A stretch of DNA of 46,899 nt from Spirochaetia bacterium (GCA_049515615.1 JBEKTX010000001.1:1-46899); one strand, 5' to 3'; shown: positions 1 through 46,899, counted from the stretch's first letter. Numbers and translations: made by a program. Notes: generated by a model from the letters alone, not told the origin.

Positions 1-1
1 A

Positions 2-1015
2 CGTCAAGACGGGGCAGGACTCAGAAAGGCCATAACCGACGGAGACATCCACTCCCCTCTTGAGCGCGGCAATCGCCACCGACTTCGGGAGCGCCGCGCC
101 GCCGATGAGGACCCTCCAACCGGAAAGATTCACATTCGCGGCTGCCGGGCTGCTCACGAGCATGTTCAGAATGGTCGGGACGCAGTGGGAGAAGGTGACC
201 TTTTCCTCCGTGATGAGTCTCAGCAGCATTTCCGGAACGTACTTGCCGGGGTAGACCTGTTTGACCCCGAGCATGGTCGCCACGTAGGGGATGCCCCAGG
301 CGTGAACATGGAACATCGGCGTCAGCGGCATGTACACGTCTTCCCTGTGGAAACGGCCTTGCGTGACGGCGGAAGCGAGCGTGGCAATGGTCCCGAGAGT
401 ATGCAGGACGAGCTGCCGGTGGCTGAAGTACACTCCCTTCGGCATCCCCGTGGTCCCGGTTGAATAGAACGTTGTGGCGCGAGTGTTCTCGTCCAGCTCG
501 GGGAACTCAGCAATGGGATCCGCGGCGGCCAGCAGGGCTTCATATTCTCCGTCGAGCGTCACCGCGGGAGCCGCACCGGTTTCGTTTATGAGGATGAGCT
601 TCTTCACCGTGTCCATGCGCCCCTTGATCTGGTCCAGCATGGGAAGAAACTCCGAGTTCACGATAATGACCGTGTCCTCGGCGTGAGAGATGGTGTAGAC
701 GAGCTGCTCCGTGGAGAGACGCGTGTTGACGGTGTGCAGGACGGCGCCGATCATGGGCACGGCGAAGAAGCACTCGAGATAGCGGTGGCTGTCCCAGTCC
801 ATGACCGCAACGGTATCGCCGGGTCTGACGCCGATCTTTCCGAGTGCCGAGGCGAGTCGGCGGACCCTCTCATGGAACTGCCGGTAAGTGAAGCGAACCG
901 CCCCCCGATAAACGATTTCCTGATCGGGATTGTCCACGACGGGAGCGAACAGCAGATTCTTGATCAGGAGAGGGTAGCCGTAGGCTGATTCGGTTTGAAA
1001 GATAAGATTGCTCAT
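2..1015 (-). CDS. AMP-dependent acyl-CoA synthetase/ligase (fatty-acid--CoA ligase family), 3' end cut by window edge
   Basis: Absent from the ORF track because it has no stop in the window. My translation of the minus strand from the ATG (cat at 1013-1015) gives MSNLIFQTESAYGYPLLIKNLLFAPV...TTFYSTGTTGMPKGVYFSHRQLVLH...VGYGLSESCP. This includes the AMP-binding motif (S/T)GTTGxPKG. The frame stays open to base 2. The start overlaps the upstream gene stop as ATGA (1012-1015). Confidence 0.85.
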   Translation of the reverse strand, partial: MSNLIFQTESAYGYPLLIKNLLFAPVVDNPDQEIVYRGAVRFTYRQFHERVRRLASALGKIGVRPGDTVAVMDWDSHRYLECFFAVPMIGAVLHTVNTRLSTEQLVYTISHAEDTVIIVNSEFLPMLDQIKGRMDTVKKLILINETGAAPAVTLDGEYEALLAAADPIAEFPELDENTRATTFYSTGTTGMPKGVYFSHRQLVLHTLGTIATLASAVTQGRFHREDVYMPLTPMFHVHAWGIPYVATMLGVKQVYPGKYVPEMLLRLITEEKVTFSHCVPTILNMLVSSPAAANVNLSGWRVLIGGAALPKSVAIAALKRGVDVSVGYGLSESCPVLT

Positions 1016-1752
1016 TTTGTGTCCTCCCACGTAACGGAATAATCCAGCGGCCGATCCAGTACGAGGATCCTGAGAACGGGAATCCGGAACACCACGCCGC
1101 CGCCGCTTATCGTCCCGCCTGATTGCGAGATGATTTCTCCCGGCGGCTGGATCGTCATGGTGATGAACGATTTCTTGAGGAGCCCTGGCGCGTCCTCGCC
1201 CATCGAGAAGCGTATCATGGCAAGGTAGTCATCGTCGGTCACCTGCCCGCTGCCCTGGGGACCGAGCTGCGCAACAAGAGGATCCCGCAGGGATGGAAAA
1301 AGACCGGCAAGCTGGCTCCACGTGGCGCGGTCCAGGTGCAGCCTCAGGGTGCTCCTGTCTCCCGCATCGACAAGGGCAAGGGCGCCGGTGTCCTTCAAGG
1401 CATCCTGGCTGCGCAGCAGGTCCTGCAGGGAATTGAACCCGAGCTCCAGATCGAGGACGCTCGATGTCGGCGTTGAAACCTTCCTCACGAAGATTCCCGG
1501 CCGTGACTGGAAGTCCTTCCTGATCGCTGCTGCATCGAAAACCCTGCCCTCCTTCAGGGGACTCGCATTTCCGGAAAGCTCCGCGAGGCTCGCCAGGTAA
1601 TCGCGAAGGAGAGGGGAGACCTCCGCGTGCATCACGAACGTCCCGCTCCCGTCGTTGGCGATGGCGATAGTCTGGTTCGCCGTGCAGGAGGCGAGGGCGA
1701 GCGCGCCAAGAAGGCACGATCCCCGGAGAACGAGACGGAGACTCCACGGCAT
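1012..1752 (-). CDS. putative lipoprotein, unknown function
   Basis: ORF 1012..1854. The internal ATG at 1752 gives MPWSLRLVLRGSCLLGALALASC/TANQ, a signal peptide with lipobox (LASC). No family recognised. Confidence 0.6.
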   Translation of the reverse strand: MPWSLRLVLRGSCLLGALALASCTANQTIAIANDGSGTFVMHAEVSPLLRDYLASLAELSGNASPLKEGRVFDAAAIRKDFQSRPGIFVRKVSTPTSSVLDLELGFNSLQDLLRSQDALKDTGALALVDAGDRSTLRLHLDRATWSQLAGLFPSLRDPLVAQLGPQGSGQVTDDDYLAMIRFSMGEDAPGLLKKSFITMTIQPPGEIISQSGGTISGGGVVFRIPVLRILVLDRPLDYSVTWEDTK

Positions 1753-1853
1753 GTTCCAGACGTTAGCGCGCCGTTCCCGGACCGTCAAGTTTGCGGAGCC
1801 GGAACACGCCCGCCCCTTGTCCGGCTGATAGCAAACACTTAGTATCCCTCCCA

Positions 1854-3779
1854 ATGCCCACGATCACCGTTCTGCCCGTGAGAAAAATCCTCGCTGTCGA
1901 GCGGGGCACGCTCCTGCGCGAGGCCCTCCAGAGCGCGCGGATCATGCTCGACTACCCCTGCAGTGGACGCGGAAGCTGCCGCCAGTGCCGGGTGAGTGTG
2001 GATCCGCCGCCTGCGGCCGGAAAGGAAGGCTTGAAAGAGAGCGACAGCGCCGCGGGACTGCGGCTTGCCTGTCGGCTTCCGATCTCGGAAGACTGCACGG
2101 TGACGATCCCGGGCTCACGCTCTTCCGTGCAGGCGTGGCAGCAGGGACTGCGCGACAAGGACATCGAGGTGGGGATTGAAAGCCCGTCGGTGCGGCGCGT
2201 GGAAGTCACCCTGGCAGAGCCGCATCTGGAGGATCAGCGCGCTGACTGGGAGAGACTTGCGGCGGCTCTCGCCGAGCTCGGGATTTCCGCGGGTGCTCCT
2301 GACATCTCATCCCTTGAGCGGCTCTCGCGCATCCTCCGGGAATCAGGCTGGAAGGTCGATGCGCTTTGTGAGGAGAACGAGCTGCTCACGTTGGATTCAA
2401 AGGCGGCGGGCGACATAAGCGGAGTCCCTGCGGGCCGAAGCAATGAATCCGTCCCTGCGGGCCGAAGCAATGAATCCGTCCCTGCGGGCCGAAGCAATGA
2501 ATCCGTCCCTGCGGGCCGAAGCAATGAATCCGTCCCTGTGGGCCGAAGCTTTGGGTTCGCAGTGGATCTCGGCACCACGACTGTCGACCTCGCACTGGTG
2601 GACCTGGAATCAGGCGAGCGGATCGCGCGGAGCGCCTTTCTCAACGGTCAGGTCTCGTTCGGGGCGGACGTCATATCGCGCGCGCAGAGTTTCCACACGG
2701 ACCGCGTGCCGGTGCGGGAAGCGGCTCTCCGAACGATCGACGAAGGTGCGCGCCGGATGCTCGAGAAAGCGGGGATCCCGCCTGGGCGTGTCGTGAAAAC
2801 CGTCGTGGTGGGCAACCCCATCATGATCCACATATTCAACGGCATCGACCCCTTGCAGCTCACGCGCGTGCCGTATGTCCCGCTGATCGCCGGGTCAGTG
2901 CGCAGCGCGCCACGGGATTTCGGCTGGGCGTTCCAGGAGTGCGGGTATGTGGAGACGCTTCCGCTCGTCTCGGCGTACGTCGGGGCGGACACAATCGGGA
3001 TGATCGTCGCCCTGGACCTCGAGAAGGAAAGAACGACCTCACTCTCCATCGACATAGGGACAAACGGCGAAATGGTGCTGGCGCAGGCAGGGAAGCTGCT
3101 GGCCACCTCGACGGCGGCCGGACCGGCATTCGAGGGTGCGGAGATTTCCTGCGGCATGAGGGCTCTCGACGGGGCGATCTATAACGTGACAATCTCGAGC
3201 AGCGGCGGGCTGCAGCTCCGGGTTGTCGGGGGCGGCGCGCCCCGTGGACTCTGCGGCACGGGCCTGATTTCCGGCATCGCCGCGTTGTTGAATCTCGGGC
3301 TCCTCGATACGACGGGAAGGATCGTAGACTCCGTCGATGCGGATCCACCTGCGCTCAAAGAGAGAGTCTTTTCTCTCTCTGGGGAGCCGGCATTCTCCCT
3401 GTCCGAGGACCGCGAAGTCTACATATCCCAGAACGACATCAGGAAGCTCCAGCTGGCCAAGGGTGCCGTGCGCACGGGCATCGAGACGCTCCTCGAGGTA
3501 AGCGGCCTGAACGCGGACAGGCTAGATGTGCTTCGCCTGGCCGGCAACTTCGGCGCGGGTCTCGATGCCGGGGCGGCGATGCGCATCGGGCTTATTCCCC
3601 CGATGGATCTCGAGCGGGTGCAGGTGGTGGGCAATGCGGCGCTGCGCGGGGCGATCATGGTTCTCCTCTCGCGTGACTGCCGGCGAAAAGCGCAGAGCGC
3701 GGCGCGCAACACGAGCTTCGTCGAGCTTGGAGGCAAGCCCGAGTTCCAGGCCAGGTTCATGGATTCGATGATGTTCTAA
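1854..3779 (+). CDS. RACo/AcsV-like protein: N-terminal 2Fe-2S ferredoxin-like domain plus ASKHA (DUF4445) ATPase domain
   Basis: ATG at 1854 (MPTITVLPV...). Cys cluster CSGRGSCRQCRV...LACR. ASKHA phosphate motifs FAVDLGTTTVDLALVDL and IDIGTNGEMV, also GPAFEGAEISCGM. This is the architecture of corrinoid reductive activases. Confidence 0.8.
   Translation: MPTITVLPVRKILAVERGTLLREALQSARIMLDYPCSGRGSCRQCRVSVDPPPAAGKEGLKESDSAAGLRLACRLPISEDCTVTIPGSRSSVQAWQQGLRDKDIEVGIESPSVRRVEVTLAEPHLEDQRADWERLAAALAELGISAGAPDISSLERLSRILRESGWKVDALCEENELLTLDSKAAGDISGVPAGRSNESVPAGRSNESVPAGRSNESVPAGRSNESVPVGRSFGFAVDLGTTTVDLALVDLESGERIARSAFLNGQVSFGADVISRAQSFHTDRVPVREAALRTIDEGARRMLEKAGIPPGRVVKTVVVGNPIMIHIFNGIDPLQLTRVPYVPLIAGSVRSAPRDFGWAFQECGYVETLPLVSAYVGADTIGMIVALDLEKERTTSLSIDIGTNGEMVLAQAGKLLATSTAAGPAFEGAEISCGMRALDGAIYNVTISSSGGLQLRVVGGGAPRGLCGTGLISGIAALLNLGLLDTTGRIVDSVDADPPALKERVFSLSGEPAFSLSEDREVYISQNDIRKLQLAKGAVRTGIETLLEVSGLNADRLDVLRLAGNFGAGLDAGAAMRIGLIPPMDLERVQVVGNAALRGAIMVLLSRDCRRKAQSAARNTSFVELGGKPEFQARFMDSMMF
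2424..2558 (+). repeat. 27-bp tandem repeat, 4 perfect copies plus 1 degenerate, in frame inside the RACo-like CDS
   Basis: Unit gtccctgcgggccgaagcaatgaatcc at 2424-2450, 2451-2477, 2478-2504 and 2505-2531. A fifth copy (2532-2558) matches the first 18 nt with 1 mismatch and then diverges. Encodes (VPAGRSNES)x4 just before the ASKHA domain. Confidence 0.95.
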
Positions 3780-3819
3780 GCCCGGCGGCCCGCAGGGACG
3801 CATTTGTCGCGGCGGCAAC

Positions 3820-4476
3820 TCACCTGCCGGAGAGGACGCCCTGCAGGAAGCCGCCGCGCGGCGGGCATGTAAACCATCGGCCGCTGATCTTTCGCGCCTT
3901 TTCCTCCAGCGTGCGGTCGATGAACGCGGCATATTCCTCCGGATCGATCGCGCCGCGTTGGAAGCCGTTTGCGATGATCGCTGCGCTTCCCGGCGATGCC
4001 AGCAGCGCCGAGGCCAGACCTCGGAAAGATTCACGGGCCGCGCTTTCCACGGGACCTGTCGCGGGACCCCCGCTGACGAAGCTCACTACTCCGGCTCCGC
4101 GTTCCAAGAAAGAGCCCAGCAGCTCCCGTGCGAGAAACACCGGGCCCTTCGCGTCGTCGAATGCCCGTTCGATGTCCGCGCTCGCGGCCTCGCTCAGCGT
4201 CGCTGCCACAGGGAACGGCGGCTCGAGGATCAGCGCCTCGTCGAGAGTCTCGAACGCGTTGAGCACGGAAAGCACCACCGCGCGCGCGGAGACGGGCGAC
4301 CGTCGGTTCCACGCCAGGGCGAGCAGGTTCCTTACCGCGCCGCCCGCGGTAGCGGCACGGTTCGAAGCGCCGCGATCCGAAACAGAGGCCACCGAATAGC
4401 CCCGGGTGACGAACAGCCGCACAAGCGCGGCGCCGAGCGGAGAGTCGGCTTCCGTGACAAGAATCGTTCGCGGCAT
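3820..4476 (-). CDS. short-chain dehydrogenase/reductase-like Rossmann protein with degenerate cofactor and catalytic motifs
   Basis: ORF 3820..4482 starts at a GTG; the ATG is at 4476 (MPRTILVTEADSPLGAALV...). The layout is SDR-like, but TGxxxGxG is replaced by TEADSPLG. The YxxxK position reads ESAAR (PVESAARESFRGLASAL). Confidence 0.55.
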   Translation of the reverse strand: MPRTILVTEADSPLGAALVRLFVTRGYSVASVSDRGASNRAATAGGAVRNLLALAWNRRSPVSARAVVLSVLNAFETLDEALILEPPFPVAATLSEAASADIERAFDDAKGPVFLARELLGSFLERGAGVVSFVSGGPATGPVESAARESFRGLASALLASPGSAAIIANGFQRGAIDPEEYAAFIDRTLEEKARKISGRWFTCPPRGGFLQGVLSGR

Positions 4477-4520
4477 CGGCACATACTAACGGGCCGCGTG
4501 TGCTCGGTCAACGCGGGCCG

Positions 4521-4600
4521 CGCCGACAAATGCGCCCCTTCGGGTCGCCGACAAATGCGCCCCTTCGGGTCGCCGACAAATGCGCCCCTTCGGGTCGCCG
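4521..4600. repeat. 25-bp tandem repeat x3 (plus 5 nt) in the divergent SDR-like/nadE intergenic region
   Basis: Unit cgccgacaaatgcgccccttcgggt at 4521-4545, 4546-4570 and 4571-4595, all identical, then cgccg (4596-4600). Each junction forms the imperfect hairpin GCGCCCC-TTC-GGGTCGC. Confidence 0.95.
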
Positions 4601-4604
4601 GGCA

Positions 4605-4633
4605 TTGTCACTTGTGTCGGTTCCCTGTTAGAT
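4605..4633 (+). promoter_or_regulatory. candidate sigma-70 promoter of nadE
   Basis: TTGTCA (4605-4610), 17-nt spacer, TTAGAT (4628-4633). It sits directly downstream of the 25-bp repeats and 23 nt upstream of the nadE ATG. The -10 element is weak. Confidence 0.3.
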
Positions 4634-4655
4634 TCGATCAGAGGAGGCATGCCGG

Positions 4656-6290
4656 ATGAAGGTCGCCTGCGGGCAGATCAATCCAACAATAGGCGATTTC
4701 TCGGGCAATTGCGCGAAAGTCATCTCCTTCGCGGAGCAGGCTCGGGCGGCAGGGTGCTCCCTGGTTGTGTTTCCAGAGCTGTGCCTCTGCGGGTATCCGC
4801 CGATGGACCTGCTGGAATACGACCGCTTCGTGGAAGAGAACCTGAAATCGCTCCGCAGCCTTCAGGCGGGCGCACCAGGCGGAATCGGCCTCATCGTGGG
4901 ATACGTGGACAGAAATCGGTCGCGTCCGGGCAAAGGGCTCCTCAATGTCGCTTCTCTCATTTCCGACGGAAAAATCATCCATTCCCAGGCCAAGACGCTC
5001 CTTCCGACGTATGACGTCTTCGATGAAGCGCGGTGGTTCGAGAGCGCCGATACCCGCACAGTCGTATCGTTCGGCGGAGAGCGCCTGGGCATCGCGATCT
5101 GCGAAGACATCTGGTGGGAAGGTGAGACTGCACCCGGGCTGCGCTACCCCGTCGACCCCGTCGCCGAGCTCCTCGACGCAGGGGCGACTCTCATCGTGTC
5201 CCCCTCCGCGTCGCCGTTCTACGCGGACAAGCCCGCGGTTCGGCTTGACCTCCTCTCGCGCATCGGCACAACCGCGGGAGTGCCGGTCGTGTACGTCAAT
5301 ACTGTCGGGGCAAACGACAACATCATTTTCGACGGCCAGAGCATGGTCACCTCTGCGGAAGGGAAGCTCCTCTTCCTCGGAAAGCCATTTGAGGAGGAGC
5401 TCGGCGTCGTGGAGACAGGCGCCCTCGGTCCCGAGATGCCGCTTCCGCAGGATCCGCTCGCACAAATCGAGGGGGCGCTCGTTCTGGGGATCCGGGACTA
5501 CGTTCGCAAATGCGGCTTCACCCGGGTGCACCTCGGTCTCTCCGGCGGCATCGATTCCGCGCTCGTGGCGGTGCTCGCCGTCGAGGCGCTGGGCGCGGAC
5601 AGGGTGGTTGTGTGTGGTCTGCCCTCCCGCTACTCCTCGGAGGGAAGCGTCGCGGATGCGCGCGCGCTGGCGGATGCGCTCGGCATCTCTTTGGAGATGA
5701 TCTCGATCGAGGACATCTTCGGCGCATTCTTGAATGCTCTCCAGCCGACATTCGCGGGAACGAAGCCGGATATCACGGAGGAGAACATCCAGGCGCGCAT
5801 CCGCGGGACGCTCCTCATGGCATACTCGAACAAGTTCAATTCGCTGCTGCTCACGACGGGAAACAAGTCGGAGCTGGCCACGGGATACTGCACCCTCTAC
5901 GGCGACATGAGCGGAGGGCTGGCGGTGATTGGCGACCTGCTGAAGATGCAGGTGTATGCCGTTGCCCGCTCGATCAATGCGCGCTCGCCCCTTATTCCGG
6001 AGGCAATCCTCACAAAACCTCCTTCGGCCGAGCTGCGGCCGGACCAGAAGGACCAGGATTCCCTGCCGCCGTACGAGACCCTGGACGCCATTCTGGATAA
6101 GCACCTCGTGCAGAACCTGTCAGTGGAGGACATTGCGGCGTTCGGGTTCGACAAGGGTCTCGTCCGCTCCGTCATCGCAATGGTGGAAAAAGCGGAATAC
6201 AAACGCCGCCAGGCGCCGCCCGTGCTGAAGGTGTCTCCCAAGGCGTTCGGCACGGGCCGGCGGATCCCCATCGCGCGCAAGATGTTCTAG
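4656..6290 (+). CDS. nadE: glutamine-dependent NAD+ synthetase
   Basis: N-terminal nitrilase/CN-hydrolase glutaminase domain (VVFPELCLCGYP, LGIAICEDIW) plus a C-terminal NAD synthetase domain with PP-loop LGLSGGIDSALV. RBS GAGGAGG lies 8 nt upstream of the ATG. Confidence 0.95.
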   Translation: MKVACGQINPTIGDFSGNCAKVISFAEQARAAGCSLVVFPELCLCGYPPMDLLEYDRFVEENLKSLRSLQAGAPGGIGLIVGYVDRNRSRPGKGLLNVASLISDGKIIHSQAKTLLPTYDVFDEARWFESADTRTVVSFGGERLGIAICEDIWWEGETAPGLRYPVDPVAELLDAGATLIVSPSASPFYADKPAVRLDLLSRIGTTAGVPVVYVNTVGANDNIIFDGQSMVTSAEGKLLFLGKPFEEELGVVETGALGPEMPLPQDPLAQIEGALVLGIRDYVRKCGFTRVHLGLSGGIDSALVAVLAVEALGADRVVVCGLPSRYSSEGSVADARALADALGISLEMISIEDIFGAFLNALQPTFAGTKPDITEENIQARIRGTLLMAYSNKFNSLLLTTGNKSELATGYCTLYGDMSGGLAVIGDLLKMQVYAVARSINARSPLIPEAILTKPPSAELRPDQKDQDSLPPYETLDAILDKHLVQNLSVEDIAAFGFDKGLVRSVIAMVEKAEYKRRQAPPVLKVSPKAFGTGRRIPIARKMF

Positions 6291-8362
6291 CCGGAGAACC
6301 TCGGCAGGGTCGGAAACTCCACCCCGAGGCGCAGGCCCGCGAGGACTTCCGTGGCCACCCTTCTCGAATCGACGGGACCTGCTCTGGGGGCCGGGCTCTG
6401 CTTGCCCGCCGGGCCCTGCTTGCCCGCCGGGCCCTGCTTGCCCGCCGGGCCCTGCTTGCCCGCGGGACCCTGCTTGCTGCCGTTCGCGTTGACCCCTGCC
6501 GCGTCCCCGCGCGTAGGCTGAATGAAAGCCGTGCCAATCGGGACGCATCTGGCCGAAGCAAGGCAGTCCTGGGCCAGCCTTGCCAGGAGGTGTCTCTCCG
6601 TTTCACCGGGAGACAGCGCTCTCAATTGGAGCAGGAGCAGCGCCGTCTCGTGCCCGGCGCACAGAAGTCTCTGTCGTGCAAAAGAGTCCAGGAGGTATCC
6701 CGACTGGGGAAACGCAGGCTTTTCGTCAGGCGGCTCGTCGTGCACACGAATCCATGGCGACAGCAGGGACGCAAACAAGCGTGCGCTGTCTGCCGCGTGG
6801 GCGCGCGCCGCGGCCGTACTGCTGACAGAGGGCTCGACAGGCTTGTAACCCAGGCCGCGCATCTCCACGTACAGCCTCGCCGCAAGCAGGGCGCCCGCGG
6901 CATCGGAGCCCCTGCCTTCGCGGGAGGCCGGAGGCTGGAACGGGTCCCACGCGATGCTCGAAAAACGACGGACAAGCACGTCGAGAGCTTTCCTGTACCG
7001 ATCATGGCCGGTTCGCGCGAACACGCGGGACAAGGGAAAGAAGACTTCCAGCCCGGCAAGACCAGGAGAGGAATCGGGGATGACGGTGCTGGATGAAGGC
7101 GAATGAAGGCCGCCCGGCGCGATCATCTTTCCCTTCGCGTCCAGGAAGAAATCAACGAATCGCAGGCCGGCGAGAAAATACTTCTCATGCGGCCGTCCTT
7201 TTTCGGCCAACTCGTCCGACAGTGCGAGAAGGAGCTCCGCGACTCGCGCCGATTGGCCGACCGAGAGAATGTCACTGCCCGCCTTGCCGCGCACTCCGCG
7301 CCATCGTCCGGAAGGGATATGGAAGCTTTCGTAAAAAAAACCCCAGGGAACCTGGCCCTTGAGGGCGAAATCCGCCAGCCGAAGCGCGAGCTCGCCGATG
7401 CGCGCATCCTCGGGACAAAGCCTCCGCAGGGCGAGGGCGCACCCCAGCCCTGCCGACGCGGATATCCACGGGCTGTCGGGGAGCTCTCTCAGCCCGGCAA
7501 CTCCGCCGTTCTGGTAGTGGTGTACCTTGAGAGTGCCCTGGAGCGCATCGGCCAGGGCGCCCGTGTCGACCTCCTTGAGGGCAGCCGGCGCATCCGGCGC
7601 ATGCGTAATCCGCTCGAGCACTGCTGCTCCGCCGCGCACCGCAATCTCCTCGCGCGAAGCGAAGGCAAGGCAGAGCTCGTGCGATCTCTCGAGGGTCCCC
7701 GGGGATTCAATGAGCGCATCCTCGGGGGGCACCAGGTCACCTGGTTTCGGCCCAATGCGCCCCGCGGGTTCTTCAATTCCGGGAAAGCGCAGCTCCACCT
7801 TCAGCCGCGCCGGCTCGTCTTCCCCTTCCGCTTCCGTGCGGGAGATGCCGATGCTGCCAGGAGTACCCTCGCAGGACGCGGACGGGGAAAAGATCAGGAC
7901 GCCCTTCCTGCCGAGGGAGAGGAAAAGGCTCAAGGGAAAGGCCGTTTTCTCTCCGAAGAACGAGAGAGCTGACGCGGGAAGACCACGGGCCGCATGGAGG
8001 CCGGGAAAGAGGCAGGAGAGGTCCGCGGGGGGATCGAACTGCACGTCGATACTGAGGTGGACGGTCCCCGGAGTCTTCATCGACCATGTCCGGGACAGTG
8101 AGATCCCCGCGGCATCCTCGCTGATCCGGTCCCGTATCTCGCCGAACAGGAAGAAAGCACGTACTTCGTGGATGCCGATCGGCGCCTGCGGCGCCTTCCT
8201 TCCCTTCCGGCCTTTCTCCTTTTCCTCGGCGGGGGACGTGAGCACGATGCTCTCCGCCGGGCGATCATGCCCGTTCCAGTAGAAGCGGTAGGGAACGGAC
8301 AAGCTCAGGCCGGTGTCCGAGACGATGGTGATGCTGCGCGAGTCGGGCTGAATGACGTTCAT
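6287..8362 (-). CDS. hypothetical 691-aa cytoplasmic protein with a C-terminal Gly-X-Y hexapeptide repeat
   Basis: Long ORF with an ATG start and protein-like, non-shadow composition. No signal peptide and no family recognised. The stop overlaps the nadE stop region by 4 nt (convergent). Confidence 0.6.
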   Translation of the reverse strand: MNVIQPDSRSITIVSDTGLSLSVPYRFYWNGHDRPAESIVLTSPAEEKEKGRKGRKAPQAPIGIHEVRAFFLFGEIRDRISEDAAGISLSRTWSMKTPGTVHLSIDVQFDPPADLSCLFPGLHAARGLPASALSFFGEKTAFPLSLFLSLGRKGVLIFSPSASCEGTPGSIGISRTEAEGEDEPARLKVELRFPGIEEPAGRIGPKPGDLVPPEDALIESPGTLERSHELCLAFASREEIAVRGGAAVLERITHAPDAPAALKEVDTGALADALQGTLKVHHYQNGGVAGLRELPDSPWISASAGLGCALALRRLCPEDARIGELALRLADFALKGQVPWGFFYESFHIPSGRWRGVRGKAGSDILSVGQSARVAELLLALSDELAEKGRPHEKYFLAGLRFVDFFLDAKGKMIAPGGLHSPSSSTVIPDSSPGLAGLEVFFPLSRVFARTGHDRYRKALDVLVRRFSSIAWDPFQPPASREGRGSDAAGALLAARLYVEMRGLGYKPVEPSVSSTAAARAHAADSARLFASLLSPWIRVHDEPPDEKPAFPQSGYLLDSFARQRLLCAGHETALLLLQLRALSPGETERHLLARLAQDCLASARCVPIGTAFIQPTRGDAAGVNANGSKQGPAGKQGPAGKQGPAGKQGPAGKQSPAPRAGPVDSRRVATEVLAGLRLGVEFPTLPRFSG
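6391..6480 (-). repeat. 18-bp tandem repeat x5, in frame, encoding (GPAGKQ)n
   Basis: Unit ccgggccctgcttgcccg is perfect at 6409-6426, 6427-6444 and 6445-6462, with variant flanking copies at 6391-6408 and 6463-6480. Protein reads KQGPAGKQGPAGKQGPAGKQGPAGKQSPA. Confidence 0.9.
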
Positions 8363-8432
8363 GAACGGTGTCCGATGGATGGACTATAGTATGGAGAGCG
8401 ATCGCTGCCTACCGAACGTTGCAGACCTTCGA

Positions 8433-8461
8433 TTGACACCCCGAAAGACGGCACCTATCCT
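8433..8461 (+). promoter_or_regulatory. candidate sigma-70 promoter of radA
   Basis: TTGACA (8433-8438), 17-nt spacer, TATCCT (8456-8461). It lies 17 nt upstream of the radA ATG. Confidence 0.45.
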
Positions 8462-8477
8462 CGGAGCGAGGATCCCG

Positions 8478-9866
8478 ATGTCGAAGTCGAAAACCATTTT
8501 CGAGTGCTCGAGCTGCGGTCACCAGGAGCCCCGATGGCTCGGTCGATGCCCGGAATGCGGCACGTGGAACGGCTTCACTGAAGTCCCGGCGGCAGACGCG
8601 CCCGGGCGCGCGGCCGCTGGTGCACACTCCCGGGAGAAGAAGGGAGCGCAGCCGATTCCGCTGTCGTCGATCGAGACACGAGACGGCATGCGCCTGGACA
8701 CCGGCATCGCGGAGATGAATCGGGTGCTCGGCGGCGGCCTCATGCGCGGCTCCTCGGTCCTGGTGGGCGGAGAGCCCGGCATCGGAAAGTCCACGCTCAT
8801 GCTCCAACTCGCCGCGCGCATCGTCACGCCGGGACGGAGCCTCTACGTCTCGGGGGAGGAATCGCCGGGGCAGCTGCGCCTGAGGGCCGAAAGGCTATCG
8901 GTATCCTCCCCGCGCATCGAGGTGCTCGCGGAAACGGAGCTCACCGCCATCATGCAGGTCATCGAGCAGGTGAAACCCGTGCTCATCATCGTGGATTCGC
9001 TCCAGACCCTGTACACGCGGGAGGTGAACGCGCTGCCGGGCTCCGTGAACCAGATCAAGGTCTGCACCCAGGAGCTGGTGGAGTGGGCGCGGACGCGCGG
9101 GTGCGGGCTCCTCCTCGTGGCCCACGTCACGAAGGAGGGGGCAATCGCCGGACCGAAGCTGGTCGAGCACCTCGTGGACACGGTGCTCGATTTCGAGCAG
9201 GCAAGCGCCGAAGTGCGCACGCTGCAGGCGGTGAAGAACAGGTTCGGCTCGGTCGATGAGATCGGTTTTTTCCGAATGACGGAGAACGGCCTTGCGGAGG
9301 TGACGGATGCATCGAGCCTCTTTCTCACGCGTCGCGAAGGGGAGATCCCCGCCGGTGTCGCCGTGGCTCCGGTTTTCGAGGGTTCCCGGGCCCTGCTCAT
9401 CGAGATCCAGGCGCTCACAGTTCCGGCCAAGAGCGGCATCAGCAGGATCTACTCGGACCGGATCGACTCCGGGCGGGTGGCGCGGATGGCGGCGGTTCTC
9501 GAGAAGCACCTCGGCTTGCACCTTGCCGACCACGACCTCTACGTGAACGTGGCCGGAGGCATCCGCATCGCGGAAGTGGGAGTGGAGCTGCCCATCGCCC
9601 TCGCCCTGTATTCTGCCCGGGTGACGATGCCGCTGCCGGCCCGCACTGCCGTGATCGGAGAGGTGAGCCTGACCGGCGAGGTGCGTCCCGTGACGGGCCT
9701 GGAAAAGAGATCGCGCGCCTGCCGCGAGCTTGGATTCGAATCTCTCATCGGCCCGAGAGGGACGGAGGCACCTCCGCCCGACGGCGCGTCGTACACGGGC
9801 GTCGAACTCTTGCAGGAGGCTGTCCGCGCGGTATTCGGCGCCTCAGGAGCGAAGCGAACAGGCTGA
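8478..9866 (+). CDS. radA: DNA repair protein RadA/Sms
   Basis: ATG at 8478 (MSKSKTIFECSSCGH). C4 zinc finger CSSCGHQEPRWLGRCPECGTW, Walker A GGEPGIGKST, RadA motif KNRFG and a Lon-protease-like C-terminal domain. Confidence 0.95.
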   Translation: MSKSKTIFECSSCGHQEPRWLGRCPECGTWNGFTEVPAADAPGRAAAGAHSREKKGAQPIPLSSIETRDGMRLDTGIAEMNRVLGGGLMRGSSVLVGGEPGIGKSTLMLQLAARIVTPGRSLYVSGEESPGQLRLRAERLSVSSPRIEVLAETELTAIMQVIEQVKPVLIIVDSLQTLYTREVNALPGSVNQIKVCTQELVEWARTRGCGLLLVAHVTKEGAIAGPKLVEHLVDTVLDFEQASAEVRTLQAVKNRFGSVDEIGFFRMTENGLAEVTDASSLFLTRREGEIPAGVAVAPVFEGSRALLIEIQALTVPAKSGISRIYSDRIDSGRVARMAAVLEKHLGLHLADHDLYVNVAGGIRIAEVGVELPIALALYSARVTMPLPARTAVIGEVSLTGEVRPVTGLEKRSRACRELGFESLIGPRGTEAPPPDGASYTGVELLQEAVRAVFGASGAKRTG

Positions 9867-9931
9867 GCCGGCTTCGCGGGTGCGCTGTCCTGTCAGTTGG
9901 CATTGGATTACATTGTTGAAGGTACAGCCAC

Positions 9932-10309
9932 ATGCACGACGAATCGATTCGCGGAGAGGACCTCGCCCGGCGGCAGTGCGTTCCCTGCAAGGGTGGTGTG
10001 CCGCCGCTCGCCGCAGAACGAGTGCAGAGCCTGCGACGACAGGTATCCCCTGACTGGACGCTTGTAGGCGGCCACCACCTTCAGCGCGAGTTCAAGGTGA
10101 AAGACTTCCGACAGGCACTTGCGCTGGCCAACCGGTTCGGTGAGATCGCGGAAAGCCAGCGCCACCATCCCGACCTGCTCGTGAGCTGGGGAAAGCTCCG
10201 TGTTACCCTGTTCACACACGCAATCGACGGCCTTCACGAGAATGACTTCATCATTGCTGCCCGGATCGACGCCCTGCTCCGCTCCGAACACCCCGGCGAT
10301 TCCGATTGA
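9932..10309 (+). CDS. pterin-4-alpha-carbinolamine dehydratase (PCD/DCoH, COG2154)
   Basis: The family signature is intact in ESQRHHPDLLVSWGKLRVTLFTHAIDGLHEND, matching E-x3-H-H-P-x5-W-x9-H-x8-D. Confidence 0.9.
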   Translation: MHDESIRGEDLARRQCVPCKGGVPPLAAERVQSLRRQVSPDWTLVGGHHLQREFKVKDFRQALALANRFGEIAESQRHHPDLLVSWGKLRVTLFTHAIDGLHENDFIIAARIDALLRSEHPGDSD

Positions 10310-10350
10310 CCGCCCGCCGGGACGGAACTAAGTTCTTGAGGAGGCTCAAA

Positions 10351-11046
10351 ATGGATAAACCCGTTCTCCTGGCAACCAGCGCCAAGGCTGAAACCTTCGG
10401 CGGCATCACCTATCACCTCGACGGAGAGCTCGTACCCGTTCTCACCGTCGAGCTCACCGGCAGCGCATCCGTGTATTTCGAGCACCACATCCTTCTCTGG
10501 AAGCATCCCGGCATCAGTATCAGCATCAAGGCGATGAAGGGAGCGATGAAGCGCATGATGGCCGGAATCCAGATCTTCGTCACCGAGGCAAAGGGCCAGG
10601 GCATGATTGCGTTCAGCAGGGACGGCGCCGGCCACATCGCGGCGATTCATCTGAAAAAGGGAGAAGAGCTGCACGTGCGCGAGCACCAGTTCCTCGCGGC
10701 GACAGGCGCGATCGACTACACTTTCGAGCGGGTGAAGGGCGTGGCGAACATGCTTTTCGGCGGAACGGGCTTCTTCATCGACAAGTTCCGCGCCCCGGAT
10801 TCCGAAGGCATCCTGTGGCTGCACGGTTACGGCAACGTGTTCGAGAAGGTGCTCGGCGCCGGAGAGCAGATCGACATCGAGCCGGGCGGCTGGCTGTACA
10901 AGGACCCCGGCGTGAAGATGGAAACGACGATGCAGCGACTCTCCGCCGGTATGCTCGCGGGAATGAACCTGGTCATGAACAGGTTCACGGGGCCCGGCAA
11001 GGTCGGCCTGCAGTCAATGTATCTGCACATGCCCAGCGGCGAATAG
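10351..11046 (+). CDS. AIM24 / TIGR00266 (DUF124) family protein
   Basis: ATG at 10351 preceded by GAGGAGG. Sequence MDKPVLLATSAKAETFGGITYHLDGELVPVL...FIDKF...LWLHGYGNVFEKVL...QSMYLHMP is typical of this family. Confidence 0.8.
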   Translation: MDKPVLLATSAKAETFGGITYHLDGELVPVLTVELTGSASVYFEHHILLWKHPGISISIKAMKGAMKRMMAGIQIFVTEAKGQGMIAFSRDGAGHIAAIHLKKGEELHVREHQFLAATGAIDYTFERVKGVANMLFGGTGFFIDKFRAPDSEGILWLHGYGNVFEKVLGAGEQIDIEPGGWLYKDPGVKMETTMQRLSAGMLAGMNLVMNRFTGPGKVGLQSMYLHMPSGE

Positions 11047-11081
11047 ACGCCGGAATCAACACCGTCTCGGTCCGGGCGTCC

Positions 11082-13007
11082 TTACCTGAGCCCGAGACGG
11101 CACATGACGATCGAATACGCGCCCACGTCCAGGGCCGAAAGGCTGGGACCAAGCTCCCCCTCCGTCATCACGACGTTCGGCGGCTTCCCCGGCACGTTTG
11201 CCGCCATGGGATCAGGACCCGTGATCGTCCACTTCGTCCCCTTCCCCGCGATGCTCGCGTTGCCGAGATCCAGCACGAGACGACCGCTTCTCCCTGTCGG
11301 GTTCACGGCTGCAATGGTGACGGCCGTGCGATCGTCGGTCAGTGCGGCCGAGACATCGAGATTTCCCGTTTGCCCCGAGACGGCAACCGGTATGCTCCCG
11401 AAGTGGCTGCGATAGAGCTTCAGGACCAGGCCCGTCGTGTCCAGGACCGCGGCCGTCCGTGAGGTCTTGATCGCCCCGATCACATTGACCGTCTGCGCGT
11501 AGTTCGCCATGAAGTACATGTCGCTGTTCCTGAAAAACGCGTGCAGGCCCCTCGCAACTCCCAGGGCATCCTTGAGATGGTACTGGACGCCCAGCTCGCC
11601 GTAGACGTAGGGACCATACCAGTAGTTCCACTCATCCATCGCGATCCGTACGTCCCGCCCCGCCAGACCGGGGATCGATTTCCGGTAGTCTCGATGGGCG
11701 TGAGCAATGCGGTCGATGTCCGCGGCAAGCTGACGCGAATGGGCCTCCACGTCCTTGATTTCCTTGCGGTAGATGTGCTCGCTGATCAGGTCAAGGTGGG
11801 AAGCGCTTCCCCTGAGGATCGTCTCATCCCATCTCCCGATGGACCCGACCCCGACCACGCGGGCATTCGGATCGATCGCCCGTATTGCGTCGACGACGCT
11901 GTTGTGCTTCTTGACGTACTCTTCGATCGGCATGTGGCCGAGCTGCCATTCGCCGTACATCTCGTTTCCGACCGCCCACCAGGAAACGCGGAAAGCATCG
12001 GGATGTCCGTTCGATGCGCGGATCTTCCCCATCGGGGAATCTGCCGCGCCCACGCAATATTCGACCTCTCCGGCGACGTTGTCCACGGTCCCGAGCCCGG
12101 TGTTGAGCGCGACGTAGGGCTCTGCGCCGATCATTCCCATGAGGTTCATGAACTCATGGATCCCGACGTCGTTCGACTCCACACCTTTCCATGCCGGGTT
12201 CTGCCTCGGCGGACGGGTATCGCGGTCCCCGATCCCGTCCCGCCAGTCGTAGCCGCTCACGAAGTTCCCGCCCGGCCAGCGGTAGATGGGAGAATCGAGC
12301 TCCTTCAAGAGCGCGACGACATCGGGTCTCCAGCCATCCAGGTTGAGAGCGGGCATGAGGGAGACTGCGCCGATGCGGTAGATTCCTTTCCCCGTCCCCG
12401 TGACCTCGATCCGTGCATTCTCACTCGAAGCTGACGCGCGAAAGCTCAAGGGATAAGTCCGATACTCGTCACCGAGGGAGCCCACGGATTGCTCAAGGGC
12501 TTCTCCGCTGTCCTGGACGAGACGGACGCTGACCGTCACCCCTGGGTCTCCCGAGAGGATGATCCTTCCTGAATATGCCCTGCCACTCACGAGCGCGAGC
12601 CGGTCCTGGGAGATGCCGGCAGCACTCCCGTCCCCCGGAACGCTCACCGAGGGTGAATGGATCCCGGTGAACGGCCTGGACACGTCCATGGAGACGGTGC
12701 CGGGCGGCCCGATGACTTTCCAGGGAGATGCGCGCAGGTAGTCATACGGCCCCGAACCCCAATAGGGATCCGTGGCGGTCCCCCACGGGGCGTACCGGTC
12801 GCTGACGACGAAGTAAAACTTGCGGTCCTCCAGCATCTCGGCCCAGAGCCCGCCGTAGATGCTCCTTCCCAGGTGTTCAATGAACTGCCCATAGATGTAC
12901 CGGGAGATCGGGACCCCTTCTCTCGTCGTATCGACCTTGATCCGCTGCTGCGCCTGCGAATTGAAAAGCATCCCGACAAGGAAGAGAGACATGAGGAACA
13001 TTTTCAT
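11082..13007 (-). CDS. abfA: secreted alpha-L-arabinofuranosidase, GH51
   Basis: ATG at 13007 (MKMFLMSLFLVGMLFNSQAQQ, signal peptide). YGQFIEHLGRSIYGGLW; acid/base context WAVGNEMYGEWQ; nucleophile context IAMDEWNYW. Confidence 0.9.
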   Translation of the reverse strand: MKMFLMSLFLVGMLFNSQAQQRIKVDTTREGVPISRYIYGQFIEHLGRSIYGGLWAEMLEDRKFYFVVSDRYAPWGTATDPYWGSGPYDYLRASPWKVIGPPGTVSMDVSRPFTGIHSPSVSVPGDGSAAGISQDRLALVSGRAYSGRIILSGDPGVTVSVRLVQDSGEALEQSVGSLGDEYRTYPLSFRASASSENARIEVTGTGKGIYRIGAVSLMPALNLDGWRPDVVALLKELDSPIYRWPGGNFVSGYDWRDGIGDRDTRPPRQNPAWKGVESNDVGIHEFMNLMGMIGAEPYVALNTGLGTVDNVAGEVEYCVGAADSPMGKIRASNGHPDAFRVSWWAVGNEMYGEWQLGHMPIEEYVKKHNSVVDAIRAIDPNARVVGVGSIGRWDETILRGSASHLDLISEHIYRKEIKDVEAHSRQLAADIDRIAHAHRDYRKSIPGLAGRDVRIAMDEWNYWYGPYVYGELGVQYHLKDALGVARGLHAFFRNSDMYFMANYAQTVNVIGAIKTSRTAAVLDTTGLVLKLYRSHFGSIPVAVSGQTGNLDVSAALTDDRTAVTIAAVNPTGRSGRLVLDLGNASIAGKGTKWTITGPDPMAANVPGKPPNVVMTEGELGPSLSALDVGAYSIVMCRLGLR

Positions 13008-13039
13008 GGTTTCCCTCGACCCCCGAAGATCGTGTCTTC

Positions 13040-14545
13040 CTAGACTCCCGAAGCCTGGTGCCAGTACGCGGCGTTCCAGCGCAGCTCCTTGCGGAACTGG
13101 GTGAGATCTGTTTTCCCGTCGATCAGGAGGCATTCGATTCCGGCAATGTCGGCGAAATCCTCGAGGTGCCGCGCGTTCACGGCGTAGCTGAAGACCGAGT
13201 GGTGCGCTCCTCCCGCGTGGATCCAGGCCGCGGCGGCGACTTTCAGGTCGGGACGCGGCACCCAGAGGGCCCGGGCGACGGGCAGCTTCGGCAGCGGCGC
13301 ATCCGGGGCCACGACATCCACTTCGTTCACCACCATGCGGAACCTGGTTCCCATGTCAATGATCGTGGCGTTGAGCGCGGCTCCCTTGGCCGCGGAGAAA
13401 ACCAGGCGCGCAGGGTCGTCCTTGCCCCCGATGCCCAGGGGATGCATCTCCAGGCTCGGCTTCCCGTCCGCCAGCGACGGGCAGACTTCGAGCATGTGGG
13501 CGCCGAGCACCTTCTGGCCCTTGGGGTCCAGGTGGTAGGTGTAATCTTCCATGAAAGAGGTGCCGCCTTTCATGCCGGATCCCATGACCTTCATTGCCCG
13601 CACGAGCGCCGCGGTCTTCCAGTCCCCCTCCGCGCCGAAGCCGTACCCCTCCGCCATCAGCCGCTGCACCGCGAGCCCGGGGAGCTGAGCCAAGCCGTGC
13701 AGGTCTTCGAAAGAGGTGGTGAAGGCGTGAAAGCCACCGGACTCTAGGAAATGGCGCATCCCCACCTCGATGCGCGCGGCTTCTTTCAGCGCCTGCCGTT
13801 TCGAGCCGCCCGCGCGCAGGTCTTTCGCCACCTCGTACTGGGCGTCATAGTCGGAAACCATGCGGTCAATCTCGGAATCGGTCGCTTCCTTCAACCGGGA
13901 AACCAGGTCCCCGACGCCGAAGCCGTTCACCGCGTAGCCGAAGCGGATCTGCGCTTCCACCTTGTCGCCTTCGGTCACGGCGACCTCGCGCATGTTGTCG
14001 CCGAATCGGGCCACGCGAAGGGTCTGCCAGTCGTGCCAGGCGCAGGCGGCGCGCATCCACACGGCAAGCTCGTCTTGCACGTCCTTCTCACGCCAGTGGC
14101 CGACGATGACCGCGCGCTCCCGGCGAAGGCGCGTCCCGATGAACCCGAACTCCCGGTCCCCGTGAGCGGACTGGTTGAGATTCATGAAGTCCATGTCGAT
14201 CGCCGACCAGGGGATGTCGCGGTTGTACTGGGTGTGCAGGTGCGCGAAAGGCTTCTTCAGCGCCGTAAGGCCCGCGATCCACATCTTCGCCGGGGAGAAG
14301 GTGTGCATCCAGGCGACCAGGCCGATGCAGTTTTTCGCGGAGTCCGCTTCGCGGCATACCTCGAGGATCGCCTCCGGCGTGGTCACGACCGGCTTGAACA
14401 CGACGGTCACCGGAATCGCCAATGAGGCGGAAAGCTCCCGCGCGATTTCCCGCGAATGTTCCGCGACCTTGTCCAGGGTTTCCTTTCCGTACAGGCTCTG
14501 GCTTCCGGTGACAAACCATGCCTCTCGCTCTTTCAGGTCGATCAT
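13040..14545 (-). CDS. araA: L-arabinose isomerase
   Basis: [24 protein letters not shown]...[12 protein letters not shown]...[11 protein letters not shown]. About 500 aa and full length. ATGA overlap with the upstream gene. Confidence 0.95.
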
Positions 14546-15468
14546 GATGTGCTCTCCCCTTCCTTGAAGACGGCCTTGAGGGCCTGCAGCGATTCCACGA
14601 GCATGCGCTCAAGGTTCCTGTCCGAGTATTCCCGGCCGAGCTTCGGCCCGACGATCTCAAGATAACCTGTAAGCTCCCCGCACGGGAAGCGGTCGGCGTT
14701 AGCATCGATCAGCCCCTTCAGCCGGGGGAGGTCGATAATGCCTCTCGCCCGTTCCCCCGGGCCGAAGCCGAACGTTGAATTGAAGGATGCATCCGTGTTC
14801 TTGATATGGAACTCCCTCATCCACGGGATCTCCATCTCGAAAAGGCTCCAGTTGTCGTGAACGACTCGTCCCTCGGAATCCGCAACCCCGTGGGAGATGT
14901 CCCCGCAGAGCTGAAGGGGCACGGTGGCCTCGGCGTGAGAGTCGTGCCACGCGGCCAGCTCCTCGCAGATGCTGCGCACCTCTTCAGGCGTGGACGGCGC
15001 CTCGTAGAGGCTCGACATGGGCTCCAGGGTCAGGGCCTTCAATCCCGCTTCCCGGGCCGCCGCCAGGAGGGCCCTCATGTTTTCAACGAATGTCCGCAGG
15101 CCCGGCTCCCGGGTCTCGGGCTGATCGCGCAGGACAATGCTGGCATTGGATCCGACGGAATCTGCCCCGACCAGCGCGGCAACGTGGATCAGCCGCTCCC
15201 ATCCCCGCCGGACCGCGTCGTGAAGGAGCGGGTCGGCATGCGCGAAGCTGAGCTCCCTGTGAGAGGTGAACATGCTCGTGATCCTCATGCCTTTGGCTTC
15301 CGCCGAACGCCTCAGTCCCCTGAAATGCTCGTCGGCGGCGAAAAAGACCGGAAATGACGAGCCCATCTGCAGACGGTGCACTCCACACCCCGTCATGATG
15401 TCGAAGAGCCAGTCGAAGCTGTACCGGGATTCGATCGGGTCGCTCTTCACCCCGAGGTGCAGGGTCAT
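14542..15468 (-). CDS. sugar phosphate isomerase/epimerase (xylose-isomerase-like TIM barrel)
   Basis: 308 aa with the general pattern of the AP endonuclease 2 / xylose isomerase-like TIM-barrel family. ATGA overlaps at both ends place it in the araA operon. Confidence 0.75.
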
Positions 15469-16499
15469 GGAATGAACACCACCTTGTTGAAGAACTCCTT
15501 CCGAGCAAGCATGCGTCGGAAGATGTCCACCCCCTCGGACAGGCGCGGCGTGTGGCTCACCAGGCGGGCAATCTCAAGGCGGCTGCCCATGTGGGAGAGC
15601 ACGGTCGTCCACTCGTTGCGGGACTCCGGAACGATGCGGGAGTTCCACGTGCCCCGGATCGTCAATTCGCGCCTCAATAGGGAAGAGAAGTCCTTCTCGC
15701 CGATCTGGAAGCTGCCCCTGATATTTCCCAGGAACACCACCTCAGCAAACCGGGCGCCGGCCTGGACGGCCTGGAGAAACGTCAGGGGAAGCCCGATGGC
15801 CTCCACGATCCGGTCCGCACCCGCGCCCCCGGTCTTCTCCCGGATCTGCTCGACAGGGTCCGCGGCGCGGGAGTCGATCGGGACAAATCCCATCTCGGAA
15901 GCGAGGGCAAGCTTGCGCTCGTCGATATCCACGATGAAGACCAGTTGGCAGCCCCGAAGGCGCATCCACTGGGCGGCCATGTTTCCGATCGGCCCTCCCC
16001 CGAAGACGGCCCCGATATCGCCCGCCTGGATGCTGAGCTTCGCGGTGCCGTGCAGCGCGACGGCGCAGGGCTCAGTGAGGGAGGCGTCCTGGAGGCTCAC
16101 CCCTTCAGGGACCGCGAACAGGTTCGAATCGGGCGCCCAGACGAGCTCGGCAAACGCGCCGTCGCGCCGCGAACCGAGGTAGTCGTAGTCGGTGCATTGC
16201 GCGTAGTCTCCGGTCTGGCAGGGGATGCAACGGCCGCAGGGAATGAGCGGAAAGACGAGGACCCGCGCGCCGCGTGGGAATCGGCCGCCCGCGGCAGGCT
16301 CTTCGACGAGACCGGAAAACTCGTGCCCCATGATGAGGGGATAGTGGTAGGCGGCCCCTTCGAAGCCGCGGTGGAGATCGGAGTTGCAGATCCCGGAATA
16401 CTCCACCTTCACGAGAGCCCAGCCGGGCGCGGGGCGCACCGGTTCCGGCACGTCGCGGTATTCGACGACGGCGTCCCGCGTCAGGACGAGGGCTTTCAT
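15465..16499 (-). CDS. Zn-dependent polyol/sugar alcohol dehydrogenase (MDR family)
   Basis: True ATG at 16499 (MKALVLTRDAVVEY). GICNSDLH, GHEFSG, structural-Zn CGRCIPCQTGDYAQC, Rossmann GGGPIGNMAA. The upstream part of track ORF 15465..17606 is antisense shadow. Confidence 0.85.
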   Translation of the reverse strand: MKALVLTRDAVVEYRDVPEPVRPAPGWALVKVEYSGICNSDLHRGFEGAAYHYPLIMGHEFSGLVEEPAAGGRFPRGARVLVFPLIPCGRCIPCQTGDYAQCTDYDYLGSRRDGAFAELVWAPDSNLFAVPEGVSLQDASLTEPCAVALHGTAKLSIQAGDIGAVFGGGPIGNMAAQWMRLRGCQLVFIVDIDERKLALASEMGFVPIDSRAADPVEQIREKTGGAGADRIVEAIGLPLTFLQAVQAGARFAEVVFLGNIRGSFQIGEKDFSSLLRRELTIRGTWNSRIVPESRNEWTTVLSHMGSRLEIARLVSHTPRLSEGVDIFRRMLARKEFFNKVVFIP

Positions 16500-16568
16500 G
16501 CGCCCCACCGTACCTGCTTCCCCGAGGACGATCAAGTGACTATACTGGCGCCTCCCAGGGAGAGACGG

Positions 16569-17630
16569 ATGAAAGCAGCCGTGCTGGAAGCGCTGAACTC
16601 GATCTCGGTGAAGAACGTCCCCGACCCCGCCTGCGGCGATGACGAGGCCGTCCTGGAAGTAAATGCATGCGCCGTGTGCGGCTCCGACATCCGGATCTTC
16701 CATTTCGGGAACGACCGGGTGAAAATGCCGGCCGTCATCGGCCACGAGATCGCCGGCCGGATCGTCGGAACGGGCCGCGCCGTCACCCGCGTAAAGACCG
16801 GAGATCGGATCGCCCTCGGGGCTGATGTGCCCTGCGGCACCTGCCGCTGGTGCACGAGCGACATGGGCACCAACTGCGAGATCAACTATGCGATCGGCTA
16901 CCAGTTCCCCGGCGGATTCCAGGAGCGCATGGTCCTCAACGCAACGACGCTGGGCTACGGGCCGGTAACCCCGATCCCTGACGGTCTCAGCTTTGCCGAG
17001 GCCTCCATTGCGGAGCCCCTCGCCTGCGCGCTGAATGGTCTGGAGCTGGCGCGGTTCGGAATCGGCAAGAGTATCTGCATCATCGGCCTCGGGCCCATCG
17101 GGTGCATGATGCTGGAGCTCTCCCTCGTCTTCGGCGCCTCCCGCGTGTTCGCGGCGCAGAGGTCCCGGGCCCGCCTGGACATGGCCCATAAGTTCCTCCC
17201 CGAAGCGCGGTTCATCGCCACCGAGGAGGAAAACCTCGTCGACACCGTCATGAAGGAAACTGGCGGGCAGGGCGTGGACCTCGCCATCACCACGGCGGGG
17301 AGCGTGCAGGCGCACGAGGACGCTATCCGGATGGTCGCCCACCGGGGATACGTGAATCTCTTCGGCGGCCTGAAAAACCAGCCGAAGCTCGCGATCGACT
17401 CGAATCTCATCCATTACAAGGAGTGCTTCGTGATGGGAAGCCACGGCTCCCTGCCGCGTCATCACCGTCTTGCCGTGGAGCTGATCGCAAAGGGCGCGGT
17501 GCGCGCGAAAAACTACATCTCCGCCCTGTTCCCGCTGGAGAAGACCGCGGAGGCTTTTGCCTGGCACGAATCCCGGGCCGGCCTGAAGGTCCTCATCGCG
17601 CCGCACGGAGAAAAGGCGGCGTGGACATGA
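16569..17630 (+). CDS. Zn-dependent polyol/sugar alcohol dehydrogenase (MDR family)
   Basis: ATG at 16569 (MKAAVLEALNSISV). CAVCGSDIRIF, GHEIAGRIV, CGTCRWCTSDMGTNC, GLGPIGCMM. Divergent from the other dehydrogenase across a 69-bp spacer. Confidence 0.85.
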   Translation: MKAAVLEALNSISVKNVPDPACGDDEAVLEVNACAVCGSDIRIFHFGNDRVKMPAVIGHEIAGRIVGTGRAVTRVKTGDRIALGADVPCGTCRWCTSDMGTNCEINYAIGYQFPGGFQERMVLNATTLGYGPVTPIPDGLSFAEASIAEPLACALNGLELARFGIGKSICIIGLGPIGCMMLELSLVFGASRVFAAQRSRARLDMAHKFLPEARFIATEEENLVDTVMKETGGQGVDLAITTAGSVQAHEDAIRMVAHRGYVNLFGGLKNQPKLAIDSNLIHYKECFVMGSHGSLPRHHRLAVELIAKGAVRAKNYISALFPLEKTAEAFAWHESRAGLKVLIAPHGEKAAWT

Positions 17631-18298
17631 GCGGATTGCGCATCGCCCCCTCGATGATGTGCGCGGACTTCCTCCATCTCGCCGACGACCTGGAAGCCCT
17701 CCAGGCGGGAGGCGCGGATTACCTCCACGTGGACATCATGGACGGCCGATACGTACCCAACTTCACCCTCGGTCCGGATTTCTGCAAGTCACTGGCGCGC
17801 GGATCCCGGATTCCGCTGGACATCCACCTCATGGTGGAGAACCCCGAGCAGCACGTCCCGTCTTTCGGGGTTGCTTCGGGGAGCATCATATCGATTCATC
17901 CCGAGACCACGCGCCATCCCCTCCGCACGCTGGATCTCATCCGGAGCCTGGGCGCGCGCGCCGGCATCGCCATTGACCCGGCCATGCCGGTCGCATCGGT
18001 GGCGGAGATGCTGCCCTACGTGAGCCTCGCCTGCGTCATGACGGTGAATCCCGGCTACGCGGGACAGAAGCTCGTTCCCACCGCCCTCGCAAAGGTGAGG
18101 GAGCTCGCCGAGCTCGCGAGAACGCGCGGCCTGGATGTGGAAATCGAGGTGGACGGGAACGTGAGCTGGGAGAACATCCCGAGCATGGTCCAGGCCGGCG
18201 CGCAGGTTCTGGTTGCGGGAAGCTCCTCTCTTTTCGACGGCGCGGGAAGCCTGCGTGACAATCTCCGGCGCATCAGGGACCTCGTCGGCCGCGGATAG
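17627..18298 (+). CDS. ribulose-phosphate 3-epimerase family protein (Rpe/AlsE-like)
   Basis: ATG at 17627, ATGA overlap with the dehydrogenase stop. IAPSMMCADFLHL...HVDIMDGRYVPNFTLG...DIHLMV...MTVNPGYAGQK...VDGNV...VAGSS. Confidence 0.85.
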   Translation: MSGLRIAPSMMCADFLHLADDLEALQAGGADYLHVDIMDGRYVPNFTLGPDFCKSLARGSRIPLDIHLMVENPEQHVPSFGVASGSIISIHPETTRHPLRTLDLIRSLGARAGIAIDPAMPVASVAEMLPYVSLACVMTVNPGYAGQKLVPTALAKVRELAELARTRGLDVEIEVDGNVSWENIPSMVQAGAQVLVAGSSSLFDGAGSLRDNLRRIRDLVGRG

Positions 18299-18330
18299 AA
18301 AAGGCGGAACGAAGGGCGGAACGACAAGTC

Positions 18331-18359
18331 TTGCGGGGACACGATCCCGGGTGTATGCT
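18331..18359 (+). promoter_or_regulatory. candidate sigma-70 promoter of the first histidine kinase
   Basis: TTGCGG (18331-18336), 17-nt spacer, TATGCT (18354-18359). Directly preceded by the direct repeat GGCGGAACGA at 18303-18312 and 18315-18324. Confidence 0.3.
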
Positions 18360-18396
18360 CGGCCGGGGGTCGACCCCGTCCCCCGAAGGAAGCGCC

Positions 18397-20772
18397 ATGG
18401 CCAGAAAGCCCCTGCGGGAAAGCCCCCGCCCTGTAAACCGTCATAACAGGATCTTCAGGGACTCAGCGGTCTCAATCTGGGAGGGTGACATCTCCGCCCT
18501 CCGCGCTCTGATCGAGAAATGGAAAGCATCTGGCATCAGCGACCTTCGCGCGCATCTCGTCGGTCACCCGCGTCTCCTGAAACAAGCGATCAGCGCGATC
18601 ACGATCATCGACGTGAATCCGCAAACGCTCCGTTTGTACGAAGCCAGGAAGAAGAGCGACCTCATCGGCCCGCTGACCCGGCTCCTGGAAGCGAAATCCG
18701 TATCGGCCTTCACGGACCTCATCATGGCCGTCGCGGAAGGCCGCGGGGAGCTGCAGGTCGAAGGGTTCGGGCGCGCGCTCTCGGGGCATCGCCTCGGGCT
18801 GCTTGCCAGAATCTGCATTCCGCCGGAAAACGAGCCCTCCGCGACCATGCTGGCCAGCGTCATCGAGATGAGCGGAATTCGAATGGCGCGGGACGGCACG
18901 GGGCGCGAGACACCGGAGAAGAATGTCGAGGACGAGCGGCAAGGCCTTCAGACGCTGATCGACCTTCTCCCGGATGCCATTTTCCTCAAGGACCGAGAGG
19001 GTCGGTTCACTCTCGCCAACAAGGCTGTGGCCGACATCATGTCCGCAGGGAGTCCGGCGGATCTCATCGGAAAGACTGACCGCGAGTTTTATCCACGGGA
19101 AATGTCGGAGGAGTTCCAGGCGGACGAGCGCGTCGTGTTGGACGAGGGCAAGGCGCTCATCAACAAGGTAGAGCCCAAGCCCGTGCGCGGCGTGCTCCGC
19201 TGGATCATCACGAGAAAGGTTCCTCTGCGCGATCATGAAGGGAGAATCACGGGCCTGGTGGGGATCAGCCGCGATGTCACCGACCAGAGGCAGGCGGAGG
19301 CGGCCCTCTCGCGCGAGCGCACATATCTGGCCACCCTGATGGACACGCTTCCCGATTACATCTACTTCAAGGATACCAAAAGCAGGTTCCTCCTCACGAA
19401 CAGGGCTCATGCAAGCGCCTTTCGACTTCGAGATCCCGCGGAGGCCATAGGGAAGTCCGATTTCGATTTCTTCACAATCGAGCACGCGCAGGCGGCGTTC
19501 AATGACGAGCAGCGCATCATTCAGACCGGCGATCCAATCATTGATCTGGAAGAGAAGGAAACATGGCCCGACCGCCCGGACACGTGGGTCTCCACGACCA
19601 AGCTGCCGCTTCGGGACGAGGAGGGCAAGGTCATCGGCACCCTCGGCCTTTCAAGGGACATCACGAAGCGCCGGCAGATCGAGGAGAAAAATGTTCGGCT
19701 GGCCTCGATGGTCGAGTATTCGAAAGACGCAATCATCGGCGTGGACCTGGAGGACCTGGTGACGAGCTGGAACCGCGGCGCCGAAAAGGTGTTCGGATTT
19801 GACTCCGCGGAAATGATCGGCAAACCCATCACCACGCTCATCACGCCCGAGACCGAGGCGAAGCTGCCCACCATGAAGGAAGCCCTTATCCAGCGGGGCC
19901 GCGTCCAGCAGTTCGAGAGCATGGTGACGAGAAAGGACGGCAGACAGATCTTCGTCTCCTCGACACTGTCGCTCATCAACGACGCGCAGAATAGAATCAT
20001 CGGGACGACCCTCATCTCCCGGGACGTAACGGAGCAGAAGGCGCTGCAGGCCCAGGTGATCCGCGCCCAGAGGCTTGAAAGCCTCGGGACGCTCGCGGCG
20101 GGCATCGCGCACCAGTTCAACAACATCAATGCCGCCATCAAGGGTTACCTCGACGTCCTCATGCAGGAAGAAGACCTGTCGCCATCGGTCATCTCGTACA
20201 CGCGCGAAGCCCTGAAGGGCGTTCAGCGCTCCGTGGAGATCACCGACCGCCTGCAGAGCTTCACCAGCGCCTCTCAGGCCGGTGCCGAGCTCCTCCAGCT
20301 CGACGAGCTGGTGCCGACCATCATCCCGCTCCTCGAGAAGCAGGCCGCGGAGACCGGCGCGAGCATCCGCCTGGAGCTCAAGGACCGCGCACGCGTGCGG
20401 GCCAGCCGCGCCACGGTCAGCTTCGTGATCACAAGCCTGCTGAGCAATTCCCTGCACGCCCTGCTGGACCGCCCTGTCCGGGAGATCACGATTCGGACGC
20501 TTACCGCCTCGGGATTTGCATCCCTTGAGGTGAAGGATACCGGATGCGGCATTTCCGCTGAAAACCTCCCTCGCATCTTCACTCCGTTTTTCACCACGAA
20601 AGGCGAATGGGCCACGCCGATGTCGCCGCAGTCACGGGTCAAAGGCATCGGCCTGAGCCTTTCAGTGTGCCAGAGCAGCGTCGCGGAGCAAGGCGGCTGG
20701 ATTGAAGTGGAGAGCGTCCCGGGTGCCGGAGCCACCTTCCGCGTCTGGCTGCCTGCCGCCCCCTCGGAATAA
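18397..20772 (+). CDS. soluble multi-PAS sensor histidine kinase
   Basis: ATG at 18397 (MARKPLRES). Several PAS blocks (e.g. LPDAIFLKDREGRFTLANKA, MVEYSKDAIIGVDL). H-box GIAHQFNNINAAIKGYL. HATPase_c (DTGCGIS...FTPFFTTKG...GIGLSL). No TM segment seen. Confidence 0.85.
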   Translation: MARKPLRESPRPVNRHNRIFRDSAVSIWEGDISALRALIEKWKASGISDLRAHLVGHPRLLKQAISAITIIDVNPQTLRLYEARKKSDLIGPLTRLLEAKSVSAFTDLIMAVAEGRGELQVEGFGRALSGHRLGLLARICIPPENEPSATMLASVIEMSGIRMARDGTGRETPEKNVEDERQGLQTLIDLLPDAIFLKDREGRFTLANKAVADIMSAGSPADLIGKTDREFYPREMSEEFQADERVVLDEGKALINKVEPKPVRGVLRWIITRKVPLRDHEGRITGLVGISRDVTDQRQAEAALSRERTYLATLMDTLPDYIYFKDTKSRFLLTNRAHASAFRLRDPAEAIGKSDFDFFTIEHAQAAFNDEQRIIQTGDPIIDLEEKETWPDRPDTWVSTTKLPLRDEEGKVIGTLGLSRDITKRRQIEEKNVRLASMVEYSKDAIIGVDLEDLVTSWNRGAEKVFGFDSAEMIGKPITTLITPETEAKLPTMKEALIQRGRVQQFESMVTRKDGRQIFVSSTLSLINDAQNRIIGTTLISRDVTEQKALQAQVIRAQRLESLGTLAAGIAHQFNNINAAIKGYLDVLMQEEDLSPSVISYTREALKGVQRSVEITDRLQSFTSASQAGAELLQLDELVPTIIPLLEKQAAETGASIRLELKDRARVRASRATVSFVITSLLSNSLHALLDRPVREITIRTLTASGFASLEVKDTGCGISAENLPRIFTPFFTTKGEWATPMSPQSRVKGIGLSLSVCQSSVAEQGGWIEVESVPGAGATFRVWLPAAPSE

Positions 20773-20775
20773 CGC

Positions 20776-22719
20776 ATGCGGGACGACATCCCGGAGCACA
20801 CAGCGCGGGAAACGGAGCAGGCCTCCGCCATGGACACGCTCCGGGCGATCGTCGATTCCCTGCCGCTGGCCCTCATCACCTTTTCCGGAGAAGGCCGCGT
20901 CCTGAGCTGGAACCCGGCGGCCGAGCATATGTTCGGCTGGTCAGAGGCCGAGGCCCTCCAGAAGACGTTTCCTTTTGTCCCGCCGGACGCCGCCGGCGAA
21001 GCCCGCGAAATCCTTCGCGCCACGCTCGCGGGCGGCCACGTGTCGAGTCACGAGACCCGCCACGGCCGGCGTGACGGCTCGACCATCTCCGTGAGCATCT
21101 CCACCGCCCCTCTGCGAAACCCCGCGGGCGCGGTGACCGGCGCGCTCTGGATGGCCGAGGATATCACCGCGCGCCGCCTCGATGAAGAAACGATCGCGGA
21201 GCAGGCGCGGCTGCTGGACTTTGCGCAGGACGCGATCCTGGTGCGCGGCACCGACGAGAGAATGCTCTACTGCAACCAGGCCACCCTGAGGTTGTACGGG
21301 TACAGCCGGGAGGAGCTGCGCGCCCTGAACACGAAGGAGCTCGTCGTGGACGAGGATCTCCCCCGGTTCGAAGAGGCGCGCAGAATCCTCGCCCTGAGCG
21401 GGGAATGGGAAGGCGAGCTCCGGCAGAGGACCAGGGACGGACGCATCCTTTTCGTGCATTCCCGCTGGAGCCTTGTGCGAAACAACGCGGGCTTTCCGCG
21501 GGGACGGCTGGTGATCAGCACGGACGTCAGCAGGCAGAAGGAGATGGAAACTCACCTGAGAAGAACGCAGCGGATGGAGAGCCTCGGCACGCTGGCAAGC
21601 GGAATCGCGCACGACCTGAACAATATTCTCTCCCCCATCCTCATGGCGGTGGAAGTGCTGGGGATGCATGCCGCGGACGCGCGGGACAGGAAGATGCTGG
21701 GGGTGCTCGAGTCCAGCGTCCACCGGGGCAGCGACATCGTCCACCAGATGCTGGCTTTCGCGCGCGGGAGCGAGGGCGAGCTTGTCCCCTTGAGCCTGCG
21801 GCACGTCATCCGGGAAATCGAGACGATCCTCCGCGAGACCTTTCCGAAAAACATCTCCATCACGACGGATGTTCCGAAGGATCTGCCCCGCGTGCGCGGA
21901 GACGCCACCCGCATCCACCAGGTCCTGATCAACCTCTGCGTGAACTCACGGGACGCCCTGCCAAAGGGCGGAAATATCACCGTCACTGCCCGCGCGGATG
22001 GCCTGGACGAGACGGGTGCGAGGAGACACCCCGGCGCAAAGCCCGGAAAGTATGTCAAGCTGAGCGTGATCGATGACGGGCTGGGCATTCCGGAAGAGCT
22101 CCACGAGAGGATATTCGAGCCATTTTTCACCACGAAAGAAAAGGGCAAGGGGACAGGGCTGGGGCTTTCAACGGTGCAATCCGTCGCCCAGGGCCACGGG
22201 GGTTTTGTGACGTGTGAGAGCGAACCGGGAAAAGGCACCCGGTTTGACGTCTATTTTCCGGTCGTCGAACAGGCGGCAGCATCGGGGGCCGAAGAGCCGG
22301 TCTCCGCGATACCTCTCGGCGCAGGGGAGACGGTCTTGGTGATCGATGACGACCAGTCCATCCTCCTGATCACGCGCCAGATTCTTGAAAGCTACGACTA
22401 CAAGGTGCTCAGCGCAAATGGCGGCGCCGCCGCGGTCGAAGCCCTGCGCGAGCGGAAGAAAAAATCCGTAAGCCTCGTTCTCACGGACATGGCAATGCCC
22501 TCAATGGACGGCGCCGCGGCCATCCAGGCCCTGCGCAGGATCGATCCCGGCGTCCCCGTGATCCTCATGAGCGGCCTCCCCTCATCGATGGAATCACCGG
22601 AGGTGGCAGGACTGGGCATCCAGGGTGTAATCGGGAAGCCGTTCAAGTCCGAGGACCTTCTTCTCCTCATCCGCGAAGTGATCGACAGGGCGTCCAGCAA
22701 CGCGAGAGAGCGGCGATAG
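20776..22719 (+). CDS. hybrid PAS sensor histidine kinase / response regulator
   Basis: Two PAS blocks. H-box GIAHDLNNILSPI. HATPase_c (DDGLGIP...FEPFFTTKEKGKGTGLGLS). C-terminal receiver VLVIDDDQSILL...LVLTDMAMPSMDG...GKPF. Confidence 0.9.
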   Translation: MRDDIPEHTARETEQASAMDTLRAIVDSLPLALITFSGEGRVLSWNPAAEHMFGWSEAEALQKTFPFVPPDAAGEAREILRATLAGGHVSSHETRHGRRDGSTISVSISTAPLRNPAGAVTGALWMAEDITARRLDEETIAEQARLLDFAQDAILVRGTDERMLYCNQATLRLYGYSREELRALNTKELVVDEDLPRFEEARRILALSGEWEGELRQRTRDGRILFVHSRWSLVRNNAGFPRGRLVISTDVSRQKEMETHLRRTQRMESLGTLASGIAHDLNNILSPILMAVEVLGMHAADARDRKMLGVLESSVHRGSDIVHQMLAFARGSEGELVPLSLRHVIREIETILRETFPKNISITTDVPKDLPRVRGDATRIHQVLINLCVNSRDALPKGGNITVTARADGLDETGARRHPGAKPGKYVKLSVIDDGLGIPEELHERIFEPFFTTKEKGKGTGLGLSTVQSVAQGHGGFVTCESEPGKGTRFDVYFPVVEQAAASGAEEPVSAIPLGAGETVLVIDDDQSILLITRQILESYDYKVLSANGGAAAVEALRERKKKSVSLVLTDMAMPSMDGAAAIQALRRIDPGVPVILMSGLPSSMESPEVAGLGIQGVIGKPFKSEDLLLLIREVIDRASSNARERR

Positions 22720-23595
22720 TCAGTCGAAGACCGAGAAAAACCGGTCGAAGAACCGGTCCCTGTCAACGGCAACCGCGACCTCATGCCTTCCCGTCGCCGG
22801 GTCTACTCCCCAGTGCGTCGCGCCCGCGAGACGCCTGCTTTCCAGCTCGATCTCGACCGTGCCTCGAACGAACCGGCAGAGCGTCTGGTCAAAGATGACG
22901 GCGGCAGCCAGCGGATCGTGGAACACCATCCTGTCTCTGTGCCGGAACCAGACCTCGGCAAAATCGAGCACGGGCTTCAAAAGGGCGCTCTGAAACCTTT
23001 CGCGCACCTGGTCCAATGGGAGAGAGAGCTGGGTGGTGACATCGAGCCCGACCGTTCGGTGCGCGGGGGTCCGATGCTTGTACACGATGGCGGCCGCGTG
23101 CGGATCGAGGGACGCGTTCCATTCCGCGGGGCCCCACCCCGCAACGCGGTTCGAAAAAAGCCCGCACATCGACACGATGCCTCTCAACAAGGCCGGGATG
23201 CCGGGATCCAGGCTGAAAAGCAGGGCGATATTCGTGAGCGGTCCGATCGTGAGCAGGACGATCTCCCCGGGGTGCGCGCGGATCGTCTCCAGGAGAAATC
23301 GCACTGCCTGACCGCGGGGAAAGCTCGATTCATGCGGCCACTTTTCCGCCGCGGCGGCCTGCGGCGCCTGCGTCTGCTTCTGTGCAACCAGCAGGGGATG
23401 CTCGGAACCAGGGAAGATCGGCACGTTTCGGCCGGCTGCACGGCAGAGCACGTCAGCCAGCTGGGCGCGCTTTTCAGCCTCACCCGTCACCGTCGTGATG
23501 CCCAGCAGCTCGCATTCACTGTTGGCAAGAAGGTACGCGAGGGCAACAGCGTCGTCGATGTCGCTCCCGATGTCGGTATCCAGCAGGACTTTCAT
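22720..23595 (-). CDS. nucleoside hydrolase (inosine/uridine-preferring family)
   Basis: [23 protein letters not shown], the DxDxxxDD Ca-binding signature. Strong RBS AAGGAGGA upstream of the ATG at 23595. Confidence 0.9.
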
Positions 23596-23639
23596 TTCTT
23601 CGTTTCCTCCTTCGCCGCCCTGCTGCTTCGCAGGATCGA

Positions 23640-24848
23640 TCAGTCTTCGAGAACGAATATTTCTACTCGTCTGTTTTTTGCCATGTTTTCCTCCGTGTCG
23701 CTCGGCGCCAGGGGCTCGGTTCCTCCCCGGCCTTCGTAGAGGAATCGCTCGGCGCTGAGCCCGTGCGACGAAAGAAAATCCACGACTGCCTTGGCCCTCT
23801 TCACCGAAAGAACGTATTGGCTCTCCTCAGTGCCCACCTCAGCGGTGTGGCCGACCACGCGGAAACTCCTGCCTGGTATCAGCATCAAGGCACCGGCCAG
23901 GGCTTCCAGCCGGGGAAGCTCATCCGGCAGGAACGCGGCCTGCTCTGCAACGAAGTGAATATTGTTGAGGGAAACGCTCACGCCTTCAGGCTTTTGCTGG
24001 ACCACCACATCCTTTGCGCCGGTTTCCTCCAGTTTTTTGGCTATCTTGTCGGCCGTCTCCGCCCGGTTCAACGGCGCCGCCGACGTGAACCAGGTGAGGA
24101 CAAACCCCTTGAGCTGCATGGAGGCGCCGTCCACAAATGCGTACGTCTCATCGACCTGATCCTGCATGAAGGAGATGGCCCCGGTAGGCACGGAAAGCTG
24201 GACGGACACGGCGTGGGTTCCGGAGATCGAGAGCAGGCGAGCATCACCCGCCGGATCGTCTCCCTTCTTGTAACGCTCCGCGTACGTTGCCGTGATCACC
24301 CTGAGCGTGATTCCTCCGCGCGTCACTTCACCATTGTAGCGGTACTCAGCGAGAAACCGGGTGCGGCTGAACTTTCCATCGTGCAGCGGCTCCACGAAGC
24401 GCGAACCGACTCCCTTCCACTTGTCACCGACGGACAACTCGGCCCTTGGAATGATCGGGAAACCGCGCAGGGTGGGGTACGCCCCGTCCCCCTCGATTTT
24501 CAACTCGCCGTCGGGCTCGATCGAATACGAAACCGGAACCGCCTTGTCGATCTCCTGTGCCGTGTGGGCGCCGCTATGATCAAGGGCCTGCAGAACGTAG
24601 AAAGTGCCTTCGACATTCGCCCCGAGAGCGTCCACGCTCTGCTGCAGGATTCCTTTCACTTCCCGGTTCTCCAGCCCGACATACCTTCCGCTCTCATACC
24701 TTCGGAGATCGGCCCGTTCGATGTAGGTGAACTTTCCATCCGGCGGGAGGACCGCCTTTACGAGGAGCTCTGCCCCTTCTCCACGGCAGATCGCCGACGG
24801 CAGGACAGCGAGGATGAGAGCTGCTGCATGAGTGATGCGCGGCCTCAT
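23640..24848 (-). CDS. OmpA-family (peptidoglycan-binding) protein with signal peptide
   Basis: N-terminal signal [22 protein letters not shown]-terminal OmpA-like domain ...[31 protein letters not shown]...NRRVEIFV. Confidence 0.8.
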
Positions 24849-25405
24849 TTGCCGGGCTTCTCAACAAGGGCGTCGAGCATCACGTCGCCGTCGAATATGA
24901 AGTACCCGCGGAAGCGCTCGCCCCGCAGGAGGAGCGGCAGCCATAATGCATCGTCCTCCCACATCCGCTCGTAGGGGATGCTTTCCTGCGGCGTCCAGCG
25001 GGGCGCGGCTTCGCTCGTTTCGCACAGCTCTCCTTCAAAGCCGGAAGCGGTAAACACGGTCCCGTGAAGCGAGTACCCGTCCACGAACTGGAAATACAGC
25101 TCCCCCGCCTCCTGCACGCCCGTGGGCGTCACGCAGAGCTCTTCCTGGACCTCACGGACGGCACCCTGGAGCGCCGTCTCTCCGGGGTCGATCCTCCCGC
25201 CGGGTCCATTGACCTTGCCGGCGCCGAGCCCGGTCTTCTTGTCGATGAGCAGGATGTGTCCGTCGTTGAGCACGAACAGAAGCGTCGCCTTCTCCGTTGG
25301 CCGCCAGGAGGGCCAGTCAATCTCCCGCACCAGGCGGGCAGCAATGGGCGAGCCGTCGGAATGCATGCTCTGAACGTACCCAATCGGACCTTCGCGCGCA
25401 ACCAC
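24845..25405 (-). CDS. Nudix hydrolase (MutT-like)
   Basis: Nudix box GPGGRIDPGETALQGAVREVQEELCV. The start is uncertain: GTG at 25405 or ATG at 25366. The stop overlaps the OmpA-family start (ATGA). Confidence 0.8.
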   Translation of the reverse strand: MVAREGPIGYVQSMHSDGSPIAARLVREIDWPSWRPTEKATLLFVLNDGHILLIDKKTGLGAGKVNGPGGRIDPGETALQGAVREVQEELCVTPTGVQEAGELYFQFVDGYSLHGTVFTASGFEGELCETSEAAPRWTPQESIPYERMWEDDALWLPLLLRGERFRGYFIFDGDVMLDALVEKPGK

Positions 25406-25456
25406 GGCGGAGTATCACTGCGATATGGGTTGCGCATCCAGGGCTGCGCATTTCCG

Positions 25457-25485
25457 TTGCATTCACCGGGCAGCGGGTTTATACT
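25457..25485 (+). promoter_or_regulatory. near-consensus sigma-70 promoter of the radical-SAM gene
   Basis: TTGCAT (25457-25462), exact 17-nt spacer, TATACT (25480-25485). Confidence 0.55.
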
Positions 25486-25491
25486 GGCGGC

Positions 25492-25508
25492 GATGAATTA
25501 CATTCATC
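25492..25508. promoter_or_regulatory. perfect 7-3-7 palindrome (candidate operator) at the predicted transcription start
   Basis: GATGAAT-tac-ATTCATC at 25492-25508, 6 nt downstream of the -10 hexamer. Confidence 0.4.
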
Positions 25509-25579
25509 ACTGAAGGGGATCGTAAGAAGCAGGAACCTCCCGATGGAGGTAGAGGTCTCTCGAGGAGAGCACCCTCCCC

Positions 25580-26590
25580 ATGCGCCTCTTGCGTCCCCTT
25601 CCTCTTTTTCCGGCCATGATCTCCCCGGTTGAAATACACGCAAAAACAGTGCTTCGCAGGATGAGGAGAATCGACCCTTGGTTTCTTGCCGGGTTCGGCA
25701 TGAACCTCTACCGGGGGTGCGGGCACGACTGCGCCTACTGCGACGGGCGCGCCGAGAAGTACCAGGTGGGGGGGAGCTTCGGATCGGACGTCCAGGTCAA
25801 GGTGAACGCGGTCGAGGTGCTCCGGAGGGAGCTGGGCCTTGAATCCGCCGGGCAGGCGGAGTTTTGGCCCGGCGCGCGGCAATGGCATGGAGGGTTCGTC
25901 CTGCTGGGCGGGGGCGTGGGGGACAGCTACCAGCCCGCCGAAATGCACTACGGTCTGGCGCGCAGTGTCCTGGAGCTCTTCGCCGAGCACGCGATTCCCG
26001 TGCACGTGCTCACCAAGTCCACGCTCGTCATGCGTGACGTGGATGTCCTGCAGCGTATCGCGCGCTCCGCGGGGGCATTGGTGAGCTTCAGCCTGTCATC
26101 GGCGGATGACTCGCTTTCCTCCATCTTCGAGCCCGGAGCGGCGGCGCCTTCGGAAAGGCTTCGCGCCCTGGAGGCCCTGAGAAATCACGGCATCAATGCG
26201 GGCGTCTTCCTCGTGCCGGTCCTCCCCTTCATCACCGATGGCGCGGAATCACTGGATGCGAGCGTGGCGGCAGCAGCCTCGGCGGGAGCGCTGTACGTGG
26301 TGTTCGGCGGAATGACCCTCAAGCCGGGGAGGCAGAAGGACCACTACCTGGAGACGCTGGAGCGTGTGAGACCCGATCTCGTCCCGCAATGCCGCGATCT
26401 GTACGCCGCGCCGATGGGGGCATACTCCACCGGCATCAACAGGTCCTTTGCCCTGGCCGCGCGGCGCCATGCCATGCCGATCCGCATCCCCCTCGCGCTT
26501 GCCCCGGAGGTGCTGGATAGCCAGGAAACGCGCGAGATGCGCGCCGCATATTCGAAGGCGGAACGGGAGATGCGCCGCTACCTCGCCTGA
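25580..26590 (+). CDS. radical SAM protein, SPL/'DNA repair photolyase'-like family
   Basis: CX3CX2C cluster motif NLYRGCGHDCAYCDG close to the N-terminus. About 330 aa. An alternative start is the ATG at 25616 (MISPVEIHAKTVL). Confidence 0.75.
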   Translation: MRLLRPLPLFPAMISPVEIHAKTVLRRMRRIDPWFLAGFGMNLYRGCGHDCAYCDGRAEKYQVGGSFGSDVQVKVNAVEVLRRELGLESAGQAEFWPGARQWHGGFVLLGGGVGDSYQPAEMHYGLARSVLELFAEHAIPVHVLTKSTLVMRDVDVLQRIARSAGALVSFSLSSADDSLSSIFEPGAAAPSERLRALEALRNHGINAGVFLVPVLPFITDGAESLDASVAAAASAGALYVVFGGMTLKPGRQKDHYLETLERVRPDLVPQCRDLYAAPMGAYSTGINRSFALAARRHAMPIRIPLALAPEVLDSQETREMRAAYSKAEREMRRYLA

Positions 26591-27102
26591 TTTCCGATGA
26601 TCGCGATGATCCGGGGAATCACGCTGGCGGAGAAAAGACGTCTGCCCGTCACCACGTGGAGCACCGCGGCGATGGCGATCAGAAGGAGCACGACGTTGCG
26701 CGGGATCGGCGCCTCGAGCCCGCCGACGAGCAGGCCCGAGAGTAGGAATGCCGCGCCGCCCGCCCCGGCGAGGAGCACGAGAGACACCGCCCAGCCCGCC
26801 GCGACCCCGGGACCGCCCCCGAACAGGCGCGCCTCGATGTCGAATCCGAAACGCAAACCCGCGCTGCACGCCAGCATGATCACGGCAAGGACGCTCACGG
26901 CGATGCGCAAGGGCAGCCGGGCACGTTCCCTTGCCTGCGCGATTCCCATGCAGGCGGCAATGATGACGAGCAGATCAATTGACGGGAGAAGAACCGAGGC
27001 GAGGGGCGAAGAGAGAGAGAAACCCGGCAGGTTCATCAGGATGTCGAACAGGAGAAGCCCGGCCAGCAACAGCAGCGCAGGAAGCGCGCGCGGGGTCCTC
27101 AT
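26578..27102 (-). CDS. small polytopic membrane protein, unknown function
   Basis: 174 aa with about 5 hydrophobic segments (LLLLAGLLLFDIL, LLVIIAACMGIA, VSVLAVIMLACSA, WAVSLVLLAGAGGAAFLLSGLLV, VVLLLIAIAAVL). The ATG lies 3 nt after the GNAT stop. Confidence 0.55.
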   Translation of the reverse strand: MRTPRALPALLLLAGLLLFDILMNLPGFSLSSPLASVLLPSIDLLVIIAACMGIAQARERARLPLRIAVSVLAVIMLACSAGLRFGFDIEARLFGGGPGVAAGWAVSLVLLAGAGGAAFLLSGLLVGGLEAPIPRNVVLLLIAIAAVLHVVTGRRLFSASVIPRIIAIIGNQAR

Positions 27103-27105
27103 CCC

Positions 27106-27609
27106 TCATCGAGCAGGGGCGCGAAGGATCTTCAGGTACATCGCTTTCGCGTCACCAGGCGCATAGAAGTCTTCCAACTCGGCGATCTGGGAATAGCCCT
27201 TTGCCAGGTAGAAGGCGCGCGTGGGAGTGTACAGCGGCCTGGAGGAAGTCTCGATGTACACCCGTGTGCCGCCGTATGTGGCGATTGCCTCCTCGGTCTG
27301 CTCGAGGAGCTGTGTGCCCAGTCCCCTGCCCCGGAAGTCCCCCGAGACCACGATCCAGTACAGGTCATAGCTCTCCTTCGTGCACGCAATCGGCCCGAAG
27401 CTCGTGTAACCGACCGTTCGGCCGTCCTGCTCGGCGAACAGGAAATGGTACCCGCAGCGCGGCCCCTTGGCCAGGCGGTCCTCGACGAGCTCGACAGCGG
27501 TGTCCACCTCTTCGGGGTAGAAAAAGCCCGTCGACTCGGTGATCTGCCGGACCGCCGCGAGGTCTTTCTCCGCGACGGCGCTGCGGAACGCGATCCTGGT
27601 TGTGTTCAT
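27106..27609 (-). CDS. GNAT family N-acetyltransferase
   Basis: ATG at 27609 (MNTTRIAFRS), ATGA overlap with the ATP-grasp stop. Acetyl-CoA motif A: WIVVSGDFRGRGLGTQLLEQTEE. Confidence 0.85.
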   Translation of the reverse strand: MNTTRIAFRSAVAEKDLAAVRQITESTGFFYPEEVDTAVELVEDRLAKGPRCGYHFLFAEQDGRTVGYTSFGPIACTKESYDLYWIVVSGDFRGRGLGTQLLEQTEEAIATYGGTRVYIETSSRPLYTPTRAFYLAKGYSQIAELEDFYAPGDAKAMYLKILRAPAR

Positions 27610-28637
27610 TCCATGTTCTCCTGGCGGCATTTGCGGCCGCTCCTGCTTGTGGCTTCTGCAACGATGCGTCGCACGACTTCTTCCATTGAAAGCCCGACAT
27701 GTCCCGCGGCCGCCATGAAACCGGCGTCCGGTGAGATGCATGGATTCGTGTTGATTTCCAGGACCCATGGGCGGCCTGCGCCATCCACGCGGAAATCAAC
27801 CCGCGCGTACCCGCGCAGCTCGAATGCCTTCCAGCACTCCCTGCTCATGGATATCAAGGTCTGGAGCAAACGCCCATCCTCCAATGGAAAATCGAACCTG
27901 CGGGGTGTGCTGCCGTATTCGAATGACCCTTCATCCCACTTGGCCTTGTAGCCCACCATTTTCGGCTTGCCCTCGGGGTAGCCGACGAACTCTATCTCTG
28001 AGGGCGGGAGACTCTGGGGCTCTCCGTCGGCCGTGCCGCCCAGCAGAGCGAGGTTGAACTCCCGGCCCTCGATGTACCGCTCCACGAACAAGCACTCGAT
28101 TCGTTCGCCGCGGGTCCGGCGCGAAATCTCTTCCGCCAGGGCTGCCTGAGTGACGGCCACTGAGCCGTCCTCCAATCCAACCGACGCGTGTTCCCACACC
28201 GATTTCACGATCCACGGCGGCGGGAATTGCGGCGCGGCGCGCACGGAGTGGGCGGCCGGCGTCCACGGCGGCGTGTCGATTCCGGCTGCCTGGAGAATCT
28301 TCTTCGCGAGCAGCTTCTGGGAAGTGAGCAGAATCGCCTCGGCGGATGCGCCCGTGTAGGGGATGCCCAGGCTGTCGAGGAGCATCGGGGCCAGGTGGAT
28401 CATGCTGCCCCTGCCGTCGATGGTTTCCGCTAGATTGAAGGCGATGAGCGGCCGCTGTGCGCGCAGCAGCTCTGCTGCATCTCCCAGGTTCATCGTGATC
28501 GGCACGTCCAAGGTCCGATACCCCAGGGTCCGCAGAGTTGAGCTGATGGCTTCCGCCTGGACGAGAACGTCCTTCTCATCGGCGGATGCGGACGCCGGAA
28601 CGCGGCCGTGCACGATGGCGACGGAGGGAAGGCTCAT
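27606..28637 (-). CDS. ATP-grasp enzyme, D-alanine--D-alanine ligase-like family
   Basis: ATG at 28637 (MSLPSVAIVHG). GIPYTG, KLLAKKILQAAGIDTPPW, PWIVKSVWEHASVGL, YIEGREFNLALLG, GYARVDFRVDGAGRPWVLEINTNPCIS. Lacks the SxEHEVS N-terminal signature of housekeeping Ddl. Confidence 0.85.
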   Translation of the reverse strand: MSLPSVAIVHGRVPASASADEKDVLVQAEAISSTLRTLGYRTLDVPITMNLGDAAELLRAQRPLIAFNLAETIDGRGSMIHLAPMLLDSLGIPYTGASAEAILLTSQKLLAKKILQAAGIDTPPWTPAAHSVRAAPQFPPPWIVKSVWEHASVGLEDGSVAVTQAALAEEISRRTRGERIECLFVERYIEGREFNLALLGGTADGEPQSLPPSEIEFVGYPEGKPKMVGYKAKWDEGSFEYGSTPRRFDFPLEDGRLLQTLISMSRECWKAFELRGYARVDFRVDGAGRPWVLEINTNPCISPDAGFMAAAGHVGLSMEEVVRRIVAEATSRSGRKCRQENME

Positions 28638-28683
28638 GCGGAAAAAAGCGCCGCGCCCTTCGAGGGAGCGGCGCGGTTCTTTC

Positions 28684-29997
28684 TCATCCGGCTCGCTCTT
28701 TTGCGGCTCCGGGGGGATCCGGGTAGCGGAAGTGCAGCCCCTGGTAGTTGCAGAGCACCAGATCATCGCCGTCCCTGCCGACGAGGTACTCCGGCAGCAG
28801 GGGAATCTTGCCGCCGCCCCCGGGGGCGTCGATTACGTACGTGGGCACCGCGTAGCCCGAGGTGTGCCCGCGCAGGCCCTGGATGATCTCCAGCCCCTTC
28901 TGCACCGGGGTCCGGAAATGGCTCGAGCCGAAGATCGGGTCGCATTGGTAGAGGTAGTAGGGCTTCACGCGCGCCTTCAGCAGGCCGTGCATAAGCCTCT
29001 TCATCGTGTCCACGGTATCGTTGATGCCCGCCAGCAGGACGGTCTGGCTGCCCAGTGGGATCCCCGCATCCGCCAGGCGCGCGCATGCCTCAATTGTTTC
29101 CGGCGTGAGCTCGTCCGGGTGCGTGAAGTGGATGCTGACCCACAGTGGATGCGAGCGCTTCAGGACCCGGGCGAGAGAGGTCGTGATTCGCTGGGGCATG
29201 ACGACCGGGACCTTCGTTCCGATGCGGAGGAACTCCACGTGCGGGATCCTGCGCAGACGGGAGAGCAGCCAGTCCAGCTTCTCATCGGAAAGAGTGAGCG
29301 GATCACCGCCCGAGAGCAGGACGTCACGCACCTCGGTGTGCGCATCGATGTACGCGATTGCCTGCTCCCACTGTGACTGGAAGAAGATGCTGTTGTTGTC
29401 GGGGTTTTCCACCATGCGCGACCGCGTACAGTAGCGGCAGTTGGACGCGCACGAATTGGCCACCAGGAACAGCACCCGGTCGGGGTAGCGGTGCACGATC
29501 CCGGGCACCGGGCTGTCCTTTTCCTCTCCGAGAGGATCCTCCGCTTCTCCGGGGACGCGGAGATACTCGTCGGTCACGGGGATCATCGTCCTTCGGAGCG
29601 GCTGCTCGGCATTGTCCGCATCAAGAAGGCTGAGATAGTACGGCGTGATGGCGAAGGGCAGGGGGCCCGTGTGCCTCTGGACGGCCGTGCGCTCATCGTC
29701 GGTCAGCCGCACCACCCGTTCCAGGGCCTCGAGGGAGCGCACGCGGTTTCGGAGCTGCCAGCGCCAGTCGCACCACTCGGCCGGGGTGGCCAGCGGGAAG
29801 TGGCGTGCGCGGAACTCTTCTGATCGTGTGGAGGCAGGGAACCTGGAGGGAACGGTCGGTGGTTTCTTGATGGACCTGGAAAAGGAAGTGAAGGAAGGGA
29901 TCGTAGCCCGGATGCCGACAAGCTCGGCAAGGTCCTGGACTACGGGCATGGTACCTGGAGGTTCTGCCTCCTCAGTGCTCTGCACCTTGGTTTCCAT
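28684..29997 (-). CDS. kamA: KamA-family radical SAM aminomutase (lysine 2,3-aminomutase-like)
   Basis: CX3CX2C CASNCRYCTRS; SGGDPL; GINDTVDTMKRL; PYYLYQCDPIFGSSHFRTP; PLP-site PGGGGKIPL. About 100-aa N-terminal region before the conserved core. Confidence 0.9.
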   Translation of the reverse strand: METKVQSTEEAEPPGTMPVVQDLAELVGIRATIPSFTSFSRSIKKPPTVPSRFPASTRSEEFRARHFPLATPAEWCDWRWQLRNRVRSLEALERVVRLTDDERTAVQRHTGPLPFAITPYYLSLLDADNAEQPLRRTMIPVTDEYLRVPGEAEDPLGEEKDSPVPGIVHRYPDRVLFLVANSCASNCRYCTRSRMVENPDNNSIFFQSQWEQAIAYIDAHTEVRDVLLSGGDPLTLSDEKLDWLLSRLRRIPHVEFLRIGTKVPVVMPQRITTSLARVLKRSHPLWVSIHFTHPDELTPETIEACARLADAGIPLGSQTVLLAGINDTVDTMKRLMHGLLKARVKPYYLYQCDPIFGSSHFRTPVQKGLEIIQGLRGHTSGYAVPTYVIDAPGGGGKIPLLPEYLVGRDGDDLVLCNYQGLHFRYPDPPGAAKERAG

Positions 29998-30094
29998 TTC
30001 TGCTCGGACTCCTCTATCTCATCGTTGTCTGGGAAAGGCCGCTTTCGCGCAGCGAGGACGGCGGGTCCCCTCCCTTTTCGATTCTTCGCTCCAA

Positions 30095-30123
30095 TAAATA
30101 CTACATACAAAAAACAAATGCAA
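30095..30123 (-). promoter_or_regulatory. candidate sigma-70 promoter of the kamA operon in an AT-rich island
   Basis: Minus strand reads TTGCAT (30123-30118), 17-nt spacer, TATTTA (30100-30095), with an A-tract upstream. Leaves a leader of about 90 nt. Confidence 0.4.
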
Positions 30124-30275
30124 GAGGTTTCGCGTTTTCGTCAATTTTTTTCAGCGCCACGAGGCTGCAACTCCCCAACTCCTGTCAAGTAATTTATCGG
30201 CAACTTCACCGGACGACTCTCGGACGCCTTGCCGGGCTCGCGGCGACCCTCTGAATCGGGTATGCTGTCCGCCGT

Positions 30276-31595
30276 ATGAGCAGGGATTTCCTCACTGATC
30301 TGGGCACCAGCGGCCCGGAGGGCAACAGGGCGATCCTCGTCGGCGTCGAGCTGAAGGGCGCATCAGGCGCATGGACCATGAAGGATTCTCTGGACGAGCT
30401 GGGAAGGTTGGCGGAGACGGCGGGCCTCGCCGTGGCCGGAGCCACCAGCCAGAAGCTCGCGCATCCCGACGCTCGCACTTGGATCGGCTCCGGCAAGGTC
30501 CGGGAGCTCGGGGAGCTCGTAGCGGCAAGTGATGCGCGCTATGTGCTCTTCGACGACGAGCTCTCCCCCGGACAGCAGCGGAAGCTCGAAGCGGCGCTGG
30601 GGGACGGGATACGGGTCATCGACCGCACCCGGCTGATCCTCGATATCTTCAGCCAGCACGCACAGAGCCGGGAGGGCAAGCTGCAGGTCGAGCTCGCGCA
30701 GTACCAGTACCTGCTCCCGCGGCTCGCCGGCATGCGGGTCGGTCTCTCCCAGCAGACCGGCGGCACGGGGGCCGGGGCCGTAGGGCTCAGGGGGCCCGGG
30801 GAAACGCAGCTCGAGCTGGACCGCAGGCAGGCGCGGCGGCGGATCGCCGTCCTCAAGGCGGGGCTGGAAGAGGTGAGGCTGCAGCGGAGCCAGCACCGCG
30901 AGCGCAGGGAGAGCTCAGGTCCCCCGGTGGCGGCCCTTGTCGGCTACACCAACGCGGGAAAGAGCTCCCTGCTGAACGCGATCACTGGCGCCGGCGTGCT
31001 CGTTCAGGACAAGCTCTTTGCCACCCTGGACCCCATTACCCGGCGGCTTGCCCTGCCGGGCGGCAGGGAAGCCCTCCTCACCGACACGGTCGGATTCATC
31101 AGGAAGATCCCGCACGATCTGGTAGCCGCGTTCCGCGCCACGCTGGAAGGAATCGAGGAAGCCTCCCTGATCCTGCACGTCGTGGACAGCTCGCACCCCC
31201 ACCCCGCGGAGCAGATCGCGGCCGTGGACGAAGTACTGGCCGGCCTGGATCTCTCCTCGACCCCGCGTCTCCTGGTGTGGAACAAGATCGACCTCCTCCC
31301 CGGTGCGGGTGCGCCCCTGCTTCTTCACGGCAGGCATGAGCTTTCGCTTGCCGTCAGCGCGCGGACCGGGAAGGGCGTCCCCGAGCTGCTCGTGAAAATC
31401 GAGATGATTCTGCAGGAAGGCCTGGTGGAGGTCCACCTGGCGCTCCCTTACGACCGCTATGACCTCGTGAAGCTGGTCTACGAACAGGGATCCGTCACGA
31501 CGAAGCAGGACGGGCCGGAAGGGGTGATCCTCCGGGCCCTCGTTCCCTCGGCCCTCGCGAGGATGCTCGAGCCTTTCGCCGCGAAAGACGACTAA
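30276..31595 (+). CDS. hflX: GTPase HflX
   Basis: HflX N-domain (IFSQHAQSREGKLQVELAQYQYLLPRL). G1 GYTNAGKSSLLNAITG, G3 DTVGF, G4 NKID. Confidence 0.92.
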   Translation: MSRDFLTDLGTSGPEGNRAILVGVELKGASGAWTMKDSLDELGRLAETAGLAVAGATSQKLAHPDARTWIGSGKVRELGELVAASDARYVLFDDELSPGQQRKLEAALGDGIRVIDRTRLILDIFSQHAQSREGKLQVELAQYQYLLPRLAGMRVGLSQQTGGTGAGAVGLRGPGETQLELDRRQARRRIAVLKAGLEEVRLQRSQHRERRESSGPPVAALVGYTNAGKSSLLNAITGAGVLVQDKLFATLDPITRRLALPGGREALLTDTVGFIRKIPHDLVAAFRATLEGIEEASLILHVVDSSHPHPAEQIAAVDEVLAGLDLSSTPRLLVWNKIDLLPGAGAPLLLHGRHELSLAVSARTGKGVPELLVKIEMILQEGLVEVHLALPYDRYDLVKLVYEQGSVTTKQDGPEGVILRALVPSALARMLEPFAAKDD

Positions 31596-34285
31596 CCGAC
31601 GGCCGCCCGGCGGCGGTAGTCCGCGTACGAGATGAAAGCTCCGCCCTTGTCGATGAACACGACCAGATTGCGCGACCGCTTCGCGGCGTACAGTGCCCGG
31701 TCCGCCTTCTCCACAGCCTTCTGCAAATCGGGGATACCGCCAATGTCGGCGACGCCGATTGAGAGAGTGGAGCAGGGCTGGCCGCCGTCCTTCCCCACCT
31801 TGCGGACGTCCTGCATGCCTTCGCGCGCGAGCACCTTTGTCTCCTGGGAAAAACGAAGCCGCTCGGCGAGAATGATCCCCGTGTGCATGTCGGAGGGGAC
31901 CACGATGAGCATTTCCTCCCCCCCGTAGCGCACTGCGAGGTCTCCCTCGCGGATGTTGTCCAGGATCATCGCCGCCGTCGCCTTCAACACCTCGTCGCCT
32001 CGGGAGTGGCCCAGCGAATCGTTCACCCACTTGAAGTGGTCGATGTCGATCATCATCAGGGAGAGCGGAGTGCGGGACCCGCGCAGCCGCTGGAGCTTCC
32101 GGGGCAGCTCTTTCAGGAAGTAGTCCTTGTTCTTCAGGCCGGTGAGAGCATCGAGGTATTGCCCGGGAAACTGTTCCCCAAGTGTCTCCTGCAGGGACAG
32201 CTGCGCATCCCTCGCGCCCACCGCCCTCTCCTTGTTCCAGAGCGCATGTTCCCCCGAGGCGGCGTTGACGACCCCATGGCCTGCCAGGGCGGCGGGGCTC
32301 CTCTGGTCGTTCAGAAGGGCATCGTACAGGTATGCCACGCCCCGAAACACATCGAGAAAAGTGACCTGTGCCTTCTGGGGAATGGCCAGGACGGTCTCAC
32401 GGAACCGGGCCTCGATCCATCGCCTCACCTGCCGGGTGACGGGGTGGTAGTCCACGGTTCCCGGCTTTGCCGCGGCCACAAAGTCCACGATGCCCTTCGC
32501 CGCGAGATCCATCATGACTTTCCTGCTCACGGGGTCCCCGGCGCCGAGGGCGTTCTGATTGAGCACCATCCCGGCCTCTGTAAGAAGCGTGGAAAGCCGG
32601 GATGCCAGCTCGTAGAGCTTCGGTCCCTCGACGTGCACCCGCTCCGTGATGATGTGGCCGAACCCCCTGATGGCCGTATTGCGCAGCTGGTTTATCCGCT
32701 CCGCGATGGTGCGGGCTCGCTGGCTTTCCTTGAACTGTGCCGCATACCGGGGATCACCCGCGGTCTCCCGCGCGTACTCCCGGACCGCGTCCAGGTACGG
32801 CTCGAAAACCCGCGGGAACGCGTCCCGCCATTCGTCTCTCAGCGCGACCAGGTCCGCGTGCAGCCCCTCGCGGGCAACCAGTCTTTCAAGCGCCGCGGGA
32901 TCCAGTGAAGAGAGCATGTCGTCGAGGAGGGAATGGAACACGAGCACGAGGCCCATGATGTCCTGCGCGGACATGCTCTCCAGCTCCACCGCCCGGGCCT
33001 CGAACACCGGCGAGTGCCGGAAGATCCTGTTCGAGAAATACGGCAGGACGAACTCACCTTGCTCGATTCGCTCCACCCCGGACTCGGGGAAAAGGGAGGC
33101 CAGCATGGAGAGGGTTCCCTCGAATCGGACGCTGAACTTCTCCACCTTTTCCTGCTCCAGCCGGGCAAGCTCGCGGGCCTGTCTCTCCTGGAGCTCCTTC
33201 TCGCGAAGCTCGCGCATCCTGCGCTGCCATCCTTCCCAGGTGAGGATGTCGCCGTCCTGGATGCCGAGGAACTGGCGCACGGCGGCCGTCTTCATGGGCG
33301 TGCTGTCCTCCTCCGTGTAGAATGCGGCGATCATCTTCAAGAGTGCGGGGTACAGCTCGTGGGCGAACCGGCCCAGGTTCTGGAGGCAGGCGCGGAACAG
33401 CCCCTCCGCCTCCAGCATCTCCCCCGCCGTGCGGGGGCCCGGGGTGATCTTCAGATTCACGTCTCGGGCGATGTTGTAGAGCAGCACGAGCTTCTCCTGC
33501 TCAACCGAGTCGGTGATGGCGATGAGGCGGCAGCCGTCCTTCACCACGCGCGCGAGGTCGGAAACCCGGACCGGCGCGCGCGTGCGGAGGTCGGTGCCGA
33601 GGTACTCAAGGCTCTTTCGCAGCATGTCGTAGGGCTGCGTGAAGACTGAAAAATACTCCACGGCAAAGGGCTCGCGTGCGCGCAGCTCCGCCAGGACAAG
33701 CTCCGCCTTGCGCGACGGGGCCCCGCCGCCCCGCTGTCCCATGAGACGTCCGGCGCTCTCACGAAGGGCATCGAGGGTGTCGATGAAAGACAAGTGGAAG
33801 GGGTTTCCCGTACGAAACCCTCTCTCGTCGGCCAGCAGCGCAAGGAGCGCCCTGCTGACGAGGTCCGGCCGCGACTGGTCGAAGCGGCTCATGAAGTCAT
33901 CGAAGCGCTGGGGCAGGCGCGTGATGAGGTAGCCGTTCCTGTACGCGTAACGATTGATGCGCCGCCGCAGCCACTGCGGGATGGTGGGCAGCCAGTCGAC
34001 AGCGCGCTTGCCCAGCTCGATTTCCGAGGCCGAAGAGGCAGGCACTTCGCGAGCGGAGGCGGCCGGCGCCTCGCTTCCCTGGGGCGCGAGCGCGGCGCGG
34101 CGGCGTTCCATTTCCCGCAGGGACTTCATCCGCTCCACTGCGGCCCGGGACCTCTTTTTCGCCTCCTCCTCTCCGTATCCCTTCTCTCGGAGGCTTCGGT
34201 AGACCTTTTGTATCTCCTCCGCGGGGACGCCCTGGCGCAGGAGTCCGTCCTTGAAAGTTGCTTTTTCCTTGTCCATGGAAGACAT
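31592..34285 (-). CDS. cytoplasmic diguanylate cyclase (GGDEF domain, GGEEM variant) with ~700-aa uncharacterised N-terminal region
   Basis: C-terminal LTGLKNKDYF...MIDIDHFKWVNDSLGHSRGDEVL...RYGGEEMLIV...ADRALYAAKRSRN. The start is ambiguous (ATG at 34303, 34285 or 34276). I prefer 34285 because the 34303 ATG lies inside a TGCTATATT extended -10-like element. Confidence 0.85.
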   Translation of the reverse strand: MSSMDKEKATFKDGLLRQGVPAEEIQKVYRSLREKGYGEEEAKKRSRAAVERMKSLREMERRRAALAPQGSEAPAASAREVPASSASEIELGKRAVDWLPTIPQWLRRRINRYAYRNGYLITRLPQRFDDFMSRFDQSRPDLVSRALLALLADERGFRTGNPFHLSFIDTLDALRESAGRLMGQRGGGAPSRKAELVLAELRAREPFAVEYFSVFTQPYDMLRKSLEYLGTDLRTRAPVRVSDLARVVKDGCRLIAITDSVEQEKLVLLYNIARDVNLKITPGPRTAGEMLEAEGLFRACLQNLGRFAHELYPALLKMIAAFYTEEDSTPMKTAAVRQFLGIQDGDILTWEGWQRRMRELREKELQERQARELARLEQEKVEKFSVRFEGTLSMLASLFPESGVERIEQGEFVLPYFSNRIFRHSPVFEARAVELESMSAQDIMGLVLVFHSLLDDMLSSLDPAALERLVAREGLHADLVALRDEWRDAFPRVFEPYLDAVREYARETAGDPRYAAQFKESQRARTIAERINQLRNTAIRGFGHIITERVHVEGPKLYELASRLSTLLTEAGMVLNQNALGAGDPVSRKVMMDLAAKGIVDFVAAAKPGTVDYHPVTRQVRRWIEARFRETVLAIPQKAQVTFLDVFRGVAYLYDALLNDQRSPAALAGHGVVNAASGEHALWNKERAVGARDAQLSLQETLGEQFPGQYLDALTGLKNKDYFLKELPRKLQRLRGSRTPLSLMMIDIDHFKWVNDSLGHSRGDEVLKATAAMILDNIREGDLAVRYGGEEMLIVVPSDMHTGIILAERLRFSQETKVLAREGMQDVRKVGKDGGQPCSTLSIGVADIGGIPDLQKAVEKADRALYAAKRSRNLVVFIDKGGAFISYADYRRRAAVG

Positions 34286-34330
34286 ATGAGTACAATATAG
34301 CATCCGGGACGCCGTGGCATCCGGTGTGTT

Positions 34331-34750
34331 TCAGACGTCCCGGGACATCACCTTCAGGGTCGTTCTCTCCTCCCACCCGATCTTCCGCCAGAAACGCTGA
34401 CCCTCGATATTGTCGGCGATGACAAAAATATGGCATTTCCTGAGTCCCGCGGCCGCAAGGGCGGAAAGGCAGCGCTCGACGAGACTCTTCCCGATGCCGG
34501 TTTTCCTTCGTGCTTTCTCGACTGCGAGATGATGAAGGAATCCGCGGCGTCCGTCGTTCCCGCACATCACCGCCCCCACGATCCTCCCCTTCTCTTCTGC
34601 GACGAAGCTCAGCCCGGGGTTGCGGGCGAGGAAGCGCGCGACGTTCGGTGCCTTGTCGGCCTGGCTCAGCCCGATGCCCTCGGTCCTCTTCCAGAGCGCA
34701 TAGGCTGCATCGTAGTCGGACATCGAAAACTCACGGATGTTCAGTGCCAT
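34331..34750 (-). CDS. GNAT family N-acetyltransferase
   Basis: ATG at 34750 (MALNIREFSMSDYDAAYALW). Motif A: HLAVEKARRKTGIGKSLVERC. Confidence 0.8.
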   Translation of the reverse strand: MALNIREFSMSDYDAAYALWKRTEGIGLSQADKAPNVARFLARNPGLSFVAEEKGRIVGAVMCGNDGRRGFLHHLAVEKARRKTGIGKSLVERCLSALAAAGLRKCHIFVIADNIEGQRFWRKIGWEERTTLKVMSRDV

Positions 34751-34852
34751 GCCATCGGTGTAGCGGCGGACTGCCGGCGCGTCAAGCTTGAAACCGCGCG
34801 TGTTGAACGACGCAAAGGGCGTTCGAAGCCCAGGCCCCGAGCGCAGGAAAAA

Positions 34853-34868
34853 CATACATTCGTGTATG
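34853..34868. promoter_or_regulatory. 16-bp palindrome, candidate enhancer (UAS) for the sigma-54 promoter
   Basis: CATACA-ttcg-TGTATG at 34853-34868, about 140-150 bp upstream of the -24/-12 element, in a long (~390 bp) lower-GC intergenic region. Confidence 0.3.
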
Positions 34869-35005
34869 GCGACATGGCATTTCAGACATTCATGTAGCTC
34901 AAGCGGAATTGCGGCTTTTCTGGTCTTCAAGGGGTGTCTTTTCTATTTCCTTTTCTCTCAAAAACTTACGTTCCAGCAAGGGATTCTTAAGGGTTTCTTA
35001 ATCTT

Positions 35006-35021
35006 TGGCATGGACCTTGCT
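35006..35021 (+). promoter_or_regulatory. sigma-54 (-24/-12) promoter
   Basis: TGGCAT-ggacc-TTGCT, compared with consensus TGGCAC-N5-TTGCW. GG and GC have the exact 10-nt spacing. Located about 125 nt upstream of the permease ATG. Confidence 0.6.
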
Positions 35022-35144
35022 TTTCACTCTCATATTCATTTCGCTTTCGCCCCAGGAGTGGGCTCCGAGAAATGGAAAAAGCCGCAGGAGCGGCAGGGGA
35101 TCGGCCGGAAGATCCCCAACTTCCTTGCAAAGGAGATGCAAGTC

Positions 35145-37055
35145 ATGGCTGATATTACAATGACCTCGCCTCTGGTGAAGCCCAAGCTCGGGATGATGGG
35201 CGCCAGCATGAACGCAATGGCGCTCATCGCGCCAGGAGCGTTCCTCTGGATCACCTACCAGCTTCAGGCGGCAGCCACGGCGCCCAGCGGCGCGTCGGTG
35301 GCGGCTGACATCTGGGCGGGCATCGTCGTCGCGCTCGTGCTCGCGTTTCTTACCGCGATCTCCTACTCGCAGCTTGCGAAGCTGTATCCTGAGGCGGGTT
35401 TCGCCGGCGCAGTGTATTTTGCGGAAAAGGCCTTCCTCGAACGCTCGGGAGCCAGGAGAGGCGCGCCAAGCTCCATGGCCCGCATGGCAAAGCTCAGCAC
35501 GGGATGGGCGGCGCACCTGTTCTACTGGGTCTATCCAGGAGTGATGGTCGCTTTCATGGCGACCCTGATCGGGTACCTCTACAACCAGTTCACGGGAAAG
35601 AGCCTGTCCGTTCTCGAGCTGACCCTTATCGGCGTCATATTTACGATCGTGACGGGCTACATTGCCTATCGAGGGATCACCGGCTCGACCTTCACGTCGA
35701 TCGTCATCAACGTGATCCAATGGGGCTCGCTCCTCATCTTCAGCGGTCTTGCCATCTACTATCGCCTCCACAATCCGCAGGGGACAGCTGCGTGGACCTT
35801 CAGTGGCGCCTGGGACGTAGTGAAGCCTCATACGCTGAACGGAGTGCTGATACAGTCCACGATTGCCATCCTGATCCTGGTGGGCTTCGAGAGCTCCACC
35901 TCTCTGTCTGCAGAGACAAAAAACGCGAAGCGCACGATACCCAGGGCAATCATCATCGCCTTGATCATTCAGGGGCTCCTGGCGTACCTCATCGAGTATT
36001 TCGCGACGGGCACCATGATCAGCGACAAGCTCACCGGCGTCGTCGACGGCAAGACAGTCACCGGCATGGACGCGGCAGCGGCATCCGGGGCGCCAATCGG
36101 CGATCTCACCCAGCTGATCGGAAACTCCGTGCTCCATGGAATCGGCTTCGGCCTGATGATCAGCATCGCGATCACTGTGGCCATCGCGGTGATCGGCACG
36201 ACATTGAGCTGCATGAACACGGCTATGCGGATCTCCGGCGGCATGGCCGCGGACCAGGAACTGCCTTCAATGATGGGTTTCATCCACAAGAAGTTCGCCA
36301 TCCCGCACGTGGCGCTCATCGCCCTTATCATGGTGAGCGCGGTCATCGGGGCAATAGGCGTGCGCTCCGTCGTGGGCCTGACGGGCATCACCCTCGCATC
36401 GAACCTTGGCACCTTCGTGCTCTACGGGCTGACCTGCACGTGGACGATCGTCGCCTACAGGAAGAGATCTGACCACAACATCCTCCTGCACGATATCGTT
36501 CCCGCCCTCGGCGTCCTGGCCAACCTCATCATGCTGATTGCGATCGTCTACCTGTACGTGATCGGAAACGCTGATTCCAAGAACGAGGCGTACATCATGT
36601 TCGTCATCGCCGGCGGGTGGTTGATCGTTTCGATTGCCTATGTCGGTGTCACGAGCATGAGGAAGTCGTACAGCATGAAGATGATCTCGGCCATGATACG
36701 ACCCGAATCTCTCAGCGTCCTCCTGCAGGTGCTCAAAGACGAGGACCTGATACTGGGGATGACAGTGACAAAGATCAAGGGATTCGGCAGGCAGCTCGGC
36801 AAGGCGGCCGGAGCCGGGAATGGCGGCGGCGCCGGGAGCGGCGATCCGGACCTGCAGTTCACCAGCGACAGGATCTCCCTCATCCCGAAGGTCAGGGTGG
36901 ATCTCGTGGTCAACGACTGGGACGTCCCCAAGGTGATGGAGGTCATGCGGGAGGCGTTGTTCACCGGGCAGGTGGGAGACGGAAAGATCTTCGTCATGAA
37001 CGCAACGGACGCCATGAGGATCCGCACAGGGGAGAAGGGGGTGCTGGCTGTATGA
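35145..37055 (+). CDS. APC-superfamily permease fused to a C-terminal P-II (GlnB/GlnK-like) domain
   Basis: ATG at 35145, 9 nt after AAGGAG. About 12 hydrophobic segments and the APC signature region GFESSTSLSAETKNAKRTIPRAI. Residues encoded from 36675 onward (MKMISAMIRPESLSVLLQVLKDEDLILGMTVTKIKGFGRQ...FTGQVGDGKIFVMNATDAMRIRTGEKG) align end to end with P-II. The T-loop carries a Gly/Ala-rich insertion. Confidence 0.85.
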   Translation: MADITMTSPLVKPKLGMMGASMNAMALIAPGAFLWITYQLQAAATAPSGASVAADIWAGIVVALVLAFLTAISYSQLAKLYPEAGFAGAVYFAEKAFLERSGARRGAPSSMARMAKLSTGWAAHLFYWVYPGVMVAFMATLIGYLYNQFTGKSLSVLELTLIGVIFTIVTGYIAYRGITGSTFTSIVINVIQWGSLLIFSGLAIYYRLHNPQGTAAWTFSGAWDVVKPHTLNGVLIQSTIAILILVGFESSTSLSAETKNAKRTIPRAIIIALIIQGLLAYLIEYFATGTMISDKLTGVVDGKTVTGMDAAAASGAPIGDLTQLIGNSVLHGIGFGLMISIAITVAIAVIGTTLSCMNTAMRISGGMAADQELPSMMGFIHKKFAIPHVALIALIMVSAVIGAIGVRSVVGLTGITLASNLGTFVLYGLTCTWTIVAYRKRSDHNILLHDIVPALGVLANLIMLIAIVYLYVIGNADSKNEAYIMFVIAGGWLIVSIAYVGVTSMRKSYSMKMISAMIRPESLSVLLQVLKDEDLILGMTVTKIKGFGRQLGKAAGAGNGGGAGSGDPDLQFTSDRISLIPKVRVDLVVNDWDVPKVMEVMREALFTGQVGDGKIFVMNATDAMRIRTGEKGVLAV

Positions 37056-37393
37056 AAAGGATAGAAGCGATCGTTCGACCCGGGAAGGTGAACGAAGTGT
37101 ATGCCGCGCTGGAGCTGGTGGGCCACCCGGGCATGATGGTCTCGGAGATCGAAGGCCATGGAAAGACAAAGGGAATCGAGCAGCAGGTGCGGGGAAAGAC
37201 GTATCGAGTGGATTTCATCACGAAAGCGCGCATCGAGCTGGTCGTGGAGGACGCCGAGGTGAACGACATTGTTTCGGCGATCCAGAAGGCGGCCTTCACG
37301 GGCCAGATCGGGGATGGGAAGATATTCATCCATCCCCTCGATGATGCCGTGCGCGTGAGAACCGCGGAGAGGGGCGTCGCCGCCATCAGGTAG
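37052..37393 (+). CDS. nitrogen regulatory protein P-II family
   Basis: ATGA overlap with the permease stop. MKRIEAIVRPGKVNEVYAAL...SEIEGHGKTKGIEQQVRGKTYRVDF...FTGQIGDGKIFIHPLDDAVRVRTAERG. A Tyr sits at the position equivalent to E. coli Tyr51. Confidence 0.9.
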   Translation: MKRIEAIVRPGKVNEVYAALELVGHPGMMVSEIEGHGKTKGIEQQVRGKTYRVDFITKARIELVVEDAEVNDIVSAIQKAAFTGQIGDGKIFIHPLDDAVRVRTAERGVAAIR

Positions 37394-37405
37394 ATTTTCG
37401 ACCAT

Positions 37406-37445
37406 GGCGCTCACGGGAGTCTTCTTCTCGTGGGCGCCTCTTTTT
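37406..37445 (+). terminator. rho-independent terminator after the P-II gene
   Basis: 10-bp stem GGCGCTCACG / CGTGGGCGCC (one G-U pair), 13-nt loop, followed by TCTTTTT. Confidence 0.7.
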
Positions 37446-37460
37446 CCCAGGTTGAAAGAC

Positions 37461-37877
37461 ATGAAAGCCTCGGACAATGTTGAGCAGGAACTGGATTATG
37501 CCCGATCGCGAATTCTCAAGAACCTGGAAGAAGGGCAGAATCTTCTGAATCGCATGAGGAAGCGTCCCCCGTGTGTTTTGAAAGAGCTCGTCATCATGCG
37601 TTCCTGCTACAGCAGGGAACAAGCGGCTTTCGAAAAACCGGCGGAACGACTTCGCTCCCTGCTGTCCGAGGAGCAGTTCGTCTACAGGTGGAACTATTCT
37701 CTCGTTCTTCTTTTAAATCTCAGCAATCAATTTCGTTCGGGCCGCACGGCGATGAAAAACGGTGATTTCGAGAACACGCTCGCTCTCTCCGTCAAGGCAC
37801 GAAAGCTCTACGTGGAAGGCAGACTATGGAAAGCCGCTGATCTGGTCACGAAGATCATCAACGATCTTTCGCCGTAA
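37461..37877 (+). CDS. hypothetical 138-aa protein, lower GC than surroundings
   Basis: Track ORF 37404..37877. The 37404 ATG lies inside the terminator stem, so ATG 37461 (MKASDNVEQELDYARSRIL...) is more likely. Predicted helical, no family recognised. Visibly AT-richer than its neighbours. Confidence 0.45.
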   Translation: MKASDNVEQELDYARSRILKNLEEGQNLLNRMRKRPPCVLKELVIMRSCYSREQAAFEKPAERLRSLLSEEQFVYRWNYSLVLLLNLSNQFRSGRTAMKNGDFENTLALSVKARKLYVEGRLWKAADLVTKIINDLSP

Positions 37878-37931
37878 CGTAGATAAGCTTTCCCATGGGG
37901 TCTACGCCGCTCGAAGTCCTTCTGGTCAGCC

Positions 37932-37956
37932 TCGCGCCCCATTTTCACGGGCGCGA
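37932..37956. terminator. hairpin between convergent genes (possible bidirectional terminator)
   Basis: 8-bp stem TCGCGCCC / GGGCGCGA with a 9-nt loop. No strong T-run on either side. Confidence 0.35.
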
Positions 37957-37981
37957 TCTGCCTGAGGCACGAAACGGGTGT

Positions 37982-39013
37982 TCAGGGCTGCTCGCGGGGC
38001 ACCTTCACCTCGTCGTATATTGCATTCAGCAGGGAGGCGGTGCCGGGGGCGTCCTGGGCGATCTGCCAGATCATGATGCCGCTTCCAAGGTTGTGCGCGA
38101 GCCGCAGGGTTTTGTCGCGCAGAGTGGCGAATCCATTGTAGCTGAACTCCCCGGAGACATCCTTCCCCGGGGCATCCGCATCACCGGCGAAAATGCTCTT
38201 GAAGGCTCGAGAATGAAGGTCCTTGAGGCTCCGGCCATAGAAGGGCACGCCCAGAACTATTTTGGATGCCGGGGCATCGCGCTGATTCAGCCAGTAGAAC
38301 ATTGCCGCAAGGGCGAAATCATAGCTGGAATGCGATACCCCAGGCTGTTGATAATCGTCATCGTAGGCCATGACGTTGAGGAAGTCCACATCGGCGATGA
38401 CGCTGTCTCGAACGGCATTGCCATGGGCGGCATCAGCACTCACGGCGGCAGTGAGGAGCTTGCCTGCCTCATGGAGCCTTTCGGCGAGGGAGTGCATGAG
38501 CGCGGCATAGTTGTCGGCGGCGTCCAGGCCCGGAAACTCCCAGTCAATGTCGATGCCGTCGAGCTGGAAGTCAGCCACGAGGGAAAGGGTGTTGTCGATG
38601 AAAACAGAGGCGATGCCCGCTTCCGCGGCCACGGCTTCGAACGCATACGTCGAGCCTCCAAGGGATGCGAGAACCTTCACTCCGTGCGCGTGAGCGAGGG
38701 CAACGAGCTCGTTCAGCTTTTCGGGCTTCGCAACAGGCTCATAGCCGCCCTCCGTCGTCGGCTCCAGGAACGCGTAGTTGATGTGCGTCAGGGCCGGGTA
38801 TTGGATGTCGGCGGGATCGCCCTCCCAGGACGGCATATAACCGACGATGCGGAAGTCCGGGGGAATTCGGAAACTCTCACCGACGATCGGGATGGGCACG
38901 TAGGAATGGGTGGTTGCACATCCTGCAAGCGCGAGAGAAATGCCGATGACTGTGAGAATGGCTGAAACGGCCCCTGGCCGAAGAGAACCGCAGCGCTCGG
39001 GACTCTTCCCCAT
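37982..39013 (-). CDS. GH18 glycoside hydrolase (chitinase-like) lipoprotein
   Basis: Lipobox LALAGC. Catalytic DxxDxDxE motif in LDGIDIDWEFPG. RBS AAGGAGGA upstream of the ATG at 39013. Confidence 0.85.
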   Translation of the reverse strand: MGKSPERCGSLRPGAVSAILTVIGISLALAGCATTHSYVPIPIVGESFRIPPDFRIVGYMPSWEGDPADIQYPALTHINYAFLEPTTEGGYEPVAKPEKLNELVALAHAHGVKVLASLGGSTYAFEAVAAEAGIASVFIDNTLSLVADFQLDGIDIDWEFPGLDAADNYAALMHSLAERLHEAGKLLTAAVSADAAHGNAVRDSVIADVDFLNVMAYDDDYQQPGVSHSSYDFALAAMFYWLNQRDAPASKIVLGVPFYGRSLKDLHSRAFKSIFAGDADAPGKDVSGEFSYNGFATLRDKTLRLAHNLGSGIMIWQIAQDAPGTASLLNAIYDEVKVPREQP

Positions 39014-39031
39014 GCCGTCCTCCTTTCCGGC

Positions 39032-40006
39032 TCATTCATGTCCTTCCATAACAGGCCCATTGTCAAGCCTCGGCGTGATCGTCTCGATTCCTTCACCCGC
39101 CAGGAGCAGTATCTCCGGCCTGTATTCGAAATGCATTGTGTCAAAAAAGAGCCATTTGCCGCCCCAGACGAAACCGTGGCGCTCGAAAGCGGCGACAACC
39201 GGCTGCGGGACAGACCAGCGCCGCTCGTAGGGAGTTGCCCACCACCGATCATCCCCGTCCATTACCCAGCGCCAGTAAGGGGCCTTGCCGGCGTAGCTTT
39301 TGGGGATCAAGTCGACGGCCAGGCCGTAACTGTGATAGCTCCTGGAGAAGGTCCCCGCCACGTCGCGATAATTGAAGCCGTCGATCTCCGCGAGTCCCGC
39401 AAGAAAGTCAGCTGTCTGCGGATCCGAGCTGCGCAAGGCTTCACAATCAACAGCCACGTCGTGAAGGGCTCCGGCGATGCGTTCGTGTACTTGAACAGAG
39501 AAGCCAAGGAAATCCACGCGTACGATTCTTTTCAGAGTTTCCGCGCGTGAACGGGCCATGAAGAGTCTCTCCAGAAAAACCTCTGAACGACGCGGCGGAT
39601 GGGCCCGGGAGGTTTCCAGGGTTTTCTTGAGCCTTGCAGCGCTCTCAGCATCAAGGTTCGGGAGAGGGGGGAGCTCCCCCAGTGAGTAGCGGTAGAAGCG
39701 GTATCCTGCGTACTTCTCCCAGTCTCCACGTTCCGCCTGGGGAAGGAGCCGGCCGTGCGACCAGAAAAACCACTCTCTATCAAGTTGAAGCGCCCAGTCA
39801 CCATCGCGAGAAGCCGCGCTGCTGATCCTGTCGGAATAGGCTTCGGCAAGGGCCTTGATTTCCCCCTCACCCGTGCTTTGCGGGCCGGGCGCGGGAAAAA
39901 GATCCACGCCCTGGGCCGCGGCAGTTCCCGCGATCCCGGTGAACAGGGACAACGTGACGCAAATCCAGACACTGCCGAACCTTCCGCGCGGCATTGGAAT
40001 TTTCAC
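39032..40006 (-). CDS. secreted M15-family metallopeptidase (VanY / D-Ala-D-Ala carboxypeptidase-like)
   Basis: Signal peptide ...SLFTGIAGTAAAQG. Zn ligand contexts SYHSYGLAVDL and FDTMHFEY. The start is GTG 40006 or ATG 39994. Confidence 0.8.
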   Translation of the reverse strand: MKIPMPRGRFGSVWICVTLSLFTGIAGTAAAQGVDLFPAPGPQSTGEGEIKALAEAYSDRISSAASRDGDWALQLDREWFFWSHGRLLPQAERGDWEKYAGYRFYRYSLGELPPLPNLDAESAARLKKTLETSRAHPPRRSEVFLERLFMARSRAETLKRIVRVDFLGFSVQVHERIAGALHDVAVDCEALRSSDPQTADFLAGLAEIDGFNYRDVAGTFSRSYHSYGLAVDLIPKSYAGKAPYWRWVMDGDDRWWATPYERRWSVPQPVVAAFERHGFVWGGKWLFFDTMHFEYRPEILLLAGEGIETITPRLDNGPVMEGHE

Positions 40007-40851
40007 TTCCCGTCGAACAGCCCGCGCTCCCGCAGGCGTTCGATCGTGAGCGGCGCGCTCCCCTCGAAGTGATTGTTGATGTTGAGGTAGACAGTAAGGC
40101 TGCGGTCCCGCATATCCCGCATCATATCCAGCAGCCGGGCAAGATCATCATCCTTCGGCGCGATGATCCGGTCCCAACTCTCCCCGGTCAATTTTTCCAT
40201 TCCTTCCCTGTCAGGGCCGTGCAGCCGCACAACCGCGGAATCGCGCACGAGCCCGCCGAATCTCTGCCAGGTCTCAAAAATCGAAGGCATGTAATACCCC
40301 TGCAGAAAGACGTGAGAAAGGCGCCTTTCCGCCAGGAATTGAAAGTAGCGCTGGTCGACCCAGCGGGGATTCCGCGGCTCCACGGCAATGGGAAGTGTCC
40401 GGGGAGCCGCATCGAAGAACCTGCCCAGGAGTTGAAGGAACTCTTCCTGGGATGCCATCTTCTGCCTGTTCAGATATTCGAATTGCAGCATGAGCATCCC
40501 GATCTTCGGCGTGAGGGCTTCCAATCTCGAAAGCACCTCCTGAAAAAGGGGAACCGAGAGGAAATCGGGATTCGGCCTCAGGGCCCTCTCGCCTTTTTTC
40601 GGGTAGAAGTGCGTGAGGGAAAGAGTATTGGGAAGTTTGATGGTGAAGCGAAAGCCGTCCGGCGTCACCGAGGCATACTGGGCAGCGGTCGCGGGCTCCG
40701 GCGGCGCCCAGAACCATTGGTCGACCTCCACCGTATTGTAGCGTGCCGCGTACTCGGAGAGGTAATCGATGCCGGTGGCCTTCGAGTAGACGAGGCCCTT
40801 CCATGAAGGATATTTCCAGCTGCAGGTACCGACACGGAGCGTCGAGCCCAT
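40003..40851 (-). CDS. DUF72 (YecE-like) family protein
   Basis: MGSTLRVGTCSWKYPSWKGLVYS...YLSEYAARYNTVEVDQWFW...FEYLN...EPRNPRW is typical of DUF72. Confidence 0.85.
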   Translation of the reverse strand: MGSTLRVGTCSWKYPSWKGLVYSKATGIDYLSEYAARYNTVEVDQWFWAPPEPATAAQYASVTPDGFRFTIKLPNTLSLTHFYPKKGERALRPNPDFLSVPLFQEVLSRLEALTPKIGMLMLQFEYLNRQKMASQEEFLQLLGRFFDAAPRTLPIAVEPRNPRWVDQRYFQFLAERRLSHVFLQGYYMPSIFETWQRFGGLVRDSAVVRLHGPDREGMEKLTGESWDRIIAPKDDDLARLLDMMRDMRDRSLTVYLNINNHFEGSAPLTIERLRERGLFDGK

Positions 40852-40871
40852 GGGTCAATGGCCGGGGCTGC

Positions 40872-41822
40872 TCACTGCATGATAAATCGAGCGATCCGGT
40901 TATTGCCGGAATCCGTGACATAGGTCCACCCGCTGAACACGAGAACCGCGGCAGGGCTATTGAACTGATCCTCGCCGCCGCCCAGGGTGCCAAACGTGAC
41001 CCAGTTGGCGCCGCTCATGTCGTCGAAGCGCACGATCCGGTTGTTGCCGGAATCCGCGACATAGATGCGCCCAGACGCGTCCAACGCAATGCCGGCGGGC
41101 GTGTTGAACTGTCCGGTGCCGGCTCCACTGCCGGGGCCGCCGAGAGTGGTCCAGTTGGCTCCCGTCATGTCGTCCATGCGGACGATCCGGTTGTTGCCCC
41201 AGTCCGAGACGTAAATATGCCCGCTCGCGTCTACCACGGTTGTCGTCGGACTGTTGAACTGACCGGTGCCGCTGCCGCTTCCGGGGCCGCCGAGCACGAT
41301 CAGGTTGGCGCCGTTCAAGTTGTCCACGCGCGCTATTCGGTTGTTGAGATAATCCGTCACATAGATTCTACCGCTCGAATCCAGCGCGACACCCGTAGGC
41401 TGGTACGAAGGCCAGGTGCCCCAGGCGGTCCACCCCGTGCCGCTCATGTCGCTCATGCGCGCGATCCGACCATTGAACTGGTCCGCGACATAGATTTGCC
41501 CGCTCGCATCAAGGGTGATCCCCGTGGGCAGCCAGAACTGGCCGTTTCCGCTTTGCCCGCTCGGGGGCGTTCCGAGCGTGGTCCAATTAATGCCGTTCAT
41601 GTCGTCCATGCGCTCTATTCGGTTGTTGTTTTGATCCGCAACGTAAATGCGCCCGAGGGCATCCAGCTTGATGCCGGTCGGAGTGTGGAATTGATAAATG
41701 CCGCTGCCGCTGCCCGGCCCGCCGAGAGTCGTCCAGCCGGCTCCCAGAGGCAGCTGCAGTCTGCAGCCGAGAACCAGCAGGAGAAACAGGACACACAGAA
41801 GAGCGAGAAGCGGCTTTTTCAC
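40872..41822 (-). CDS. NHL-repeat six-bladed beta-propeller lipoprotein
   Basis: Six ~48-aa repeats (GxGxGQFNxPxGIALDASGRIYVAD.xNNRIVRMDDMxGxNWTTLG). Start is likely GTG 41822 (VKKPLLALLCVLFLLLVLGC, lipobox) preceded by GGAGG. The track ORF begins at GTG 41834. Confidence 0.85.
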   Translation of the reverse strand: MKKPLLALLCVLFLLLVLGCRLQLPLGAGWTTLGGPGSGSGIYQFHTPTGIKLDALGRIYVADQNNNRIERMDDMNGINWTTLGTPPSGQSGNGQFWLPTGITLDASGQIYVADQFNGRIARMSDMSGTGWTAWGTWPSYQPTGVALDSSGRIYVTDYLNNRIARVDNLNGANLIVLGGPGSGSGTGQFNSPTTTVVDASGHIYVSDWGNNRIVRMDDMTGANWTTLGGPGSGAGTGQFNTPAGIALDASGRIYVADSGNNRIVRFDDMSGANWVTFGTLGGGEDQFNSPAAVLVFSGWTYVTDSGNNRIARFIMQ

Positions 41823-41941
41823 ATCAACCTCCACGATGGTAATAGCTTACTCATTTGCTCAGCAACTCGTCAGGAATTCGTGCAGCGGCAGGCCGGAGGA
41901 GCGTGGATTCGGGCCCGCGTTTCGGCTACACTCGGTCCGTC

Positions 41942-44908
41942 GTGAAAAAGAAAAAAACAGTCGTCACCTCGCTCCGCAAGTCACTTTCCTACGAGCCTGT
42001 GGAGCTTGCCTTCGGCACGAGCGGCCTTCGCGGCCTGGTGAAGGACATCACCAATCTGGAGGCGTACGTCAGCGTCCGCGGTTTCCTCGCCTGGCTCCTG
42101 AAGGTAGGCGATATCGAGAAGAGGGGAACCGTGTTCGCCGCAGGGGACCTGCGGCCCAGCACGTCGTCGATCGTCCCCGATGAGGGCTTTCGAGGCGATA
42201 TCCTGCAGGCTGTCTGCCGCGCGGTGACGGACGCAGGGCTTCTCTTGTCGAATCTCGGGACCATCCCCACGCCGGCTCTCGTCCTGCACGCGATGCGGCA
42301 TTCAGCGCCCGGAATCATGGTGACGGGCAGTCACATTCCCTTCGACCGCAACGGCCTGAAGTTCACAAGGCCCGCCGGCGAAGTGTTGAAGTCGGATGAG
42401 CAGCCAATCCTTGCCGCTGTCGCCGAGGCGCGCCGGGCCGAATACGAAAGACCCTCCGAGCAGAGTATTTTCGACGAGCGGGGGATGCTCAGGCCGGAGA
42501 GCAGGGTGGCCATTCCCGAAACCGTGGCTGAAGCGGGGGAGGAATACGTCCATCGGTATGCCTCCGCGTTTCCCCGCGGGGCGCTGGCGGGAAAGCGTGT
42601 GCTGGTCTGGGAACACTCGGCCGTCGGCCGGGAGCTGCTCGCCCGGACGCTCGGAGAGCTTGGAGCCCAGGTGGTGACCGCGGGGCGGAGCGACACGTTC
42701 GTCCCCGTTGACACCGAGGCCGTGAACGAACCAATGCTTCGGTCTCTGCAGGCGATGGTCGATGCGAACGGCGGCGCGTCGCTCACGGCAGTGGTCTCCA
42801 CGGACGGCGACAGCGACCGTCCCCTCGTCCTTGCAGTGGATGCCGGCCGCGTGAGCTTCATACCGGGCGATCTTCTCGGAATCCTCGCGGCGCGGTTCCT
42901 CGGGGTCCGTCACGTCGCGGTTCCCATCAGCTGCAATGACGCGGTGGACGAGTTCTGCAGTGCCGCCGGCATCCAGCTTGTGAAGACCCGGATCGGCTCC
43001 CCTCACGTCATCGCCGCTCTGCGGGAGGCCGGCTGGGAGGGGAACGGGGGATTTCTCACCGCCTCACCCTTGACGGTGCGGGGAGGCGGCACTCTGTCCC
43101 CTCTGCCCACGCGGGATGCGTTCCTGCCGATTCTCTGCGCCCTGGCATCCTCGCTGGCCCGGGACTTTCTGCCGAAGAGGTTCGGTCGATCCTTGGTGCT
43201 TCGGGAATTCCCCATGAGCTCGGCGCGGGAGATCATGCGCTGGCTCACGCCCTCGGACTCTTCCATCGCGGAGGCTGCCTTCACACCTTCCGGGCTCAGC
43301 GTGCGGAACACGGATGGAACGGAGCGGATGCTGGAGTCCACCGATGCGCTGGTGGAGGAGATCACTGGGATACGGGCGGGAATCGACAGGTACTTCGTCC
43401 CTGCTGACGGCTTCACCGAGGTCGAACGGATCAACTGGCTCGACGGGGTGCGCGTGCGCTTTTCCTCCCGCGACGTGGCGCACCTGAGGCCCTCGGGGAA
43501 CGCCCCCGAGATGCGCTTCTATACGAACGCTGACACGCTGGAGCGGGCGGAAGCCATTGCGCGGCTCGGAGTTGCAGATGACGGGGTCCTGCGCCGCATG
43601 GCGCGGGACGCGGCGGACCGGATGGCCATTGCGAGCTACAGGGGCACGCCGCGGCCTCTCCCGCTGTTTGGCGTGATCCAGCACTATGCATGGGGCGGGC
43701 GCGAGCTCATCCCCGGACTTCTCGGCATCGTCAACACCGCGAATCAACCATGCGCCGAGCTGTGGATGGGTGCGCATCCCCGCGGGGCGGCGCAGGTGGA
43801 GATCGACGGGACGCGCATGACCCTGGACCGGCTGATTGCCGCCGATCCGTGGCTCACGCTCGGCCACGCGGTCGCGCTGCGCTTCGCGGGCCGTCTCCCG
43901 TACCTCTTCAAGGTGCTGGACGTGCGGGACATGGCATCGATCCAGGCCCATCCTTCCCAGGCGCAGGCGGAGGAGGGATTTGCCCGGGAGACAGCGGCAG
44001 CGATCCCCATCGATGCCCCGAACCGCACCTACCGCGATGAGAACCACAAGCCCGAGGTCCACGTCGTGCTCACTGACTTCTGGATGCTGCACGGGTTCCG
44101 ACCCCTCGAGGAAATGTTCGAAGTATTCGGGTCGGAAAAGGAGCTTTCACCGATCCTCTCCGGATTCCCGGAGAAGCTGAGCGCGGCGGGACGGCAGCCC
44201 GAGGCCCGGCAGGCTCTCCTGCGCGAGCTGTACCGCCAGGTCATGACCATGCCGCAGTTCGAGGTGGATGGAATCCTGGACCCCCTCGTCTCCCGGTTGG
44301 AGGCGGAGGAATCGGCCGGCCAGCTCGGCAAGGGCCATCCCGGCTTCTGGGCTCTTCGCGCGGCGCGCACGTTTCCGATCCCGGCCGGGCACCGCGACCG
44401 GGGGATCCTCTCGATCTACCTCCTCAACCTCGTCCACCTGCGGCCGGGGCAGGGGACATACCAGCCCGCGGGAACCCTGCATGCGTACCTTGAAGGCGCG
44501 GACGTGGAGCTCATGGCGAGCTCGGACAATGTCCTGCGCGGCGGGCTCACGCCGAAGCACGTCGATGTGCCCGAGCTGCTGGCCACGCTGGCCTTCCGGG
44601 AGGGGCCGCCGCCGATCCTGGAAGGCCGGGCGACGTCGGAGACCAGCCGTGAATTCGAGACGCCGGCGGAAGAGTTTGCGCTCGAACGGATCGAGATCGC
44701 CCCCGGAGTCCCGTATTCCGGAGGGCGGGAGCATAGTGCGGATACACTCATCGTGACCGAAGGGGCGGCGGCCGTTGTCGCCGCGGGGCGCACGCTCCTG
44801 CTCTCGCGGGGCGGCTGCGCGATCGTGCCGGCCGGCGTCCCCTACTCTCTTGCGGCCCGGGCCGCGAGCGCGGTGCTCTACAAGGCAGGGGTGCCGGCCC
44901 CTGACTGA
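41942..44908 (+). CDS. fusion protein: phosphomannomutase (alpha-D-phosphohexomutase) plus class I mannose-6-phosphate isomerase
   Basis: N-terminal half: FGTSGLRG, active-site MVTGSHIPFDRNG, Mg site STDGDSDRP, phosphate loop RPSGNAPEMR. C-terminal half: QHYAWGG, AELWMGAHP, LPYLFKVLDVRDMASIQAHP, ENHKPEVHVV, LMASSDNVLRGGLTPKH. There is no in-frame ATG near the 5' end. The start is uncertain: TTG 41855, GTG 41903 or GTG 41942. Confidence 0.85.
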   Translation: MKKKKTVVTSLRKSLSYEPVELAFGTSGLRGLVKDITNLEAYVSVRGFLAWLLKVGDIEKRGTVFAAGDLRPSTSSIVPDEGFRGDILQAVCRAVTDAGLLLSNLGTIPTPALVLHAMRHSAPGIMVTGSHIPFDRNGLKFTRPAGEVLKSDEQPILAAVAEARRAEYERPSEQSIFDERGMLRPESRVAIPETVAEAGEEYVHRYASAFPRGALAGKRVLVWEHSAVGRELLARTLGELGAQVVTAGRSDTFVPVDTEAVNEPMLRSLQAMVDANGGASLTAVVSTDGDSDRPLVLAVDAGRVSFIPGDLLGILAARFLGVRHVAVPISCNDAVDEFCSAAGIQLVKTRIGSPHVIAALREAGWEGNGGFLTASPLTVRGGGTLSPLPTRDAFLPILCALASSLARDFLPKRFGRSLVLREFPMSSAREIMRWLTPSDSSIAEAAFTPSGLSVRNTDGTERMLESTDALVEEITGIRAGIDRYFVPADGFTEVERINWLDGVRVRFSSRDVAHLRPSGNAPEMRFYTNADTLERAEAIARLGVADDGVLRRMARDAADRMAIASYRGTPRPLPLFGVIQHYAWGGRELIPGLLGIVNTANQPCAELWMGAHPRGAAQVEIDGTRMTLDRLIAADPWLTLGHAVALRFAGRLPYLFKVLDVRDMASIQAHPSQAQAEEGFARETAAAIPIDAPNRTYRDENHKPEVHVVLTDFWMLHGFRPLEEMFEVFGSEKELSPILSGFPEKLSAAGRQPEARQALLRELYRQVMTMPQFEVDGILDPLVSRLEAEESAGQLGKGHPGFWALRAARTFPIPAGHRDRGILSIYLLNLVHLRPGQGTYQPAGTLHAYLEGADVELMASSDNVLRGGLTPKHVDVPELLATLAFREGPPPILEGRATSETSREFETPAEEFALERIEIAPGVPYSGGREHSADTLIVTEGAAAVVAAGRTLLLSRGGCAIVPAGVPYSLAARAASAVLYKAGVPAPD

Positions 44909-44913
44909 AGCCC

Positions 44914-46008
44914 TTACACGTACTCCGGGCCGTATTTCTCAGAGGCGAGCGTGTAGAGCCTCTTCAGGTCATCAGCCTTGTCCTTACGGCAGACCAGTGT
45001 CGCATTTGGTGTATGGACGATCACCATGTCCTCGCACCCGAACACGGCGATGAGGTGCCCGGGATCGCTTGAGACCACGAGCGTCCCCTTCGTCTCCAGG
45101 AGAAGGCGCTTCTCCGCCGCGAGCCTGTTGCCCTCATCGTCCATCGGACAAGTCTCCGCAAAGGCGGGCCAGGACCCGATGTCCTTCCATGAAAGTGCCA
45201 TGGGGACCGCCGCGACTTTCACCCCCGGGTCCCGGGAAGCTCTCTCCATGACCGCGAAATCCACGCTGATCTTCTTCAGCGTGGGGTACACGAGACCGAT
45301 CACCGCGTCGAACCCGGGTTCGCCCCACCCATCCACGATCCTGCGCACACCGTCGAACACGGCGGGCTCGTACCGTTTCACGCAGTCCAGGAAGGCCTCC
45401 GCTTTCCAGACGAACATCCCGCTGTTCCAAAGGTAGCGCTCAGGCCCCTCCGCCACCCAGCGCTCCGCGGTGGCCGCATCCGGCTTTTCCCTGAACTCCT
45501 CCACGGCGCGCGCGTATCCAAGGAAGGGCTCTCCCAGCCGAAGGTAGCCGAAGCCGGTTGCCGCGCTGGTCGGGGCGATTCCGAATGTCACCAGCACGCC
45601 GGGCCCGGATTCCGCAGTGTCGAAACCACGGCTCACCACCTCGCGGAAGGTATCAGGGGGCTCGATGAGATGGTCCGCTGTAAGCACGACGATCGTCGCC
45701 TCTCTGTCAACGCGAGCGATGACCGCGGACGCGAATGCCAGCGCGACGAGGGTGTCCCTGCCGACAGGCTCACCGAGGTAACGGTCCGCACGGAGGTCCG
45801 GGAGCGCGGCGCAGACCGCGGTACGGTGCGCCTCAGCGGCGCAGACCCAGCGCCGCTCCGGCGGCACCAGCCCGTCCAGTCTCTGGAACGCGAGGCCGAG
45901 GAGGCTTTTCCCCTTCATGAGGGGGAGGAGCTGTTTGGGAACCCGGCTCCTGCTCATGGGCCACAGCCGCGTCCCCGACCCCCCGGCCAGAATCACTGCA
46001 TGTTTCAT
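44914..46008 (-). CDS. manC: mannose-1-phosphate guanylyltransferase
   Basis: ATG at 46008 (MKHAVILAGGSGTRLWPMSRSRVPKQLLPL). Nucleotidyl-transferase fold. About 364 aa, with no C-terminal PMI/cupin domain. Confidence 0.9.
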   Translation of the reverse strand: MKHAVILAGGSGTRLWPMSRSRVPKQLLPLMKGKSLLGLAFQRLDGLVPPERRWVCAAEAHRTAVCAALPDLRADRYLGEPVGRDTLVALAFASAVIARVDREATIVVLTADHLIEPPDTFREVVSRGFDTAESGPGVLVTFGIAPTSAATGFGYLRLGEPFLGYARAVEEFREKPDAATAERWVAEGPERYLWNSGMFVWKAEAFLDCVKRYEPAVFDGVRRIVDGWGEPGFDAVIGLVYPTLKKISVDFAVMERASRDPGVKVAAVPMALSWKDIGSWPAFAETCPMDDEGNRLAAEKRLLLETKGTLVVSSDPGHLIAVFGCEDMVIVHTPNATLVCRKDKADDLKRLYTLASEKYGPEYV

Positions 46009-46666
46009 CGCGCGAAAGCATACCCGCGGCGCCGCGGGCTGTACACCAGGCGAGATACCGTTGGACATCGGCGCTCGTATTGATGTTCCAGAACATGCCC
46101 CAGTCCGGGCTGAAGATCCGGGCATCCTCTTCCGGGACAAAATGCGCATATTCACGGCTCCTCAGGAACAGGCCGACGCTCCGAGAGCCCTTCGCAAGCA
46201 TTGCTCCGATCTCGGGCGCGCACCGGGCGGAGAAGAACGAGTTGAACGGCTCGATGTGGTTCTCACCATTCCGTGTTGCCAGAGCGTCGAGCGGGCCCGC
46301 TTCAAGCAGGCGCATCATCCACGCGATGTACGCGAGGTTCGTCTGCGGCATGTCGCCCGCCGTCACGTACACATGATCACTGGTCGAATGGCGCAGGGCC
46401 GTGAAAATGCCGGCGAGGGGACCGGCGTCTTTCACAATGTCCTCGACGACTACGTAGCTGGTATCGGCATAGAGATCCGGCCTGCCCGTCACGATGATGA
46501 TTTCCCGAAACAGCGTTTCCAGCCTCCGGGCAATCGCCCTGGGCAGTGTCGTTCCGTCGGCGGGCAGAAGCTGCTTGTCGAATCCGGCCCTCTGGCTTTT
46601 CCCCCCGCACAGTATGACGGCTGTATCTGCGAACGACATGCCCTTGCCTTCCCTCAGCCTTTTCAT
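45833..46666 (-). CDS. mobA: molybdenum cofactor guanylyltransferase (MobA-like) with an unusual C-terminal extension
   Basis: AVILCGGKSQRAGFDKQLL...GPLAGIFTAL...YVTAGDMP...NINTSADV. The start is ATG 46666 (ATGA overlap with the upstream stop) or ATG 46639. The frame stays open about 70 codons beyond the MobA-like region and overlaps manC by 176 nt. Confidence 0.7.
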   Translation of the reverse strand: MKRLREGKGMSFADTAVILCGGKSQRAGFDKQLLPADGTTLPRAIARRLETLFREIIIVTGRPDLYADTSYVVVEDIVKDAGPLAGIFTALRHSTSDHVYVTAGDMPQTNLAYIAWMMRLLEAGPLDALATRNGENHIEPFNSFFSARCAPEIGAMLAKGSRSVGLFLRSREYAHFVPEEDARIFSPDWGMFWNINTSADVQRYLAWCTARGAAGMLSRDETCSDSGRGVGDAAVAHEQEPGSQTAPPPHEGEKPPRPRVPETGRAGAAGAALGLRR

Positions 46667-46899
46667 CCGCGTGCCACTTCGACGGCGACCGCGTGCATGA
46701 TGCAGGAGTTGTCGGGTCCGGTGCCTTTCGTAGAGGAGAGAATGTTGGCCGATCCCGCCCTGTCCACGCCCCTGTCGTCGAGCTCGAACCAGATGCCCTC
46801 GTCCAGGGAGACTGACCCGGGCATGATGTCCTCCGATACCCGCACCCGGACAATAACCTCTCCGCGCCCGTTGAAAAGCCTCGCCTCCCCGCCTTGATC
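46663..46899 (-). CDS. molybdopterin oxidoreductase, C-terminal molybdopterin-dinucleotide-binding domain only (5' part outside window)
   Basis: Translation from the window edge: DQGGEARLFNGRGEVIVRVRVSEDIMPGSVSLDEGIWFELDDRGVDRAGSANILSSTKGTGPDNSCIMHAVAVEVARG. This is typical of the last domain of DMSO-reductase-family enzymes. Confidence 0.7.
   Translation of the reverse strand, partial: DQGGEARLFNGRGEVIVRVRVSEDIMPGSVSLDEGIWFELDDRGVDRAGSANILSSTKGTGPDNSCIMHAVAVEVARG

Follow-up and report, generated by a model that had tools for sequence, protein, structure and literature searches.

Four tightly packed genes on the minus strand of a 46,899-nucleotide stretch of Spirochaetia DNA (hereafter the window) encode a lysine 2,3-aminomutase-type enzyme (KamA), a Ddl-like ATP-grasp ligase, a GNAT N-acetyltransferase and a small membrane protein (26578–29997). 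The linkage of KamA, ATP-grasp and GNAT is far beyond chance, and comparison of related loci supports the view that the three make up one functional unit. We suggest that this is the form taken in Spirochaetia by a widespread cassette of three enzymes, which would convert L-lysine to a cytoplasmic, N-acetylated, amide-linked beta-lysine small molecule, a reading whose chances we judge to be about even. A literature search found no description of a KamA–ATP-grasp–GNAT cassette, and it appears that nobody has so far characterised it.

Organization and conservation of the locus

Both the coordinates and the spacings given in a first-pass annotation of this DNA proved correct, the strand being minus throughout. 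The kamA gene (28684–29997, 437 aa, a radical SAM/PLP enzyme) is separated by 46 nt from the gene for the ATP-grasp (27606–28637, 343 aa, a Ddl-fold ligase of the "ATP-grasp 2" family), which in turn overlaps the GNAT gene (27106–27609, 167 aa) in the sequence ATGA; a gap of 3 nt (TGA GGG ATG) then leads to the lineage-specific gene for the membrane protein (26578–27102, 174 aa). The 46-nt gap is not empty, which corrects the earlier description: a GC-rich hairpin followed by T6 lies within it (28642–28674, minus strand; predicted −27.6 kcal/mol). The position of this hairpin after kamA is kept in 13 of 13 Spirochaetia loci, with stem sequences that differ and a T-tract in only about half; the scan that included the generic sigma-70 calls did not list it. 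The hairpin probably keeps the genes that follow it at a lower level of expression than kamA.

Upstream of kamA a promoter and a leader of about 90 nt had been claimed. We found a promoter-like motif, TTGCAT-N14-TAGTAT (30098–30123, minus strand), which is the sole match in the window and gives a leader of ~94 nt. Across 12–13 Spirochaetia loci the motif and the block CTTGCATTTGTTTTTT..TGTAGTAT are invariant; with a spacer of only 14 nt, the motif was missed by a generic sigma-70 scan. Some 25–40 nt downstream of the −10 element lies a conserved leader box, GGGAGGGGACCCGCC (30060–30074, minus strand), which shows little or no variation among 12 loci. An Rfam search of the leader gave no match at E≤1, and its predicted fold is no better than those of shuffled sequences (z +0.82).

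Gene order, which the first-pass annotation had proposed to compare among relatives, is conserved. In a survey of 80 loci (at least 332 species-level matches; counts limited to those loci with enough sequence), KamA precedes the ATP-grasp in 12/12 Spirochaetia loci and in 48/51 loci of other phyla, and the GNAT follows the ATP-grasp in 10/10 and 47/54, respectively. The cassette extends over approximately ten phyla: Spirochaetota, Desulfobacterota, Planctomycetota, Verrucomicrobiota/Kiritimatiellia/Lentisphaeria, Acidobacteriota, Myxococcota, Krumholzibacteriota and others. Outside this Spirochaetia lineage 48 of 51 informative loci have the order KamA, ATP-grasp 1, ATP-grasp 2, GNAT, with two ligases in most phyla; the lineage of the window is without the first ATP-grasp and has one ligase only, and no second ATP-grasp was found within the 46.9-kb window. 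The ancestral cassette carries two paralogous ATP-grasp ligases, often together with an HDAC-type deacetylase, the domain of which (PF00850) is inserted or fused beside the GNAT in ~20 loci. Single-polypeptide fusions of ATP-grasp 2 and GNAT occur in three loci (L014, L053 and L060; Pfam-confirmed), and in a fourth (L056) one ORF of 509 aa covers the tblastn matches of both; the two ATP-grasps are fused to each other in L049 and L079. Synteny on this scale, together with Rosetta-stone fusions of both kinds, bears out the claim that KamA, ATP-grasp and GNAT form a unit.

Identity of the encoded proteins

KamA contains the motifs attributed to it, CASNCRYC (with the radical-SAM cysteines C183, C187 and C190) and APGGGGKIP. 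Its score against the subfamily model TIGR00238 is 370 bits (cut-off 199); the best-scoring family model is TIGR03820 (AblA), at 494.7 bits, which is under the equivalog cut-off of 525.4. The latter match spans model positions 5–362 of 417, coverage stopping there because the C-terminal tail is absent. Identity as EpmB, from which KamA had been set apart, was ruled out (TIGR03821: 264.1 bits, cut-off 369.3); neither epmA nor efp was found among the scanned window genes or among 102 neighbours in relatives. The proposed alignment to the Clostridium subterminale enzyme (2A5H; E 7e-131) places D353 (in YQCD) and D390 (in IDAPGGGGK) opposite D293 and D330, and K397 opposite the PLP-binding K337. 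Asp293 and Asp330 bind the epsilon-ammonium of lysine, whereas Lys/Asn occupy these positions in glutamate 2,3-aminomutase: as both aspartates are kept, KamA is assigned by its residues to the lysine type and not to the glutamate type. The two aspartates, the PLP lysine and CxxxCxxC are invariant in 56/56 cluster-linked KamAs. The inter-subunit Zn site of lysine 2,3-aminomutase, which in the C. subterminale enzyme we take to comprise C268 and the C-terminal Cys375, Cys377 and Cys380, is absent: T328 stands at the C268 position (D, N or T in relatives), and KamA ends ~9 residues past the aligned region without the C-terminal Zn–Cys tail.

The ATP-grasp (PF07478, E 5.5e-17) resembles the D-alanine–D-alanine ligases of the Ddl/VanA family in fold and in catalytic residues. 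Its AlphaFold model (pLDDT 87) matches the Ddl fold of small-molecule ligases in all three domains, and the top 50 Foldseek matches are all Ddl (TM 0.73–0.82, ~25% identity); 24 of the best 25 of its 26 NCBIfam matches are Ddl/Van ligase models, with one weak argininosuccinate-lyase. Residues for ATP, Mg and the transition state, together with the Glu for the donor ammonium, are shared with the family: E15, K144, K215, R255, D257, E270 and N272 of E. coli DdlB are all kept, and the ATP/Mg residues of the window protein (K145, K233, D281, E294 and N296) do not vary within its own family. The differences from Ddl/VanA lie in scores below the cut-offs (NF002378, 114.9 bits against 243; TIGR01205, 89.8 against 245.65), in gene context (mur/fts in 0 of 80 loci) and in the D-Ala pocket. 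The pocket changes relative to DdlB are S150A, G149H, Y216W, G276C, H280D, S281A and L282G (A151, H150, W234, C300, D304, A305 and G306 in the window protein, all family-invariant), among which S150, Y216, S281 and L282 are D-Ala pocket residues and the others lie nearby. Score (~115 bits against 243) and changed pocket speak against identity as a housekeeping Ddl, which supports the distinction drawn earlier between the two. The Ddl N-terminal signature, previously described as lacking, is indeed altered, but it is degenerate rather than absent: the equivalent of DdlB E15 is an invariant E21 in "DEKDV". Source records annotate the protein as D-alanine–D-alanine ligase.

The GNAT exceeds the cut-off of PF00583 (48.8 bits against 20.7; E 1e-12) and has an acetyl-CoA-binding motif, RGRGLG (pattern R/Q-x-x-G-x-G/A). 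Its best NCBIfam match is RimI (44 bits, cut-off 86) and the others are resistance acetyltransferases; no AblB model is among the matches at E≤0.01. The closest solved structure is PDB 2R7H (E 1.3e-38 over residues 5–158), a structural-genomics entry of the same GNAT family named "putative D-alanine N-acetyltransferase of GNAT family"; the structure seems to be uncharacterised and its functional name an annotation guess. Membership of this different, short family agrees with the earlier view that the GNAT is not AblB-like.

For the last gene, a protein of about five transmembrane segments had been claimed, and the AlphaFold model (pLDDT 68.6) consists of helices throughout, about five of them long and hydrophobic. 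All 57 homologues are hypothetical proteins without a Pfam match, an exhaustive profile search of 1.84 billion proteins returned 27 representative clusters, and a PDB fold search with the model gave no match. The protein is present in 10/13 Spirochaetia loci and in none of the cassettes of other phyla. The proposal that it acts as exporter or anchor therefore finds no support: it is an orphan, without Pfam or fold match, and every other phylum's cassette does without it. So far as the three observations that would have told against the first-pass annotation could be addressed (a housekeeping Ddl, an EpmB-type KamA and a gene order not shared by relatives), the outcome of each was in its favour.

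A candidate pathway and its alternatives

In the pathway that we favour, L-lysine would first be converted to beta-lysine by KamA, as the intact catalytic and substrate-binding residues suggest. With ATP, the ATP-grasp would then activate the carboxylate of an amino acid as an acyl-phosphate and couple it to an amine, yielding a beta-lysine-containing dipeptide or isopeptide; such a step is suggested by the Ddl fold, by the retained residues for ATP, Mg and the transition state, and by the retained Glu, to which the free ammonium of the donor binds. A remaining free amine, most likely epsilon, would be acetylated by the GNAT with acetyl-CoA, a step suggested by the CoA motif and by the recurrence in relatives of the HDAC-type (acetyl-lysine/acetylpolyamine) deacetylase. 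Whether ligation or acetylation comes first, and which nitrogen receives the acetyl group, are guesses. Since other phyla have two paralogous ligases, the product there probably has one more amide bond. Among 102 flanking genes there is no conserved transporter, carrier protein, precursor or regulator gene, which fits a soluble intracellular product. By analogy to N-epsilon-acetyl-beta-lysine and N-acetylglutaminylglutamine amide, the likeliest role would be that of a compatible-solute-like or nitrogen-rich cytoplasmic metabolite; the source habitats – mostly peat, fen, groundwater and freshwater sediment – lend no support to a role as osmolyte. It counts against this pathway that the product chemistry is entirely inferred. 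Furthermore, in a few loci (L028, L053 and L060) ATP-grasp 2 and GNAT occur without an adjoining KamA, and beta-lysine is therefore perhaps not the ligase's obligatory substrate.

Alternatively, the cassette could modify a macromolecule: on a protein, peptidoglycan precursor or lipid head group, the ATP-grasp would attach either beta-lysine to a carboxylate or an amino acid to beta-lysine, with the GNAT (and in some lineages the HDAC) setting charge by reversible acetylation and the membrane protein of the window lineage anchoring or flipping the product. Reversible acetylation of lysines in proteins also typically involves a GNAT with an HDAC, the classic combination, and the GNAT's best family match, RimI, is a protein N-acetyltransferase; this match, like the presence of Mpl (a peptidoglycan-peptide ligase) directly downstream of the GNAT in three related loci (L034, L042 and L044), speaks against a small metabolite. 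Also in keeping with modification are hflX, divergent from kamA in 12/12 Spirochaetia loci with upstream flank, and the membrane protein gene 3 nt downstream of the GNAT. However, none of the links to hflX, Mpl and the membrane protein extends beyond a single lineage, and the RimI score falls far under its cut-off. The ATP-grasp has the full fold of a Ddl small-molecule ligase and is not RimK-, LysX- or TTL-like, and the 102 neighbours hold no conserved target, carrier or precursor gene. We consider this alternative unlikely.

More doubtful still is that the locus is a minimal biosynthetic cluster for a bioactive beta-lysine peptide – an antibiotic or signal with streptothricin-like chains – in which the GNAT would acetylate the product for self-resistance or as a pro-drug, activation would be the task of the HDAC and export that of the membrane protein. 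Acetylation by streptothricin acetyltransferases takes place on the beta-amino group of beta-lysine, paired acetylation and deacetylation is common pro-drug logic, and the GNAT weakly matches a tabtoxin-resistance acetyltransferase (1GHE, E 1.6e-4). Antibiotic clusters are patchy, whereas the core of this cassette is vertically widespread and uniform over its phyla and species; exporter, regulator and tailoring enzymes are not conserved, and the sole membrane protein is lineage-restricted.

It is very improbable that the locus is an ordinary ablA/ablB-type pathway to N-epsilon-acetyl-beta-lysine with the ATP-grasp as an unrelated passenger (a second D-Ala–D-Ala ligase, for example), for although AblA is the top model for KamA (just under its cut-off), the operon includes a GNAT and the sources name the ligase accordingly, the GNAT has no AblB-model match and its tightest partner is the ATP-grasp (the ATGA overlap here, fusions in at least four lineages), most phyla have two such ligases, and the ATP-grasp, which has lost S150, Y216, S281 and L282, scores less than half of what the Ddl models require.

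Returning to the proposed beta-lysine pathway, we hold it to be somewhat short of an even chance that the cassettes represent an unrecognised, phylum-spanning route to beta-lysine-derived N-acetyl (iso)peptides that form a metabolite class of their own, made by Ddl-descended ligases with a re-tooled pocket and, in many lineages, reversibly acetylated by means of a dedicated HDAC-type deacetylase. If true, the product may serve anaerobes that live in peat, sediment and groundwater as a new compatible solute or as a nitrogen-rich one in the cytoplasm.

Relation to known systems

Apart from Ddl/VanA and 2R7H, two known systems are closest. As in the AblA/AblB pathway, a lysine 2,3-aminomutase is followed by a GNAT in one operon, and AblA is the best model for KamA. 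The locus and its relatives differ from that pathway in the one or two Ddl-fold ATP-grasps that stand between KamA and GNAT (with fusion to the GNAT in relatives), so that the neighbour of KamA is an ATP-grasp; in a GNAT of 167 aa that no AblB model matches; and in a KamA whose score stays under the equivalog cut-off for AblA and whose C-terminal tail is missing.

In the Ngg/AsnO pathway a bifunctional GNAT and ATP-grasp dipeptide synthase gives N-acetylglutaminylglutamine amide, a small N-acetylated dipeptide solute. The likeness is one of arrangement: an N-acetyltransferase and an ATP-grasp ligase form a unit, here adjacent or fused. No AsnO-type amidotransferase recurs among the 102 neighbours. 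The cassette differs from Ngg/AsnO in its reversed domain order (ATP-grasp, then GNAT), in its Ddl-type ligase, and in drawing its amino-acid supply from a radical-SAM aminomutase.

Organization and conservation of the cassette

A scan using one genome per species returned 332 relatives of the ATP-grasp protein, and the best 80 loci of these 332 (L001 to L080; 13 from Spirochaetia and 67 from other groups) were fetched and compared with the window proteins by tblastn. In the window itself, a contig of a Spirochaetia metagenome-assembled genome, the four genes lie on the reverse strand in the order kamA (28684-29997; 437 aa), ATP-grasp (27606-28637; 343 aa), GNAT (27106-27609; 167 aa) and membrane protein (26578-27102; 174 aa), with junctions of 46 nt (gap), ATGA (overlap) and 3 nt (gap), the spacings already given in the first-pass annotation. 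The hflX gene (30276-31595) is divergent and upstream of kamA, while a Rv2578c/PA0069-like radical SAM gene (25580-26590, forward strand) converges on the cassette from downstream, shares 13 nt with the 3' end of the membrane gene, and is followed by NUDIX and OmpA-domain genes. The window also carries a 903-aa GGDEF diguanylate cyclase (31592-34303, reverse strand), of which the N-terminal region of ~700 aa has no Pfam match at E<=1e-5, and an unusual transporter-sensor fusion (34788-37052, forward strand): a 755-aa protein with an amino-acid-permease-like membrane domain and, at its C-terminus, a P-II nitrogen-regulatory domain.

The order hflX / KamA – ATP-grasp – GNAT – membrane protein ... 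NUDIX is preserved in the 13 Spirochaetia loci, with the radical SAM gene lying between the membrane gene and NUDIX in some relatives only (L007, L009 and L011). KamA is present in all 12 Spirochaetia loci with enough sequence and GNAT in 10 of 10. The 67 loci from outside the window lineage belong to Desulfobacterota (Syntrophales, Desulfobacterales), Planctomycetota, Verrucomicrobiota, Kiritimatiellia, Lentisphaeria, Acidobacteriota, Myxococcota, Krumholzibacteriota, Leptospirales and a few Gammaproteobacteria. Here the genes run KamA – ATP-grasp 1 – ATP-grasp 2 – GNAT, where ATP-grasp 2 is 45-53% identical to the window ATP-grasp and ATP-grasp 1 is a paralogue (25-30% identity); KamA was found in 48 and ATP-grasp 1 in 47 of 51 informative loci, and GNAT in 47 of 54. 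One carrier of the two-ligase version is a cultured organism, Desulfosarcina cetonica JCM 12296 (L076). Single polypeptides join ATP-grasp 2 to GNAT in four loci (L014, L053, L056 and L060) and ATP-grasp 1 to ATP-grasp 2 in two (L049 and L079).

KamA, ATP-grasp and GNAT are thus a conserved functional unit. The first-pass annotation had taken all four genes as one operon that may make a ligated and acetylated conjugate of beta-lysine or another beta-amino acid, and for the three-enzyme core the idea of a unit is borne out by gene order across phyla and by the fusions. No second ATP-grasp was found anywhere in the window: since two ligases occur elsewhere and one in Spirochaetia, the version in the window lineage is a reduced cassette, with one ligase and an additional orphan membrane gene. 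That gene had been proposed to encode an exporter or anchor, a role that found no support. Its product matches nothing in Pfam or NCBIfam and has only 57 close homologues (an exhaustive profile search returned only 27 representative clusters among 1.84 billion proteins); its structural model is of low confidence (pLDDT 68.6), with no fold match in the PDB (best E 2.8).

Enzymes of the core

The top NCBIfam model for KamA is AblA-type lysine 2,3-aminomutase (494.7 bits vs a cut-off of 525.4); scores against the glutamate 2,3-aminomutase (428 vs 650), arginine 2,3-aminomutase (389 vs 600) and EpmB (264 vs 369) models likewise fall below their cut-offs, and it passes the model of the KamA subfamily (370 vs 199). 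When aligned to the Clostridium subterminale structure 2A5H (E 7e-131), KamA retains D293, D330 and the PLP lysine Lys337, and the equivalents of these residues do not vary among 56 cluster-linked KamAs drawn from all phyla: both lysine-binding aspartates, which the first-pass annotation had singled out for checking, are therefore in place. Judged by the model scores and these three residues, KamA is a lysine-type aminomutase, and neither an EpmB nor a glutamate aminomutase. The window KamA ends soon after the aligned core. The cluster-linked enzymes have a variable N-terminal extension (~60 aa), lack the tail with which the C. subterminale enzyme ends, and carry T, D or N at position C268, which we take to be a Zn-site residue of that enzyme. 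Because the tail is missing and C268 replaced, the Zn site is absent and the AblA score is sub-threshold. A lysine-fermentation operon was rejected: there are no kamDE, kdd or kce-type neighbors among the window genes scanned or among 102 flanking genes in relatives.

Pfam recognizes a Ddl C-terminal domain in the ATP-grasp. Ddl models score 115 and 90 bits (vs cut-offs of 243 and 246) and the best sequence match in the PDB reaches 70 bits; the AlphaFold model (pLDDT 87) can be superposed on complete structures of Ddl (TM 0.73-0.82, ~25% identity), and all of its top 50 structural matches are Ddl. Residues were mapped by HMMER alignment to Escherichia coli DdlB, combined with the columns that are invariant among 32 homologues and with an alignment of 80 sequences across phyla. 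Seven DdlB residues are retained in the family (E15→E21, K144→K145, K215→K233, R255→R279, D257→D281, E270→E294, N272→N296) and seven are replaced by a different, family-invariant residue (G149→H150, S150→A151, Y216→W234, G276→C300, H280→D304, S281→A305, L282→G306); KSVWEHAS and NPCxSPDAGF are signatures of the family. Catalysis probably still runs through an acyl-phosphate to an amide, with a donor that probably retains a free ammonium. The substrate pair, as read from the sequence, differs from that of Ddl. Databases label these ligases 'D-alanine--D-alanine ligase'; a housekeeping Ddl was rejected on scores, pocket residues and gene context. The window genes that were scanned include no ddl, efp or epmA.

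The GNAT passes Pfam and contains the RGRGLG CoA motif, and no AblB-type model matched it in the NCBIfam scan. The one structure to which it is strongly related is 2R7H (E 1.3e-38), a structural-genomics entry from a Desulfovibrio strain; its name, 'putative D-alanine N-acetyltransferase', seems to be an annotation guess. The GNAT is a member of an uncharacterised family.

Conserved elements upstream of and within the operon

A block upstream of kamA, CTTGCATTTGTTTTTT..TGTAGTAT, shows no variation among 12-13 related Spirochaetia loci. In the window this block reads TTGCAT-N14-TAGTAT, a promoter-like motif with an unusually short spacer; its sole match in the window lies at 30098-30123 (reverse strand) and leaves a leader of ~94 nt to kamA. 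Downstream of this motif a leader box, GGGAGGGGACCCGCC (30060-30074, reverse strand), is invariant in relatives, as is the Shine-Dalgarno region. A riboswitch or structured regulatory RNA in the leader is unsupported: Rfam gave no match at gathering score in the window and none at E<=1 in 29950-30290; RNAalifold gave 7 pairs only and no compensatory change; and the folding energy of the leader is no better than that of shuffled sequence (z +0.82). The conserved elements within 30060-30123 could possibly include a regulator-binding site.

The 46-nt gap that separates kamA from the ATP-grasp gene is occupied by a GC hairpin plus T6 (28642-28674, reverse strand), directly after which comes the ATP-grasp ATG, without a Shine-Dalgarno sequence. 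A hairpin is found at the equivalent position in 13 of 13 Spirochaetia loci, although stem sequences differ and only about half have the T-tract. It may serve as an intra-operon attenuator or transcript stabiliser, separating kamA expression from that of the three downstream genes.

Accessory genes, product and known beta-lysine pathways

Some loci carry further genes. A protein consisting of a degenerate GNAT and an HDAC domain (PF00850, E 1e-72) is encoded between ATP-grasp 2 and GNAT in ~20 loci (L029, L031, L035, L041, L043, L051, L061, L075, L076 and others), and frequently forms one polypeptide with the terminal GNAT (GNAT-HDAC-GNAT). Seven loci (L035 4421-5002, L051 4400-5005, L075 4336-4920, and four more) have a Cys-rich CxxCxxCC protein of ~195 aa (PF03692, just above cut-off) between KamA and ATP-grasp 1. 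In three mutually related loci, Mpl (UDP-MurNAc:tripeptide ligase) is directly downstream of GNAT on the same strand (L034 1664-3094, L042 4818-6260, L044 2590-3432): the two full-length copies score 407-418 bits, above the cut-off of 388.7, and the L044 copy, truncated by the contig end, scores 259. Pfam annotation of 102 flanking genes revealed no conservation outside the cassette (the commonest families, in <=8 of 102, are lineage-local) and no recurring transporter, carrier protein, precursor peptide or regulator.

We propose that KamA would supply beta-lysine, that the ligase or ligases would form one amide bond (Spirochaetia) or two (other phyla) involving it, and that the GNAT would acetylate a remaining amine. 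The epsilon-amine is a plausible target, and the accessory deacetylase, a member of the acetyl-lysine/acetylpolyamine amidohydrolase family, fits this. The lack of genes for export or for a carrier suggests that the product is soluble and intracellular. An osmolyte role receives no specific support from the habitats of the source genomes, chiefly peat, fen, groundwater and freshwater sediment. The foremost rival is that the cassette modifies a macromolecule: the best family match of the GNAT is RimI-like, and both the logic of pairing GNAT with HDAC and the Mpl neighbor are in keeping with this. A second is that its product is a bioactive small molecule. A third, a plain AblAB pathway in which the ligase is a passenger, has the gene fusions against it.

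A full-text literature search, partly loosely constrained, found no account of a KamA/ATP-grasp/GNAT cassette; bacterial beta-lysine genes in papers are the ordinary ablA/ablB pair, for example in Pelobacter carbinolicus (PMC3543383). What appears new here is the widely conserved combination of familiar enzyme families in a putative beta-lysine pathway. Beta-lysine is known in bacteria and archaea chiefly in four roles: osmolyte precursor (AblAB), donor for EF-P modification (EpmAB), fermentation intermediate and antibiotic building block. If our proposal of conjugation and acetylation is true, then it would be a fifth route, in which an aminomutase works together with an acetyltransferase and with dedicated ligases derived from Ddl, and which is conserved across at least 332 genomes at species level (as counted by ATP-grasp relatives). 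It would fill a gap in the small-molecule metabolism of many uncultured wetland and sediment anaerobes, assign functions to the orphan structure 2R7H and to hundreds of genes mis-annotated 'D-alanine--D-alanine ligase', and show the Ddl scaffold re-tooled for a new substrate pair. The nearest functional analogies to the cassette are AblAB, which makes N-epsilon-acetyl-beta-lysine, and, presumably, Ngg, the GNAT plus ATP-grasp enzyme of the N-acetylglutaminylglutamine amide pathway, which we liken to it by function and not by homology.
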